This document shows positions 1-52,764 of a stretch of 52,764 nucleotides of DNA, piece by piece. Location of the stretch: positions 1 through 52,764 of the IMG/VR virus record IMGVR_UViG_3300025133_007827. One strand, 5' to 3'. The notes under the pieces are model-generated. The model was given only the letters and a program-made list of their open reading frames with translations. It did not search any database and was not told the origin of the DNA. Within the stretch, counting starts at the first letter, position 1. The number at the start of each line of letters is the position of its first letter. Position numbers and translations under genes: made by a program. The DNA is from a virus (Duplodnaviria > Caudoviricetes).

Positions 1-125
1 AACAACTCAGACACTGAATTCTCTGACACTCTTTCAGTGGTCCTTCCCTGTAGTTTAAATTTCATCTTCTGGTCTCCATATATATTGTCATCCCAACTGC
101 CTGGGCTTTAAATTTTTTCGTTTCT

Positions 126-470
126 TCACGCCCAATCCTCCCCTGGCTGTTCCAACCATGGTTGTCCCGTATAGTCAACAGTCAGTTCCTCCTCTGGAGC
201 GATCTCTTGATTCGCCACTATGACTGCCACAACTCCACCCAAACCGGTCTCAGGGTTCTTCACCTCTACTCGACAGTTCGGACGATAGCTGTGATTGTAA
301 TCCCCTTCTGGGGTCTTCATCCACTGACCATTCTCATGTCTGATGTGAGTGATTGCTATGACTTCTTCCCGATCTATCTCTTTAGTGGGAAACAAACCTA
401 TACCGTGTATCTCGGATGGTCCGGTCTCGACTGGAAATCCACTGAAGGATTTATGTGGATTATTTTCCAT
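126..470 (-). CDS. SET-domain protein (putative lysine methyltransferase)
   Basis: SET motifs SEIHGIGLF, YNHSYRPNC (NHSxxPN) and EELTVDY. Confidence 0.85.
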   Translation of the reverse strand: MENNPHKSFSGFPVETGPSEIHGIGLFPTKEIDREEVIAITHIRHENGQWMKTPEGDYNHSYRPNCRVEVKNPETGLGGVVAVIVANQEIAPEEELTVDYTGQPWLEQPGEDWA

Positions 471-726
471 CTACGGGATGCCATCCTCTGGAGTGTACTG
501 GTTCGACATCTATGACTTTTGCCAACCAGGTTCGTTCGTGTATCCTATCCGTCAGGTAGACTCCCGTTCCTGTGAACTTTTTGCCTCTGTTGGTCATCCC
601 CATCAGTTCGTACTCAGCCACACCTCCACTCTCGTACAGAAAGCCACCTTTTTGGTTCCAATACACAATGTGTTTGATGCCCGATTTGCTCACGATTGTG
701 GATTCGTGGAATGTTCCTTCTACCAT
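460..726 (-). CDS. hypothetical protein
   Basis: 88-aa ORF overlapping both neighbours in the minus-strand run. Confidence 0.6.
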   Translation of the reverse strand: MVEGTFHESTIVSKSGIKHIVYWNQKGGFLYESGGVAEYELMGMTNRGKKFTGTGVYLTDRIHERTWLAKVIDVEPVHSRGWHPVDGK

Positions 727-950
727 GCTGGACCTCCTTTGACCACTCTGGCTGATTTTCTACCAAATCCACCAAATTCGGTTTTTCTGGTTCTTTCCTT
801 TTTACCCAGATCGGATCTGGCATATACTTCACAGGCAGTTTTAACTGCATCTGCTGAATCCTCTCCATCCAGATTCAATAGATCCATTATGTCATCGGAC
901 TCCATCTGACTGACCTTCTTTAGATCGCTCTTAATTATCTCATCTATCAT
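720..950 (-). CDS. hypothetical protein
   Basis: 76-aa ORF with ATGA overlap to upstream gene. Confidence 0.65.
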   Translation of the reverse strand: MIDEIIKSDLKKVSQMESDDIMDLLNLDGEDSADAVKTACEVYARSDLGKKERTRKTEFGGFGRKSARVVKGGPAW

Positions 951-1174
951 TCCGTTTTACCTCTCAATCTTTTATTTTCTGCTGATTCGTAATCATGTTC
1001 ACGAACTTGTTCAACTACAGAAGATACACTGGTTGACTCATTCGGGACAACAATATAATTATAAATTACTTGCTGGTCAGACTGCATCTTTTCCAGTGTT
1101 CGTTCTATCCGTTCCAACTGCTCTCTCATAAAGTATACTGATCTCCTTATATCCGGTGTTGCCATTTTACTCAT
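947..1174 (-). CDS. hypothetical coiled-coil protein
   Basis: 75-aa ORF with ATGA overlaps on both sides. Confidence 0.65.
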   Translation of the reverse strand: MSKMATPDIRRSVYFMREQLERIERTLEKMQSDQQVIYNYIVVPNESTSVSSVVEQVREHDYESAENKRLRGKTE

Positions 1175-1767
1175 AATGTGACCTCTATTCCTATTTTAGC
1201 TTTGTAGTACAGTGAACCCTTTAATTTTGCGACTTCACCTAAATTGTATAATTTTACTTTCTCAGATACCTTCCAAGACACTTTGAATTTGTCTTCATGC
1301 TCGAAATTCTTCAGATCTGTATCACCGCTCTCGTCTGGTGGGAGATATCCATCAAATGAAATCTCTACATCTACTTTGTCCCAATAGGTTTTCTTCTTAC
1401 TCATACCGACTGAGGCGAAGGTTTCATAATAGTCTAATTTGTCAGTAATGGATCGTGTGGTGAATCCCCACGTTATATATTTCCAACTTTTGCGCCAATC
1501 AATTTTAGCATACTTGATAGATTTACTTTCTTTGTTCATGTACTCTGGTTTGAAGTACACTCCAGCACCTTCTATCTTCACCCAAGCCAAGTCATCAACA
1601 TACTTTGTACCAAGCTCTCTTTCCCACTGACGATTAATATGGAAGTAGGAATTACCAAGACCAATGCTGATCTCATAATCGCCTGCTGTGATTGTCGAGT
1701 CATTTGGGGTGCGTGCTGCAAATGAACTAAATAGCATGACTCCTGCTAACAGTGAATCTAATAGCAT
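1171..1767 (-). CDS. exported protein, possibly an outer-membrane beta-barrel
   Basis: Signal peptide (LLAGVMLFSSFAA), aromatic-rich amphipathic beta-like segments, C-terminus KAKIGIEVTL. Confidence 0.5.
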   Translation of the reverse strand: MLLDSLLAGVMLFSSFAARTPNDSTITAGDYEISIGLGNSYFHINRQWERELGTKYVDDLAWVKIEGAGVYFKPEYMNKESKSIKYAKIDWRKSWKYITWGFTTRSITDKLDYYETFASVGMSKKKTYWDKVDVEISFDGYLPPDESGDTDLKNFEHEDKFKVSWKVSEKVKLYNLGEVAKLKGSLYYKAKIGIEVTL

Positions 1768-1823
1768 GATAGCTCTCTTCCGTACATTTTGTATTTTACT
1801 ATATAACCGTTTAAGTTCTTAAC

Positions 1824-1937
1824 TTAGAATCCAGTCAACACACCTGCGGCAGAAGCCCAACCAGCGACTAAGAATCCGACTACAAATCCTATTCCTAATC
1901 CCCAAATCTTATCTAGGTGCTTTTTTAAAAAATCCAT
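1824..1937 (-). CDS. small membrane protein (37 aa, not in ORF track)
   Basis: Hand translation MDFLKKHLDKIWGLGIGFVVGFLVAGWASAAGVLTGF; GGAG upstream; fills the gap. Confidence 0.6.
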   Translation of the reverse strand: MDFLKKHLDKIWGLGIGFVVGFLVAGWASAAGVLTGF

Positions 1938-1938
1938 A

Positions 1939-2133
1939 CTACTTAGCTCCTTTGAACTTACTGAAGAAACCTCTTTTCTTCTTTTTGTCTTTTTTGACTT
2001 TCTTTGCTTTCTTCTTTTTCTTCTTCTTTATTTCTTCCATACCAGCACTATTGTTCATGTCTGAAGCAGTAGCAGTTGGTACAGCACCAAAAAAGATAAA
2101 AGCTGACAATATTCCTGTGAGTATTGTTTTCAT
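1939..2133 (-). CDS. small exported lysine-rich protein
   Basis: Signal peptide ending ATA-S followed by a poly-Lys tail. Confidence 0.6.
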   Translation of the reverse strand: MKTILTGILSAFIFFGAVPTATASDMNNSAGMEEIKKKKKKKAKKVKKDKKKKRGFFSKFKGAK

Positions 2134-2633
2134 TATTCTTCCTCCTGAGTTTCCTCGGCTGGTTTATCAACTAAGTCTTTTTTCTTAGCTGCTTTTTCTG
2201 CTGCCATCTCAGCAACAAAATCTTTTTTCTTTTCACCATGGTATTCATAGGCATGCCCTTCGGCGATCAGTATGTCATTGATACTGACCAATCCATCTGA
2301 ACTTCTATCGATATTCTCGGATACTTCATGACCAACTGCATCAGGCGATACAAAGATCTCTCCTAGTACCCTACCAAACTTACCGGTCCCAAATGAGACT
2401 ATCTTAAATGTCCCTGCTTCCAAGAGTTCTTTGTTTCTGGCCTTAGCAGCCAGTCCTTTGACTTTTTCTTCTTTGTCTCTTGTCCTGCTTTCCCAGGTAT
2501 CAATACCCATGTAACGAATTCTCTTCTTGATCTTCAGGGCAAACCCTAGATCGATATATGCATCAATGGTGTCACCATCAACCACTTTAACCAATGTGCC
2601 GTTATATTCAAACGACGCTACTTTTTTTCCCAC
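2133..2633 (-). CDS. thermonuclease (SNase-like) family nuclease
   Basis: VVDGDTIDA, RIRYMGIDTWE, GKFGRVLG and INDILIAEGHA motifs; GTG start. Confidence 0.9.
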   Translation of the reverse strand: MGKKVASFEYNGTLVKVVDGDTIDAYIDLGFALKIKKRIRYMGIDTWESRTRDKEEKVKGLAAKARNKELLEAGTFKIVSFGTGKFGRVLGEIFVSPDAVGHEVSENIDRSSDGLVSINDILIAEGHAYEYHGEKKKDFVAEMAAEKAAKKKDLVDKPAEETQEEE

Positions 2634-2642
2634 CGTACTCTC

Positions 2643-2927
2643 CTAGTTATAAATTACGGATGAATCAAACTCATCCAACACTCTAAAGGTCATTATAAAA
2701 TTTTTATCCTTTCCATCATCCCACTGTTCAAATTCTTCCAAAACACAATTTCCTCTTCCTGTCATTCTATCCATCACACTGTCCATTTGATCATCTGTTC
2801 GGCAGATGATACGAACACATCCGGGCTGAGCATTCACTAGCACTAAATTGTCAGGTTCATTGAGAATTTCGTCTTTCTTAAAAATGCTTGCTAACACTCT
2901 CAAGATGCTGGGAATTATTTTTCCCAT
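2643..2927 (-). CDS. hypothetical protein
   Basis: ORF track 2643..2945; start moved to MGKIIPS. Confidence 0.6.
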   Translation of the reverse strand: MGKIIPSILRVLASIFKKDEILNEPDNLVLVNAQPGCVRIICRTDDQMDSVMDRMTGRGNCVLEEFEQWDDGKDKNFIMTFRVLDEFDSSVIYN

Positions 2928-3313
2928 GGATATCTTATCCAACAATCGTCATTACTAGCATAATAAAAATCAGGCCCAAAGGCACTCTTATCATCATAAT
3001 GCAACGTATAAAACAAAGACTTTTCCACAGTGTCAGATATTCCAGTCAACGTTTCACCGGTATCGGATATATCGTCCACTACCAGGAGATTTTTTCGCTT
3101 ACCATCATATAACCCTAACGATGAAATCAGTGGCAAATCCAAAGCATGTGATAGAGCTACACCCAAGATGAGACCTCCTCTCGGAACCCCATAGATGGCA
3201 TCAATGTGAATATAATCAATAGCTTCTTTCGCAGCTATGGCCATCTCTTCAACGGCTTCATCAAATTCTTCCCATGTGAAGTTTAAAATCTCTTTTCCTG
3301 GATTAACGTGCAT
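2915..3313 (-). CDS. type I purine phosphoribosyltransferase (Gpt-like)
   Basis: GVPRGG loop, PRPP-binding motif LVVDDISDTGETL, C-terminal WIRYPWE. Confidence 0.88.
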   Translation of the reverse strand: MHVNPGKEILNFTWEEFDEAVEEMAIAAKEAIDYIHIDAIYGVPRGGLILGVALSHALDLPLISSLGLYDGKRKNLLVVDDISDTGETLTGISDTVEKSLFYTLHYDDKSAFGPDFYYASNDDCWIRYPWEK

Positions 3314-3316
3314 GTT

Positions 3317-3694
3317 TTAACCTTTCCTATAAGTATCTGCGTCCGTTACTAACCCCGCATCATAATTGTCCTTACAGGATGTACACCTGGATAGCAAATC
3401 ATCCTGTGATGATTGGACATCCACTTTATAATTTTGATGTTCTTCCGGAAGATATGATATGTCGGGTGGTACAAACTGCTTCTTGGGTGCATACCCTCTA
3501 CAGAGCATCTCATCTCTGATATCTTCAAACCTACTTTCTATCGACTTGGGTTCAACTAGATTGTTCCTGATGTAGCCATCGATCCTTCGCTTCAATCTCA
3601 TTGTTCCAGCAATGGCAAAATGTTCTCTATACTCGCCCATCAAATGATTCTTACATAGTATGCTGGTATCAACCATCCACATTCGCATCAGCAT
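3317..3694 (-). CDS. denV: pyrimidine-dimer DNA glycosylase / endonuclease V
   Basis: N-terminal MRMW..LCKNHLMGEYRE and EMLCRGY match the T4 DenV family. Confidence 0.8.
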   Translation of the reverse strand: MLMRMWMVDTSILCKNHLMGEYREHFAIAGTMRLKRRIDGYIRNNLVEPKSIESRFEDIRDEMLCRGYAPKKQFVPPDISYLPEEHQNYKVDVQSSQDDLLSRCTSCKDNYDAGLVTDADTYRKG

Positions 3695-3953
3695 CCTCCA
3701 CTTCTACCTTTTTAAAAGAATATAAATGTCCTACCTTTTTAAGATATAATTTCGCATCTTCCTCATCTCTCGCCCAAAATTTCAATCCCTCAGTGGATTC
3801 CCACTGTATCATGTTATGTTTTAAGTGGTATGGAAGTTTCTTCATACGTTTTTTCTCCTGGTTGTGTGTGACCATCATACCTTGTATCCAATTCTCATAG
3901 GGTACCCCCGTACGATCTTCAAATAGTTCTGATACTGTTTTTTTCTTCTTCAT
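3669..3953 (-). CDS. hypothetical protein (possibly leaderless)
   Basis: 94-aa ORF; no SD; ATG lies 5 nt after a TATAGT -10 box. Confidence 0.65.
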   Translation of the reverse strand: MKKKKTVSELFEDRTGVPYENWIQGMMVTHNQEKKRMKKLPYHLKHNMIQWESTEGLKFWARDEEDAKLYLKKVGHLYSFKKVEVEDADANVDG

Positions 3954-3958
3954 ACTTT

Positions 3959-3986
3959 ACTATAACCGCTGGTAGGAGTCAAGCAA
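3959..3986 (-). promoter_or_regulatory. sigma70-like promoter
   Basis: TTGCTT-16 nt-TATAGT with an A-rich tract upstream. Confidence 0.5.
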
Positions 3987-4028
3987 TTTCTATTTATTTT
4001 ATGAGAGAAGTGCTCAAACTCCTACCAG
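3969..4028. repeat. inverted repeat / stem-loop
   Basis: ctggtaggagt (3969-3979) and actcctaccag (4018-4028) are perfect 11-bp reverse complements, extendable inward with agca/tgct. Confidence 0.75.
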
Positions 4029-4032
4029 GCAT

Positions 4033-4662
4033 TTAATGCAGATGTATAATGATTGAATCAGTATACGATCCGTAAGTTGCTGTGATGACTACCGTTGAAC
4101 CTTTCATCTCTGGAAGTGGTCCAAACATAGTATAAACTTTACCATCCTTGGAATAGCTGGCGGGGTTGACCACCTTGAATTCATCTGTTGCCATTCCATT
4201 GCTCCACATGTATGTCTTATCAGATTTCCATGTGACTCTGTGGTATCCTTCTTTCCGATCTATGAATCCTTCCAACTTGATTAGAGTCTGACTCTTTTTT
4301 GATAATTGCATGTGGTATTCACCTTTCCCGTCTGGTCTGAGCCCATAAAAATCATCCACTCGAATCCGGATTGGTGATTGAGTCGCAGGTGGTTGGATCT
4401 GAAAGTCGAGTGGTCCGACTGAACCCTGGAAGGTACCGTCAAAGTCTAACGACTCAGCTCCGGCGCCATATTTGATCTCTAAGGGTGACATTGGCGGTTC
4501 TGGTGTCCTTACAGCAGGATTCCAACCGACATAAGTCCCCTCATATAGGGAACCTCTTGATGGTTGATGTTGTAACATCTCTCTGTATTTTTCTATTATC
4601 GGAGACTGAGACCAAGTCAGTGATACCAATAACAGAGCAGTTAAAAGTGTTTTGAATTTCAT
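4033..4662 (-). CDS. exported protein (Ig-like/beta-rich?)
   Basis: Signal peptide MKFKTLLTALLLVSLTWS-Q; strong SD AAAGGA. Confidence 0.7.
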   Translation of the reverse strand: MKFKTLLTALLLVSLTWSQSPIIEKYREMLQHQPSRGSLYEGTYVGWNPAVRTPEPPMSPLEIKYGAGAESLDFDGTFQGSVGPLDFQIQPPATQSPIRIRVDDFYGLRPDGKGEYHMQLSKKSQTLIKLEGFIDRKEGYHRVTWKSDKTYMWSNGMATDEFKVVNPASYSKDGKVYTMFGPLPEMKGSTVVITATYGSYTDSIIIHLH

Positions 4663-4682
4663 TTTATTTTTCCTTTTTTTGT

Positions 4683-4919
4683 TTAATCTAAAAAATCATC
4701 TGAATTTTGGTCAGACCATTCATTTAAGTCATTGCACATAGACCTTGAATCAGAATCATTCAGCAAATACCCAATATAATCATCATTGATGGAATTTTCA
4801 TTTTTTTTGGCATTCTTCTTACCAATCGCTTTAAATCTTGCTTTATTGAATGTTGGATCTAGATCCTTTTGCATGTCCATCAATGCTTTCATCTTTGGAT
4901 CGTTCTTGTTTATACTCAT
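4683..4919 (-). CDS. hypothetical protein
   Basis: 78-aa ORF with GGAG SD. Confidence 0.65.
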   Translation of the reverse strand: MSINKNDPKMKALMDMQKDLDPTFNKARFKAIGKKNAKKNENSINDDYIGYLLNDSDSRSMCNDLNEWSDQNSDDFLD

Positions 4920-4938
4920 TTGTTGTTACTCCATTTGT

Positions 4939-5289
4939 TTAAAAGTGTTCAGTTATGTTTATCATGATGATCGCAGCTGCCAGAATGAGACTAATGACGA
5001 TCTTCATCGTAGGGACCTCACCAAGCAGTGACCAGGTAAGTAACCCGAATGTGATTGTCGCTAATCCGAATCCGATCGGTCTAATGGCCCAATAGTATCC
5101 AAAGTGGTCATAAGACATTCTGGTACTGTAGTAGAAGAGAAAACTGATCGGAACTCCTCCCAAGAAGACCCACCAATTAGATTTTGTAAACCATTCATAC
5201 TTGCTACCCATGAACTGACCATTCATGTGAAACCATGCTATGACGTTTCCGATTATAGACAGTATGATTGCCCACTGTAATTTATTCAT
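4939..5289 (-). CDS. small 4-TM membrane protein (SMR/DMT-like)
   Basis: Four hydrophobic segments; LLGE..T.K..ISLIL pattern typical of DMT/SMR proteins. Confidence 0.6.
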   Translation of the reverse strand: MNKLQWAIILSIIGNVIAWFHMNGQFMGSKYEWFTKSNWWVFLGGVPISFLFYYSTRMSYDHFGYYWAIRPIGFGLATITFGLLTWSLLGEVPTMKIVISLILAAAIIMINITEHF

Positions 5290-5558
5290 TTAGACCTTCT
5301 CCAGACTGATGGGACACGTCGATGTCCTGATTTCATCCAATGCAACTTACCGTCACCATTGTCAAATGCCTGCCAGCCACATTTAGACCAAATGCATTTC
5401 CATTGGTATCTATCTGTCCAGTTTTCGAATGGTTTCATAACCCATCCACAAATACATTCTGGGCTGTGTTTGTAATAAAATCTCAATAGCCACTTGAAGA
5501 ACATTCCAACCACTTCTCTTCTTTTGGCATATACTCCTGGGGATCTTTTTCTACCCAT
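5286..5558 (-). CDS. hypothetical Zn-ribbon protein
   Basis: CICG..M...WKC...KCGW cysteine pattern. Confidence 0.6.
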   Translation of the reverse strand: MGRKRSPGVYAKRREVVGMFFKWLLRFYYKHSPECICGWVMKPFENWTDRYQWKCIWSKCGWQAFDNGDGKLHWMKSGHRRVPSVWRRSK

Positions 5559-5637
5559 TAGATGGTTACCAAAATCAACACCAACAAAAGAAAAAATATG
5601 ATTCCCAAAACCTTGCAGGTGACTTCTTCAAAATGAC

Positions 5638-5991
5638 TCATTTCCAACTCTTCTTATTTTTTGTAACGAAATAATTCCATCTATGATTACCTGGTTCGGC
5701 TAGTTTATCTTGGGACCACCTGGCTTGAATGTCTTCCCACTCAAAATGAATGCTACAATACTGTGTTAATTTTCTATTATGTTTGGGAAAAGTAAAATTC
5801 GATACGTCACCTTTGTATTGATGTTCTACCCCATTGTAATCAAGCAAAGGATAAGTTCGCTGAACAACTGTCGGTGCTCCACCGTCTGTCCATCCTACAG
5901 TAGTTCCACCGGTAGCACAATTCCAATTGAATAATACTACCACCAAACACATTAATAAAAAAACAAATGTCGGCGTGTATCTATTCATCAT
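5638..5991 (-). CDS. putative lipoprotein
   Basis: Hydrophobic N-terminus ending in Cys (FNWN-C); lipobox is atypical. Confidence 0.5.
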   Translation of the reverse strand: MMNRYTPTFVFLLMCLVVVLFNWNCATGGTTVGWTDGGAPTVVQRTYPLLDYNGVEHQYKGDVSNFTFPKHNRKLTQYCSIHFEWEDIQARWSQDKLAEPGNHRWNYFVTKNKKSWK

Positions 5992-6259
5992 ATAGACTGC
6001 TCCACTTTTTGAGTTTCTCTTTCTTCTCTAAGACTCTCTCATCTATATCTGTCCAGCTGATGATATCATACTCATGTAGTAACTCGATCATGCACATAAC
6101 ATCACCGACCTCTTCAGTTAATTTTTTGTTATCATAATAATTATCACTTCTGATGCTTTTGCTGCACTGCTGTATCAGTTCACCACACTCTTCCATCATG
6201 ATGGTCATCAGTTCCTGTAAATTATCCAATGTCTCTCTTTGCCTTTTTGTAGTGATCAT
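5981..6259 (-). CDS. MazG-like nucleotide pyrophosphohydrolase
   Basis: EECGELIQ and EEVGDV all-alpha NTP-PPase acidic motifs; start uncertain. Confidence 0.85.
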   Translation of the reverse strand: MITTKRQRETLDNLQELMTIMMEECGELIQQCSKSIRSDNYYDNKKLTEEVGDVMCMIELLHEYDIISWTDIDERVLEKKEKLKKWSSLYDE

Positions 6260-6398
6260 AATAAAACTGCCCCTTTCCCCGATCCTCAATGACCAACTTT
6301 TCTAATATCTCGACTCGATTCTCTACACTCTCTATGTAGTCATGAATTTCAAACAGATTCATGGTCATCAATTTCTTATTTTTTTCTTTTGCTTTCAC
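6222..6398 (-). CDS. small hypothetical protein (58 aa, not in ORF track)
   Basis: Hand translation from GTG: MKAKEKNKKLMTMNLFEIHDYIESVENRVEILEKLVIEDRGKGQFYYDHYKKAKRDIG; fills the gap. Confidence 0.45.
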   Translation of the reverse strand: MKAKEKNKKLMTMNLFEIHDYIESVENRVEILEKLVIEDRGKGQFYYDHYKKAKRDIG

Positions 6399-6418
6399 GA
6401 TCTATCAATACATACATA

Positions 6419-6447
6419 ATTAAACACCCCACAAACATAATTGTAAA
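6419..6447 (-). promoter_or_regulatory. sigma70-like promoter
   Basis: TTTACA-17 nt-TTTAAT in the intergenic gap. Confidence 0.45.
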
Positions 6448-6455
6448 CTCTACCA

Positions 6456-7055
6456 CTACACTACCTCATCTATCAGTCCATAAGCAAGACACTGTTCAGC
6501 ATCCCATAACAGATCACGTTTCAATATATCATTCAGGTCCTTCATTGGCACGTTAGTGTGTTCCTTATATACTTTTTTAATTGTCTTCATCATTAAATCT
6601 AAATTTTTCTTTTCATCCTCAAAGTTGGCATATGTTCCCCAAAAGCTACTACTCAATTGATGGATCAACATATAAGAGTTTCTGCTCATGAACCGTTTAT
6701 TCCCAACCACACTGATGAAGGTGGCTGCACTTGCTGCAAATCCGTCCACGTACGTGTGGACCGGTACCTTAGATCTCAAAATGGTATCCATACATGATAT
6801 ACCAGCTGTGATGGATCCCCCACCAGAGTTGATTAACAGCTTTATGGGTGGAGCTTCGATATCTAACGTGTTGGATAAATTTAAACTCTTTGATTCTATC
6901 TCACCGAGCTTCTTGTTCAGCTCAGCCGCACTCTCACGATTCACTCCTGCATAGTAGTATATCTTACTATCCTGCACAGCAATGTGTTTTTCGACCTTCC
7001 CAGGTGAACCTGCTTTCTTGTCTGGATTAGACTCGCCCCAATACTTATTTCTCAT
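6456..7055 (-). CDS. clpP: ClpP-family serine protease
   Basis: INSGGGS, GFAASAA (catalytic Ser), MLIHQ (His), RDLLWDAEQCLAYGLIDEV (Asp region). Confidence 0.9.
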   Translation of the reverse strand: MRNKYWGESNPDKKAGSPGKVEKHIAVQDSKIYYYAGVNRESAAELNKKLGEIESKSLNLSNTLDIEAPPIKLLINSGGGSITAGISCMDTILRSKVPVHTYVDGFAASAATFISVVGNKRFMSRNSYMLIHQLSSSFWGTYANFEDEKKNLDLMMKTIKKVYKEHTNVPMKDLNDILKRDLLWDAEQCLAYGLIDEVV

Positions 7056-7077
7056 TTTTCAAGACTTCCTTATACAA

Positions 7078-7428
7078 TTATATTCCTCCAAATTTCCAAT
7101 GATACGTGTCTCGTATCGATTCATGTTCAGCTCTCCACTGAGTCCATATGTTCTGTGATACCCATACCTCAACATACAGCGATTCAGGAACGAACACAAC
7201 GGTAAAGTTCCTGTGGATGAATGGTGCTATAAAACCTATACCCCAAAAGTTGAGTTCATCCGGATGGCTCGGATCAGGTCCATACCATTTACACCACCAA
7301 AAACTTCCGCGATGGCGTTGCCACCAAGTTGGATCTTCATATCCGTCCATATAGGAGCATGTGTTTATGGGATTTGTTCTGATATCATCCAATCTGATCT
7401 TTCTTATGTCACAATATTTTTTTTTCAC
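7078..7428 (-). CDS. hypothetical Trp-rich protein
   Basis: 116-aa ORF with GTG start adjoining the upstream small gene. Confidence 0.55.
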   Translation of the reverse strand: MKKKYCDIRKIRLDDIRTNPINTCSYMDGYEDPTWWQRHRGSFWWCKWYGPDPSHPDELNFWGIGFIAPFIHRNFTVVFVPESLYVEVWVSQNIWTQWRAEHESIRDTYHWKFGGI

Positions 7429-7596
7429 TTATGAAGTCTTCCGGTCAAGCAATGCAGTCAACTTGGCGGTCTCTTTTGCTGATTCGCCCGGCCTGGTTTT
7501 AATCAGAGCTAGCTGCTGTTGTGGTGTCCTAGCATCTCTGAGCTGCTGTCGCTCTAGAGCTTCTTCTCGACGCTGTCTCCGACCATGTTTTGTCAT
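7429..7596 (-). CDS. small basic hypothetical protein (55 aa, not in ORF track)
   Basis: Hand translation MTKHGRRQRREEALERQQLRDARTPQQQLALIKTRPGESAKETAKLTALLDRKTS; ATGA overlap with the ligase stop; AGGAG SD. Confidence 0.65.
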   Translation of the reverse strand: MTKHGRRQRREEALERQQLRDARTPQQQLALIKTRPGESAKETAKLTALLDRKTS

Positions 7597-8876
7597 ACCG
7601 TTCTCCTACCCTCTTCAAATACGTACTTGACTACAGGAAACCTTAAAGACTCTTTTCCGTCTTTGTCTTTTGATTTCTCAAAGTATTGTACGGTTATATC
7701 TTTTCCAACGATCAGCTCAGGATTGGCATAATACTTGACTCTATCATCAAGACTGAATCCGGATCCTACAGAAACCGTATTTCCTTTATGCTCAATGAGT
7801 ACGTTGGTGAGAGTTTCAATGGTCTTCTCGAGACCGGTCTCCTTATCTATCATGCGAAATGGTCCGACTTCAATATCCTTAACCACATATTCATCATCAT
7901 GCATCTTCTTCATCTTCAACAGAGCTCTGGTTCTCTTACCTTCGTAGGGAGCATCTGCTCTTCGAATCATATATCCTTCCCAACCACTCTCTACCGCACT
8001 GTCTAATTTTGCAACAGCATCTGCCTCTGAAGTGATCCTTTCCATTTCTAATTTATTGATGTGCTCACAAGCCGCGAAACGAACGATTCTTAACATTCTG
8101 GACCGAGTCGTCTGATCGGAGTATCCTTTATCGAATTCATCCAATGTGAGTGAATCAAATACGATGAACATCGGATCTTCAATCGTGTAATCTTTGCGTT
8201 TGATCTGACTAACGATAGCTTTGTAATCTTCAGTACCACTTTCATCCATCACGCACATTTCACCATCAAGGACAAAATTGTCTGTCTCTATTTCTTCCAA
8301 CTCTTTCTTCAACACATCTAGTGTTGTGAACTCATTACCAGCTCGAGAGAAGAACTTCACAATACCGTTTTCTTTTCGAGCGAGTACTCTAACACCATCG
8401 AGCTTTCTTGATCCTAACCACTGCTCTTTATTCCAATCAATCTTATGAGCATGGTCCTCAAACTTCTGAGCAAGAGCCACATCGAATTGTGGAATGAGTT
8501 TTAGCCAAACCTTGTTGATCAGCTTGGCATCTGTGCGAGTCTTGAGATTCTTATCGAGAATCTTATAAATTAATTCAGTCCATTCGTCTTCCGTATCAGC
8601 AATAAAACCATTAAGGATACCAATAGCATCATGACCTGTAAGTTTTCTATCCACTAAATCATCAAGAATATCAAACAGATTATCATAATGACAATCAGCA
8701 ACTAAATCGCTTTTCTTAATAAGCTGAGAAGACTTGACACCGTACTTCCGATACGGATCATAAGTGTATTCGAGTACCTTCTTCAGGTCAGGATATTTTC
8801 TCAAGATATCCATTTTTTCATTTTTTGAATTAGTGTCGTTGAGCTCGTCAACCATTTGGGATAATCTATAAAACAT
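7593..8876 (-). CDS. lig: ATP-dependent DNA ligase
   Basis: Motifs KLDGVR (adenylated Lys), VLDGEM, FIVFD, EGYMIR, LLKMKK, VGSGFS, SLRFP; start moved to MFYRL. Confidence 0.95.
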   Translation of the reverse strand: MFYRLSQMVDELNDTNSKNEKMDILRKYPDLKKVLEYTYDPYRKYGVKSSQLIKKSDLVADCHYDNLFDILDDLVDRKLTGHDAIGILNGFIADTEDEWTELIYKILDKNLKTRTDAKLINKVWLKLIPQFDVALAQKFEDHAHKIDWNKEQWLGSRKLDGVRVLARKENGIVKFFSRAGNEFTTLDVLKKELEEIETDNFVLDGEMCVMDESGTEDYKAIVSQIKRKDYTIEDPMFIVFDSLTLDEFDKGYSDQTTRSRMLRIVRFAACEHINKLEMERITSEADAVAKLDSAVESGWEGYMIRRADAPYEGKRTRALLKMKKMHDDEYVVKDIEVGPFRMIDKETGLEKTIETLTNVLIEHKGNTVSVGSGFSLDDRVKYYANPELIVGKDITVQYFEKSKDKDGKESLRFPVVKYVFEEGRRTV

Positions 8877-8878
8877 AT

Positions 8879-9325
8879 TTATCTGTCTCCTAAATGCTCT
8901 GGTTCCCAAATCTCACCCGATACCTGTGGATAGGCATCCCATGGATCGTAATCATCCCAAGTGGATTTCCACTCAGACTCTGTCTTTGCAAGGTCCCAAC
9001 CTTCCTGGAACTCTCTCTCATCGTCTGGTGAAAAACTTTGTGCGTTCCGCGTTTCCCCAAAATCTTTTTCAGTGACATCTTGTACTTTGATGTCAGGTCC
9101 ACCATCAACGACTAGAAAGACATCCACGAGTTCGAACCTGTCACGATAGATTGGATCCGAGTACAAACTGAGTTCATGAAATAAGTCATTTTCCCAATAC
9201 ATTGTCTCCGTGTAAGTGTACGACTTGCCATGTTCTTTATACTGTATGCGATACGTCTGTGGTTGATCAAGACGATCGTCATCCTTATCAGTTTGATCAA
9301 AATGCTTATCAGTGTTGTATTCCAT
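8879..9325 (-). CDS. acidic hypothetical protein
   Basis: 148-aa D/E-rich ORF with SD AAGGAG. Confidence 0.7.
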   Translation of the reverse strand: MEYNTDKHFDQTDKDDDRLDQPQTYRIQYKEHGKSYTYTETMYWENDLFHELSLYSDPIYRDRFELVDVFLVVDGGPDIKVQDVTEKDFGETRNAQSFSPDDEREFQEGWDLAKTESEWKSTWDDYDPWDAYPQVSGEIWEPEHLGDR

Positions 9326-9338
9326 TGTGCTACTCCTT

Positions 9339-9481
9339 TTAAGGTTTTTGTCCGTGAGAACCCTAACTCATCGCCTGTGATGTCTCGTCACACCACTCAG
9401 GACTTTTGGTGATGTGGTTAGTACATTCTACCCTAGCTCGTTTTTACCAGCCTAACTTGGTGAGCTTCAAATGGGCTTTCT
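9339..9481 (-). ncRNA. candidate structured 5' leader / cis-regulatory RNA
   Basis: ~150-nt gap between promoter and gene; alternative hairpins and a possible H-type pseudoknot abutting the SD (see findings). Confidence 0.35.
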
Positions 9482-9516
9482 CTAATTCATCGGTATTGTC
9501 TCCTTTTGATAGTATT

Positions 9517-9576
9517 CTCCTTTTTTAACATGCTCTAATATACACCAAATATCAACGCAAGGCAACAGTTTATTTT
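9517..9576 (-). promoter_or_regulatory. sigma70-like early promoter, copy 1
   Basis: AAAATAAA UP tract, TTGCCT(9565-9560)-17 nt-TATATT(9542-9537), then AGAGCATGTTAAAAAAGGAG. Confidence 0.8.
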
Positions 9577-9602
9577 AAATGAGCTTGTAACTCTGATTTC
9601 AT

Positions 9603-9917
9603 TTAATCTGCGTACCATCGTGTATGTCCGTCATATGGCAATTTCATTAAAAAGTAGTACTTATCGTCGATGGAAAATGCTTCATTGACCGCAAATGGGT
9701 TTGTTTCTTCAAAGATGACACGCTCCTTCAGTATCTCCATGGTTTCATCAGACTGCACTGGTACTAAGGATTCTACTTGAATTGGACGTAAGATTTCAAT
9801 CTCAAACGGACACTCTAAATCATATGTTGGTATGAGCCTGTAAGGCACCATCTCCACTGATTGCTGTCCCGACAGTATAGTGAAAAACAACAGTATCAGT
9901 ATTCTGTTAATCATCAT
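9603..9917 (-). CDS. exported hypothetical protein
   Basis: Signal peptide NRILILLFFTILSG-Q. Confidence 0.6.
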   Translation of the reverse strand: MMINRILILLFFTILSGQQSVEMVPYRLIPTYDLECPFEIEILRPIQVESLVPVQSDETMEILKERVIFEETNPFAVNEAFSIDDKYYFLMKLPYDGHTRWYAD

Positions 9918-10129
9918 GATGACATCCTTTTCTTAAATGAATTACTCAGTTCTGTAACATGGTTGCACTTCTTACGGAACATGTGTCCCTTACAGTTACA
10001 TGAGTATTTTCTCTGATAGGGGTCCCAGGTGACCGTATAGTGATCACCTTTGGAACCTGTAACCCTCCACTGGTTCTCCACGAGGATTTCCCCGTCAAAT
10101 TTTTCTATCAGGTAATCAACCAGATTCAT
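9914..10129 (-). CDS. SWIM-type zinc-finger protein
   Basis: GSKGDHYTV...YSCNCKG..FRKKCNH (CxC..CxH); start moved to MNLVDY (ATGA overlap). Confidence 0.8.
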   Translation of the reverse strand: MNLVDYLIEKFDGEILVENQWRVTGSKGDHYTVTWDPYQRKYSCNCKGHMFRKKCNHVTELSNSFKKRMSS

Positions 10130-10410
10130 GCAGGAAGCCATTCAGTCCGGACCGGTTTGACTACATGATTACCAAACTGATCCCTCGAATGCATCATGTA
10201 AGTGTAATATTCCGGTGCGTCCGGATCAGCCTCGCTGACCAACTCAATAGTGTCTTCGTATATTTCAACAAGTTCACCTACTGATTCCACACCAACAGCT
10301 GTGTATTCATTACCAGCTTCATCATAACCGAGAACTTCAACTTCTCTGTCATGACCGTGATTGTCACAGACATCTACGACTTCACTAAAAGTAATTCCAT
10401 TAATTTTCAT
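10126..10410 (-). CDS. acidic hypothetical protein
   Basis: 94-aa ORF with AAGGAG SD. Confidence 0.7.
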   Translation of the reverse strand: MKINGITFSEVVDVCDNHGHDREVEVLGYDEAGNEYTAVGVESVGELVEIYEDTIELVSEADPDAPEYYTYMMHSRDQFGNHVVKPVRTEWLPA

Positions 10411-10561
10411 TTTTGACTCCTTTTTTAATTTTTATTGTTCCTATCACGCGTTCTCTGATCTTACCTCTACCAGCATCGATACATAACACGCGTTTACCGT
10501 TACGCCATTGAATCCAAACATCTCCCCGCATTATCGGACTCCTACGATTGTAGGCTGCATA

Positions 10562-10966
10562 TTATTTTGTCTCCTGAAGCTTCTTTAAACTGTCCATGTA
10601 CAGTGGTCCTGTCCATCTATTCCACTCATCATATGTTTCTTGATTTGCAAAGATTGAACCCCGCACATGCTTAGCTGGTTGTAGACGAGTAGCTGATTTG
10701 AATACGTCACCTATCCTGTAAGGTATGCCCTTGTGTACACCATCAACTTTTGCTACAAAGGCCATCACACTGTTCTGAAAAGAAATCTTATCAAACTTCC
10801 GTCCGGGACGTACAATTGCATGAGCCCCTACCAGATCTTTTTTGTGCAGCGATTTCCGAAACTCATCCGTTAAGTCTCTATCTTTCCATTTCCACTCCAT
10901 GAAATTTGTGTGATAGTGTCCAACGTACTTCTTTAAATGCTCAGAATACATCTCTCGATTGTTCAT
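10562..10966 (-). CDS. conserved phage hypothetical protein
   Basis: GRKFDKI...GDVFKSAT..QPAKHVRGSIF pattern recalled from large-phage early genes; SD AAGGAG; alternative in-frame start at 10987. Confidence 0.7.
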   Translation of the reverse strand: MNNREMYSEHLKKYVGHYHTNFMEWKWKDRDLTDEFRKSLHKKDLVGAHAIVRPGRKFDKISFQNSVMAFVAKVDGVHKGIPYRIGDVFKSATRLQPAKHVRGSIFANQETYDEWNRWTGPLYMDSLKKLQETK

Positions 10967-10972
10967 GCTTAA

Positions 10973-11032
10973 CTCCTTTTTTAACATGCTCTAATATACG
11001 GTAAAAAACAACGCGAGGCAACGGTTTATTTT
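10973..11032 (-). promoter_or_regulatory. sigma70-like early promoter, copy 2
   Basis: TTGCCT(11021-11016)-17 nt-TATATT(10998-10993); 27 nt (10973-10999) identical to 9517-9543. Confidence 0.8.
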
Positions 11033-11051
11033 GGATAAATATGTTTTTTAA

Positions 11052-11363
11052 TCACGCATCGCCCCCAACTTCATTTGTTTGAAGTTTAACTAATTCTACC
11101 GCATCTTTTATAGGATCATCATCTTCTATCAATTTATCTATATCATCATTGATGAAACCCTTGGTCAGACCAGTAACAAACGTTTTTGCTACTTCCAGCC
11201 TTCGCTTGAATTCGATTTTTCTTTTCTTTTGATCCTGTTCTGATAACTCTTCAAATGGAGTTTTCATTAATTTCATATAATCTTTATGTTTCATATTCCC
11301 CATCCCATTATTACAAAATGAAAAAACAAATACCCAGCTAAAATCCATATGACCATTTTCCAA
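11052..11363 (-). CDS. hypothetical protein
   Basis: ORF track; true start probably MKHKDY (~11294). Confidence 0.55.
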   Translation of the reverse strand: MENGHMDFSWVFVFSFCNNGMGNMKHKDYMKLMKTPFEELSEQDQKKRKIEFKRRLEVAKTFVTGLTKGFINDDIDKLIEDDDPIKDAVELVKLQTNEVGGDA

Positions 11364-11447
11364 TATTCACTTCGCACGTCAGAGTGAGTTACTCTTTTTT
11401 TGGTGTATAAATCTTCTTTAGTTAGTCTTTTGTCACCATACCAGTTT

Positions 11448-11594
11448 CTAGCCATACAATACCCACATCACTAATTTATAGACACCATACCAACTAAAAA
11501 AAGTAAATGCAGGTATAAACACTAACCACACAAATACTCTAAACCAATCAATTCTTCTTTTCAATCTGTCTGTTCTTTCTACTGTTAGCTTCAC
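11448..11594 (-). CDS. small membrane protein (48 aa, not in ORF track)
   Basis: GTGA overlap with the upstream stop; MKLTVERTDRLKRRIDWFRVFVWLVFIPAFTFFSWYGVYKLVMWVLYG. Confidence 0.5.
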   Translation of the reverse strand: MKLTVERTDRLKRRIDWFRVFVWLVFIPAFTFFSWYGVYKLVMWVLYG

Positions 11595-11824
11595 TCGTGC
11601 GTCTTTTCCATGTCATATATCCAATCAATAATATAATAAAACGGATTTACGTTTTTTTTGACCTTCTCAGTTTTTTCTTTTCTTTGTCGATCGACACCAA
11701 ATATTTTATCCCATCTATCTGACCACTCTTTTACGGATATACCTATTCTTGGGACATCTCCCTTTCCAGCATCTGATTTTTTCCGGAAAAGTGGTTTGGA
11801 AGATCCCTTCTTTGTTTTCTTCAT
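11591..11824 (-). CDS. basic hypothetical protein
   Basis: 77-aa ORF with AGKGD.PR...WDKIF motif recalled from small phage proteins. Confidence 0.65.
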   Translation of the reverse strand: MKKTKKGSSKPLFRKKSDAGKGDVPRIGISVKEWSDRWDKIFGVDRQRKEKTEKVKKNVNPFYYIIDWIYDMEKTHE

Positions 11825-12264
11825 TTACTGACCTCTTTAATCCGACGATTGAACTTCTTATACATCCTATTCAGAGCTACCATTTGACCATCAGTGATAC
11901 TAAATCTCCACGTAGCCTGTTGCTCGATGCTGTTTATAAATAGTTTTGTCCGTTCCACATAATCCGCAGAATAATTAGCCCCCTCGAGTCTATTTCTCAG
12001 CCGGTTTAGCTTTCTGAAGATTCTTTCTCGGTCGGTGCGTTTTTGTACCGACTTGTTTGGATCCTTCCAATCATGATAGGTTTTGATGATTTTATTAATT
12101 GCCGTGAACATCTTTGGTGTGATATATCTTCCTGTATCCACGGCCGTCTTCATATCAGCGATGAACCCACGATAGCTGCTGCTATCATGTGGCAAGTATG
12201 TTTTGTCTTTGAGTATTTCACCTAACGTATCTCGTTGAACTCTTTTAGTCGTGGGGTATTGCAT
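11821..12264 (-). CDS. hypothetical protein (likely leaderless)
   Basis: Start moved to MQYPTT, 5 nt after the -10 box; no SD. Confidence 0.7.
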   Translation of the reverse strand: MQYPTTKRVQRDTLGEILKDKTYLPHDSSSYRGFIADMKTAVDTGRYITPKMFTAINKIIKTYHDWKDPNKSVQKRTDRERIFRKLNRLRNRLEGANYSADYVERTKLFINSIEQQATWRFSITDGQMVALNRMYKKFNRRIKEVSK

Positions 12265-12269
12265 ACAAG

Positions 12270-12310
12270 AGAATACGCTAAAATTTGACACAAGTCAACA
12301 GCTTTTTTTG
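12270..12310 (-). promoter_or_regulatory. sigma70-like promoter
   Basis: A-tract, TTGACT(12298-12293)-17 nt-TATTCT(12275-12270). Confidence 0.8.
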
Positions 12311-12323
12311 TGTTTTTGACCCA

Positions 12324-12344
12324 TCCGTTGAATTGCTCAACGGA
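12324..12344. repeat. intergenic hairpin
   Basis: tccgttga-attgc-tcaacgga perfect 8-bp stem just after a stop codon; no U-tail on the coding strand. Confidence 0.55.
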
Positions 12345-12353
12345 GGCGTCAGA

Positions 12354-12536
12354 CTAGATCGGTTCGCTCACCGTCCATGGATCAACGTTATGTCCATCAT
12401 CTAGATCATCAACATCTTGGATCAACCGATAAACTAAATCCTGTATGTCAAACAATTCAGCGGAATCCGGAAGTTTCATGTCATCCAGTTGATCTTGAAT
12501 TTCTCTGAGTCGGTTTAATAATTCTGCAACGGTCAT
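12354..12536 (-). CDS. hypothetical protein
   Basis: 60-aa ORF with AAGGAG SD. Confidence 0.65.
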   Translation of the reverse strand: MTVAELLNRLREIQDQLDDMKLPDSAELFDIQDLVYRLIQDVDDLDDGHNVDPWTVSEPI

Positions 12537-12547
12537 TTTCTAACTCC

Positions 12548-12760
12548 TTAATCTGCTTCTACTTCTATACTAATGGTGTTATCGCTTCCTGGTCTTTCAT
12601 TTTCTAAATCCCAATCTAATTCCCACACCCAATCAGGGACATTTGCGATGTCTCCGTCTCTTTTTTGCCATTTAAGATATTCTTCTTTTTGGTCTTCTGT
12701 GATTTCAGCTTGAAACCAACATTCATTTTCTTGTATTTCAAATTTTTCCAATATTGGCAT
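12548..12760 (-). CDS. acidic hypothetical protein
   Basis: 70-aa ORF in operon. Confidence 0.65.
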   Translation of the reverse strand: MPILEKFEIQENECWFQAEITEDQKEEYLKWQKRDGDIANVPDWVWELDWDLENERPGSDNTISIEVEAD

Positions 12761-12763
12761 TAT

Positions 12764-12991
12764 CTATCCTTCATATTTCTTCTTTACTATCACAGCGTCA
12801 GTAATTCTATCTTTGACTTCCTGGTGCTGCAGAACAGGAGATAGCCCATGGACGAAATGATAACTCCCACTCATTTCCGATGGTTCTTCTGTGTAATCTG
12901 TTACCACTTCAGTAGCCAACTCAGAAATCTCATCCATCAGCTGTTGTAGTTCAGCTTCCTGACTAGGAGTCTTTTTTAGTTCTTTGCCCAT
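12764..12991 (-). CDS. hypothetical protein
   Basis: 75-aa ORF in operon. Confidence 0.65.
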   Translation of the reverse strand: MGKELKKTPSQEAELQQLMDEISELATEVVTDYTEEPSEMSGSYHFVHGLSPVLQHQEVKDRITDAVIVKKKYEG

Positions 12992-13172
12992 ATGCTTCTA
13001 TATCCAGTTCATCAATATACCAGATTCTACCTACCGGGTCAGTCACCCGTAGATCATGATCTGGGAATCCTATCTCTTCAATCTTTACGATGGTACCTTC
13101 TTCCAACAATCCATCAACGGTGTATATGTTACGTTTAACCTGTACCTTATCGCCTGTGCTGACTTTTATCAT
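12963..13172 (-). CDS. small SH3-like beta protein
   Basis: GDKVQV...GTIVKI...LRVTD..GRIWYI pattern. Confidence 0.6.
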   Translation of the reverse strand: MIKVSTGDKVQVKRNIYTVDGLLEEGTIVKIEEIGFPDHDLRVTDPVGRIWYIDELDIEAYGQRTKKDS

Positions 13173-13321
13173 CTTCTTCCAAACCCGGGTGTCTGTGGAC
13201 CGTTTGATTTCTCCTTAGCCAACCACTTTTTGTGTTGAACTGCAGTTCTGCCTTCAGTAGCCCACTTTTTATTTAATGCTGCTTTTTTACGTTTTCTGTC
13301 TTTAGCTTTTTTGTTTGGCAT
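13169..13321 (-). CDS. small basic hypothetical protein
   Basis: Start moved to MPNKKAK, directly after the upstream stop. Confidence 0.6.
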   Translation of the reverse strand: MPNKKAKDRKRKKAALNKKWATEGRTAVQHKKWLAKEKSNGPQTPGFGRR

Positions 13322-13322
13322 A

Positions 13323-13829
13323 TTACTTACAAAAATTCCTGGCTGACTCAAATGTACCGTTATTGCTATAATAGCAACTCGGACAGAGCAGTCTTAAATT
13401 ATCTCTCTGGTAATTTGATGTGTCTCCATCGACAAAATCAAGTTTCAAACATATTGTATCAGTAACGATATTTTTCTCATTAAAGGCACAAATTCCACAC
13501 TCTTCTATGAGATATCCCTCATCACATAATCTTCGTTTAATTCTGGCTAGTGTGTATGGGCTGGATCGCGATCCCGACAAGATATCAGCGATATCAATTC
13601 TGTAGCTTCCGTACCCTTTTTTGATCCCCACACCAGATTGGTTCAGTCCCTTTTCAAAAACTCCATACCTTTTAGCATACTTCTTATACGTAGTGTAATC
13701 GACCCCAATCCACCGCGCTGCTGCTGCATTGGACTTAGTGTTCTGGATAGCACTTTCAATCATATTTTTCGTCAGTATGATCCGTTTCCCGGGAATCCTG
13801 AGCGGTCTATGCGAGATTGGTCTATCCAT
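13323..13829 (-). CDS. HTH plus degenerate HNH-like Zn-binding protein
   Basis: N-terminal SNAAAARWIGVDYTTYKKYA (HTH); CGIC...LDFVDGDTSNYQRDNLRLLCPSC (HNH scaffold lacking the His residues). Confidence 0.7.
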   Translation of the reverse strand: MDRPISHRPLRIPGKRIILTKNMIESAIQNTKSNAAAARWIGVDYTTYKKYAKRYGVFEKGLNQSGVGIKKGYGSYRIDIADILSGSRSSPYTLARIKRRLCDEGYLIEECGICAFNEKNIVTDTICLKLDFVDGDTSNYQRDNLRLLCPSCYYSNNGTFESARNFCK

Positions 13830-13831
13830 TC

Positions 13832-14071
13832 CTATGTTTTTTGATATACCGTTAAACGATATCCAAATTTGTGATATTCACGCGTTCGCAGGTCTTGACC
13901 CTCCTGATCATTTATTTTTCTGTGAGCGTGATTACTATCATGTCTAGTCTGCTCAAGCCAGAAAAGGTCCCCTTCTTCGATTTCATCAAATCGTAGTGTA
14001 TCAAACTCAGTCATTCCGGCTCGTGGAGTATCTGTCCAGATACCGTCATGAGCTGGATTATTTTCAGCCAT
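13832..14071 (-). CDS. hypothetical protein
   Basis: 79-aa ORF in operon. Confidence 0.65.
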   Translation of the reverse strand: MAENNPAHDGIWTDTPRAGMTEFDTLRFDEIEEGDLFWLEQTRHDSNHAHRKINDQEGQDLRTREYHKFGYRLTVYQKT

Positions 14072-14248
14072 CTATACCTTCTCCCAAGAAGTCTTCGCAT
14101 CTTGGATTATATCAGCAATGTAGCTCATGAGCTCAGTAACCTCTTGATTTCCGCCCAAATTGTTACGTTCTAGAATATCAAATAGCGCGTCCAATGCATT
14201 CTTTGCGTGTTCTAGCTTTTCTATACCCTGTTGGTCAATCTTTGGCAT
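14072..14248 (-). CDS. small hypothetical protein (58 aa, not in ORF track)
   Basis: Hand translation MPKIDQQGIEKLEHAKNALDALFDILERNNLGGNQEVTELMSYIADIIQDAKTSWEKV; exactly fills the gap. Confidence 0.6.
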   Translation of the reverse strand: MPKIDQQGIEKLEHAKNALDALFDILERNNLGGNQEVTELMSYIADIIQDAKTSWEKV

Positions 14249-14453
14249 TTTGTTTCTCCTGTAATAATATTTTTTTGGTTTCTTCTTGTTCCTGGGAATC
14301 GTCTATGGGATTGTTCTTATTTAAGATCTCATCCATAGCAGCCTTCAACCGGTTAAGTTCTGACCAGGCCAACATTTGAACAAATTCATCTTGTTCAGAA
14401 TCTATAACCACAGTCATCAATTTTTGTATATATGGACCATACTTGTCTGTCAT
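14235..14453 (-). CDS. hypothetical protein
   Basis: 72-aa ORF with GAGG SD. Confidence 0.65.
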   Translation of the reverse strand: MTDKYGPYIQKLMTVVIDSEQDEFVQMLAWSELNRLKAAMDEILNKNNPIDDSQEQEETKKILLQEKQNAKD

Positions 14454-14466
14454 GATTGATTTCCTC

Positions 14467-14488
14467 TATTTATATATATATAGATATA
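14467..14488 (-). promoter_or_regulatory. T4-type late-promoter-like TATAAATA within a (TA)n run
   Basis: Minus strand reads TATATCTATATATATATAAATAGAGG just before the SD and ATG. Confidence 0.45.
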
Positions 14489-14503
14489 ACCCAAACCACA
14501 ATA

Positions 14504-15739
14504 TTATATCTGTTTTTTGTCGACTCGGATTAAATCTTGTTCACGCGTCTGTAAGGACTTGATGTGAAATTTGAAAATATCATATTCCATCTCACCTATC
14601 TCTCCACTATCCTGTATCAATTTTGATAAATTAACTAATATCTGAAAATTGTCCGGTGTGAGTTGTTGTGCATCAAACTCCACTACAATGTCATGATACT
14701 TTGTTGTGTCTGTAACCCCGTACATCTTTATCCTTTCACTCAAATTAAATTGAGTGTTCGGTTGTTCTTCTTTGATATAATCAATCCTGTAGTCAGAACC
14801 AGAATCTAAATATATCTTATCACACCATGGTTCTAATTCTCTCAATAAATTGATATCGGTACGATATACCTTAAATCCTATATCATATTTTGGAGGTATG
14901 ATTGGGTTCATGAACAGATCATGTTGTACCATGTGACCCCACTTGCGGATGAAATTACGAGTGCTTCTGAGATTCTGGGCTAGCCATTCATCCGACTCTC
15001 TACCTTTCATGAAGACCTGGCCCGCTGGATTCCTCAGTGCTCCATCTTTGAATCTACTACCACGGCAGGTCATGTGATAGACAAATCCTTCCCAAGTCTG
15101 TATCAGGTCATAACCAGCCAATACAAATCTATTGAATATATCAGAGTCTTCTTTGGACTGCGGAGCATATAGTGGATCGTGTCCACCTATTGCGAGAAAG
15201 TCATCCTTGTACATCGCCCAAGGTGCAAATATACCTTCTGTTGTCGGGACGTTATCAAACTGTCCCACCCTTTCATCAACATACTGCAGTAATTCTTGTT
15301 CTTTAAATTCTTCGGGTTCTATCCCGTAATCCATCAATATCTTCTCAGGTCCATCCGGATGCAGTGGTGGTTCTATCCGTGTCGCGCTCACTACCTTACC
15401 TGGCTCAAGATGTTTCAATACTGCATCATCCATACCCGGACAGGCATACATGTCAGCATGATATATCATCACGATATCGTTACTGGCCATGTCGACTAGT
15501 GTGTCATACAGGATGGTGTGACCTAATCGGGCCGGCCCTTCATTCCTGTGAATCTTTACATTCGAATCCTTCTCTGCTGTGGCTTTCATCCATTCCCACG
15601 TTCCATCATCCGAGAAGTCATCAGCCCAACAGATTTCATGCCCGTATCCTAGATTCTTCCTGATACTGTTGTAGGACCACTTCAGGTACTTTAGGTTGTT
15701 CCGGCTGGGTTGTATAAAACTTATTGCTCTATCGTTCAC
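14504..15739 (-). CDS. glycosyltransferase family 2
   Basis: ISFIQPSRN, ADDFSDDGT, YHADM, GGHD..Y...EDSD; start moved to the GTG at 15739. Confidence 0.88.
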   Translation of the reverse strand: MNDRAISFIQPSRNNLKYLKWSYNSIRKNLGYGHEICWADDFSDDGTWEWMKATAEKDSNVKIHRNEGPARLGHTILYDTLVDMASNDIVMIYHADMYACPGMDDAVLKHLEPGKVVSATRIEPPLHPDGPEKILMDYGIEPEEFKEQELLQYVDERVGQFDNVPTTEGIFAPWAMYKDDFLAIGGHDPLYAPQSKEDSDIFNRFVLAGYDLIQTWEGFVYHMTCRGSRFKDGALRNPAGQVFMKGRESDEWLAQNLRSTRNFIRKWGHMVQHDLFMNPIIPPKYDIGFKVYRTDINLLRELEPWCDKIYLDSGSDYRIDYIKEEQPNTQFNLSERIKMYGVTDTTKYHDIVVEFDAQQLTPDNFQILVNLSKLIQDSGEIGEMEYDIFKFHIKSLQTREQDLIRVDKKQI

Positions 15740-15894
15740 TTCAACATCCACATAGCGAACACTACAGCACCTACAAAGCTCATCCAGAACATCGCAATAA
15801 ACAGAATTGACAACAATGGTTCCCACCATTGGATCTTACCATCTCTGTTCCAGTCCGTTAATGTTAATAATATCTTTTTTATGTTTTTACCCAT
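15736..15894 (-). CDS. small membrane protein (52 aa, not in ORF track)
   Basis: Hand translation MGKNIKKILLTLTDWNRDGKIQWWEPLLSILFIAMFWMSFVGAVVFAMWMLK; overlaps both neighbours. Confidence 0.6.
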   Translation of the reverse strand: MGKNIKKILLTLTDWNRDGKIQWWEPLLSILFIAMFWMSFVGAVVFAMWMLK

Positions 15895-16798
15895 GTGTAT
15901 TTCTCCATTTTTTTAACCAAGCTTTTTCCGTGTAGTGTTTTTGAAACCGCCGACCGGCTGTTTCGCTACAAAGTTTATAAAATTTTTCATTACTCTTTAA
16001 CTGCTTACCTATTTCGACTGCACGGTCTAAATCACCAACATCCACTGTGGTGAGTGGATGGCATAATTCTTGTGTATCCAATCCCTTGTATCCGATAGAT
16101 GGTATTCCGTGCCAAGCACAATTCATTGCAAACGTGCCGGCCGCATGGGTTCGCATTAAATGTACTCCAATGTTGAATTGACTGAGTGCGGTTATCCATT
16201 CCCTCCAATTCATGTAGGCCATGTAATTGATATCTTGGATAGCGTCCTCCTGTGGTTGTTTTCTACCCATCGATGGAGCAGCAATTGGATCTCCTATTTC
16301 TCTTGCCACCATATAAGAATCAAATCCACCATACCAAGAAACAAAATTACCACCAATGATGGTTGCATCAGTCCACTCATTCCGCGGTACTAATCCATCT
16401 GGTATCATGAGACTCCTCATGACTCTTACATCTTTGCAACCTAAACCCATGTAGTACTTGACATCACTTTCATTGTGACAATAAACCCAATCAGCATCCA
16501 TGAGACAGTTATAATAGTGAAACTGATTACCTATATCATAATCTTGAAAATACCAATGTGGACCTTCTTGCATCACTGCGACTTTATCACAGCATTTTCT
16601 GATGAAGTCTAAACTGACTTTTGGTTCATTCTTTGGTATAATGACAATCCCCAAATCGAAATGTTCTTTCGGATGCACGTCTAGCGCGCACATTGGAGCA
16701 TCTAGCGCCAAACACCAAGCAACTTCTGTACGAGCGTTGGGGAAATTTCTTGGATACTTCTGATTCGTACCCGTCTCTGAAAAGAATGCTATTTTCAT
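15887..16798 (-). CDS. putative GT-B-like glycosyltransferase
   Basis: MKIAFFSE start; C-terminal AGTFAMNCAWHGIPSIG resembles the GT-B donor-binding region; island context. Confidence 0.55.
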   Translation of the reverse strand: MKIAFFSETGTNQKYPRNFPNARTEVAWCLALDAPMCALDVHPKEHFDLGIVIIPKNEPKVSLDFIRKCCDKVAVMQEGPHWYFQDYDIGNQFHYYNCLMDADWVYCHNESDVKYYMGLGCKDVRVMRSLMIPDGLVPRNEWTDATIIGGNFVSWYGGFDSYMVAREIGDPIAAPSMGRKQPQEDAIQDINYMAYMNWREWITALSQFNIGVHLMRTHAAGTFAMNCAWHGIPSIGYKGLDTQELCHPLTTVDVGDLDRAVEIGKQLKSNEKFYKLCSETAGRRFQKHYTEKAWLKKWRNTHG

Positions 16799-17460
16799 AA
16801 CTCACTGATCGTTTTGTAACTGAGCTGTCTATCTGTCGAGAGAAAACTCAATATGTTTCTAAAATTTTCATAATTGGATTCATTCCATTGATTGTCATTC
16901 CAATCACCTGCAATGTGAGATTGAAACATGAAAGCACCTGCCCATTCACTAATTTGGTCAATCTCGTTGATGCCATCACATCCATACAGAGTACGTGTAT
17001 CAAAATTGATTCCACGATTGATCTGATCATGTGCAGCAACCCAGTCAAAGGCTAATCCGACAGCCTGTGCTGATTCTTGATTACAACCCCATCCAGGCAT
17101 TCTAAATCCTTTGGGTTTATAGTCAAGTGCAGTCCACTCTTTAAATGATTCTATCAATCTATTCTGTGCTTGTTGGAAATTTAATTCTAAAAATTCTTGT
17201 TCACCTATCCCATTCGACTGACAGTCGTGATAATGACCATGAGCTGCTAACTCTACCCACTCTCTGTCCAACCAAAACTTAACCCAATCTGGATACTGAG
17301 ACAACGGATACTTGTGATGATAATTCGATGGTACAAACAGAGTGAATTTACATCCAAACTCTTCATTCAGTGCTTCTAAGTACCCAACTGACTCATCACC
17401 TTCACAGCCCCATCCCTGCTCTGGATGCAAGTCGTCTATCGCGATGATGACATTATTCAA
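16795..17460 (-). CDS. polysaccharide deacetylase (NodB/DUF2334-like)
   Basis: IDD, TLFVP, HGHYH and GFRMPGW motifs. Confidence 0.8.
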   Translation of the reverse strand: MNNVIIAIDDLHPEQGWGCEGDESVGYLEALNEEFGCKFTLFVPSNYHHKYPLSQYPDWVKFWLDREWVELAAHGHYHDCQSNGIGEQEFLELNFQQAQNRLIESFKEWTALDYKPKGFRMPGWGCNQESAQAVGLAFDWVAAHDQINRGINFDTRTLYGCDGINEIDQISEWAGAFMFQSHIAGDWNDNQWNESNYENFRNILSFLSTDRQLSYKTISEL

Positions 17461-18416
17461 AACGTCGCCTTTATGGTTTCCAGCAAACCGGTATAATCAT
17501 TAAGTCCGGTTCTGTTGATCTTATGACCAAATTCTTCTGCCTGTTCCACGTTGTTCATCTCATCAATCACGTCAAAGACTGGAATGACATTTGTTCCTGA
17601 GAATTTTCTCCAATAGCTGTCCGGACCAAAGTAGTTCGGTCTCAATTCTCTCCCCTGAGTGATGTACACAACGGTTGTGCCACCAAAGAGACAACTAAAG
17701 ATTGCATTTCCGCCACACACGCTGATGAACCTCTCACAGTTTGCTAACAGTCTGAGCTGAAACTCGTTATATGAGAGTCCGGTTGCCGCATTTGCGTCCT
17801 GCCATAGATCATCAAACAGATACACATTATCCATCATGGATGGTAACTGTCTGTCTATGATGACTTTCCCATTAGCAATCGCTGTGATGTGTTCATTCAT
17901 CTGAGCAGCATTCCGCTCGTTCTGATCAATCGCGAATGATGTCTCTCTGTTTGTGGGTCTCTTATAGACCACTGCATAACCCTGCTCCGTCAGATAATCG
18001 AACATCTCATAGAGACACTTCACATCAAAGAAATGAAATCTTGGAGGTCTACCGTGCTCAAAATTATAAATATTGCTGATGAAGACCATTGGTTTGTCGC
18101 CTGGAAAAAACTCATTGTTCCGGAATACTGATTTGTATGGTGGTGCCATCCACTGCGAGTAATCTAAGACTGCCGGTTTGTCATGTGGACTCTTTCCGTG
18201 AATCCAATCGTTCGGTAAACTACCTAACCCGGCTGCTTGGTTGTCTATGGTACGCTCCGTAAATAATTCTTGCACGTTATCGCAGAAGTAATAAAATGGA
18301 GTCATCCCCGTAGAGGTCACGACTCCCTTCAATTGATCATTCCTGTGTAACCAATACGCATAAGGAACCGATAAGGCAAGCTCTACACCAAATTCTGGAT
18401 TTGTCTGGACTATCAT
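17457..18416 (-). CDS. putative glycosyltransferase (unclassified)
   Basis: PEFGVEL N-terminal motif; Q.RLLANCERFISVCGG resembles a GT9-like C-terminus; island context. Confidence 0.5.
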   Translation of the reverse strand: MIVQTNPEFGVELALSVPYAYWLHRNDQLKGVVTSTGMTPFYYFCDNVQELFTERTIDNQAAGLGSLPNDWIHGKSPHDKPAVLDYSQWMAPPYKSVFRNNEFFPGDKPMVFISNIYNFEHGRPPRFHFFDVKCLYEMFDYLTEQGYAVVYKRPTNRETSFAIDQNERNAAQMNEHITAIANGKVIIDRQLPSMMDNVYLFDDLWQDANAATGLSYNEFQLRLLANCERFISVCGGNAIFSCLFGGTTVVYITQGRELRPNYFGPDSYWRKFSGTNVIPVFDVIDEMNNVEQAEEFGHKINRTGLNDYTGLLETIKATF

Positions 18417-19078
18417 GATACCGTCTTGATCACTTGAAACGCTTCTGCGAATGTAGTATTCGCTTGAATACCACGGTACCTAGCAAGGGTTTCAAGATTT
18501 TTTGGAACATCAAATCCAACCTTCGCATATTTTTTAATTTGACTTTTGTGACAATTTGCAATACGTAACTTGTCTTCAAAATGAGCGGTGATGTCACTGT
18601 AGTAGGTGGGTTTCATTTCGTTTTCTGTGTGCCTTGGAATCGGTATCTGTTCATAACAGAATACATTTGGCACATACCGAGCCGCAGCTATAGAAGCTCT
18701 ATATGTTGCAATATGATCTTGATTTGAATCCCCAGCCCAGTGCGTGTATAGAGTATCGATCTGATCTCGTTTAATATACCTCTCGATATCGGAAACTGAA
18801 TCAAAACTAAAAGGTACATACAAATCTGTATAAGATAGCATAATCAGTTCAGCTCCTATGATCTCAGCCGCATTACCCGCTTCTTCATACAGTTGTGTAC
18901 CGGTCCGGATCACCTTTCCAGTCACCCCATCTGTGGACTGAGAATTTGTCATAACCAATATGGTTACATCATCTCCATCCTGGACGTGACGCATCAGTGT
19001 ACCGCTACATCCAAATTCAATATCATCCGGATGAGCACCAATCGCCATAACATTCTTTTTAGAATCGTGAAATATCAT
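18413..19078 (-). CDS. PIG-L/LmbE family N-deacetylase
   Basis: GAHPDDIEFGCSG, THWAGDSNQDH, HKSQ and AEAF motifs. Confidence 0.92.
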   Translation of the reverse strand: MIFHDSKKNVMAIGAHPDDIEFGCSGTLMRHVQDGDDVTILVMTNSQSTDGVTGKVIRTGTQLYEEAGNAAEIIGAELIMLSYTDLYVPFSFDSVSDIERYIKRDQIDTLYTHWAGDSNQDHIATYRASIAAARYVPNVFCYEQIPIPRHTENEMKPTYYSDITAHFEDKLRIANCHKSQIKKYAKVGFDVPKNLETLARYRGIQANTTFAEAFQVIKTVS

Positions 19079-19647
19079 ATATGTGTCAACGCAGTATAAT
19101 AGTCTGGAACGTCTGGTTGAAAATAACTCACTGCGATATCACCGAATAGCGGTTCATCTAAATAATTTTCCCCATGGGGACCTGATATGTAATGAGTCGC
19201 TCCGACCTCTTCACAGATATCTACTAATCTTTGAGTCTTCTTCGTCTTTAAGTGCATTTCAGATGCAAAGGTCATTGGGGTCTTCACACCAAGCATCGAT
19301 CTAAGAAACTGTATTGATTGTATGTTGATCTGACATAGTTGATCTGTCCTGTACAGAGATGTAAAATCATAACCAAAATTCATCTTCATCTGTCTAATAA
19401 GTTTTTTTCTCCATCTGGGGTCTTTTGAAACTCGAACCTCATTTATGAGCTTACTGTTTGCCTTCTTCTCAACTGGAACTGTAAACCATTCATCTTGACC
19501 CGCCTTATTACGGAATTTATTCCTGTTGTAGAATTCATTCTTACTGAACTTGGCGTCGTCCAACACGACAAAAAGATCTGCTGCTTTCATCTTTTGAAAG
19601 AAACCCAAATAGGGAAAATGAAGTGGTTGATGTATTGTGACCTTCAA
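19075..19647 (-). CDS. WbqC-like family protein
   Basis: IHQP..FPYLGFFQKM..AD.FVVLDD..F...NRN, WFTVPV, YISGPHG.NYL. Confidence 0.9.
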   Translation of the reverse strand: MKVTIHQPLHFPYLGFFQKMKAADLFVVLDDAKFSKNEFYNRNKFRNKAGQDEWFTVPVEKKANSKLINEVRVSKDPRWRKKLIRQMKMNFGYDFTSLYRTDQLCQINIQSIQFLRSMLGVKTPMTFASEMHLKTKKTQRLVDICEEVGATHYISGPHGENYLDEPLFGDIAVSYFQPDVPDYYTALTHI

Positions 19648-20843
19648 TCAATTTCCGGAATATTTGGATGATTCTTAAAATGCTCAATTGTTTCACGAGC
19701 TGCATCACTTATATAAGTTATATCGTCTTTTTTCAATTCTACGTACATGGGGAGTGAAAAATGTCTACCTAGCAATTTCTCAGCATTTGGATATTCTCCA
19801 TCGCTAGTGAATTCGCTAAAGGCTGGTTGTTCATGACAGGCTGGTTTATACGCATTTGCTGTTGGTATACCGAATCTATTTAATAAATATCGGCAAAATG
19901 TGTCCCGGGATACAGATCCAAAATCTAACTGGCAGATGTATTGCCACCATGTCTGTCTGATCGTTTCCCACCTAGGTGGTAGCTTGATTTCATCTGTGTC
20001 TTTGAATTCTTCTTCATACCAATCAGCTATCTGATTGCGCTTCTTAATAAATTCATCTATGTGCTCCATCTGAGAATTGCCTATCAAGGCAGCAACTTCA
20101 GTCATCCGATAATTCGATGATGGGATCTCACAAGTCACTCCACCATCCATACCTGGAGTTTCTGGTGTGTTGACATACATACCGTGACTTCGTAACAATT
20201 GAGCCTTTTCGTATATATCTTTGTCATTGGTTGTAATCATACCACCCTCACCAGTCGTGATAATCTTGGTGGGATAAAAACTGAAGCATCCTGCTACACC
20301 CAGATTACCTGCCCTGTCTATTTCATCTTCAGTTTCATTGTAGATCTGAGCACCTAATGCGTGTGCATCGTCAGTGACCAGATGGATATTTTTTTCTCTA
20401 CAGAACTCCTGTATATCATAAATTTCAGGTGTTATCAAACCAGCCATATTCACAAGTAATACACCCAATGTGATATTATGTTTATATTGTCTCTCTATTA
20501 CATCTCTAGTTAAACACTGTGTAATTGGATCCACATCAACAATGACCGGTCTGTATCCTGCTCGTATGATACAACTAACACTCGCCACAAAAGTTTGTGT
20601 TGGAACTATCCACTCGTATCTAAAACTCGCTGAAGGTATACTTCTCAGCGTGATTTCTAAAGCCGTACCACAGCTATTAGTTGCAACTGCATACTTTGTA
20701 CCCACGTAATCAGCGACTTTTGATTCAAACTGTTCAACTAACTCACCCTGCACGAATTGTCCGGAATCTAAAATGTCAGAAAACCCACGACTCAGTGAAG
20801 TCTTGTGTGGGAAGAATGGTTTACTTCTGTAGAGCTTTCTCAT
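19644..20843 (-). CDS. DegT/DnrJ/EryC1/StrS sugar aminotransferase
   Basis: NSCGTAL, DDAHALG, FSFYPTKIITTGEGGM (PLP Lys). Confidence 0.95.
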   Translation of the reverse strand: MRKLYRSKPFFPHKTSLSRGFSDILDSGQFVQGELVEQFESKVADYVGTKYAVATNSCGTALEITLRSIPSASFRYEWIVPTQTFVASVSCIIRAGYRPVIVDVDPITQCLTRDVIERQYKHNITLGVLLVNMAGLITPEIYDIQEFCREKNIHLVTDDAHALGAQIYNETEDEIDRAGNLGVAGCFSFYPTKIITTGEGGMITTNDKDIYEKAQLLRSHGMYVNTPETPGMDGGVTCEIPSSNYRMTEVAALIGNSQMEHIDEFIKKRNQIADWYEEEFKDTDEIKLPPRWETIRQTWWQYICQLDFGSVSRDTFCRYLLNRFGIPTANAYKPACHEQPAFSEFTSDGEYPNAEKLLGRHFSLPMYVELKKDDITYISDAARETIEHFKNHPNIPEID

Positions 20844-21651
20844 ATTCCTCTACTAGACGTTTTACGCCAGAATTTAATTCCACGAAGTGAGTTGGTTCAA
20901 TCTTATCTGGAAAAACAACTCTCTTGTTATCAAAGGGGCTGTCTGGTGAATCAAAAAACAGCTCTGCTTTCTTTTTGGAGTGTTTCTCAAATATCTTGAT
21001 CAAATCGATCACCGTGATGGGACTGTTGGCTAAATTGACTTCCCGATGAGCTGGGTCCAAGCTATCATTCCACCGGTGAAAGATCATCGTTGTTATCGTC
21101 CGGATGACATCATCCGCAAAAGTGAAACTCAATTCAGCTTCCCCATCTCCATCGATCTGTATCGGGACGCCATTGTATAGACAATCGAGAAAGTATTGAT
21201 CTCTTGCTATATGTGAATGTACCCCCGGTGAGCTCAACACGTAGGTTGGTCGCACTATGCAATTCTTCCAAACCGTTCCGCGGATCTCTTCCTCCAGAAG
21301 TAATTTTTGACGGCCATAGTCTTCAAACCCACTCAATACCGGGTCCAACTGAGATGCTATGCTACTCACAAATACGTAGTTTTTCCTCTTCACGTACTTT
21401 GATATTTTATCAAACTGAGCAGTCTTATACAGACACATATCCACCACATAGTCTATAAACCCCCACGGTATCTGTTCAAGATCTTTGGAGACGTTACGAT
21501 CTCCTATGAGGAGTCTAACTTTTTTACTTTTGTAGTGCCCTCGTCCTGTCCTGTTGAAGACGTATATCATCTCACATTCGGACCACTCCGAAAGAACGCG
21601 AACTATATCCTTACCCACAAAGCGGTTACCTCCAATGACCAACACAATCAT
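20821..21651 (-). CDS. NAD-dependent epimerase/dehydratase (atypical SDR)
   Basis: GGNRFVG, FVSS, YGRQK (YxxxK), IVRPTYV. Confidence 0.85.
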   Translation of the reverse strand: MIVLVIGGNRFVGKDIVRVLSEWSECEMIYVFNRTGRGHYKSKKVRLLIGDRNVSKDLEQIPWGFIDYVVDMCLYKTAQFDKISKYVKRKNYVFVSSIASQLDPVLSGFEDYGRQKLLLEEEIRGTVWKNCIVRPTYVLSSPGVHSHIARDQYFLDCLYNGVPIQIDGDGEAELSFTFADDVIRTITTMIFHRWNDSLDPAHREVNLANSPITVIDLIKIFEKHSKKKAELFFDSPDSPFDNKRVVFPDKIEPTHFVELNSGVKRLVEEYEKALQK

Positions 21652-22511
21652 TAAATGAGTTCCTGAATTTCCTCTACTGTGAACTGCTCTACTTCGTTAG
21701 AATACTTTCCAGTCTCGAGAATTTTTTCATGTTGATTCTCACCTGGCTGAAGCCCAATCGCTTTCACTTTAAGTAACTCTGTTTCCGGGAGGTACTTATT
21801 AGCCATCGCTTGGAGGAGATTTTCAATTGACATTGATTTCATCTCTGGTACATATGGGGATGCATTCGTAGCGTTTTCAAGACAATCAAATATCAGATCC
21901 ACAGCCTGATCGATTGTCCAAAAATACCTCGTAGCGGTCGGATCTGTCACTATGACTTCCTGTCCAGCTTCAAGTAGGTCTCTCCACTTACAGAGAACTG
22001 AACCAGTCGAATACAGAACATTACCGTATCGGACCATCCGATAGTCACATTCAGAGTGCAAATCCTCATATTCTTCAAACATCTTTTCCATGATGTACTT
22101 GGTTGCTCCGTATACACCTGCTATCTGTGCTGCTTTATCAGTACTGATCCCCAAGACGAACTCTGGATTATACTTCACTGATGAGTTTAACAGATTCAAG
22201 GATCCCTGCACATTTGATAATGTACACTGACGAGCCTGTTGTTCAGCCATGGGAACGTGCTTGAATGCTGCAAGGTGAAACACTCCGGTCACATCACGCA
22301 TACAGACCTCCCACACGATTGGATCTGATATATCACCGGTGTAAATCTCAACGTCTGGAAATTTCTGTTTCAGTTTAAGTAGATTACCTTCATTCCTAGC
22401 AACTGTAACGACTCGACCGCCTTGGTCAAAAATTCTCTCTATGAGCGCTCCACCAAGAAATCCAGATCCCCCGGTGACTAAATATTTTTGTCCCTGTTTA
22501 ATTTTTATCAT
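21651..22511 (-). CDS. UDP-GlcNAc 4,6-dehydratase-like (PseB/CapD family)
   Basis: TGGSGFLG, HLAAFKHVP, ISTDKA, YGATK, RYGNV, GLQPGEN.HE; start moved to MIKIKQ. Confidence 0.9.
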   Translation of the reverse strand: MIKIKQGQKYLVTGGSGFLGGALIERIFDQGGRVVTVARNEGNLLKLKQKFPDVEIYTGDISDPIVWEVCMRDVTGVFHLAAFKHVPMAEQQARQCTLSNVQGSLNLLNSSVKYNPEFVLGISTDKAAQIAGVYGATKYIMEKMFEEYEDLHSECDYRMVRYGNVLYSTGSVLCKWRDLLEAGQEVIVTDPTATRYFWTIDQAVDLIFDCLENATNASPYVPEMKSMSIENLLQAMANKYLPETELLKVKAIGLQPGENQHEKILETGKYSNEVEQFTVEEIQELI

Positions 22512-23529
22512 TGAATACATCCTCCCATTTATAGAGTTTTTTTTGGTTAAATAAATTGTATGTGTTAAATTCACTCATCTGTGAAGCTTTTTTATACCAC
22601 TCGTGACGATCCCTGGCTGGTCCTACATCTCCTGGATTGATTCCTTCTTCGCCAAGTATGTATCTTCTCTTCTTAGTGTGTTTCCGATTATGCACCAGTA
22701 GTATGTTTTTAAAAATATACTGTATAATTGAATTGCCAAACATGCGCTGTAATACTTGCATAAATGCTGTATCTTCATGTATAAAGAAAGATCCACGTGG
22801 TATGTTGACACCCGACTTCACTACTTCTGAAGAGAATACTAGTCCACATCCATTAAATTTTAAATTGTTGGTCTGTTGAACATCCAAATCCTCAACCTTA
22901 TCATTGAATGAATTCATCTCATCTATGGACATATTATATCTAAGGCTCCACCATCGTTCCGTATCTACGGTGGACATGTCCACAAACGGTTTATCTGTGA
23001 ATTCTGGATGTTCTAGTACTTCCCACGTTTGATCCCACATCTTGCACGTAGCAAAGAAAGCCACGTATTTAGGTGTCTGATCCTTCACCGAGCTGTGTAA
23101 GTGATCAAGCACCTGAAAGGTCTGTCTAGGAATCAGCGCATCGCTCTCACCCCACATCAGTACATCAACTTCTGTACAATACTTATCATTGAAGTCTCTC
23201 CGATAGTCAGCTACTGTGTATATGAGATCGGATCGATGATTTATCTCAAAACGTAAATTGTGGTGGTGCCCTACTGTGGCATCAACGTCATAATCAAATA
23301 CTTCTTCCAACAGGGATTTAAATTTCTCCTTGATATCGCTGATCGTTATTTGTGTCTCATCAACACTCTCTAGAGATTCATTACAATTCAAATATAAATC
23401 CACGATCACATTCTCTCTATTATCTACGACGTCTAACGCATTTTTTACACTACGTAGATACTCACCGATCATTTCAATCTCATACCACTGTACAAGACAC
23501 CCTATTGCGAATTTATTTTTCAATTCCAT
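22498..23529 (-). CDS. putative GT-A-fold glycosyltransferase (unclassified)
   Basis: MWGESDAL (DxD-like) and HEDTAF; island context. Confidence 0.5.
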   Translation of the reverse strand: MELKNKFAIGCLVQWYEIEMIGEYLRSVKNALDVVDNRENVIVDLYLNCNESLESVDETQITISDIKEKFKSLLEEVFDYDVDATVGHHHNLRFEINHRSDLIYTVADYRRDFNDKYCTEVDVLMWGESDALIPRQTFQVLDHLHSSVKDQTPKYVAFFATCKMWDQTWEVLEHPEFTDKPFVDMSTVDTERWWSLRYNMSIDEMNSFNDKVEDLDVQQTNNLKFNGCGLVFSSEVVKSGVNIPRGSFFIHEDTAFMQVLQRMFGNSIIQYIFKNILLVHNRKHTKKRRYILGEEGINPGDVGPARDRHEWYKKASQMSEFNTYNLFNQKKLYKWEDVFNDKN

Positions 23530-24268
23530 TTATCAAATCTCCATAAAGGTATTTATATGTTTTCTCCATCCAGAACGGTACACTTGTTTCCTTTTCTGGA
23601 ATACCATTAAAGTGCATAATGTAACCTAATTTTGCATGCAACATATCTTCGCCGAGAATTTCTTTTTTAAGCATGCAAGTCATATTATACTCATACGGTA
23701 GCAATTTCACATCAATATCGTGCTTAGACAACATTAAATTTAATATCGTTTGATCTCTCCCTATCCCGTACTTTGCCACTAAATCGTGTATAAGTTGTTT
23801 ATGTCCACAATACAACTCAATCATTTCTTTAAAAAACACTCTATGAGTCTTATTTACAATCTGAAACCCTCCGTTGCCATAATCCCAAAAATCTAACCAA
23901 TCATTGGGAAACAGATGTTTTTTATAGTGCTCCATACCTCTCAGGATCCAATCATAACTACCATCATCGTGTACCAGACAGTACTTGTTATCCGTCATAT
24001 TAAAAAAATTAGGACAATCCGGATGAACGATGGTATCCGCATCAACAATGAGAACTTGATTGTAATCAATCTCATTATGATCCAACATATCAAACAGATA
24101 ATATCTCTGAAAGATGACATGCATGTCGTTAGTGTCCACCACTGGGTTCTCCAACAGAAATAACTCTGCATCATTTTTCTCACAGAAATGCTTCCAAGAA
24201 TTTATCGAGTATTGATACTCCTTCTTGCTCTCAGCGTTTATAGCTAACATGAATACAATATTCTTCAT
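23513..24268 (-). CDS. GT8-like glycosyltransferase
   Basis: VDADT (DxD), NGGF, DQTILN, HFNG. Confidence 0.8.
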   Translation of the reverse strand: MKNIVFMLAINAESKKEYQYSINSWKHFCEKNDAELFLLENPVVDTNDMHVIFQRYYLFDMLDHNEIDYNQVLIVDADTIVHPDCPNFFNMTDNKYCLVHDDGSYDWILRGMEHYKKHLFPNDWLDFWDYGNGGFQIVNKTHRVFFKEMIELYCGHKQLIHDLVAKYGIGRDQTILNLMLSKHDIDVKLLPYEYNMTCMLKKEILGEDMLHAKLGYIMHFNGIPEKETSVPFWMEKTYKYLYGDLINGIEK

Positions 24269-25635
24269 TTAAAGTTGCAGATCACTCCTTCCATGTCAAA
24301 AAATTTTGTTCCTTTTGCAGATACGAGATCTTCCGGGTTCTCTCCCATGAACTTATGAACTTGCAAGGTACCATCATTAATTTTCTCATCTATGGCAGCT
24401 TTAACTTCACCTGGTGGCCATCCATAGTCATCAAAAATAAAAATCGGTTTATCAAAATAATTGACTGAATTGTTAATGTCCTGCAGCACATTTAAGTACC
24501 GATGATCCGCATCAATGAATACTACCTGACACTGTTCAAACTCCCATGGGTCTTTATATAGATCCATCTTCATAAATTGTACATTATCTCTACCTGCACA
24601 ATTCTTTTCAGCTTGTTCAAGATTCCAATCATCCCAATCCACAGCAATGACTTTTCCAAAAATGTGACTGAGAACGCGGGAAGATTGGCCCTGCGAGCAG
24701 CAAATTTCCAGGCACGTCATCTGTTTGTATTTGTCGTCCGAGAAAGTCTCCAGAAGATCCCGTTTGAATTTCCGACTAGTAGTATATTTGGCTGTATCCT
24801 TGTGCTTCACCTGATCTAAAATCTTATCATACTGAGCTGTGTCCATGTTATAATTATCCTTCACCAAATTCCACGTCTGCTCAATCAATTGTGTGCGTTC
24901 GTTTTTGGGGATCCCATTAAAGATCCAATTATATCCATACTTGATAAAAAATGGTGTCGTGTCATCTCCGTCCTGCCAATTATGAGAGAGCAATTCTTTT
25001 CTGTGCATGTGTGTGAGTTTAAACCCTAGTGGTAGATCCAGATTCACATCTACGTCGTTCATCTGGAGCCAATAATTCAGTGGTGTCTGCTCCGTACCCT
25101 TCTTGACCAGATTATCTTGAAGCTCTATAAATGCATCCGTGTTATCCAGATAGAGCTGCTTAAATCCCTGGATGAGCTCTTTATGTGATTCATTAAAAAT
25201 GATAACTCCACTGTTAATGTACCGCATCTGATCAAGTTCAAAACCATCAAAAAAATCTTTATATCCCTGTATACTGTCATGGATCCATCTCATATTATCA
25301 GTATCTCGCCATCCGGTGAATCTATGATCTGTCAATTCAAACGGATTTGGTGCATTCCATTTGATCATGCACGTGCTGTCGGCGAGAAAGATCTGATCAT
25401 ACTTGATGCCCATGTCATCCAAGATGTCAAATACATACATGATCTTTTGCCAATTTGGGCGAAACCTGAACAGGTCGTCCTGGACCGGTTGTATAAACGG
25501 TACGAGTAAACAATCATTTCGTTCACACCAATATTCCCATGATTTTCGAATATATTCAAAATATCCATATCCACCATACTTTTCCGTATTGTCCTGATGG
25601 ACTATCATAGGTAACCAAACTATGTTCTTTTTCAT
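24265..25635 (-). CDS. GT8-like glycosyltransferase fused to a class I SAM methyltransferase
   Basis: N-terminal NSGV, EQTPLN, FNGIP; C-terminal LEICCSQGQSS, AVD, VFIDADH.Y, FDDYG; start moved to MKKNIV. Confidence 0.8.
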   Translation of the reverse strand: MKKNIVWLPMIVHQDNTEKYGGYGYFEYIRKSWEYWCERNDCLLVPFIQPVQDDLFRFRPNWQKIMYVFDILDDMGIKYDQIFLADSTCMIKWNAPNPFELTDHRFTGWRDTDNMRWIHDSIQGYKDFFDGFELDQMRYINSGVIIFNESHKELIQGFKQLYLDNTDAFIELQDNLVKKGTEQTPLNYWLQMNDVDVNLDLPLGFKLTHMHRKELLSHNWQDGDDTTPFFIKYGYNWIFNGIPKNERTQLIEQTWNLVKDNYNMDTAQYDKILDQVKHKDTAKYTTSRKFKRDLLETFSDDKYKQMTCLEICCSQGQSSRVLSHIFGKVIAVDWDDWNLEQAEKNCAGRDNVQFMKMDLYKDPWEFEQCQVVFIDADHRYLNVLQDINNSVNYFDKPIFIFDDYGWPPGEVKAAIDEKINDGTLQVHKFMGENPEDLVSAKGTKFFDMEGVICNFK

Positions 25636-26696
25636 GCGAAACACTCTTTCAATTTATTCAAGTCGACCATCCAAGGAGAATTCATTCCACCAGAAATTGA
25701 CAGAGCGCTTTCGCCGGTAATAACATCATCTTTCCTATCTACAAATTTTGTATCGTTGAACATATGAATGTCCGTGTGAGTCAAAGCGTACTCAAGTCTT
25801 TTATTTATATCAAAAAACTCTGGACTGTTCAAAGATATGACTTTAGTGTCTGGTTTACAGAAAAGAACATTTGACATGCCTCCTCCTATCGGACCCACAA
25901 CGCTCTCTGCAGATCTAAACACGCTGATCTTTTCTTCCATTGATAAGTTTTCGCAGAAAATCTCTTCAAACCCATAACTTCGTAACAATTCAACGACATC
26001 ATCCTCATTTACACACATCCTTTCGGCAGTGTAATCAGTTCCGATATTATCAGATTTAGGTTGTGTCCAAGTCCGTCTGGACACATATATTTTTTTCCTT
26101 TCACCATCTTCAGCATCCATCGAATTGATTATAGAAAAAACTCCTTTATGTGGTGGATCCAATGACATCCTGTTATGAGTCAACGAAGACCCAACAAGTA
26201 TAGTTTCATATTGCGTTGCTCTATCGAGAAAAATTAAATCTTCTCTCTTAATCCCCAACAAATCCAAAGTCTCGTACACGAATGGATACAGATCGCGTTT
26301 GCCTTCGGGTACACTTACCAGTAATTTTAAATTGCTGATCTTCTTTTTTTCTTCAAAATAAGAATACAGATAAGGAACTGTGTCATAGATCCAGTGAAAA
26401 TAATTCGCACAATTATACACAAAATAAAAAACTGGTGTAGTTTCTATTTTGTTTGTATCCGTATTTGTGCATTCCCATTCCATATCCGATTCATAACTTG
26501 TACCTCTACCAAGAGACATGAACATCTCTATCGTAGGGAGAAGTAATTCACCATTGGACTTAATGAGTGGTAGTGGATAATGAATGCTAGCGCCATCGAT
26601 TACACAATTCTTGAAATATCCAATGTTTATATTTCTCTCAGCATCAAGAACTCTAATATCTGTCTTGTCTGACTTATCCCAATATTTGATCTTCAT
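25632..26696 (-). CDS. glycosyltransferase family 61 (DUF563)
   Basis: NYFHW..D..P, KIYVSRR, R...NE, ENLS..E.I..F..A..VVGP.GGGMSN..FC. Confidence 0.9.
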   Translation of the reverse strand: MKIKYWDKSDKTDIRVLDAERNINIGYFKNCVIDGASIHYPLPLIKSNGELLLPTIEMFMSLGRGTSYESDMEWECTNTDTNKIETTPVFYFVYNCANYFHWIYDTVPYLYSYFEEKKKISNLKLLVSVPEGKRDLYPFVYETLDLLGIKREDLIFLDRATQYETILVGSSLTHNRMSLDPPHKGVFSIINSMDAEDGERKKIYVSRRTWTQPKSDNIGTDYTAERMCVNEDDVVELLRSYGFEEIFCENLSMEEKISVFRSAESVVGPIGGGMSNVLFCKPDTKVISLNSPEFFDINKRLEYALTHTDIHMFNDTKFVDRKDDVITGESALSISGGMNSPWMVDLNKLKECFA

Positions 26697-27405
26697 AAAA
26701 TTCCTTTGGAGTTCCCCAGCAACGATACTCGTCTACATCAAATACCTTTATGTCTAAATCCGTTAAAGTATTAAAAATATTATCTATGTAGAATTCACCA
26801 TTACTTCTAATGTTATTCTCATATATCCTGGTCAGCCCTTCTAAAAAATACTTAGCTCGTTTAAAATAAAAAGTTCCGACTATTGCGCGCTCGTTATATG
26901 AATCTTCAAATATTTTTTGTTTCACATACGTTTTTAATAAATTTCCAGTTTCATCAACATCTAACCAACTATACGAATCCGGATCGTCCGAAAATGCCTT
27001 ATTATGGATTGTCGTCCAAACCACAATATCAGATTCCAACAACTCATCATATTTATTTTCATCCCATCTGAGACCATAATCGCAACAACTGATAAGCAGT
27101 GATTCCTCTGGACGGATGCTTGATTGCAAAATGCCCAGTTCTGCTGTCATGGCCTGTCCCTCAGTGACTCCTTCCATGAAAACTAATTCAGAATTTGGGT
27201 ACCTATCCGTCAGCATTATATCGATGTTGTATTTTTTCCGATGCTCTTCCAAACATACAAAAACATATCTGTCCGGAACCGGTAAACAATCTACAGCTTC
27301 ACATACCATGTAATTATCGTTCACTCTCAGTAGGGGTTTTGGCAACTCGTATCCTTTATCTACAAATCTCTGACCCCTGCCCGCCAATGTTATCAAATTA
27401 ACCAT
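26674..27405 (-). CDS. sugar-phosphate nucleotidyltransferase
   Basis: LAGRGQRF..KGY..PKPL, TEGQA.T, NGEFY, WGTP.E. Confidence 0.88.
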   Translation of the reverse strand: MVNLITLAGRGQRFVDKGYELPKPLLRVNDNYMVCEAVDCLPVPDRYVFVCLEEHRKKYNIDIMLTDRYPNSELVFMEGVTEGQAMTAELGILQSSIRPEESLLISCCDYGLRWDENKYDELLESDIVVWTTIHNKAFSDDPDSYSWLDVDETGNLLKTYVKQKIFEDSYNERAIVGTFYFKRAKYFLEGLTRIYENNIRSNGEFYIDNIFNTLTDLDIKVFDVDEYRCWGTPKEFYEDQILG

Positions 27406-27841
27406 TCCATGCTCCTATATAGTCAGAACAAATCCCATAAACATCTGCTGGATTCCACTTCATTAATTCATCATCGCTTAATAGTGGTATTATACATTTA
27501 TTATCAATATTATTTAAATTATGAGCCCATATATGATTATCACTTATTATAGTGTAATCTTCTTTTTGGTGATAAAAAACTCTTATCTTTGTATCGATTA
27601 GTTCACTCAAGGCTTCAAAATCTTTACAATGTACCCACAGCTTATCCTTTCTATTCAATAACCATTGTAACTCGACTTCATACTGACCAAAATCATGTCC
27701 AAATAAAAATTTATCATCTACGTATCTAACATCCACTTCAACATCATAACCTAGATCAATAGCTTCTTGAATATAAGATTTTGTATTTTCTCGTTTGAGA
27801 ATTACACCATCTATATTTCCTCTGTGAGAGATTAAAATCAT
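27398..27841 (-). CDS. GDPD/PLC-like phosphodiesterase-fold protein
   Basis: ISHRGN, EN, VEVDVR, GHD, WVHCK, GICSDY. Confidence 0.82.
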   Translation of the reverse strand: MILISHRGNIDGVILKRENTKSYIQEAIDLGYDVEVDVRYVDDKFLFGHDFGQYEVELQWLLNRKDKLWVHCKDFEALSELIDTKIRVFYHQKEDYTIISDNHIWAHNLNNIDNKCIIPLLSDDELMKWNPADVYGICSDYIGAWNG

Positions 27842-28167
27842 ATTTCTTCTATTCTCTTTGCTTTATCACATATTAATAAATCGTAAAATGGTTTATCACC
27901 AACTCTCAATTTATGATATTTTGCGCCCCAGTGATCTAACTGCTGTTCGGTCAATCCGTAATAATTTACTTTAGTCACCGAACCCCTTGCTGTCCAATAA
28001 ACAATTTTCTTGCCCTCATGATATAATTTATTAATCTTACTGATATTTTCATGATTGGGGATTGCTTTTTCATATACTCTTTCATTTTTATAAAAACAGA
28101 TTGTCTCATCTATATCTACATAAACAGTAAAAACGTCATTATTTAATTTATGTGCGACTTCTTTCAT
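27838..28167 (-). CDS. minimal HAD-family phosphatase
   Basis: DIDET (DxDxT), WTARG, KP.YD..ICDK. Confidence 0.85.
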   Translation of the reverse strand: MKEVAHKLNNDVFTVYVDIDETICFYKNERVYEKAIPNHENISKINKLYHEGKKIVYWTARGSVTKVNYYGLTEQQLDHWGAKYHKLRVGDKPFYDLLICDKAKRIEEI

Positions 28168-28975
28168 ATTCTTTCCAATAGTTATAACATTTTACTAAAT
28201 CCTCTTCTGAATCAACCTGCAGTCCAGAAATTATAGTATTCCATGCTTCATAATTTTCTACTTCATCCGGAGTACCAAATACCGTGACATGATCTGTATC
28301 GTAAATTCTCACATCAAGTCTGTCTGTGACCATAAGATTGTAAACTAAAGTGACATAATATTCCCCATTAGTGTGTTTAACTTCATTATCAATAGCAGCT
28401 CGAAAATACTTTTTTATATAAGAACCCTTACTAAAATAATATGTTCCTGTTGATGCATGTTCATTCATATGATCATCTGTATAGGGTTCTTTTTCCTTTA
28501 TCTCTACCAACGAATCACCTTCTGTTTTACAATACGCCATGTAAGTAGAACTTAATCTATGTGGATGAAATCCAGAATGAGTTAAAATACAACCCTCAAC
28601 TTTATTTTCTGTTACATATTTTTTAAAATCTTCATAATCCCATAAATAAGGATTATCACAATAACAAACAATAACTTCTTCATCATCGTGTATATTATCT
28701 AAATGCGGCATAACAGTAAAAACTGGACCTTTGGTATGTTGTGGCACTGATAATATCGTGCAACCTCTTTTTATTCCTTGTAAATATGACTCTGTCTCAT
28801 TAGTTTGCAAATGTCTTTCATTACAAATAAAAATCATCTCATCATCTTCATCAAACATATTAACAATTCTATCAATTATTTTTTGACCTGCTACTTCAAT
28901 AAATGGTTTAGGTTTTTTATAACCAGCGTCCACAAATCGTTGACCTAAACCCGCCATTGGTATTATCACCTTCAT
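28148..28975 (-). CDS. sugar-phosphate nucleotidyltransferase
   Basis: IPMAGLGQRF..AGY..PKP, YCD, EK.P, NGEYY, FGTP.E. Confidence 0.9.
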   Translation of the reverse strand: MKVIIPMAGLGQRFVDAGYKKPKPFIEVAGQKIIDRIVNMFDEDDEMIFICNERHLQTNETESYLQGIKRGCTILSVPQHTKGPVFTVMPHLDNIHDDEEVIVCYCDNPYLWDYEDFKKYVTENKVEGCILTHSGFHPHRLSSTYMAYCKTEGDSLVEIKEKEPYTDDHMNEHASTGTYYFSKGSYIKKYFRAAIDNEVKHTNGEYYVTLVYNLMVTDRLDVRIYDTDHVTVFGTPDEVENYEAWNTIISGLQVDSEEDLVKCYNYWKEYERSRT

Positions 28976-30345
28976 GATAATTTTCTCCTGTATTTTTCAT
29001 CTTCCATGTTCTTAATTTTATTGACCTCTTCAGTGGTTAAATATTTAGGCATCAACCCTGCTTCTTTTTGTATGTGCAGAATATAATCATTTATAGGTTT
29101 ATTCTCTTCCATCAAAGCTACAGCATCCGGAAAAATAAAATGCTCTGAATCTGAGTCATTGAATTTTGTAGAATATGTAGTGAATGTTTTTGAATTTTGT
29201 ACAAGCCAATCTTTACACATTTTATTAATTTTTAAACTCATATCCAAAGTTTCTTTAAAAGAGTCACCACAACAAATCAAACCATGATTCTCTAATAAAA
29301 TTACTTTATTGTCCGACTTGATAAAAGTAGATGCCAATTCTTTTCCGGGTGATGTGTACTCTATCCAATCAAATTCATCTAAAATGTCATCTAATATTAT
29401 TGCTGAATTTTCTGAACATAGGATGGTATTAAGATATATGGGATGCGTGTGTAACACGACAGGATCCGCACATTTTATATGTAACCCAATCTCCATAGAT
29501 GGTTTCTTTTGATTTTCATTTATAAGAGAGCCACTCAAATCACAAACAGAATACCCATTCAACATAGATACGTCAGACATACTATACCCAGATGATGTAA
29601 TTATTATCTTGTCATCAAACTTATAAGACAAATTGCCGCCGGCGGACTGAACCAGCTCATATTCAAAAGATAAACTTCTGCAAGTCATCAAAAAATCTTT
29701 ATGTAAATCATAAAACCGTTTAACCTTTCTAAGTATAATCGCGTTACTACCTACGTTGTTTACAATTTCATAATTTAAATTGACCGTTTCATACTTTTTT
29801 TTACTAAAAGTGACAACAGCGTCAGCTTTTTCTATTTGCGGTTGAATATATTTTTTATCATCAACTTCTCTTCTCTTTATGACTGATAAAACCTTTTCTT
29901 CTGTGTAGCCTCTACTCTCTACATCCCTACTTACCTTCCACTCCCTCGTCAATACTTCATCGGTATTAATGAAGATATTCAAATCAGCAATGAGGCACAC
30001 TTCATCATCGTACAGACTATGAAGTCCTTCGTGGATGATTATATCAGCAGAATCTACATTTACATTAGAAATAAATTTACCAGAATCGTGACTATAAATG
30101 TCTCTTGCGATCGACTTACCGTCAACTAAATCATATAATTGTTTTTTACCAATATCAAGATTATTTGCTTTAGGATTAAAGTGTGTAAAGTAATCCCATT
30201 TAAGGTTGTCTCTTTCCCACTTGTGTAAATCATCTCCGTGTAAGTGTAAAACCTGTTCTTTTGCGGACGATAAAATCAAAACGATCATGGTCGCAATAGT
30301 AGTTTTACCTACACCGGAACTACCGGAAATGTTTATTAATTTCAA
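28972..30345 (-). CDS. uridine kinase/phosphoribulokinase-like P-loop kinase fused to a class II aldolase/epimerase
   Basis: N-terminal GSSGVGKTT, GDDLH, EGLH, RDVESRGY; C-terminal GGNLS, PSME..LH, HTHP, LENHG; TTG start with SD. Confidence 0.85.
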   Translation of the reverse strand: MKLINISGSSGVGKTTIATMIVLILSSAKEQVLHLHGDDLHKWERDNLKWDYFTHFNPKANNLDIGKKQLYDLVDGKSIARDIYSHDSGKFISNVNVDSADIIIHEGLHSLYDDEVCLIADLNIFINTDEVLTREWKVSRDVESRGYTEEKVLSVIKRREVDDKKYIQPQIEKADAVVTFSKKKYETVNLNYEIVNNVGSNAIILRKVKRFYDLHKDFLMTCRSLSFEYELVQSAGGNLSYKFDDKIIITSSGYSMSDVSMLNGYSVCDLSGSLINENQKKPSMEIGLHIKCADPVVLHTHPIYLNTILCSENSAIILDDILDEFDWIEYTSPGKELASTFIKSDNKVILLENHGLICCGDSFKETLDMSLKINKMCKDWLVQNSKTFTTYSTKFNDSDSEHFIFPDAVALMEENKPINDYILHIQKEAGLMPKYLTTEEVNKIKNMEDEKYRRKLS

Positions 30346-31168
30346 TTGGGCTCCACTCCTTTGATGGTCCGTGATAATAATCTGAACCATAATATCTCGG
30401 ATCAAATTTTCTAGTATCAGCTAAACTAAAATTATCAATTATGGATTGATATGTATCTTGTAATGTGTAATGCATGTTTTGATATGGACCGCAATCATCT
30501 GGATTATCTGTTCGAGATAATAATTTTCCTCCATGGGTCAAGTGAATAAATTGGAAAAACGGCATGCTGCCAAAGTGGCCACAGTTGATATATGATTCCC
30601 AATACAATTTAAATATTCGGTATTGTTGACAGAATGATTGCATCGATGCTGATTCAATGGTCCTGTAAGTCTCATTTTGAAATCTTGACATTATTTCCAT
30701 GAGCGTGGACACTTTCCAGATAGAAGGTTGAACATTGTAAATATAATGATTGACATTCTCCTGTTTATTCAGATAGACTTTTGAATCATTATATTCAACT
30801 AAAAGTGTCTCAGTGTCCGGATTATGAATAATATTCTTGTACTGTAGATCTATCCTATCTATGTTATGTTCTATCATCCTACCCAACAAGTGCTCTACAG
30901 TTGCATCATCTCGCTTTACTACGATATCAATATCATGTATGAATAAAACATAATCCAGATCCAATTCAGTCAATTTTAATAATCTGCTAGCATACGGTAG
31001 GGTGTCATCATAAAACAACACTTGTTTATATTTTGAACACAAATCAGTCAACTCTGCTCCAGACTTGTCGATCAGTAACACTTTATTTTCATAAGATGAT
31101 AAATAATGCGTCTGAGCGGACAGAATGTCTGAATATTCTGAGTGTGAGTATACTACGTATGTTAACAT
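30320..31168 (-). CDS. putative GT-A glycosyltransferase
   Basis: FIHDID (DxD) and QPSIWK; island context. Confidence 0.5.
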   Translation of the reverse strand: MLTYVVYSHSEYSDILSAQTHYLSSYENKVLLIDKSGAELTDLCSKYKQVLFYDDTLPYASRLLKLTELDLDYVLFIHDIDIVVKRDDATVEHLLGRMIEHNIDRIDLQYKNIIHNPDTETLLVEYNDSKVYLNKQENVNHYIYNVQPSIWKVSTLMEIMSRFQNETYRTIESASMQSFCQQYRIFKLYWESYINCGHFGSMPFFQFIHLTHGGKLLSRTDNPDDCGPYQNMHYTLQDTYQSIIDNFSLADTRKFDPRYYGSDYYHGPSKEWSPIEINKHFR

Positions 31169-31172
31169 GTCG

Positions 31173-31814
31173 TCAATTCTTCCTAAATCTAAATACAGTC
31201 ATAATATAACATGTGGGATCAATTATCTCTTTATGCACCATATCAAAGGTTAAATTATATTTTTCTACCATCTCTTTGTGAGCACGTGCTTCCGCAACGG
31301 AATATTCATATTCTTCAGATAATCCACTTGAACGATATGCTCCCCAATCATCATAAACTAATATAGAGCCATCGCACAATAGATCATTTTCCACAATAAA
31401 ATCCAATACTTCAACCGTTGATGTATATATGTCACAGTCAATATGTGCGATACCAATTTTTTTATTTCCAAATCTCGTTAGTAGTGATTCATTCAACGTA
31501 TCAGAAAACCAACCATTGACAATATTAATTTCCGGGACCGCCAATAAATTTGAATGAATTTCACCACGCATTGAAAACTGACCAGTTTTCCACGGAGAAT
31601 GTTGATCGAGTTTTTCTTCCGGAAGCCCTAGAAAAGCATCAAACCCAAAAAAATCACTTTCAATTTTATTCGACTTGTATTGATTGTAAAAATCTATTAT
31701 CGATGGGCCATCCATGACACCAAATTCCAAAAAAAGTTTATCTTGCAAAAAATCAGCATATTTTGAAACCAACATACTTCTAAAGTTTAATTTTTTTACT
31801 CCATAGGGATCCAT
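31173..31814 (-). CDS. TylF/MycF-family sugar O-methyltransferase
   Basis: LEFGV..G, GFDAF.GLPE, GWFSDTL, HIDCDIY.ST, YDDW. Confidence 0.88.
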   Translation of the reverse strand: MDPYGVKKLNFRSMLVSKYADFLQDKLFLEFGVMDGPSIIDFYNQYKSNKIESDFFGFDAFLGLPEEKLDQHSPWKTGQFSMRGEIHSNLLAVPEINIVNGWFSDTLNESLLTRFGNKKIGIAHIDCDIYTSTVEVLDFIVENDLLCDGSILVYDDWGAYRSSGLSEEYEYSVAEARAHKEMVEKYNLTFDMVHKEIIDPTCYIMTVFRFRKN

Positions 31815-31826
31815 ATTATTTTTCCT

Positions 31827-32567
31827 TTATTTTAAATTTCCTAATTCTTTCAATTGAGAATAAATATCCTCCACGATGGGATCATCAAAAATTTCATCAC
31901 TAGAATTTTCTATTCTACTTTCATCGTAGCTGTATACGTTTTTCGACACACCAAGCTCTTCAAACAATCTGTCTGTCTGTGCATCTACATCCCCGTTGAA
32001 ATCCAACATCCATTTTGTTTTAGCGTAGTGTCCAAATGTGTAAATCAGTGATTGATTAAATCTCTTCCAGTATTCTAACATATTGACAAAACCCTCTTCC
32101 TTAGATTCTCCTGGATAGTATACATCTAACAGTTTCATATACGAATTCACTACTTCGACTGGATTTCGAAATACTCCCACAACGACATCACAGTGTTCAA
32201 CCCACATATCATGTAACAGTGTAGATCTCGGATCTTTAAAGAGCCAACTAGTTGTTGACTCATTCCACCAATTGGATCCACCTGAAAATTGGTGGTTCAT
32301 GTCATCGATAAATCTGATAGCGTGCTCTTTATACTCAGGGGTTACCTTAATTTCATCATTCGGTAAGATCCCGTATGGAAGTTTACTCCTCGTTTTAGCC
32401 TGATAGTGCTGTTCCAAATACGAATCATTCAATTGTCTCACCGCTAGATTCTCAAGTGTACCACCGGTGCATTCACCGGTATAGATTCCATTATCATGTA
32501 ACAGATTAGAAAGAAAGGATGTTCCACTCCTACCTGAACCCAAAATAATTATACTGCGTGTGCTCAT
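31827..32567 (-). CDS. sulfotransferase-family protein
   Basis: GSGRSGTS (5'-PSB loop), KDPR, RNP.EV..S (3'-PB). Confidence 0.82.
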   Translation of the reverse strand: MSTRSIIILGSGRSGTSFLSNLLHDNGIYTGECTGGTLENLAVRQLNDSYLEQHYQAKTRSKLPYGILPNDEIKVTPEYKEHAIRFIDDMNHQFSGGSNWWNESTTSWLFKDPRSTLLHDMWVEHCDVVVGVFRNPVEVVNSYMKLLDVYYPGESKEEGFVNMLEYWKRFNQSLIYTFGHYAKTKWMLDFNGDVDAQTDRLFEELGVSKNVYSYDESRIENSSDEIFDDPIVEDIYSQLKELGNLK

Positions 32568-33253
32568 ACTAATTCTCCGGTTGTATATTGAGAGTGATAA
32601 CTCCTAGTAAATCTACCTATGAAGGGTTCCCATATGGAACCGAAATCGATCATCCAACACTCATCGCCTATCTGATCATACATCTCATCAACAATCACAT
32701 TGGTTGCCATCGATGCCGAAAAAGCAAATACCGGATTGTCAAATTGTTCCATCACAGACATCATCGCCTGTTTAATTTGATCTTTGGCAAGAAAACAATC
32801 CGTGGATGGAATTTCAATAAATCCAGCACGCCGGATTGGTAGTTTTTGTTTATCGGACTCTGTGACAAAGACTAGATCCATCTTCTCAAGCTGTGAAATC
32901 AATAATTGTATCTCTCCGGACATGGCCGCGCTTTCCCAAACCCGAGCATCATACCACTCCTTAGAAAGATTATATCTGTCCAAGTAGTCTTCTACTTGAG
33001 GTTTAATTCGAGCCAACATAGGAGCCGAATATGGCCATGTAGCTTTCTGGTACCCCTTGTCTTCCTTGAGTGCAGTTCGCAATCCTTCAGCCATCTCTGG
33101 AAAGTATTCATGACCGTCGCAATTATGACCAGATGCACCAAAAACACAGCCCCACTCACCATCTCCCCATCTGGTGAAACTGAACTTTTCTCCCATATTC
33201 ATCATATCAACATACTGCTTCAATGATAGTGATGTTAATTCAAGTTCACCCAT
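32564..33253 (-). CDS. GT-D-fold (DUF1792-like) glycosyltransferase
   Basis: SFTRWGDGE and IDFGS motifs. Confidence 0.78.
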   Translation of the reverse strand: MGELELTSLSLKQYVDMMNMGEKFSFTRWGDGEWGCVFGASGHNCDGHEYFPEMAEGLRTALKEDKGYQKATWPYSAPMLARIKPQVEDYLDRYNLSKEWYDARVWESAAMSGEIQLLISQLEKMDLVFVTESDKQKLPIRRAGFIEIPSTDCFLAKDQIKQAMMSVMEQFDNPVFAFSASMATNVIVDEMYDQIGDECWMIDFGSIWEPFIGRFTRSYHSQYTTGELV

Positions 33254-34040
33254 TTAAAACCGCCTGTGTCTCTTCATAGTATTTTTGCCATAAATCATAA
33301 TATGGCTTATCTGGAGCTATTGGGACATTTCCAATCTTCAGATCCGGATAGGGATAGGCAGGTACATCTTGAAACAATTCTACTTTTTCTGCCCACTCTT
33401 GAACCACCCATGGTTTGATATGATCGTAGTGTGCCCAATGAAGTATCCTGGTATCCAAAGTGGTCTCTCTGAGTGGATAATCATTATAAATTCTCGGTAT
33501 GGGTTCTTCTCTACCTCGAAAATAATTATTCATTACACCTTGATCCATTCCATCTCCATTATGATCCACAATCATTTTGATTAAATCCTGATACACTCCT
33601 TCCGTTCTGTATTTCTCTCCTAGGACGACCAGTCCAGTATTTCCACCAACTTGTCCATATTGGACATCATAGTCAAACAATTCACTGATGTCTCCAATAC
33701 AGAGCATATCGATATCAAATAGGATCACTTTATCGTATCCAGTCTCTGCAAAACTCTCTAGAGTCAAATAAGCCGACTTACACTCTGCAGCCCGATTACC
33801 CGCACCTGGTATTCTCGCCGGCATGTACTTTGCCGGATCTACTTCTTGGAATTTAACATTTGGAGCTATCGCTTGTATCTTGCTACGATTCTTCTCACTC
33901 AAGTCCGCTATTCCTGGGCTGTGGAAAAACTTGACAGTACAATCATCGAACCCCCTGATGTTCTTTCTCATAGAGTAGAGCATTACTTGTGCTCCTACTG
34001 CATATTTGTCATTGCAGACTGTTGTGAATAAAATTTTCAT
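33246..34040 (-). CDS. glycosyltransferase family 8
   Basis: FDIDML..GDISELF, NTG, DQGVMN.YF, YN, H...KPW. Confidence 0.88.
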   Translation of the reverse strand: MKILFTTVCNDKYAVGAQVMLYSMRKNIRGFDDCTVKFFHSPGIADLSEKNRSKIQAIAPNVKFQEVDPAKYMPARIPGAGNRAAECKSAYLTLESFAETGYDKVILFDIDMLCIGDISELFDYDVQYGQVGGNTGLVVLGEKYRTEGVYQDLIKMIVDHNGDGMDQGVMNNYFRGREEPIPRIYNDYPLRETTLDTRILHWAHYDHIKPWVVQEWAEKVELFQDVPAYPYPDLKIGNVPIAPDKPYYDLWQKYYEETQAVLNG

Positions 34041-35170
34041 TTGAAGCTCCTAATTTTTTCTGCGATGTATTCGACTTCTTCGACTTTGAGTGCTTGATGT
34101 AAGGGAATGCATAGTGTGATATTTGCTGCCTTCTCGGCATTTGGTAATTGTTCATGGTACTGGTCATAATATTTTACCAGATGGAGTGGATAGTATCTGA
34201 AAGTAGTGTATATGTTATTCTCTTTCAAGTGTACTGCTAATTTGTCCCTGGTGCGTTCGTCCTGCAGTTGAATCCAATACATGTAGTATGATGATTCCCT
34301 ATCACCTAATCCGGATTCATATATTGGAGTGGGAGTCTTAATCCAATTCCGATCTCCTAAAAACGCATTATAATGATCATGGATTTGTTTTCGTCTATCT
34401 ATAAATTCTTCAAGTCTTGACAGCTGAACCAGCCCTATAGCGGATGTGATGTCATTGACCACCGATCTTCTTCCTGGATAGCTGATATCATATTCCCACC
34501 ACTTCTGATCTACTGAAGATGAATATCCACTCTGTGAGAGAAGACCTAAGTAGCTCCGGGTTTTAATTTCTGCCAGCATGTCTGGATCTTTAGCATGAAT
34601 AATGCTTCCGTCACCCGTAACTAATATTTTCATACTGTCAAAGGACCAGACTCCAAAATCTCCCAATGTACCGGTCGGTCGACCTTTATAGGTGGTAGCG
34701 ACACTGCAAGCATTGTCTTCGATGACCCAGATTTCTTTTTCTTCACAGAGTTCGATAATCGGATCCATATTACACGACCACCCAGCATAATGGATTAATA
34801 GAACAGCTCTAGTTTTATCTGTAATCTTCTCTTCGATGCATGCAGCGGTCGTGTTAAGTGAGAGAGGATCAACGTCGCAGAATACAGGCGTTCCTCCATT
34901 ACCAATCACGGCGTTAGCTGCCCCCACAAAGCCTATCGTCGGAATGATTACTTCATCACCAGGTTCCAGTATCCAATCCAATACTTGAAACATTCCCTCT
35001 GTGCAGCTGTTTGTCATCGTGACATTCTCTCTGTCCGTGCTGATAAATCTTGAGAATCGTTCTTCAAACTCAGCTGTTTTTGGTCCGGGACCAATCCAGT
35101 TTGATTCAAAGACTTCTTTGATTGCTTGGAGCTCTTGTTCTCCTAGACTTGGTTGAAATATATTAATCAC
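34037..35170 (-). CDS. DegT/DnrJ/EryC1/StrS sugar aminotransferase
   Basis: GPGPKT..FE, NSCT, EDNACS, WSFDSMKILVTGDG. Confidence 0.93.
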   Translation of the reverse strand: MINIFQPSLGEQELQAIKEVFESNWIGPGPKTAEFEERFSRFISTDRENVTMTNSCTEGMFQVLDWILEPGDEVIIPTIGFVGAANAVIGNGGTPVFCDVDPLSLNTTAACIEEKITDKTRAVLLIHYAGWSCNMDPIIELCEEKEIWVIEDNACSVATTYKGRPTGTLGDFGVWSFDSMKILVTGDGSIIHAKDPDMLAEIKTRSYLGLLSQSGYSSSVDQKWWEYDISYPGRRSVVNDITSAIGLVQLSRLEEFIDRRKQIHDHYNAFLGDRNWIKTPTPIYESGLGDRESSYYMYWIQLQDERTRDKLAVHLKENNIYTTFRYYPLHLVKYYDQYHEQLPNAEKAANITLCIPLHQALKVEEVEYIAEKIRSFK

Positions 35171-36189
35171 GATAAATCCCCAACCAGTGCATTAATGTTT
35201 AAATCTTCATACGAATATGGTATCATTTGTCCTCCGAACTGAAATACGTTTTTGTTCCAAAAATCTATTGGTGCTGAGTGCAAGTCGTATATTTCTGAAT
35301 GGGCTACGATCCGGACATTTCTACCCAAGAATGGTGGCACGTAAAGATGACTCCGAAAATCTCCCTCAACGAAAAATACACAATCGTTAGCATATTTGAT
35401 CAGACAGCCCTGTTCGTCAAATCCATCACATTTATACTGGTGCACATTATCCAAAGGTTCGGTGGATTTGCTATCACCCTCTCTACCGGTGTCAAAGTTC
35501 AAATATACAACTCTACGGTGCTTTGATAGTTCGGATATAACTTTTTCATGATCGATGGTCTCTTTTGATTTAGTGGTCATGAATGAATCTCTCTTAGCTG
35601 ACTGACATAAAATATAGTCCCCATCTAGGTTGAATCCAAGTTCTTTTTCAATATTTTCTTTATGACCTTCCAATTGCTGAATCTCGATAGGTGCATATCT
35701 ATTATTGTTGAGATCCAAATAAGACCATGGTGTTCTTTTCTGACTGTATATTCCACCCTGTTGAGGTCCTATTTTGCCAAATGCACAATCCTTGAGATAT
35801 TGTGGATCTGAACTCCATATCCACTTCGGGTTATCCAACATCGTTCTAGACATCACCATGTTCTGTACATCTATCTTAATATCATCAACACACTTTCGAT
35901 TCAATTCCGAACATCCTTCTTGATCGTATCCAAATTCTAATTCTAGAACAGCAATGTAAATTCCAGCTGTGCTTTTACGATAGGACTCAATGTTCGATAT
36001 TTCATAATACTCATCGGCATACTCGTATACAGATTGCAAACCCCTTCGTCCACAAATAATAACTCGGTCGCTCGGTCGCTTGTATAGTTGGACCCATTTC
36101 CGAATAACTCCCTGCCAGTTAAACATCTCATAACCAAATTCGCCCAAAAAGGTAAAGATGTAGTCATTATTTTTTTTTCCAATACTCAT
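35167..36189 (-). CDS. putative glycosyltransferase (unclassified)
   Basis: FLGEFGYE N-terminal motif, LY..ADEY, EQ..LIKYA; island context. Confidence 0.5.
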   Translation of the reverse strand: MSIGKKNNDYIFTFLGEFGYEMFNWQGVIRKWVQLYKRPSDRVIICGRRGLQSVYEYADEYYEISNIESYRKSTAGIYIAVLELEFGYDQEGCSELNRKCVDDIKIDVQNMVMSRTMLDNPKWIWSSDPQYLKDCAFGKIGPQQGGIYSQKRTPWSYLDLNNNRYAPIEIQQLEGHKENIEKELGFNLDGDYILCQSAKRDSFMTTKSKETIDHEKVISELSKHRRVVYLNFDTGREGDSKSTEPLDNVHQYKCDGFDEQGCLIKYANDCVFFVEGDFRSHLYVPPFLGRNVRIVAHSEIYDLHSAPIDFWNKNVFQFGGQMIPYSYEDLNINALVGDLS

Positions 36190-37165
36190 AGATGCCTTTT
36201 TCTATTTCATACGTTTCCCAAAACCTTTGATTCTTTTGTGGTTGTTTCTGTGCCCAATCCCACATCTCTTTCAGTCCGTCACGTAGTGAGTATGAATCTT
36301 CATAGCCCAATAACTCAACGGATTTTTCCCATGTGGGATGAGCATCTTTTACTTCATGTCTTTTCTCTTTGTAGATCTTTTCACCAGTACCAATAACTTC
36401 TCTGAGTATCTTATTAGTTTCATTGATTGAATAGTGTGTCATCCCACCCAGATTGATAATCTGTTTAGAGCAGTTTTCTTGTATACCGGCTCTGTAGAGT
36501 GGTTCTAGCGTGTCATCGATATAACTGAAGGCTCGCTGTTGCTCACCATCACCAAAAACCGTCATAGGTTGATTCTTCATGTGCTGATACATCCATATAC
36601 CCAAAACATTACGATATTTGTCCCAAATATTTTGTTTAATGCCATAAACATTATGTGGTCTAATTATACACCAATCCAATCCATGCTGGTCTCCAGCTAT
36701 CTTTAGATCCATTTCGCATGCATATTTGGCTACACCGTATGGATCAATCGGATCAGGTGGATCAGTTTCTGAGAATGGTGGAGTTCCGTGTCCATAAACT
36801 GCCATGGTTGATGTGAAGATTAACCGGTTAACATCATGATTAATACAGTTGTTAATAATATGCGCCGTAGACAGGAGATTGTTCTTATAATTGAAGGTTC
36901 TCATGAACGGGCTCAAACCTTCAGCAGCGTATGCTGCCATGTGGTATACTAGATCGGGTTTATTCAAAGTAAAAACTTGCTGCAGTCGCTTACCATCGAT
37001 CAGATCAAATTCATAAAAGGCATGGATATCATCATTAACATTTTCGATATACCCACCACTCAGGTCATCTATTCCAATCACTTTGTGTTCAGGATGATTT
37101 TTTATAATCCAATCCGCTAGGTTGCTACCTATCAATCCCGCAACACCAGTTATCAAAATATTCAT
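36167..37165 (-). CDS. NAD-dependent nucleotide-sugar epimerase/dehydratase
   Basis: TGVAGLIGS, IDDLSGG, TSTMAVYG, YGVAK, RPHNVYG. Confidence 0.93.
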   Translation of the reverse strand: MNILITGVAGLIGSNLADWIIKNHPEHKVIGIDDLSGGYIENVNDDIHAFYEFDLIDGKRLQQVFTLNKPDLVYHMAAYAAEGLSPFMRTFNYKNNLLSTAHIINNCINHDVNRLIFTSTMAVYGHGTPPFSETDPPDPIDPYGVAKYACEMDLKIAGDQHGLDWCIIRPHNVYGIKQNIWDKYRNVLGIWMYQHMKNQPMTVFGDGEQQRAFSYIDDTLEPLYRAGIQENCSKQIINLGGMTHYSINETNKILREVIGTGEKIYKEKRHEVKDAHPTWEKSVELLGYEDSYSLRDGLKEMWDWAQKQPQKNQRFWETYEIEKGIYEYWKKK

Positions 37166-38118
37166 TCAGTGATCTCCTGTATCTTATTAAATTGTTTCTG
37201 TGTGGCTTCAAACGAATACATATCATTGGCTTTATCAAAAGCATCTTTGATCCGAGAGATCCTATACTCAGTATCACCGATATACTTTATAAATTCTTCT
37301 TCCAGTGCTGCAAAGTCATTGTTAGCTGTTTGAGGAAATAATGTGTGATGTGAATCATTCACTCCTCCAATGTTAACCACACCTAAGATTGCACACTGTA
37401 TGCCTTGTTGACCCTGCTGTGGTTCTGGATCGCAGTTTACACAAAACGTCGACTCTGAAAACATATTCAGAAAGTCTAGCCATTGGGTTGGCGAATAACC
37501 AGTTTCTCTGCGGGTCACTGGAATGTCGTACTTGTCACCCAGATAGTTGGCAAATTCTTCAGTATGTCCCCTTCGAGGTGGATGGGGTGGAATGTAACTA
37601 AAAATCCGTTCAAGTCTGTTCTGTTTGTAAAACCTCTCATATAAAAAGTCAATGTCGTATGGTTGTGGTAGATAATGAAGAGTGTGACCGACATCCTTTT
37701 CTAGGTTGGGAAAAATCTCATATATAGATTCTTTATACGGAATCACTACAGCATCTGCTTTTTGGAATAAATCTATTCTTGCTTCATACCCATCATAGAA
37801 GTACAATTCTTTGATCGTGGCATAAATTTTAGCATTTGGATATTTCTTTCGAACCTGATCTATATCATAAATGTGATTGTTCTTCTCTATGACCAAAAAA
37901 ATTACATCTAGGTCCAGTTCTGGAAGAACATCCCACTCTGGCCAATTTATCAGATGTCCTTCAAATAAAAATGGGTACGCAAAAGGACCCATTGAACATC
38001 TACCATCAATGCTATGATGCCATACGTATGGAGAATCGTCTACCATCTTGTAGGCTTGTTTATCCTTCACATAGAAGGAATTTTGCACACACTTATCTAC
38101 TATTAGAGCAAAATTCAT
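37162..38118 (-). CDS. putative GT-B-like glycosyltransferase
   Basis: Resembles 15887..16798 (VIEKN, ADAV, GQ..IQCAILG...IGG); island context. Confidence 0.5.
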   Translation of the reverse strand: MNFALIVDKCVQNSFYVKDKQAYKMVDDSPYVWHHSIDGRCSMGPFAYPFLFEGHLINWPEWDVLPELDLDVIFLVIEKNNHIYDIDQVRKKYPNAKIYATIKELYFYDGYEARIDLFQKADAVVIPYKESIYEIFPNLEKDVGHTLHYLPQPYDIDFLYERFYKQNRLERIFSYIPPHPPRRGHTEEFANYLGDKYDIPVTRRETGYSPTQWLDFLNMFSESTFCVNCDPEPQQGQQGIQCAILGVVNIGGVNDSHHTLFPQTANNDFAALEEEFIKYIGDTEYRISRIKDAFDKANDMYSFEATQKQFNKIQEITE

Positions 38119-39134
38119 TCATGTCCCATTCCGGAAAGTTCTGAAAGGATGCCATGAACGTGGGTAACAAATCTCTGTGGGGTGTAGAGTCTACTATACA
38201 GATTTCTCATATTCTCTACATAGAATGGTTGTAACCGTTTGTAATCCATTGTAACCTCTTTTACTTTTTCATTTAAGTCGGACCAGTCATAGTTGACTCC
38301 AACGTATGTCTCTCCGCTCTTATATATATTAGGCTCAGTCTTCAAAAAGTCAATATTTGGCTTCACTAAGACTGATCCCATCATACAAGATTCAAGATCC
38401 CTTGGAGCCATAGCTCCATATCCAAGTGGAGCTAATATGATTTTACTCCTGTACATGTTATTGTAATATTCTTCAATTGGTATCCGAACCCCATCCTGGA
38501 GCTGTATTGTATTGAATGTTGGATCTAATGTGTCGAAGAGAGTTTTTCTGTGTGGATCATAATAATCCGTCTGACAGAGATCGTGTTCGTATACTGGTTC
38601 TTTGGTGGGATATCCAAACATACATGAAACATCATACTCTTTATCTGGACCGTATGCATACCAGTTGGTCTGAACCGTACTGAGCCAATTGCATCCACTG
38701 AGTCTTATCCGCGGTAACAGATCCGTAATATCTGGTATGGTGTATGTTCCCTCACCCCAATAATACCGTCCATTTGCCAATGGGGTCTTGTAGAGAAATG
38801 GGTCATTCAACATGACATTTTTTAACATCATGACGGCGTTGCCTTCTCTGAGGATCTCTGCCGTCCCTATCAGACTGTGGGAGTCCTGACCATCTACTAT
38901 GATGTAATCTCCAGTCACTTTAGAGAGGAATTCTAATCCCTTTTCTACTGATTCGTTTAGTGGAACTTTCTTGTCGATAATGCTGGCTTGACCCACGAAT
39001 GCATAATCGTACGAATCACCATCCCCGATAAATTCAATCCCGGCTTGACTGAACCATTCCGAAGCTGCTAGGAATGGTCGAAAGGTTGTTTCGTTTCGAT
39101 GTATATCGTATTCAAGTAGTTTAATTTTTATCAT
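38115..39134 (-). CDS. putative GT-B-like glycosyltransferase
   Basis: Y...MYRSKIILAPLGYG....RDLE..MMGSVLVKP, ETYV...YDWSDL; start moved to MIKIK. Confidence 0.65.
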   Translation of the reverse strand: MIKIKLLEYDIHRNETTFRPFLAASEWFSQAGIEFIGDGDSYDYAFVGQASIIDKKVPLNESVEKGLEFLSKVTGDYIIVDGQDSHSLIGTAEILREGNAVMMLKNVMLNDPFLYKTPLANGRYYWGEGTYTIPDITDLLPRIRLSGCNWLSTVQTNWYAYGPDKEYDVSCMFGYPTKEPVYEHDLCQTDYYDPHRKTLFDTLDPTFNTIQLQDGVRIPIEEYYNNMYRSKIILAPLGYGAMAPRDLESCMMGSVLVKPNIDFLKTEPNIYKSGETYVGVNYDWSDLNEKVKEVTMDYKRLQPFYVENMRNLYSRLYTPQRFVTHVHGILSELSGMGHE

Positions 39135-39769
39135 TGATTCTTCCAAAATTCACCATTGGAATAGAATGCGTTTTGTTTTTCCTGCCGCTCGATCGTCTTG
39201 TGATGAGTCAGACAATATTCAGATTCCGTTGGAAGAAAACTATATTCCGCGTACCCTTCCATGATTTCATGTACTGGTTTTATCCATCGAATATTTGATC
39301 TGTTTCTATGTATCCGTGGTTGCCAATCTGGGAAGTTAATCCACCCTCGTTCATTGACGTTCCATCCCCAATACTTCACATGATCATCTGTCAGTCCATC
39401 TACGGTATTAATCCTAGGGACTAGAAGTAGATCAATTTTTGGATTGGTTTCCAATATTGATTTGAGGTTTCCAATTAATTGTTTGGTCGGTAACTCATCA
39501 GCATCAATGTTAAAAATAAAATCACCGTTACACATCTTACGCAAATAATTTTTCTGGCCGGCAAAATCCTTCATGAGATGTCTCTGTTCATACCGAAGGT
39601 CGTATATACTCGAATATGTCTCTAGCAGCTCTATTGTTTTTTCATTGTCGGAGTAGTCATCTACAATGACGATTTCATCATCTGGATCCTTATACTCAAA
39701 TAACTGGCCAAGCAGCTGATCTAGGGAATCCGTTTCGTTGTGTGTGAGTATACTGTAACTGATTTTCAT
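39131..39769 (-). CDS. glycosyltransferase family 2
   Basis: ISYSILTHNE, VDDYS, FA.QKN, IDADE, PD.Q.R, VHE. Confidence 0.9.
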   Translation of the reverse strand: MKISYSILTHNETDSLDQLLGQLFEYKDPDDEIVIVDDYSDNEKTIELLETYSSIYDLRYEQRHLMKDFAGQKNYLRKMCNGDFIFNIDADELPTKQLIGNLKSILETNPKIDLLLVPRINTVDGLTDDHVKYWGWNVNERGWINFPDWQPRIHRNRSNIRWIKPVHEIMEGYAEYSFLPTESEYCLTHHKTIERQEKQNAFYSNGEFWKNQ

Positions 39770-40299
39770 TAACGAGCAAATTTCGGTATTTTGAATTTTA
39801 ACCCACGAACGCCTGATATCTCATTTATGATATATTTCCGATAAGCATCTTTCTTTGTGAGGATCGAATCTGCAACATTCCCATATATCTCGGCTATCAT
39901 GGGTCGTATCTGACCGGTGTTTCTATTCCGGATGGTTGTGGGTAAGCTCAATCTGGTGTACCTCTGAGATGCTGTAATATATCTACCCTTACTATCGCGG
40001 ATCTGTTCCACCATATCTAAATCTTCACCTCGAACCGGTACAGCCGCCATCACATAGAATAATCGTCCCATCTCATACTTAGACAGATAGTTCAGATTGA
40101 TTCCATGCATGAGTATATTATTTTTTGAATTAACTAATCGGTCCGTCAGACCATTCGCTAGAACCAATACAATTGGTTTTTTATCATGAGCACCTTCGAC
40201 AGCGTATTTGAACTCGATGAGCGACCCCGGGAGAACGTGGGCACGTGGCATTGCCGTGTATCCGCGGATTTCGCCTCTATGATTGTATAGACGCGGCAT
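39769..40299 (-). CDS. hypothetical protein, possibly T4 gp2-like DNA end protector
   Basis: PG.LIEFKY...KP.VLVL...HGINLNYL...YRKY resembles the gp2-family GxNLxYL motif. Confidence 0.45.
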   Translation of the reverse strand: MPRLYNHRGEIRGYTAMPRAHVLPGSLIEFKYAVEGAHDKKPIVLVLANGLTDRLVNSKNNILMHGINLNYLSKYEMGRLFYVMAAVPVRGEDLDMVEQIRDSKGRYITASQRYTRLSLPTTIRNRNTGQIRPMIAEIYGNVADSILTKKDAYRKYIINEISGVRGLKFKIPKFAR

Positions 40300-40744
40300 T
40301 TTCCTTCATGAATTTTATTCTGTTGAGAGCTTCTAAACAATCATAAAAGTTCTCAAACAGGATTTGGTTCTCTGTGTCGTATCGCTTTTGATAAAACCCA
40401 CCATTTGAATCTGGATAATTTTTTTGCTCTTCCTCTGGTATCATCTTCATGGGTGCATACGACCACATCGGTTTACCCAAATGATCTTCTACCATGTGAA
40501 TCATGCCTTCCGGAAGTGTCAAGATTCCAGGTATCCATGTTCTATCTTCGTCTTGTTTTGCAAATTTTCTAATAGACTCTTCCACCCCTAAGAGTTCCTT
40601 TTCGGCCTGAGTTCCTAGGAATTTATCACTGGATGCGTATCCACAATACAAACACTGTAGCATGGACCCATCCGACAGATTTATCACATGCAAAGATTGT
40701 TCTGTGCAAAGTGGACAATAAGTGAGCAATTTGTGACTATCCAT
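40277..40744 (-). CDS. hypothetical Zn-ribbon protein
   Basis: CPLC...CLYCGY. Confidence 0.65.
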   Translation of the reverse strand: MDSHKLLTYCPLCTEQSLHVINLSDGSMLQCLYCGYASSDKFLGTQAEKELLGVEESIRKFAKQDEDRTWIPGILTLPEGMIHMVEDHLGKPMWSYAPMKMIPEEEQKNYPDSNGGFYQKRYDTENQILFENFYDCLEALNRIKFMKENAASIQS

Positions 40745-42048
40745 TACGTGACTTTTTTTAATTTCGGAAGATTGAGACTTACTGGTTGAGCTATATGCTG
40801 CGTTCGTTCGTCAATAATCCTATTCAATAATTGCGACATACCCACCAACGTGAATTTATCTCTGTTGATCCTTCCAAGCTGTTTAGCCTTCTCTTTAATC
40901 ACATTAATATTCTCAGAAGCATACTTGAGTGCTGAAAAGGCCTGATGTTCGTCGATGACAAACCACCCGGACTCTTTTATCAAAATATTATCCCAAACGG
41001 CTGATTGTGGTATCTGTTCTATCTTTCCGTCCACCAATATAGAATGCTCTTTGGTTAAGAAATCTACTGGTCCGGACCAGTTTGAACAAATTACTGGTAA
41101 GTCGACCATAGATGCTTCCAACATGGGACGACCAAAGCCTTCCCCATGAGTAAAGCTAACCATGCACTTTATTTTTGGATGATTGTATAGTTGATTCATC
41201 TGATGTTCTGATAGGTCTCCATGAAGAAGGTACACTGGTGGTAGTTTCCACTCTTTGGGAAAAGAGTTCCTGACTCCATTGATCTTTCCTTTTATGTCCG
41301 TCTTATCCAGGATCGAAAATGTAGCTCCACTCGTCTTTAATATCAAGGCTGGTGGGTTTGACAAGTTCGCAAAACTTTCAGAAAATATTTTTATCGTCTT
41401 ATAAATATCTTTCCGGTCTTCACCAAAGCCACCCTTAACCCACTGACCGACAAATAGAAAAGCAAATTTCTCTTTCACCGTATCATTGATCTGATTTAAG
41501 AATGATCTGTCTATCTGGTCAACAGTTAGTGGTTTAATGATGTCTTCATCTACACCCTCAAAGACTACTTCGATGGGAGTTGTGACCTTAGTCTCACCAA
41601 CTTTCTGTGTAGATCCATCAGGTAAGTTGTTTATCTTATCATATATAGTATTGATAAAACCGTTACGAGAGTGTTCTGATGGAACAATCACTAGATCCAT
41701 TTTATTGCAGCCTTCGATCCATTCCTGTGACACTGCTGTAGTCTCTATCCCGGCTGTGATTCCGATATTATATTTACCGATGTTCTCAAACTCGTTGGGT
41801 ATTCGCACGTCGAAGTAAATGTCTGGCTGTCTATCTAAGGGCTTTGTGAGAAAACAATCTAATAATTTTTTATGTTCCGGAATATCCGGCAGTAAAAAAT
41901 TTCTTGGTGTATCTCCCCACCTGACATCTATGACGACAATTTCATACTTGTTGGAATCATGCAGAGCATAAAAAATTGATCTAGCATGGTCTCCATATCC
42001 GGACCTCGTGTTAAATGGTCCTTGCATTGCGACTAGTTTTTTATCCAT
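40744..42048 (-). CDS. glycosyltransferase family 4
   Basis: TRSGYG, IVPSEHS, FLFVG, RK, GEGFGRPMLEA; start moved to MDKKLV. Confidence 0.9.
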   Translation of the reverse strand: MDKKLVAMQGPFNTRSGYGDHARSIFYALHDSNKYEIVVIDVRWGDTPRNFLLPDIPEHKKLLDCFLTKPLDRQPDIYFDVRIPNEFENIGKYNIGITAGIETTAVSQEWIEGCNKMDLVIVPSEHSRNGFINTIYDKINNLPDGSTQKVGETKVTTPIEVVFEGVDEDIIKPLTVDQIDRSFLNQINDTVKEKFAFLFVGQWVKGGFGEDRKDIYKTIKIFSESFANLSNPPALILKTSGATFSILDKTDIKGKINGVRNSFPKEWKLPPVYLLHGDLSEHQMNQLYNHPKIKCMVSFTHGEGFGRPMLEASMVDLPVICSNWSGPVDFLTKEHSILVDGKIEQIPQSAVWDNILIKESGWFVIDEHQAFSALKYASENINVIKEKAKQLGRINRDKFTLVGMSQLLNRIIDERTQHIAQPVSLNLPKLKKVT

Positions 42049-43411
42049 TGATCTGCTCCAAGGTAAATCGTTCTTTAGGTTTCCAATTCTCAAATGCCCC
42101 ATCCATGGATTCTATAAAACCATCACCCATGTGTTGTGCAGTCATTCCACTGACGTTATCGTTTACAAACTTTCTCCCAAGTTCTCCATTCCGCTCTCGC
42201 TCTTCGGGACCCATATCATACCATTCCAGAAGAGCATCTCCAGCATCTTCCCAGGTACAACGATCATCAAAGATGTACGGTGTTGGTGGTGATCCTAACA
42301 GTGATATGGTTTTTGGCCAAGCCGGTCTAACCCATGGACCGTGGTCCGTGTATTCGCCTCTATGATTTGAACCCAGCTCTATATAATCCTCAGCTGTAAG
42401 GTATTCATCACCATTTTTAAAACCACACTGATCTTGAAGACCTCCTGTGACATTTATGACTATTGGTACACCGACCGTTAAAGCTTCACAGCTCCCTAGA
42501 CCGAACCCCTCATTGGATGCAAGGTTAATGTATACGTCACAGGCATTGAACAGATAATTCATTGCTTTATCATCAAAGGGTCCACCCCTATCATATGTAA
42601 ATATTGCTCTATATTCGGGCATCATCGTTCTACAGACTTCTCTGAGGTCCGTTCCATTATCATCACTGACTTGTGTGTGAAATACGAGTGCACAGTCTTT
42701 CCGCTGTTTTTCTGGTAGCTGATCCACCATATGCTTAAAAGCTAATACGACATCACCAGGCATCTTTCGTCGAATATTCCGATTGCTGTATAGAACTTTG
42801 AACTTATACCGGTCTAACTCATAGTGCTTCATGAAGTCCAAAAACTCTGTACTGGATCTATTCACCGGAAAGAATCTCTTCTCATTTATCCCATGTGGGA
42901 CATATTTGATCTGCCAATCTTCGTAGTCGGGTAGCATCCTCTTATTGATCCCATATGTTTGCTTTGAAATAGCAATTAAGAGATCACAGCTCCGATAGAA
43001 ATTTTCATTCCACAGTGGGTCAGGAAGATCATCCCAGATATTATTATAAAAGATTGGAATTTGAGTTCTAACTTCATGTTCCATCTGATACAACCAGAGC
43101 CAGAATCTTGGATCTGTATAGTGGAGTATTGCATCTGGCTTTTCAATCGCCATGACCTCTCTGAGGAGATCCGGATTACCATAACCACTTACTGGATAGA
43201 TTCTCAGATAGGCATCTTGGACACCCGTCTCTTGCTGCATTAACTGACTCATATCCGCCATCTTACCTTCTTCTGGATGTTGGATAGCTCCTCCAATTTG
43301 AACCCAGTCATAATGATGAAGCGTAGTTGACACGATATCCTTCGAAACGCATGCAACTCCGCTATGCATTCGAAGGTCATCACTCAACATTAATATTTTT
43401 TTCTTTGCCAT
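42041..43411 (-). CDS. glycosyltransferase family 4
   Basis: SGVA, VPHGI, NRNIRRK, NEGFGLGSCEAL..G.P...VTGG. Confidence 0.9.
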   Translation of the reverse strand: MAKKKILMLSDDLRMHSGVACVSKDIVSTTLHHYDWVQIGGAIQHPEEGKMADMSQLMQQETGVQDAYLRIYPVSGYGNPDLLREVMAIEKPDAILHYTDPRFWLWLYQMEHEVRTQIPIFYNNIWDDLPDPLWNENFYRSCDLLIAISKQTYGINKRMLPDYEDWQIKYVPHGINEKRFFPVNRSSTEFLDFMKHYELDRYKFKVLYSNRNIRRKMPGDVVLAFKHMVDQLPEKQRKDCALVFHTQVSDDNGTDLREVCRTMMPEYRAIFTYDRGGPFDDKAMNYLFNACDVYINLASNEGFGLGSCEALTVGVPIVINVTGGLQDQCGFKNGDEYLTAEDYIELGSNHRGEYTDHGPWVRPAWPKTISLLGSPPTPYIFDDRCTWEDAGDALLEWYDMGPEERERNGELGRKFVNDNVSGMTAQHMGDGFIESMDGAFENWKPKERFTLEQING

Positions 43412-43425
43412 GTTTTCCTCTAAGG

Positions 43426-43620
43426 TTAAAAATTACTACCACTCGGTATCAACTGATCCGTAGTTTCGATTTGATCTTTAAAGTTTGGGTCACTCAAATA
43501 CAAGTACATCGATCTATTAGTGAGCTTTTGTAGTGTGGTGGCAGAATTAATAATTTCAACTTTAAAGCTATTATATAGACTCTCCAACACTTTCACTGAT
43601 GTCAATTTTACATTATTCAT
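43426..43620 (-). CDS. small hypothetical protein (ribbon-helix-helix-like?)
   Basis: LTSVKV beta strand followed by two helices; GGAG SD before MNNVK. Confidence 0.6.
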   Translation of the reverse strand: MNNVKLTSVKVLESLYNSFKVEIINSATTLQKLTNRSMYLYLSDPNFKDQIETTDQLIPSGSNF

Positions 43621-43644
43621 AATATTTCTCCGTATTACATATGT

Positions 43645-43680
43645 TGTATACATATATATATATGTATATAAATATATAAA
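43645..43680. promoter_or_regulatory. (TA)-rich intergenic element at the head of the glycan operon
   Basis: tgtatacatatatatatatgtatataaatatataaa: palindromic TA run containing TATAAATA(+)/TATTTATA(-). Confidence 0.45.
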
Positions 43681-43691
43681 CGTCTAGAAAT

Positions 43692-44093
43692 TTATGATAA
43701 GATAATTATCTTTTTCCTAAATTTTTCTGCATATTTTAATGTAGAGTTTGTTCCATTTGATATGATTCCTTCTGGGATGAATCCTACCACCATATCAGAA
43801 GCCTTAGCGATCTGTTTATTCCGGACAAAAAAGTATGAAACTTTATACGATCGGCCATATAACTCTTCAGGTAGCACGCAGTACAGATTGTATGGGTGAT
43901 GAAATGGTGGATATTCCTGATACTGCACTTCTAGTTCAAGTGCATACTTCTTAGCCAGATAATCCGCTCCATCCTTACACCCACCACTCACTATTATGAG
44001 CTTATCTTGAAATTTTCTCTTTAATTCATAAATGAAATCTTTAACTTTTCGCTTGTCTTGATATTTACGCGAACCGACAATTCCTATCTTCAT
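43692..44093 (-). CDS. SLOG-superfamily (YspA/DprA-like) protein
   Basis: IGIVGSR, IVSGGC.DGAD..A, RN..I...SD, SNGT..T. Confidence 0.82.
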   Translation of the reverse strand: MKIGIVGSRKYQDKRKVKDFIYELKRKFQDKLIIVSGGCKDGADYLAKKYALELEVQYQEYPPFHHPYNLYCVLPEELYGRSYKVSYFFVRNKQIAKASDMVVGFIPEGIISNGTNSTLKYAEKFRKKIIILS

Positions 44094-44446
44094 TTATATC
44101 CCTCTACCATGCGAACGTCGATATGCTTCAATAATTTTATAAAATGATCTAATCCCTGAATTGTGTCTCCCATATAGCCGTACCGGTGTACTGGTCTAAC
44201 ATTTATATTAAAGAGAGATCCATCAATCAATTTTTTTGTTACTGTTACATTCAGTTTAGAGATCTTATCTGAGTGTTTTTTAAATAACTCATCAACCGTC
44301 TTGCTATCATATGATTCATTATAGAATACGATGCTAAACTTTTTATTAACTCTGTTCTGGCATTCTACTAGTTTGTCTAAAATGTTTGATGTGTTGGCAA
44401 ATAACTCTGTCAGTGGTATCCCCACTGACTTGACCAGACCGCTCAT
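44090..44446 (-). CDS. hypothetical protein
   Basis: TGATG overlap with the exonuclease; start moved to MSGLVK. Confidence 0.6.
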   Translation of the reverse strand: MSGLVKSVGIPLTELFANTSNILDKLVECQNRVNKKFSIVFYNESYDSKTVDELFKKHSDKISKLNVTVTKKLIDGSLFNINVRPVHRYGYMGDTIQGLDHFIKLLKHIDVRMVEGYK

Positions 44447-45300
44447 CAAACTCCCTCCGTGCAATGTTCTGTGCGTTTGAATTCACAAAACCTACAAGAT
44501 TTTTTACTGGGTGTGGCTGACTGCTCAGCAATATGCTGACCTTGTGGGTCGAAGCCCTTTGTTACAAATTCTGTCATTGATTGAATTGCTCTGTTCACAC
44601 TCACTGAACCATTTGCTGGTATGAATGATTGTACTCTCTTCTGCGGAAAATCTACTTTTTCATAAAGCCGTCTTTTTACTATGAAGTATTCAATATCAAC
44701 GTTATTGATATCCAAACCTCGCTGCTCAGAAAAATATTTCTTATACAGGAGAAGTTGAGCTGTTTTGGATTTATCCTTTTTCTGATACTTGTTCCAACCC
44801 ATAGTTGATGTCTTGATATCTATTATTTTATATCTGTTAGTTGGTGGATGATACAACACGACGTCTAAATATCCAATAAACCTGATGGAGTCGCTCAGTG
44901 GTACGTTCACTGGTATTTCACAACCAACCAGTTCCCAATGCTTCTTAGAAAAATAATCAGCTCTTCTCTTTTTGAAGAAATCTATAATATTGATACCATC
45001 TTGAAAAAATTCTTGCATCTCTTCTTTAGATGCTGGTTTAGAGTCGTATTTCTTCACAGCCTTTTCAAATTCAATGACCATTTCTTCTTGTAATCTGGTT
45101 GGTAAATCTAATCCGTCTGCAATCTTTATAGATCGATTGTACATGCAATCTAAATATTCTTGTAACACAGTATGCATGGCTGATCCAAACACCAGATAGA
45201 TATTCGAATCCTGTTCCGTCAGTTTATCAACATAACGGAGTTTCCACTGTAGTGGACAATTGTGCCAAAGTGACATCTGACTGTAACTTACTCTGTTCAT
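44446..45300 (-). CDS. PD-(D/E)XK exonuclease (Cas4/RecB-like)
   Basis: SYSQ...CP, G...H, E, G.LD, IIDIKT, QL.LY, C.FC.F...C. Confidence 0.88.
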   Translation of the reverse strand: MNRVSYSQMSLWHNCPLQWKLRYVDKLTEQDSNIYLVFGSAMHTVLQEYLDCMYNRSIKIADGLDLPTRLQEEMVIEFEKAVKKYDSKPASKEEMQEFFQDGINIIDFFKKRRADYFSKKHWELVGCEIPVNVPLSDSIRFIGYLDVVLYHPPTNRYKIIDIKTSTMGWNKYQKKDKSKTAQLLLYKKYFSEQRGLDINNVDIEYFIVKRRLYEKVDFPQKRVQSFIPANGSVSVNRAIQSMTEFVTKGFDPQGQHIAEQSATPSKKSCRFCEFKRTEHCTEGV

Positions 45301-45731
45301 ATTTTTAACGTCTTTATTTTTTTCTCTTCAGTGCCGTATCGAGTCAGGATACTAATTAAGTGTTCTTTACCTTGTTGGGTCTTCATCATAAGTCCCAAGT
45401 ATTCCTCGGTCTGTTTACTGCTCTGTTGAAAGTGTTTATTAAATAAGTCTACCAACCATCCATCATATTGGAACTTGGTCTTACTTTTGATATATCGGTG
45501 AAATCTTTTGTTCTTTGGAATCAGTGATGCATAGAACTTATACACAACTTTAGGTTTAAGCAACGATATACTGTATTTTTGAAAATAGTTTACTATCTCT
45601 ACGAGTGCCTCGTTCATAGATAAGAGCCGATTGATCATATAGGGCTGGAACGCTTTTTGATCTGATTCAGAAAAGGTGTTCCAATCTCGTTTATTGTGAT
45701 TGACTTCCTTGAGCCAATCGAATAGCTTCAC
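45297..45731 (-). CDS. clamp-loader small subunit (T4 gp62-like)
   Basis: LFDWL..., PYMINR.LS, IPK..RF..YIK, EYL; next to the gp44/gp45 homologs. Confidence 0.75.
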   Translation of the reverse strand: MKLFDWLKEVNHNKRDWNTFSESDQKAFQPYMINRLLSMNEALVEIVNYFQKYSISLLKPKVVYKFYASLIPKNKRFHRYIKSKTKFQYDGWLVDLFNKHFQQSSKQTEEYLGLMMKTQQGKEHLISILTRYGTEEKKIKTLKI

Positions 45732-45940
45732 TGAGTTGTCGCATCGACCATGTCTTTATTGACATGACCACATTTCTCACAAGCAAATACGCCAATTGGC
45801 ACTAACGTCTCCTCCCCGGTGGGGGAAATGATTGCAGAGAGCTTTTTTATGATTATCGTCTGCTTAAATGTCTTATTTGCGCATGATTCACATTCTACCA
45901 TTGTGGCTCTAGAGAGATCCAGTTCTTGTTTAGTTGTCAT
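45728..45940 (-). CDS. small Zn-ribbon protein
   Basis: CESC...F.Q...KKLSA..SPTG.E...P..VF.CEKCGH. Confidence 0.7.
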   Translation of the reverse strand: MTTKQELDLSRATMVECESCANKTFKQTIIIKKLSAIISPTGEETLVPIGVFACEKCGHVNKDMVDATTQ

Positions 45941-46071
45941 TTCTTTCTCCGGGTAACTTTCCTCTTTGAGCGCTTTTTCCGGACTTTCTTTATTCTTTGG
46001 TCCTCGCCCGTTCGCCTGTCGTATCCAATCCAGGCAATGACTGTGTCGATCGCATTCATGAAATTATCCAT
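45937..46071 (-). CDS. small basic protein (44 aa, not in ORF track)
   Basis: Hand translation MDNFMNAIDTVIAWIGYDRRTGEDQRIKKVRKKRSKRKVTRRKK; GGAG SD; ATGA overlap. Confidence 0.5.
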   Translation of the reverse strand: MDNFMNAIDTVIAWIGYDRRTGEDQRIKKVRKKRSKRKVTRRKK

Positions 46072-46072
46072 G

Positions 46073-46984
46073 TTATTTCTCCAACTTTAGTATATTAATA
46101 ATTAATGCCATAAAATTTATCTCCTTATCTACTGCATGAGCATCCTTGTATTGTGCTTCGCTAATCTTTAAAATTGCATCTGGAACCGCATTTGGTGCAT
46201 ACGTATCGACTTCATCATACAGCAGTCTAAACAATTCACTGTAATCTTCGATGTGATTGTCAGCAGTCAGCTGTCTGATGTCTTTGAATGGGTTTCTGCT
46301 AATAAGTAGCTCAATCAACCGTAACTTATAATTTTTTTCTATAATTGATGATGTATCAATTACGAGCTTTTTATCAACGACCTGCCTCTGTGCAGAATTT
46401 ATAACTTGGCGGATATCTGGATATGATGCATTCACCAATACGGCTATCTCATCAATCTGAAAATCTACTCCCTCTCCATGAAGTATCTTGTACAGATGAG
46501 ATCCTACATCCCTCTTGGATGGTGGTGTTATATTGTATGATTGACATCGTGATTGAATTGGATCAATAATCCGCTCAACATAATTACACGTCAATATAAA
46601 TCTCGTATGTTGACTGAAAGTCTCCATGACGTTCCTCAGTGCTGCTTGACTGATAGGTGTCAAATAATCTGATTCATCTAAGATGACAACCTTCAAGGGT
46701 TTAAACCCCACAGAAGAGGCGAAGACCTTAATCTTATCTCTAACGGTGTCTATGTTCCGTTCATCGCTAGCGTTCAGATAGAGATAATCACACTGTATGT
46801 TCTTCACTATGATCTTTGCTAATGTGGTTTTACCGGTTCCAGCTTTGCCATAAAAGAGCAAGTGCGGAATATCTCCACTCTCCAGATATTGAGTAAACTT
46901 TGACTTTAGGTGTTCATTGCCAATGTATCCACTCAGAGTTTCTGGTCTATACTTCTCACACCAAATGTATTGGGTCTGCCCCAT
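46073..46984 (-). CDS. clamp-loader ATPase (T4 gp44/RFC small subunit-like)
   Basis: WCEKYRP, GKAGTGKTT, LNASDER, LDESD, QAALR, SRC. Confidence 0.95.
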   Translation of the reverse strand: MGQTQYIWCEKYRPETLSGYIGNEHLKSKFTQYLESGDIPHLLFYGKAGTGKTTLAKIIVKNIQCDYLYLNASDERNIDTVRDKIKVFASSVGFKPLKVVILDESDYLTPISQAALRNVMETFSQHTRFILTCNYVERIIDPIQSRCQSYNITPPSKRDVGSHLYKILHGEGVDFQIDEIAVLVNASYPDIRQVINSAQRQVVDKKLVIDTSSIIEKNYKLRLIELLISRNPFKDIRQLTADNHIEDYSELFRLLYDEVDTYAPNAVPDAILKISEAQYKDAHAVDKEINFMALIINILKLEK

Positions 46985-47700
46985 CAATCTGTATCCTGTA
47001 GCGCTGTCAGATAATACTCGCTAAAGTAGTCTCCTGAATCAAACACTATATGCGCTAAGCCTTTATCTGAAATTCTCAGTTTGGCTGATTGGCATTCTCT
47101 GTTTGCTGCGAGGATCTCTTTAAAGAAATTAGCATTAAAGGTTTGATTTTTCGATAAAAAGGTTTCATTGGATTTCACCGGAATGGTAACTGTATGTGAA
47201 TTTGTCTTAGAGTGTCCAATCACAATTTTAGTCGATCCATTATATATAACCGTGAAAGTCTCGACATCTGATAATGCTGACTTACCCCTGATGAAAGTAT
47301 TGATAAAGTTGCTGTCTACGTCGATTTCCGTTTCAAATTCTGGAAGGCTTTTTAGATCTGGTGGAGTGAGGAATACACTTAGATCTGCTAGCGCATAACT
47401 CACTTCAGAGTACCCACCAGTGATCTTTAACGCAATTGGTTTTTCATCTATCATGAGTATATTCATATCAAGGTTTCCGTCCATAACACTGAGCAGTCTG
47501 GACAGTAAATTAGTTGAATAAACCCCCAACACAGTATCCTGAAATTGTACGTTCTTCACGAGTACCTTTCCAAGTAAAGCCTTATCTGGTGTCATGAATG
47601 ATGTGTAGAGCTTGTCATCCTTGAAGACCCACTTCACAGAATCGACGGTTCCACCAAGACTGTATTTGAGTATAAAGCGTTCTAATTTAGTCTTATTCAT
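46984..47700 (-). CDS. DNA sliding clamp (T4 gp45-like)
   Basis: 238 aa, two alpha/beta repeats, C-terminal ISDKGL.HI.F......YYL; immediately upstream of the clamp loader. Confidence 0.75.
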   Translation of the reverse strand: MNKTKLERFILKYSLGGTVDSVKWVFKDDKLYTSFMTPDKALLGKVLVKNVQFQDTVLGVYSTNLLSRLLSVMDGNLDMNILMIDEKPIALKITGGYSEVSYALADLSVFLTPPDLKSLPEFETEIDVDSNFINTFIRGKSALSDVETFTVIYNGSTKIVIGHSKTNSHTVTIPVKSNETFLSKNQTFNANFFKEILAANRECQSAKLRISDKGLAHIVFDSGDYFSEYYLTALQDTD

Positions 47701-48187
47701 GCCACATGTCTCCCTCTTCGACATTATAACCACCGGCATACACTCCGGCACTATCACTACTTGCCAATATGAATTGAGCTACCCTAGAATCTCGTTCTAT
47801 CTTAGTCTTACCGATCAAATTATACAAAATCCCACAAACGTGTCCTTTAAAGCCAGAATCATACAGGCCACTCAATACAAATACCCCATTCCGATTCAGT
47901 GTTGATCTCGTCACCAACCATCCAACTACCCCTTCGGGAACTTCCACATAAGCCGGAGAAGTAAAATCATATGCACAATTAGGATCTAATGTCCACAAAC
48001 CACCCTCAGTTTGCATTTCTTTAACTCCTCTGTGGGTCTTCCCATTCCTGTATAAGGTGAATTCTCGATTCTGATTGATTTGTGACAACCCATCAGCTGC
48101 AATGTCTACAGCATTTGGTTGTACATCTTCTTCCGGAATTCCTCTGAGCCATCCTTCCTCTAGAGCTTGTTTTGGATTTATAAACAT
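47693..48187 (-). CDS. dCTP deaminase / trimeric dUTPase family protein
   Basis: QPNAVD, TRSTLNRNG, LYDSGFKG, RVAQ. Confidence 0.85.
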   Translation of the reverse strand: MFINPKQALEEGWLRGIPEEDVQPNAVDIAADGLSQINQNREFTLYRNGKTHRGVKEMQTEGGLWTLDPNCAYDFTSPAYVEVPEGVVGWLVTRSTLNRNGVFVLSGLYDSGFKGHVCGILYNLIGKTKIERDSRVAQFILASSDSAGVYAGGYNVEEGDMWHE

Positions 48188-49077
48188 TATCTGAGTCCTC
48201 CCTCAATCCCTTTATAGATTACTGAAATTGCATCGTGCTTGTGTAACGATTCATGATGTGCACATACGACCGAAAAGTCTAATACTCGATCATCACCGTC
48301 TAAAGCATCATATGCTATCCTGGCGGCATCTTCACAGAACAGTAGGTTCGAGCCATTCAATCGAGCAAATTCTGCTTCATCCTCACGTTTACACATGACG
48401 AGTACCTCTGTCGGTATAGCAGCTCTCATCATCTCAACTAAATCTTCAATCAGTAAAACGTTAGTGGGATCTAATTCCACAGTGACGGTTGCTGTACTGC
48501 GTTGACTGTGAGAAACAACCGGTTCACCGGTTTGTTCTGTCACATACTGCCCCATCTCATAAGAACACGGACAGGCACTGGAATACACATAATCGACTGT
48601 CAAGTATATTTTAACCTGATCATCGTCACCCATACGTCCTTCTAAGACTGAAGAGTAATATTGCCACCCCTCGAGATTTGACCTCAGGGACATTTGCGTC
48701 ATTGGGTAATCAAACCTAAACTTCACATACGACTCTTTAGAATCTAGTTTATCCTTGTAGTCTTTCAAAACATCTTGTAAGAGACTAACACTCAGACTCC
48801 CGTCTATGTGATCATATAGCGTTCTAACTAACCGCGACATGTTGATGCCCTTAGTCTCACTCGTCAGAGACACATATGCAGAAACATTAGTCTTCAGCTT
48901 GATGGGATCCCCACTCCTAGCTCGATATCGAATTGGGATCTCAACTCCCTTCACTCCCACTTTCTGTATGTTAGTTTCTGCTCCCCTAGCACTCAAATAA
49001 TTCTGAACGTCTGGAAGGTTGTCCCAATCTACATTGGTAGGTAGATCAGATTGATGTACTGCGTTTTTATTATTCAT
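48187..49077 (-). CDS. folE2: GTP cyclohydrolase IB (FolE2/MptA)
   Basis: LPDVQ, KVGV, KGINMSRL, SACPCS, HSQRS, KREDE, FCEDAAR, ESLHKHDA; start moved to MNNKN. Confidence 0.93.
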   Translation of the reverse strand: MNNKNAVHQSDLPTNVDWDNLPDVQNYLSARGAETNIQKVGVKGVEIPIRYRARSGDPIKLKTNVSAYVSLTSETKGINMSRLVRTLYDHIDGSLSVSLLQDVLKDYKDKLDSKESYVKFRFDYPMTQMSLRSNLEGWQYYSSVLEGRMGDDDQVKIYLTVDYVYSSACPCSYEMGQYVTEQTGEPVVSHSQRSTATVTVELDPTNVLLIEDLVEMMRAAIPTEVLVMCKREDEAEFARLNGSNLLFCEDAARIAYDALDGDDRVLDFSVVCAHHESLHKHDAISVIYKGIEGGLR

Positions 49078-49081
49078 AGGG

Positions 49082-49906
49082 CTATTCTCCATTATTAATT
49101 GTTGTCCATGCTGCAAAGTTATGGTCGACTGACTTGAGCTCATCGTCCGTCAGGACCTTATTAAAATCTAATTTTTCCATTACGATCTCATCCACATAAC
49201 CATCATGGATCTCATTTCCGGTATACCCATACACGAAAGGCATCGATGTGTCATTTGATCTGATAAATTTATAGTCCTGATCGTAATAGTATTGTAATTC
49301 ATTTACTCCTACATTATCTGAACCCAACAGATGCATCTGTTTTCCAAATACGTCAGGAGTCATCTTGTGCTCATGAAGAAAGTCTATACATTTTATTCTA
49401 CCTCTGCTGCAGTTACCTTCCTCATAATGGTTCCCAACAAAACTTTCCGGGACTGCAAGTTTGGAAAAGCCTATCACGTCAATATCTTCTAACCGCACTA
49501 ATCTTTCATAACAACCTAACCACTCATCTTCTGTTCTACCTTGTGGGATAGCCATGAACCATGTTGAGTCATATCTGTATGGATCCTTCTTCTGTACGTA
49601 TTTCATGAAATCCTTAACTGATGCTACTGTGTCCGGACCATTAAACAGAATGTCGATCGCACATATCTCATCTGGTTCTACCAGCTTGGCTGCATCCAGC
49701 ACAAGGTCCTGTGGTACTCCTCTACCCTCTTCTTCAAACTCAAATGCTGAGTTGTCCATGATTAAGTATTTCTTGGACTTCCTATAAAAGTCCGCATATT
49801 GTTTATCTTTGTGTATCATATGAGCCAGACAAAGATGTCTATCCCCTAGATTGGCATGGCTCTCCAAATGTGGAGTGCTAGTTATCATACAGATGTCAAT
49901 GTTCAA
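49082..49906 (-). CDS. divergent TGT/DpdA-fold protein (putative deazaguanine transglycosylase or deoxyribosyltransferase)
   Basis: TGT-like motifs in the expected order: MDNSAFE, AID, IPQG, MHLLG, SNDTSMP; TTG start with AAGGAGG; embedded in the Que cluster. Confidence 0.65.
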   Translation of the reverse strand: MNIDICMITSTPHLESHANLGDRHLCLAHMIHKDKQYADFYRKSKKYLIMDNSAFEFEEEGRGVPQDLVLDAAKLVEPDEICAIDILFNGPDTVASVKDFMKYVQKKDPYRYDSTWFMAIPQGRTEDEWLGCYERLVRLEDIDVIGFSKLAVPESFVGNHYEEGNCSRGRIKCIDFLHEHKMTPDVFGKQMHLLGSDNVGVNELQYYYDQDYKFIRSNDTSMPFVYGYTGNEIHDGYVDEIVMEKLDFNKVLTDDELKSVDHNFAAWTTINNGE

Positions 49907-50255
49907 TGATTCCTCCTTGTATATCGTCTTCGAAGACAGAAACCTTCCAGTCTCTATATTCACCATATTTCTCGTTAAGTTGTTTAAGTATAGTCTCTGC
50001 TATCATCTCACAGCTAGATGGACCGAATCGCTTTATCCATTTCCCGGGCCACGAATTATGTATTATCTTCATCAACTCTACTCGTAGCATGATGAATTCT
50101 ATTTCTCTATCATGATGTTCGACTCCACACTCAACGTAAAAATGAAAGTCATGATGATGCTCATGTTTAAGAAATCCCACTTCTGGGAAATGTTTGTCTG
50201 CGTCAGGCCAATTATGAGTTCCCAGGACCGTATGTTTTACTTTGATTCTTGCCAT
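49896..50255 (-). CDS. QueD-like T-fold protein, DpdL-like (putative CDG decarboxylase)
   Basis: GxHxW, LKHEHHHDF (near LxxxHRHxF), H.DREIEFI, SCEMIA, VSVFED. Confidence 0.65.
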   Translation of the reverse strand: MARIKVKHTVLGTHNWPDADKHFPEVGFLKHEHHHDFHFYVECGVEHHDREIEFIMLRVELMKIIHNSWPGKWIKRFGPSSCEMIAETILKQLNEKYGEYRDWKVSVFEDDIQGGIIEH

Positions 50256-50833
50256 TCCATTATAACCTCTATTTGATCATACAAATTTTTTAGTGATTTG
50301 CTATTATCAAGTATTGTATCACATTTTTCTTTAGCGGTGGAGTTTACAAAATCCTCAGAGATGTGTTTACTCTGTTCTTCTGTTAATCCTGTTCTACCTT
50401 CAATATAAGCCACATCGCCGCCATTATTCTTGATCCAATCAAATTCAATCTCAAATCTCACATCAGATACAACTATCTTAGGATTATGTTCGGACTTTAA
50501 TTTTAGATTTTCTACCTTTGCTCTTATTGATCTCTCGAGCCAATATGTGTCCGCAATTCTATATCTCATATCCATACCATACAGCTGTAAAAATCTTCTA
50601 ATGGAAAATTTTCCATGATTTACTATCTTAGCGTCCTGCATATCCCATAACGACAGTTCTTTGTTTTTAATAGTTTCAAGGGTCTTCAAATCCATATCAA
50701 GATACTTACATAAATCGACTTTCATGGCGTCAGCTGCTGCAACTCTATGATAACCATAGTTATCAACTAAATAATCAGCTACAGTGTCTTTACCTGAACC
50801 GCCTTTGCCACACATACCAATTATTTTCATCAC
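50237..50833 (-). CDS. deoxynucleoside monophosphate kinase (T4 gp1-like)
   Basis: G..GSGKDT, AD.MK, R.FLQ.YG, VSDVRF..E, H.SE. Confidence 0.9.
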   Translation of the reverse strand: MMKIIGMCGKGGSGKDTVADYLVDNYGYHRVAAADAMKVDLCKYLDMDLKTLETIKNKELSLWDMQDAKIVNHGKFSIRRFLQLYGMDMRYRIADTYWLERSIRAKVENLKLKSEHNPKIVVSDVRFEIEFDWIKNNGGDVAYIEGRTGLTEEQSKHISEDFVNSTAKEKCDTILDNSKSLKNLYDQIEVIMEWQESK

Positions 50834-51588
50834 ACCTCCCTATCTGTATCGAATGCTATAATATGGTCTCTGCCTGTCATCCTGTACCCACGCTCAGCAC
50901 AGAGTTCAAATACCTTTGGATACATCTTTATCAGAGTCTCTCTGGTGTCTCCTGCCGGCATTATATATGTTTTGCTTTTCAGTATACCCAATTTGAGTCT
51001 AAATGCTTCTATCTCGTTGATGTTTTCTTCTGTTCCATCCCATACAGGTTTAAAATGATAATCTGAGTGGTATAATAAAAGTTTTTCAATAGTATCTAAA
51101 TTCAACCGGTATCTGTTATGCGTGTCAACAAATTTTTGGTCCACGACCTTACCTTTTGGTGTAACGGCTCCAATCACTGGAACTGAATTGCTGAACTTGG
51201 GGCTCAGACTGATCAGATCAATTGGTATATCTGTTTTGATCGCATGTGAACCTTCCGTTTCCATTGTGACAAAAATACCACGCTCATGAGCAAACCACAT
51301 CAGATCATTTACTAACTCTGGATGCATGCTTGGTGATCCACCTGTGAGCATCATTTCTTTGATGTGTGGATTATCATCATATATCTTATGAACGTCTCCC
51401 CGTATATAGCGCCCCTTCTCAGGATGGATACTGGTATACCAGCTATCACACCAACCACCTTCTCCAAAATAACATCTATGTGTACATCCTGTTGTTCTTA
51501 CTGCGATGGTTGGTATACCAAATCTGCTACCTTCTGATTGTACACATCTGTACAATTCTAGTATTGGAAGTATTTTATTTCCTGTCAC
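50830..51588 (-). CDS. queE: 7-carboxy-7-deazaguanine synthase (radical SAM)
   Basis: ELY.CVQSEG...G.P...VRTTGC, CTHRCYFGEGGWCD, TGG.P, METEG, SLSPK. Confidence 0.9.
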   Translation of the reverse strand: MTGNKILPILELYRCVQSEGSRFGIPTIAVRTTGCTHRCYFGEGGWCDSWYTSIHPEKGRYIRGDVHKIYDDNPHIKEMMLTGGSPSMHPELVNDLMWFAHERGIFVTMETEGSHAIKTDIPIDLISLSPKFSNSVPVIGAVTPKGKVVDQKFVDTHNRYRLNLDTIEKLLLYHSDYHFKPVWDGTEENINEIEAFRLKLGILKSKTYIMPAGDTRETLIKMYPKVFELCAERGYRMTGRDHIIAFDTDREV

Positions 51589-52097
51589 TATGCACCCTCA
51601 AATAAGTCTTCGTTCCATTCTCTATGTCCTTGACGATACGCCATATTGGTTTGAGTTTCACGTACTTCTACTCTAAAACACCAAAGTCTTTCTGCTTCTC
51701 CTGGTCCCCATCCATCCGGAATGAATACTCCATTTATATACTTGTATAATTGATCGGCTATGGCTTCACATCCAAGGTTTGGTAATATAGTAAGTCTTGC
51801 TAATCCTTGCTTTTCTAATTCTTTATATCGATCCATTTCTGGTTCATCTTCAGCTACTAATAATGTATGATCGAATTGCTCATCAAGAAGTTGTTTAAGT
51901 TCTCTGAGTCCACCATAATCGGCAACCCAATTCCTAACATCTAAATGATCTGTACCAAAATAGAATTTAAAGCTAAAACTATATCCATGGATTACATTAC
52001 AATGACTATCTGCTCTCCATTGTCTATATGCGACTGGAAACTTATCTACATATTCTTTTGTACTAACATATTTGTATGATACTGGTGTTGTATTCAT
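51588..52097 (-). CDS. queD: 6-carboxytetrahydropterin synthase (QueD/PTPS), paralog 2
   Basis: RQWRADSHC..IHGY, WVADYG, FDHTLLV, GCE, VRET. Confidence 0.88.
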   Translation of the reverse strand: MNTTPVSYKYVSTKEYVDKFPVAYRQWRADSHCNVIHGYSFSFKFYFGTDHLDVRNWVADYGGLRELKQLLDEQFDHTLLVAEDEPEMDRYKELEKQGLARLTILPNLGCEAIADQLYKYINGVFIPDGWGPGEAERLWCFRVEVRETQTNMAYRQGHREWNEDLFEGA

Positions 52098-52549
52098 TTT
52101 TGACTCCCTAAATAATATTCAGCCATATTATCGTTGTGTTCCCAAACCTGACATTTATGTATCCTCACTCGACCATCAGTTTCTGCTTGTATTACCTCAT
52201 CAAGTTGGTTTGCTATCAATTCTGCAAACTTCTCGCAACCGACACCACCTTCAAGTATCCTTAGATCAATTATACCACGATTGTGCATTTTCTTAAACAG
52301 TGAAAGTTCCGGATCATCGGATGATACACATGTTGTGTGATCAAACATATCCTTCAACCACTTTTTCACTCCATTACGTTTGAAACATCCAAAATCAATG
52401 ACCCATCCTTTATCATCTAATTCTCCTTCAAACCAAACCTTAAATGCAAATGCATACCCGTGCATCTTACTACAGTGTGAATCAGCCTTCCATTGACGGA
52501 ATGCCGTACTGTATCCTATAAATCGTTTATAACTTCTATACTTTCCCAT
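52094..52549 (-). CDS. queD: 6-carboxytetrahydropterin synthase (QueD/PTPS), paralog 1
   Basis: RQWKADSHC..MHGY, WVIDFG, FDHT, GCEKFA, WEH..N. Confidence 0.9.
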   Translation of the reverse strand: MGKYRSYKRFIGYSTAFRQWKADSHCSKMHGYAFAFKVWFEGELDDKGWVIDFGCFKRNGVKKWLKDMFDHTTCVSSDDPELSLFKKMHNRGIIDLRILEGGVGCEKFAELIANQLDEVIQAETDGRVRIHKCQVWEHNDNMAEYYLGSQK

Positions 52550-52558
52550 AATGTTCTC

Positions 52559-52756
52559 CTATACCGTATTAATGTAGATGGGTGTAAATTCTCCCATATA
52601 AGAACCATCTACGTTGTAATAAAAATGATCATAAGCGTCTTCCTCAGTCATTCCCTCTGATACTAAAATATCAATTATAGCATCTATGGAATATACTGCA
52701 CATCCTTTAGTGGTGTATCCTATGAGGGCTTCATCGAATCCGTCAGCAAACAGCAT
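52559..52756 (-). CDS. conserved phage hypothetical protein (may extend beyond the window)
   Basis: ADGFDEALIG...AVY...GM..EDA...F.YNV.GSY.GE.TP pattern recalled from phage proteins. Confidence 0.7.
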   Translation of the reverse strand: MLFADGFDEALIGYTTKGCAVYSIDAIIDILVSEGMTEEDAYDHFYYNVDGSYMGEFTPIYINTV

Positions 52757-52764
52757 CTCTGCGT

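Follow-up and report, generated by a model that had tools for sequence, protein, structure and literature searches.

A phage DpdA3-family transglycosylase gene linked to nucleotide enzymes, and a possible route to 7-deazaguanine DNA by base exchange on dGMP

The stretch of phage DNA analysed here (the window; 52,764 nt, positions 1 to 52,764 of IMG/VR virus record IMGVR_UViG_3300025133_007827) carries one minus-strand operon in which a gene for a predicted TGT-fold transglycosylase of the DpdA3 family (49082..49906, minus strand, 274 aa, TTG start) stands together with genes for FolE2, two QueD-like proteins, QueE, a DpdL-like protein and a deoxynucleotide monophosphate (dNMP) kinase. A first-pass annotation of the DNA had given the interval 49082-49906 without a strand; the open reading frame is on the minus strand, and the plus-strand translation of the interval is full of stops. 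The minus-strand frame is open from 49966 and the 274-aa form begins at the TTG at 49906, a start supported by 273-aa homologues that begin at the aligned position. A Shine-Dalgarno-like AAGGAGGA (49911..49918, minus strand), read from the sequence, lies 4 nt ahead of the TTG, and the gene shares its first 11 nt with the end of the ORF upstream of it.

This upstream ORF (49896..50255, minus strand, 119 aa) encodes a DpdL-like T-fold protein, a putative 7-carboxy-7-deazaguanine decarboxylase. It matches phrog_17812 (E 4e-18), which is also the PHROG of phiST DpdL, and aligns with phiST CGPG_00067 in BLASTP (E 8e-15, 37% identity); no Pfam match was found for it. Its motif L-K-H-E-H-H-H-D-F (L-x3-H-H-H-x-F) is one residue off the published DpdL motif LxxxHRHxF, which is reported to replace the CxxxHGH of QueD (PMC10516641). 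By homology to phiST and by motif the 119-aa protein is a DpdL, with decarboxylation as its proposed activity. Further upstream on the minus strand are genes for a T4 gp1-type dNMP kinase (50237..50833, 198 aa; PF21448 DNMK, E 1.2e-21, above the cut-off; phrog_139, E 2.9e-42), a QueE-like radical SAM enzyme (CDG synthase; 50830..51588, 252 aa; phrog_2076, E 9.5e-46; a weak match to Pfam Radical_SAM, E 0.0015, below the cut-off) and two QueD-like PTPS copies, copy 1 at 51588..52097 (169 aa; PF01242, E 8.2e-15; phrog_2389, E 6.2e-37) and copy 2 at 52094..52549 (151 aa; PF01242, E 2.5e-18; phrog_2389, E 3e-36). On the other side of the transglycosylase gene, also on the minus strand, are GTP cyclohydrolase FolE2 (type IB; 48187..49143, 318 aa as listed; PF02649, E 3.4e-69) and a dUTPase/dCTP-deaminase-fold ('DCD-like') protein (47693..48187, 164 aa; PF22769, E 5.2e-13), the best NCBIfam match of which, archaeal-type dUTPase (68.8 bits), stays below the 130-bit cut-off. 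As listed, FolE2 begins 62 nt inside the DpdA3 gene, so its true start may be further in; the PF02649 match begins at residue 43.

No QueC was found in the 52.8-kb window at E<=1, but the window is estimated to cover 30% of the genome, so that QueC could lie elsewhere. Among the 54 related loci described below the cassette includes DpdL in 40 or QueC in 12, with no listed row having both. Without QueC in the window, gene content makes 7-deazaguanine most likely as the base, and the cassette predicts that G is replaced by 7-deazaguanine.

All the motifs that had been read from the 274-aa protein in the first-pass annotation were found, and in TGT order: D51-N-S-A-F55, A83-I-D85, P121-Q-G123, H192-L-L-G195 and S217-N-D219-T-S-M-P223. 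Among 90 DpdA3-family members G195 and D219 are invariant, and D51, N52, D85, Q122, H192 and L194 are conserved in at least 90%. In the multiple sequence alignment D51, Q122, R170, G195 and D219 align with D89, Q187, R226, G245 and D264 of E. coli Tgt, of which we take D89 and D264 to be the catalytic aspartates, and hence D51 and D219 to be their equivalents. The AlphaFold (AF2) model is a single bare TIM barrel (pLDDT 97.1, pTM 0.93) with no extra domain in the 274-aa protein, and therefore no PUA, and none of the 55 residues after D219 is a Cys; the earlier statement that the protein has neither a C-terminal CxCxxC..H site nor a PUA domain was thus correct. The use of the lost Zn motif as a distinguishing mark fared less well. 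A regular-expression search found CxCxxC...H in E. coli Tgt and in 0/90 DpdA3-family members, but by the same expression phage 9g DpdA1 is also without it.

The combination of AlphaFold and Foldseek, proposed earlier as a check, returned a TGT-fold barrel: the listed Foldseek matches (ranks 1-50) were all TGT (E about 1e-7), and the best structural matches by Foldseek and VIA taken together were the DNA preQ0 insertase DpdA and tRNA-guanine transglycosylases. When bacterial DpdA (bDpdA, PDB 7UI4) was compared with the window model, 235/413 residues were aligned at 12% identity. The model shows a TGT-fold (beta/alpha)8 barrel in minimal form, with catalytic D51 and D219 and base-binding Q122 retained. 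Isoelectric point and net charge were considered as a test for DNA binding and rejected, as the values do not discriminate (pI 4.8 for the window protein, 6.0 for the family median, 6.0 for E. coli Tgt and 5.6 for 9g DpdA).

Proteins of the DpdA3 family are predicted to swap guanine for 7-deazaguanine, by which phage DNA escapes restriction. By sequence comparison the 274-aa protein belongs to this family, which was named in 2023 by Cui/Hutinet in NAR (PMC10516641), and it does not found a new one; the earlier idea of a distinct DpdA-like family was right about separation from DpdA1/2 and Tgt, but not about novelty. The window protein matches phrog_20335 (E 8.9e-26), the PHROG that also holds phiST DpdA3 (E 3.7e-189), and BLASTP against phiST DpdA3 (CGPG_00065) gave E 2e-28 at 30% identity, while CP220 CPT_0056 was found by the family profile (E 2.9e-46). 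The phylogeny with DpdA subfamilies, likewise suggested before, puts the window protein with DpdA3 at a split that has 99% support: the seven DpdA1/2 controls form one clade (SH-aLRT 99) with the window protein outside, in a 50-row group with immuto and CP220 DpdA3 and apart from E. coli Tgt.

A search of 1.84 billion proteins gave a family of 1667 cluster representatives at E<=1e-3, and the family profile 1994 proteins at E<=1e-10. The best 120 of these 1994 members are all 226-317 aa and without any Pfam domain, two longer family representatives owe their extra length to LAGLIDADG insertions only, and no fused forms of DpdA3 were scored among proteins of 537-2000 aa. For the 274-aa protein no Pfam family was found at E<=0.01 and no NCBIfam family; PF01702 gave no match in the window at E<=10, and 14/14 control genomes do match. 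The family profile found only three unrelated weak matches among PDB sequences (E 0.031-2.3), and hhalign of the profile with single sequences gave probabilities of 2.5% for E. coli Tgt and 19.8% for 9g DpdA, with the expected motifs aligned. Megablast of a 12.8-kb part of the window gave no match among phages. Taken together, the family and fold evidence for the 274-aa protein is far beyond chance.

The window gene is an ordinary new member of DpdA3. It has the PHROG and the size (about 260-275 aa) of phiST DpdA3 and, like phiST and immuto DpdA3, no Pfam TGT match, and its cassette follows the FolE, QueD, QueE and DpdL logic of published DpdA3 cassettes. Unlike the DpdA3 prototypes, however, it sits in a metagenomic clade of its own, where its closest relatives are 54-95% identical; its cassette has FolE2 and not the FolE1 of the phiST-type cassette, and two QueD-like genes, and in place of the AAA_18 and MazG of phiST there are a T4 gp1-type kinase and a dUTPase-fold gene. 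The DpdA1 and DpdA2 enzymes (9g, Iggy, Dp-1) are also phage-encoded, with preQ0 pathway genes, and share the fold and the D...D pair (LDSGAFS corresponding to MDNSAFE, and SxDSS to SNDTS), but the position of Gln122 in DpdA3 and Tgt is taken by His in them, and 9g DpdA is in phrog_887 and not in the phrog_20335 of DpdA3. Replacement by DpdA1/DpdA2 is reported as partial, up to 30% (PMC10516641). The DNA preQ0 insertase bDpdA of Salmonella Montevideo is described as 413 residues long, with four insertions besides a CXCX2CX22H Zn site (PMC10164549), and as modifying under 0.1% of G (PMC10516641); the window protein has neither these insertions, nor the Zn-pinned Ins8, nor the Zn site. Bacterial Tgt has the fold and D89/Q187/D264 in common with the window protein, which is about 100 residues shorter and without the PF01702 match and the Zn site.

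Comparison across loci shows, as a new result, tight linkage of DpdA3 genes with genes for nucleotide enzymes. The scan was run on alignment A1, alignment A2 being too diverse, and scored 54 'full-flank' loci, in which DpdA3 has at least three ORFs on each side. The loci were drawn from the best 80 of 522 relatives, and because of this sampling and because clustering at 60% identity leaves 15 groups of the 83 loci, the following counts are not independent. A P-loop nucleotide-kinase-like gene (DNMK, AAA_28 or AAA_18-like) was found within three genes of DpdA3 in 27/54 loci and a DUF3310 gene in another 20/54. The two were never found together (0/54), so that one or the other was present in 47/54 and neither in 7/54; a dUTPase-fold gene within six genes was absent from 12/54. 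Among the PHROG matches of the DUF3310 proteins five carry the name kinase or nucleotide kinase (best E 2.7e-8), and the proteins also match residues 123-187 of T7 gp1.7, which is reported to phosphorylate dTMP and dGMP (PMC11897194). Stand-alone DUF3310, a putative kinase, corresponds to no more than about 65 gp1.7 residues. In Rhizobium phage RHph_I1_18 DpdA3 and DUF3310 are fused in one 422-aa protein. Several of the kinase calls are weak, among them Bakedbeans gp192 (E 8e-4) and BSTP12/Youna2 (E 0.003-0.013).

At E<=1e-5 a search of 50,697 phage records found the dUTPase-fold subfamily in just four, and all four encode DpdA3. With the subfamily as query in IMG/VR, DpdA3 was found upstream in 46/46 loci with at least 3 kb of upstream sequence and in 67/80 loci in all (the best 80 of 592 relatives), with a median distance of 317 bp between the two. 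For this gene the reading as a generic phage dUTPase was rejected, its distribution being too restricted. Where it is absent other NTP phosphohydrolase folds are present, namely MazG in phiST, a PRA-PH/MazG-like protein in immuto and an HD domain in CP220. In the seven DpdA1/2 cassettes no nucleotide kinase was found within 4 kb (0/7), and the partners there are DnaN/polymerase or ParB. Nucleotide-metabolism genes are common in phage replication modules.

The wider issue is how some phages replace every guanine with 7-deazaguanine. Since DpdA3 is linked to nucleotide enzymes that are absent from the seven DpdA1/2 cassettes, we favour base exchange on dGMP before replication over exchange on finished DNA, and give it somewhat better than an even chance on gene content and linkage. 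FolE2, the two QueD-like proteins, QueE and the DpdL-like protein would make the free 7-deazapurine base from GTP. The dUTPase-fold protein (47693-48187), as a proposed dGTP pyrophosphatase, would convert dGTP to dGMP and also drain the dGTP pool, DpdA3 would turn dGMP and 7-deazaguanine into 7-deaza-dGMP and guanine, and the T4 gp1-type kinase (50237-50833) would phosphorylate 7-deaza-dGMP. Host NDP kinase and phage polymerase could then finish the full replacement of G by deazaG before or during replication.

The T4 hydroxymethylcytosine route consists of a dCTPase, a dCMP hydroxymethylase and the gp1 kinase. The proposed logic of the window would be the same as in this triad and in that of Z-genomes (a dNTP hydrolase, a dNMP-altering enzyme and a kinase), with the window kinase belonging to the T4 gp1 family. 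For the Z-genome set DatZ/MazZ/PurZ, synthesis at the nucleotide level is reported (PMC12783734, PMC8342488). The DpdA3 step, as TGT-fold base exchange, would be unlike anything in these two triads and would have no precedent at the nucleotide level. DpdA3 may thus be the first TGT-fold exchanger on a free deoxynucleotide, in a triad with a private dGTP pyrophosphatase and a dNMP kinase, a reading of the gene neighbourhoods that we hold to be slightly more probable than the contrary; across loci the kinase slot is filled by T4 gp1-like, AAA_28, AAA_18 or T7 gp1.7-like proteins. Complete G replacement is reported for the DpdA3 phages phiST, immuto and CP220, and at most 30% for other DpdAs (PMC10516641); a pre-replicative triad would explain 100% guanine replacement in DpdA3 phages only. 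In the main texts of the open literature searched, no report of DpdA3 biochemistry or of a nucleotide-level route was found. The linkage offers this alternative route and names its missing parts, namely a nucleotide kinase and an NTPase of the dUTPase fold. Should it be true, the TGT superfamily gains a new reaction type and the dUTPase fold a purine-specific member, an enzymatic route to 7-deaza-dGTP analogues is opened, and it can be predicted which defence systems see DpdA3 phages (nucleotide-pool versus DNA sensing).

In the only published proposal, made for all DpdA subfamilies (PMC10516641), exchange is post-replicative, with DpdA3 flipping out guanines of phage DNA and inserting 7-deazaguanine; the kinase and dUTPase-fold genes would then be replication-module neighbours or DNA end-repair helpers. 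The first-pass annotation had taken the adjacent dNMP kinase, a single gene, as a pointer to a nucleotide substrate, which agrees with the linkage across loci but contradicts this proposal. The sole basis of the proposal is that a DpdA homologue is present, and we regard it as possible but clearly less probable than exchange on dGMP. DpdA3 does share its catalytic positions with DpdA1/2, and replication genes are near many DpdA3 genes: clamp and clamp-loader genes are found just past the cassette in T4-like DpdA3 loci, and a DNA polymerase gene directly after DpdA3 in BSTP12 and Youna2. Some of the linked P-loop proteins are similar to polynucleotide kinases, namely the CP220 HD-P-loop fusion (presumably of the HD-Pnk type) and the AAA_18 protein of phiST, and would therefore fit DNA end repair. 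On the other hand, action on DNA leaves unexplained the strict tie to a private dUTPase-fold subfamily (46/46 loci, 4/4 phage records), the swapping of four unrelated kinase types in the same position and the DpdA3-DUF3310 fusion, and such genes are carried by 0/7 of the DNA-level DpdA1/2 cassettes. DpdA3 is also without about 180 residues of bDpdA, the Zn-pinned insertion among them, and the bDpdA insertions are described as sitting on the face that binds DNA (PMC10164549). Heterologous tests of DpdA3 have failed so far: PMC10516641 reports no modification in E. coli expressing DpdA3 or DpdA3 plus DpdL.

Exchange on dGMP has also to be weighed against other substrates and reactions. That the 274-aa protein is a tRNA-modifying Tgt, raising queuosine-type modification of host or phage tRNA, is very improbable: it has the TGT fold, and a tRNA-Tgt idea has been raised for phages without DpdA (PMC6884629), but PF01702 gave no match at E<=10, a Zn site and tRNA-binding extensions are lacking, the tree keeps the protein apart from E. 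coli Tgt, and characterised DpdA3 phages are reported to have fully modified DNA (PMC10516641). The earlier view that it is not such a Tgt therefore holds, and a substrate other than tRNA is supported. A different reaction on free nucleotides, for instance by a dGMP-destroying N-glycosidase or an exchanger on ribonucleotides, dG or dGTP, with a phosphoribosyltransferase (PRTase) helping to make the deazapurine nucleotide, appears unlikely, though less so than a tRNA substrate. The family keeps the two catalytic Asp positions and the base-binding Gln that exchange enzymes have, and in the window clade the linked kinases are of the dNMP kinase type. In CP220, however, an HD domain adjoins DpdA3, along with two kinase-like domains, and HD enzymes can yield nucleosides. 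Free dADG nucleoside, reported from CP220-infected cells (PMC10516641), would fit such a reaction as well as exchange on dGMP. A xanthine/guanine-type PRTase is found in 10/54 full-flank cassettes, a minority, whereas DpdA3 is universal in them. The window has one such accessory gene, far from the cassette (2915..3313, minus strand, 132 aa; NCBIfam xanthine PRTase, E 1.8e-11, below the cut-off), and its product clusters by similarity with the PRTases inside DpdA3 cassettes of other loci.

The open reading frame at 49082-49906 encodes, with little doubt in our view, a DpdA3 transglycosylase, the phage 7-deazaguanine subfamily named in 2023, within a 7-deazaguanine cassette. The first-pass annotation was right that a real gene lies there, but the coding strand is the minus strand, the plus-strand frame being rich in stops. 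The minus-strand frame is open from 49966 down to the stop at 49082, and the 274-aa form starts at a TTG at 49906, 4 bases past AAGGAGGA; its first 11 nt are shared with the upstream ORF, stop codon included. This TTG was taken as the start because 273-aa metagenomic homologues begin at the aligned residue. Every inspected gene of the 52.8-kb window, an IMG/VR virus record with a completeness estimate of 30%, is on the minus strand. The motifs reported earlier are all present in TGT order (D51-N-S-A-F, A-I-D85, P-Q122-G, H-L-L-G195 and S-N-D219-T-S-M-P), and the absence of a C-terminal zinc motif was borne out by the 55 residues past D219, which are Cys-free. A regular-expression search found CxCxxC...H in 0 of 90 DpdA3 family members, with E. 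coli Tgt positive by the same test. The zinc-less state is thus true of the window protein but not peculiar to its family, since phage 9g DpdA1 likewise has no such motif.

Sequence methods by themselves fail to show the TGT fold, and it is the predicted structure that settles it. No Pfam or NCBIfam family was assigned to the window DpdA3; PF01702 gave no match in the window at E<=10 (control genomes, 14/14), and PDB sequences searched with a profile of 90 relatives returned nothing relevant. Profile-to-sequence hhalign aligned the expected motifs at low probability, 2.5% for E. coli Tgt and 19.8% for 9g DpdA. The AlphaFold2 model, built from the 90-sequence alignment, is a single (beta/alpha)8 barrel (pLDDT 97.1, pTM 0.93), for which the Foldseek matches listed at ranks 1-50 are all tRNA-guanine transglycosylases, with E about 1e-7. 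In a MAFFT alignment of 106 sequences D51, Q122, R170, G195 and D219 align with D89, Q187, R226, G245 and D264 of E. coli Tgt, of which D89 and D264 are the two catalytic aspartates.

The proposal of a distinct DpdA-like family was correct as to distinctness, but the family had already been described: in PMC10516641, Cui, Hutinet and colleagues gave the name DpdA3 to phiST CGPG_00065 and its Campylobacter-phage homologues. The window DpdA3 matches phrog_20335 (E 8.9e-26), which also holds phiST DpdA3 (3.7e-189), and pairwise BLASTP between the two gives E 2e-28; CP220 and immuto DpdA3 belong to the sister phrog_19058, and 9g DpdA1 to phrog_887. The DpdA3 family profile matched CP220 CPT_0056 (E 2.9e-46). 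A maximum-likelihood tree of 59 rows was built from 45 of the 90 alignment rows (every second), 13 named sequences and the window DpdA3. Seven DpdA1/2 controls formed one clade (SH-aLRT 99), and the window DpdA3 fell inside a 50-row group with immuto and CP220 DpdA3 (support 81); the basal position of phiST was not resolved, and long branches led to E. coli Tgt and to phiFN37. By tblastn, 14 of 50,697 phage records match the window DpdA3. The family is large and homogeneous: it comprises 1667 representatives at E<=1e-3, and a profile search returned 1994 proteins at E<=1e-10, the top 120 of which measure 226-317 aa and have neither a Pfam domain nor a name. Two relatives are enlarged by insertions of LAGLIDADG homing-endonuclease or intein-like type (P0079, 465 aa; P0101, 409 aa). 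The operon-level reading, if confirmed, would change the understanding of DpdA3.

Listed from its 5' end, the operon consists of two tandem QueD-like genes (52094-52549 and 51588-52097), QueE (50830-51588), a T4 gp1-type dNMP kinase or DNMK (50237-50833; PF21448, E 1.2e-21), a 119-aa DpdL-like protein (49896-50255), DpdA3, FolE2 (48187-49143) and a dUTPase/dCTP-deaminase-fold protein (47693-48187), all on the minus strand. Its neighbourhood was compared across 83 loci, namely the best 80 of 522 IMG/VR relatives (8-kb flanks), the window, phiST and D479, in which ORFs were called, clustered and named by Pfam. The cassette genes counted were dUTPase-fold (59), DpdL (53), FolE1 (52), QueE (50), QueD (42), DUF3310 (30), QueC (23), QueF (20) and FolE2 (12), with PRTase, DNMK kinase, formyltransferase and AAA_28 kinase-like genes at 16 each. 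Because many loci are truncated, the count was narrowed to the 54 with at least three ORFs on each side of DpdA3. A P-loop nucleotide-kinase-like gene lies within three genes of DpdA3 in 27 of these and a DUF3310 gene in 20; one or the other is found in 47, both together in none and neither in 7. The dUTPase-fold gene lies within six genes in 42/54 and is not there in 12/54. The loci are non-independent, forming 15 clusters at 60% identity; a full-flank locus is present in 14 clusters, and of these a kinase occurs in 8, DUF3310 in 5, either in 12 and the dUTPase-fold gene in 11.

The best NCBIfam match of the dUTPase-fold protein is archaeal-type dUTPase, below the model cut-off, and 59 relatives keep the superfamily's motifs for phosphate binding and catalysis. 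With a cut-off of E<=1e-5, the subfamily was found in only 4 of 50,697 phage records, each of which encodes DpdA3. In a reciprocal test the protein was used as query against IMG/VR and the best 80 of 592 relatives were scanned with the DpdA3 HMM; in this set, which shares some contigs with the first, DpdA3 was found in 67/80 loci, and in 46/46 of those with at least 3 kb upstream (median gap 317 bp). The subfamily seems confined to the vicinity of DpdA3 (window 47693-48187 (-); fetched loci L119-L195), and its specificity may be for a purine, dGTP, although the fold is known for pyrimidines. In 23 T4-like phage loci the gene is followed by a conserved 323-aa protein without Pfam family (e.g. 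L083:8049-9020 (+)), for which weak glycosyltransferase-like matches and no others were found.

The DUF3310 clusters are SaV-like in the Atlas, and the DpdA3-linked proteins match five PHROGs annotated as kinase or nucleotide kinase (best 2.7e-8). A profile of 30 of them aligned with residues 123-187 of T7 gp1.7 (15.6 bits, E 1.6e-6 in a two-sequence search), a protein that phosphorylates dTMP and dGMP according to passages of PMC11897194, citing Tran 2012. Because the stand-alone proteins span just the C-terminal part of gp1.7, a kinase function is a lead and not a result. Stand-alone DUF3310 genes adjoin DpdA3 in 30/83 loci, never alongside a P-loop kinase; such mutual exclusion at the same position, together with fusion to DpdA3, is expected of an analogous partner. 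The fusion is EVB91_073 of Rhizobium phage RHph_I1_18 (L116:4932-6200 (+), 422 aa), a DpdA3-like barrel with a C-terminal DUF3310 domain, followed by the dUTPase-fold gene.

The named phages other than MA9V-3 show the same pattern built from different parts. In D479 and Ahp1, DpdA3 is followed by the DNMK kinase and the dUTPase-fold gene; in Bakedbeans, DpdA3 (profile E 4.4e-43) is followed by a weak DNMK-like gene (E 8e-4), with the dUTPase-fold gene 5 kb on. In phiST, MazG, DpdL and an AAA_18 protein precede DpdA3. Immuto has PRTase, FolE, a PRA-PH/MazG-like gene and DpdA3, then formyltransferase, an AAA_28 'thymidylate kinase' and QueF, and in BSTP12 and Youna2 a P-loop protein (weak kinase matches, E 0.003-0.013) precedes DpdA3 and DNA polymerase A. 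CP220 has a three-gene island amid tail genes, in which DpdA3 and an AAA_28 protein follow CPT_0055 (L090:6543-7574 (+)), an HD phosphohydrolase-AAA_33 kinase fusion whose role is ambiguous because its domain order resembles that of HD-Pnk end-healing enzymes. Homologues of the AAA_18 protein of phiST, CGPG_00066, lie directly upstream of DpdA3 in four metagenomic loci (L027, L030, L033 and L042), in one of them fused with FolE1 (L027:4666-5778 (+), 370 aa); the 2023 paper (PMC10516641) found none in GenBank phages.

As controls, seven DpdA1/2 cassettes (9g, Iggy, BcepGomr, vB_EpM_ZHS, Dp-1, Bipper and phiFN37) were read from their annotation, with a Pfam scan of ten unannotated neighbours rather than of every small hypothetical gene. 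Within this scope no nucleotide kinase was found less than 4 kb from DpdA in any of the seven; DpdA is accompanied by DnaN or a polymerase, or else by ParB-like proteins, and Dp-1 has a dUTPase 3.5 kb from DpdA. About 1 kb downstream of DpdA, Edwardsiella phage vB_EpM_ZHS encodes a nucleoside 2-deoxyribosyltransferase (PF05014; L110:5718-6128 (+)), possibly a further enzyme that exchanges bases at the nucleoside level in a deazaguanine setting.

We lean towards a pre-replicative route at the nucleotide level, in which the dUTPase-fold enzyme would convert dGTP to dGMP, DpdA3 would swap the base of dGMP and the kinase would rephosphorylate the product. Such a route would, in our reading, explain a private NTPase, the exchange of both helper functions for unrelated folds across lineages, the DpdA3-DUF3310 fusion and the lack of such genes in DNA-level DpdA cassettes. 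It would also account for three observations given in passages of PMC10516641: that every G is replaced in phiST, immuto and CP220, that DpdA3 by itself failed when the authors tried it in E. coli, and, second-hand, that free dADG nucleoside was reported for CP220. The same passages propose post-replicative action for all DpdAs, a DNA-level model which we consider the less likely one for DpdA3, though replication genes near DpdA3 loci and the polynucleotide-kinase flavour of several linked P-loop proteins speak for it. The nucleotide-level route is itself weakened by the redundancy of the neighbourhood counts and by the loci with neither kinase nor DUF3310 or with no dUTPase-fold gene; the pI of the window DpdA3 is uninformative on substrate. 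A modified-dGTP route was raised earlier for Campylobacter phages (passages of PMC6884629), and the word 'kinase' is absent from the 2023 paper (PMC10516641). In the literature searched, with subscription journals and supplements outside its scope, no paper was found to describe an activity of DpdA3 or a route to 7-deazaguanine at the nucleotide level.

As to the base made, the 119-aa protein shares phrog_17812 with phiST CGPG_00067 (BLASTP E 8e-15) and reads L-x3-H-H-H-x-F where the DpdL motif is LxxxHRHxF; decarboxylase activity of DpdL is itself a proposal in passages of PMC10516641. No QueC was found at E<=1 in the window, which covers about 30% of the genome and leaves 70% unseen. Among the 54 related cassettes the tailoring gene is DpdL in 40 and QueC in 12, with both together in no listed locus. 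Since the window has a DpdL-like gene and no detected QueC, its predicted base is 7-deazaguanine, as in phiST.

Both window QueD-like genes read C-x3-H-G-Y, the published QueD signature being CxxxHGH, and among related loci L010 alone also has two copies; the pair might assemble as a hetero-oligomer, or one copy might have taken on a new role. The listed ATG of FolE2 gives a 62-nt overlap with the 3' end of DpdA3; its Pfam match starts from residue 43, and use of internal Met codon 18 or 23 would shrink the overlap to 11 nt or none. A xanthine/guanine-type PRTase (2915-3313 (-)) lies 46 kb away from the cassette; in 10/54 related loci (e.g. L020:5632-6111) and in immuto (gp211) a PRTase is found within it. 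The enzyme could recycle the guanine set free by the exchange, or it could activate the deazapurine.
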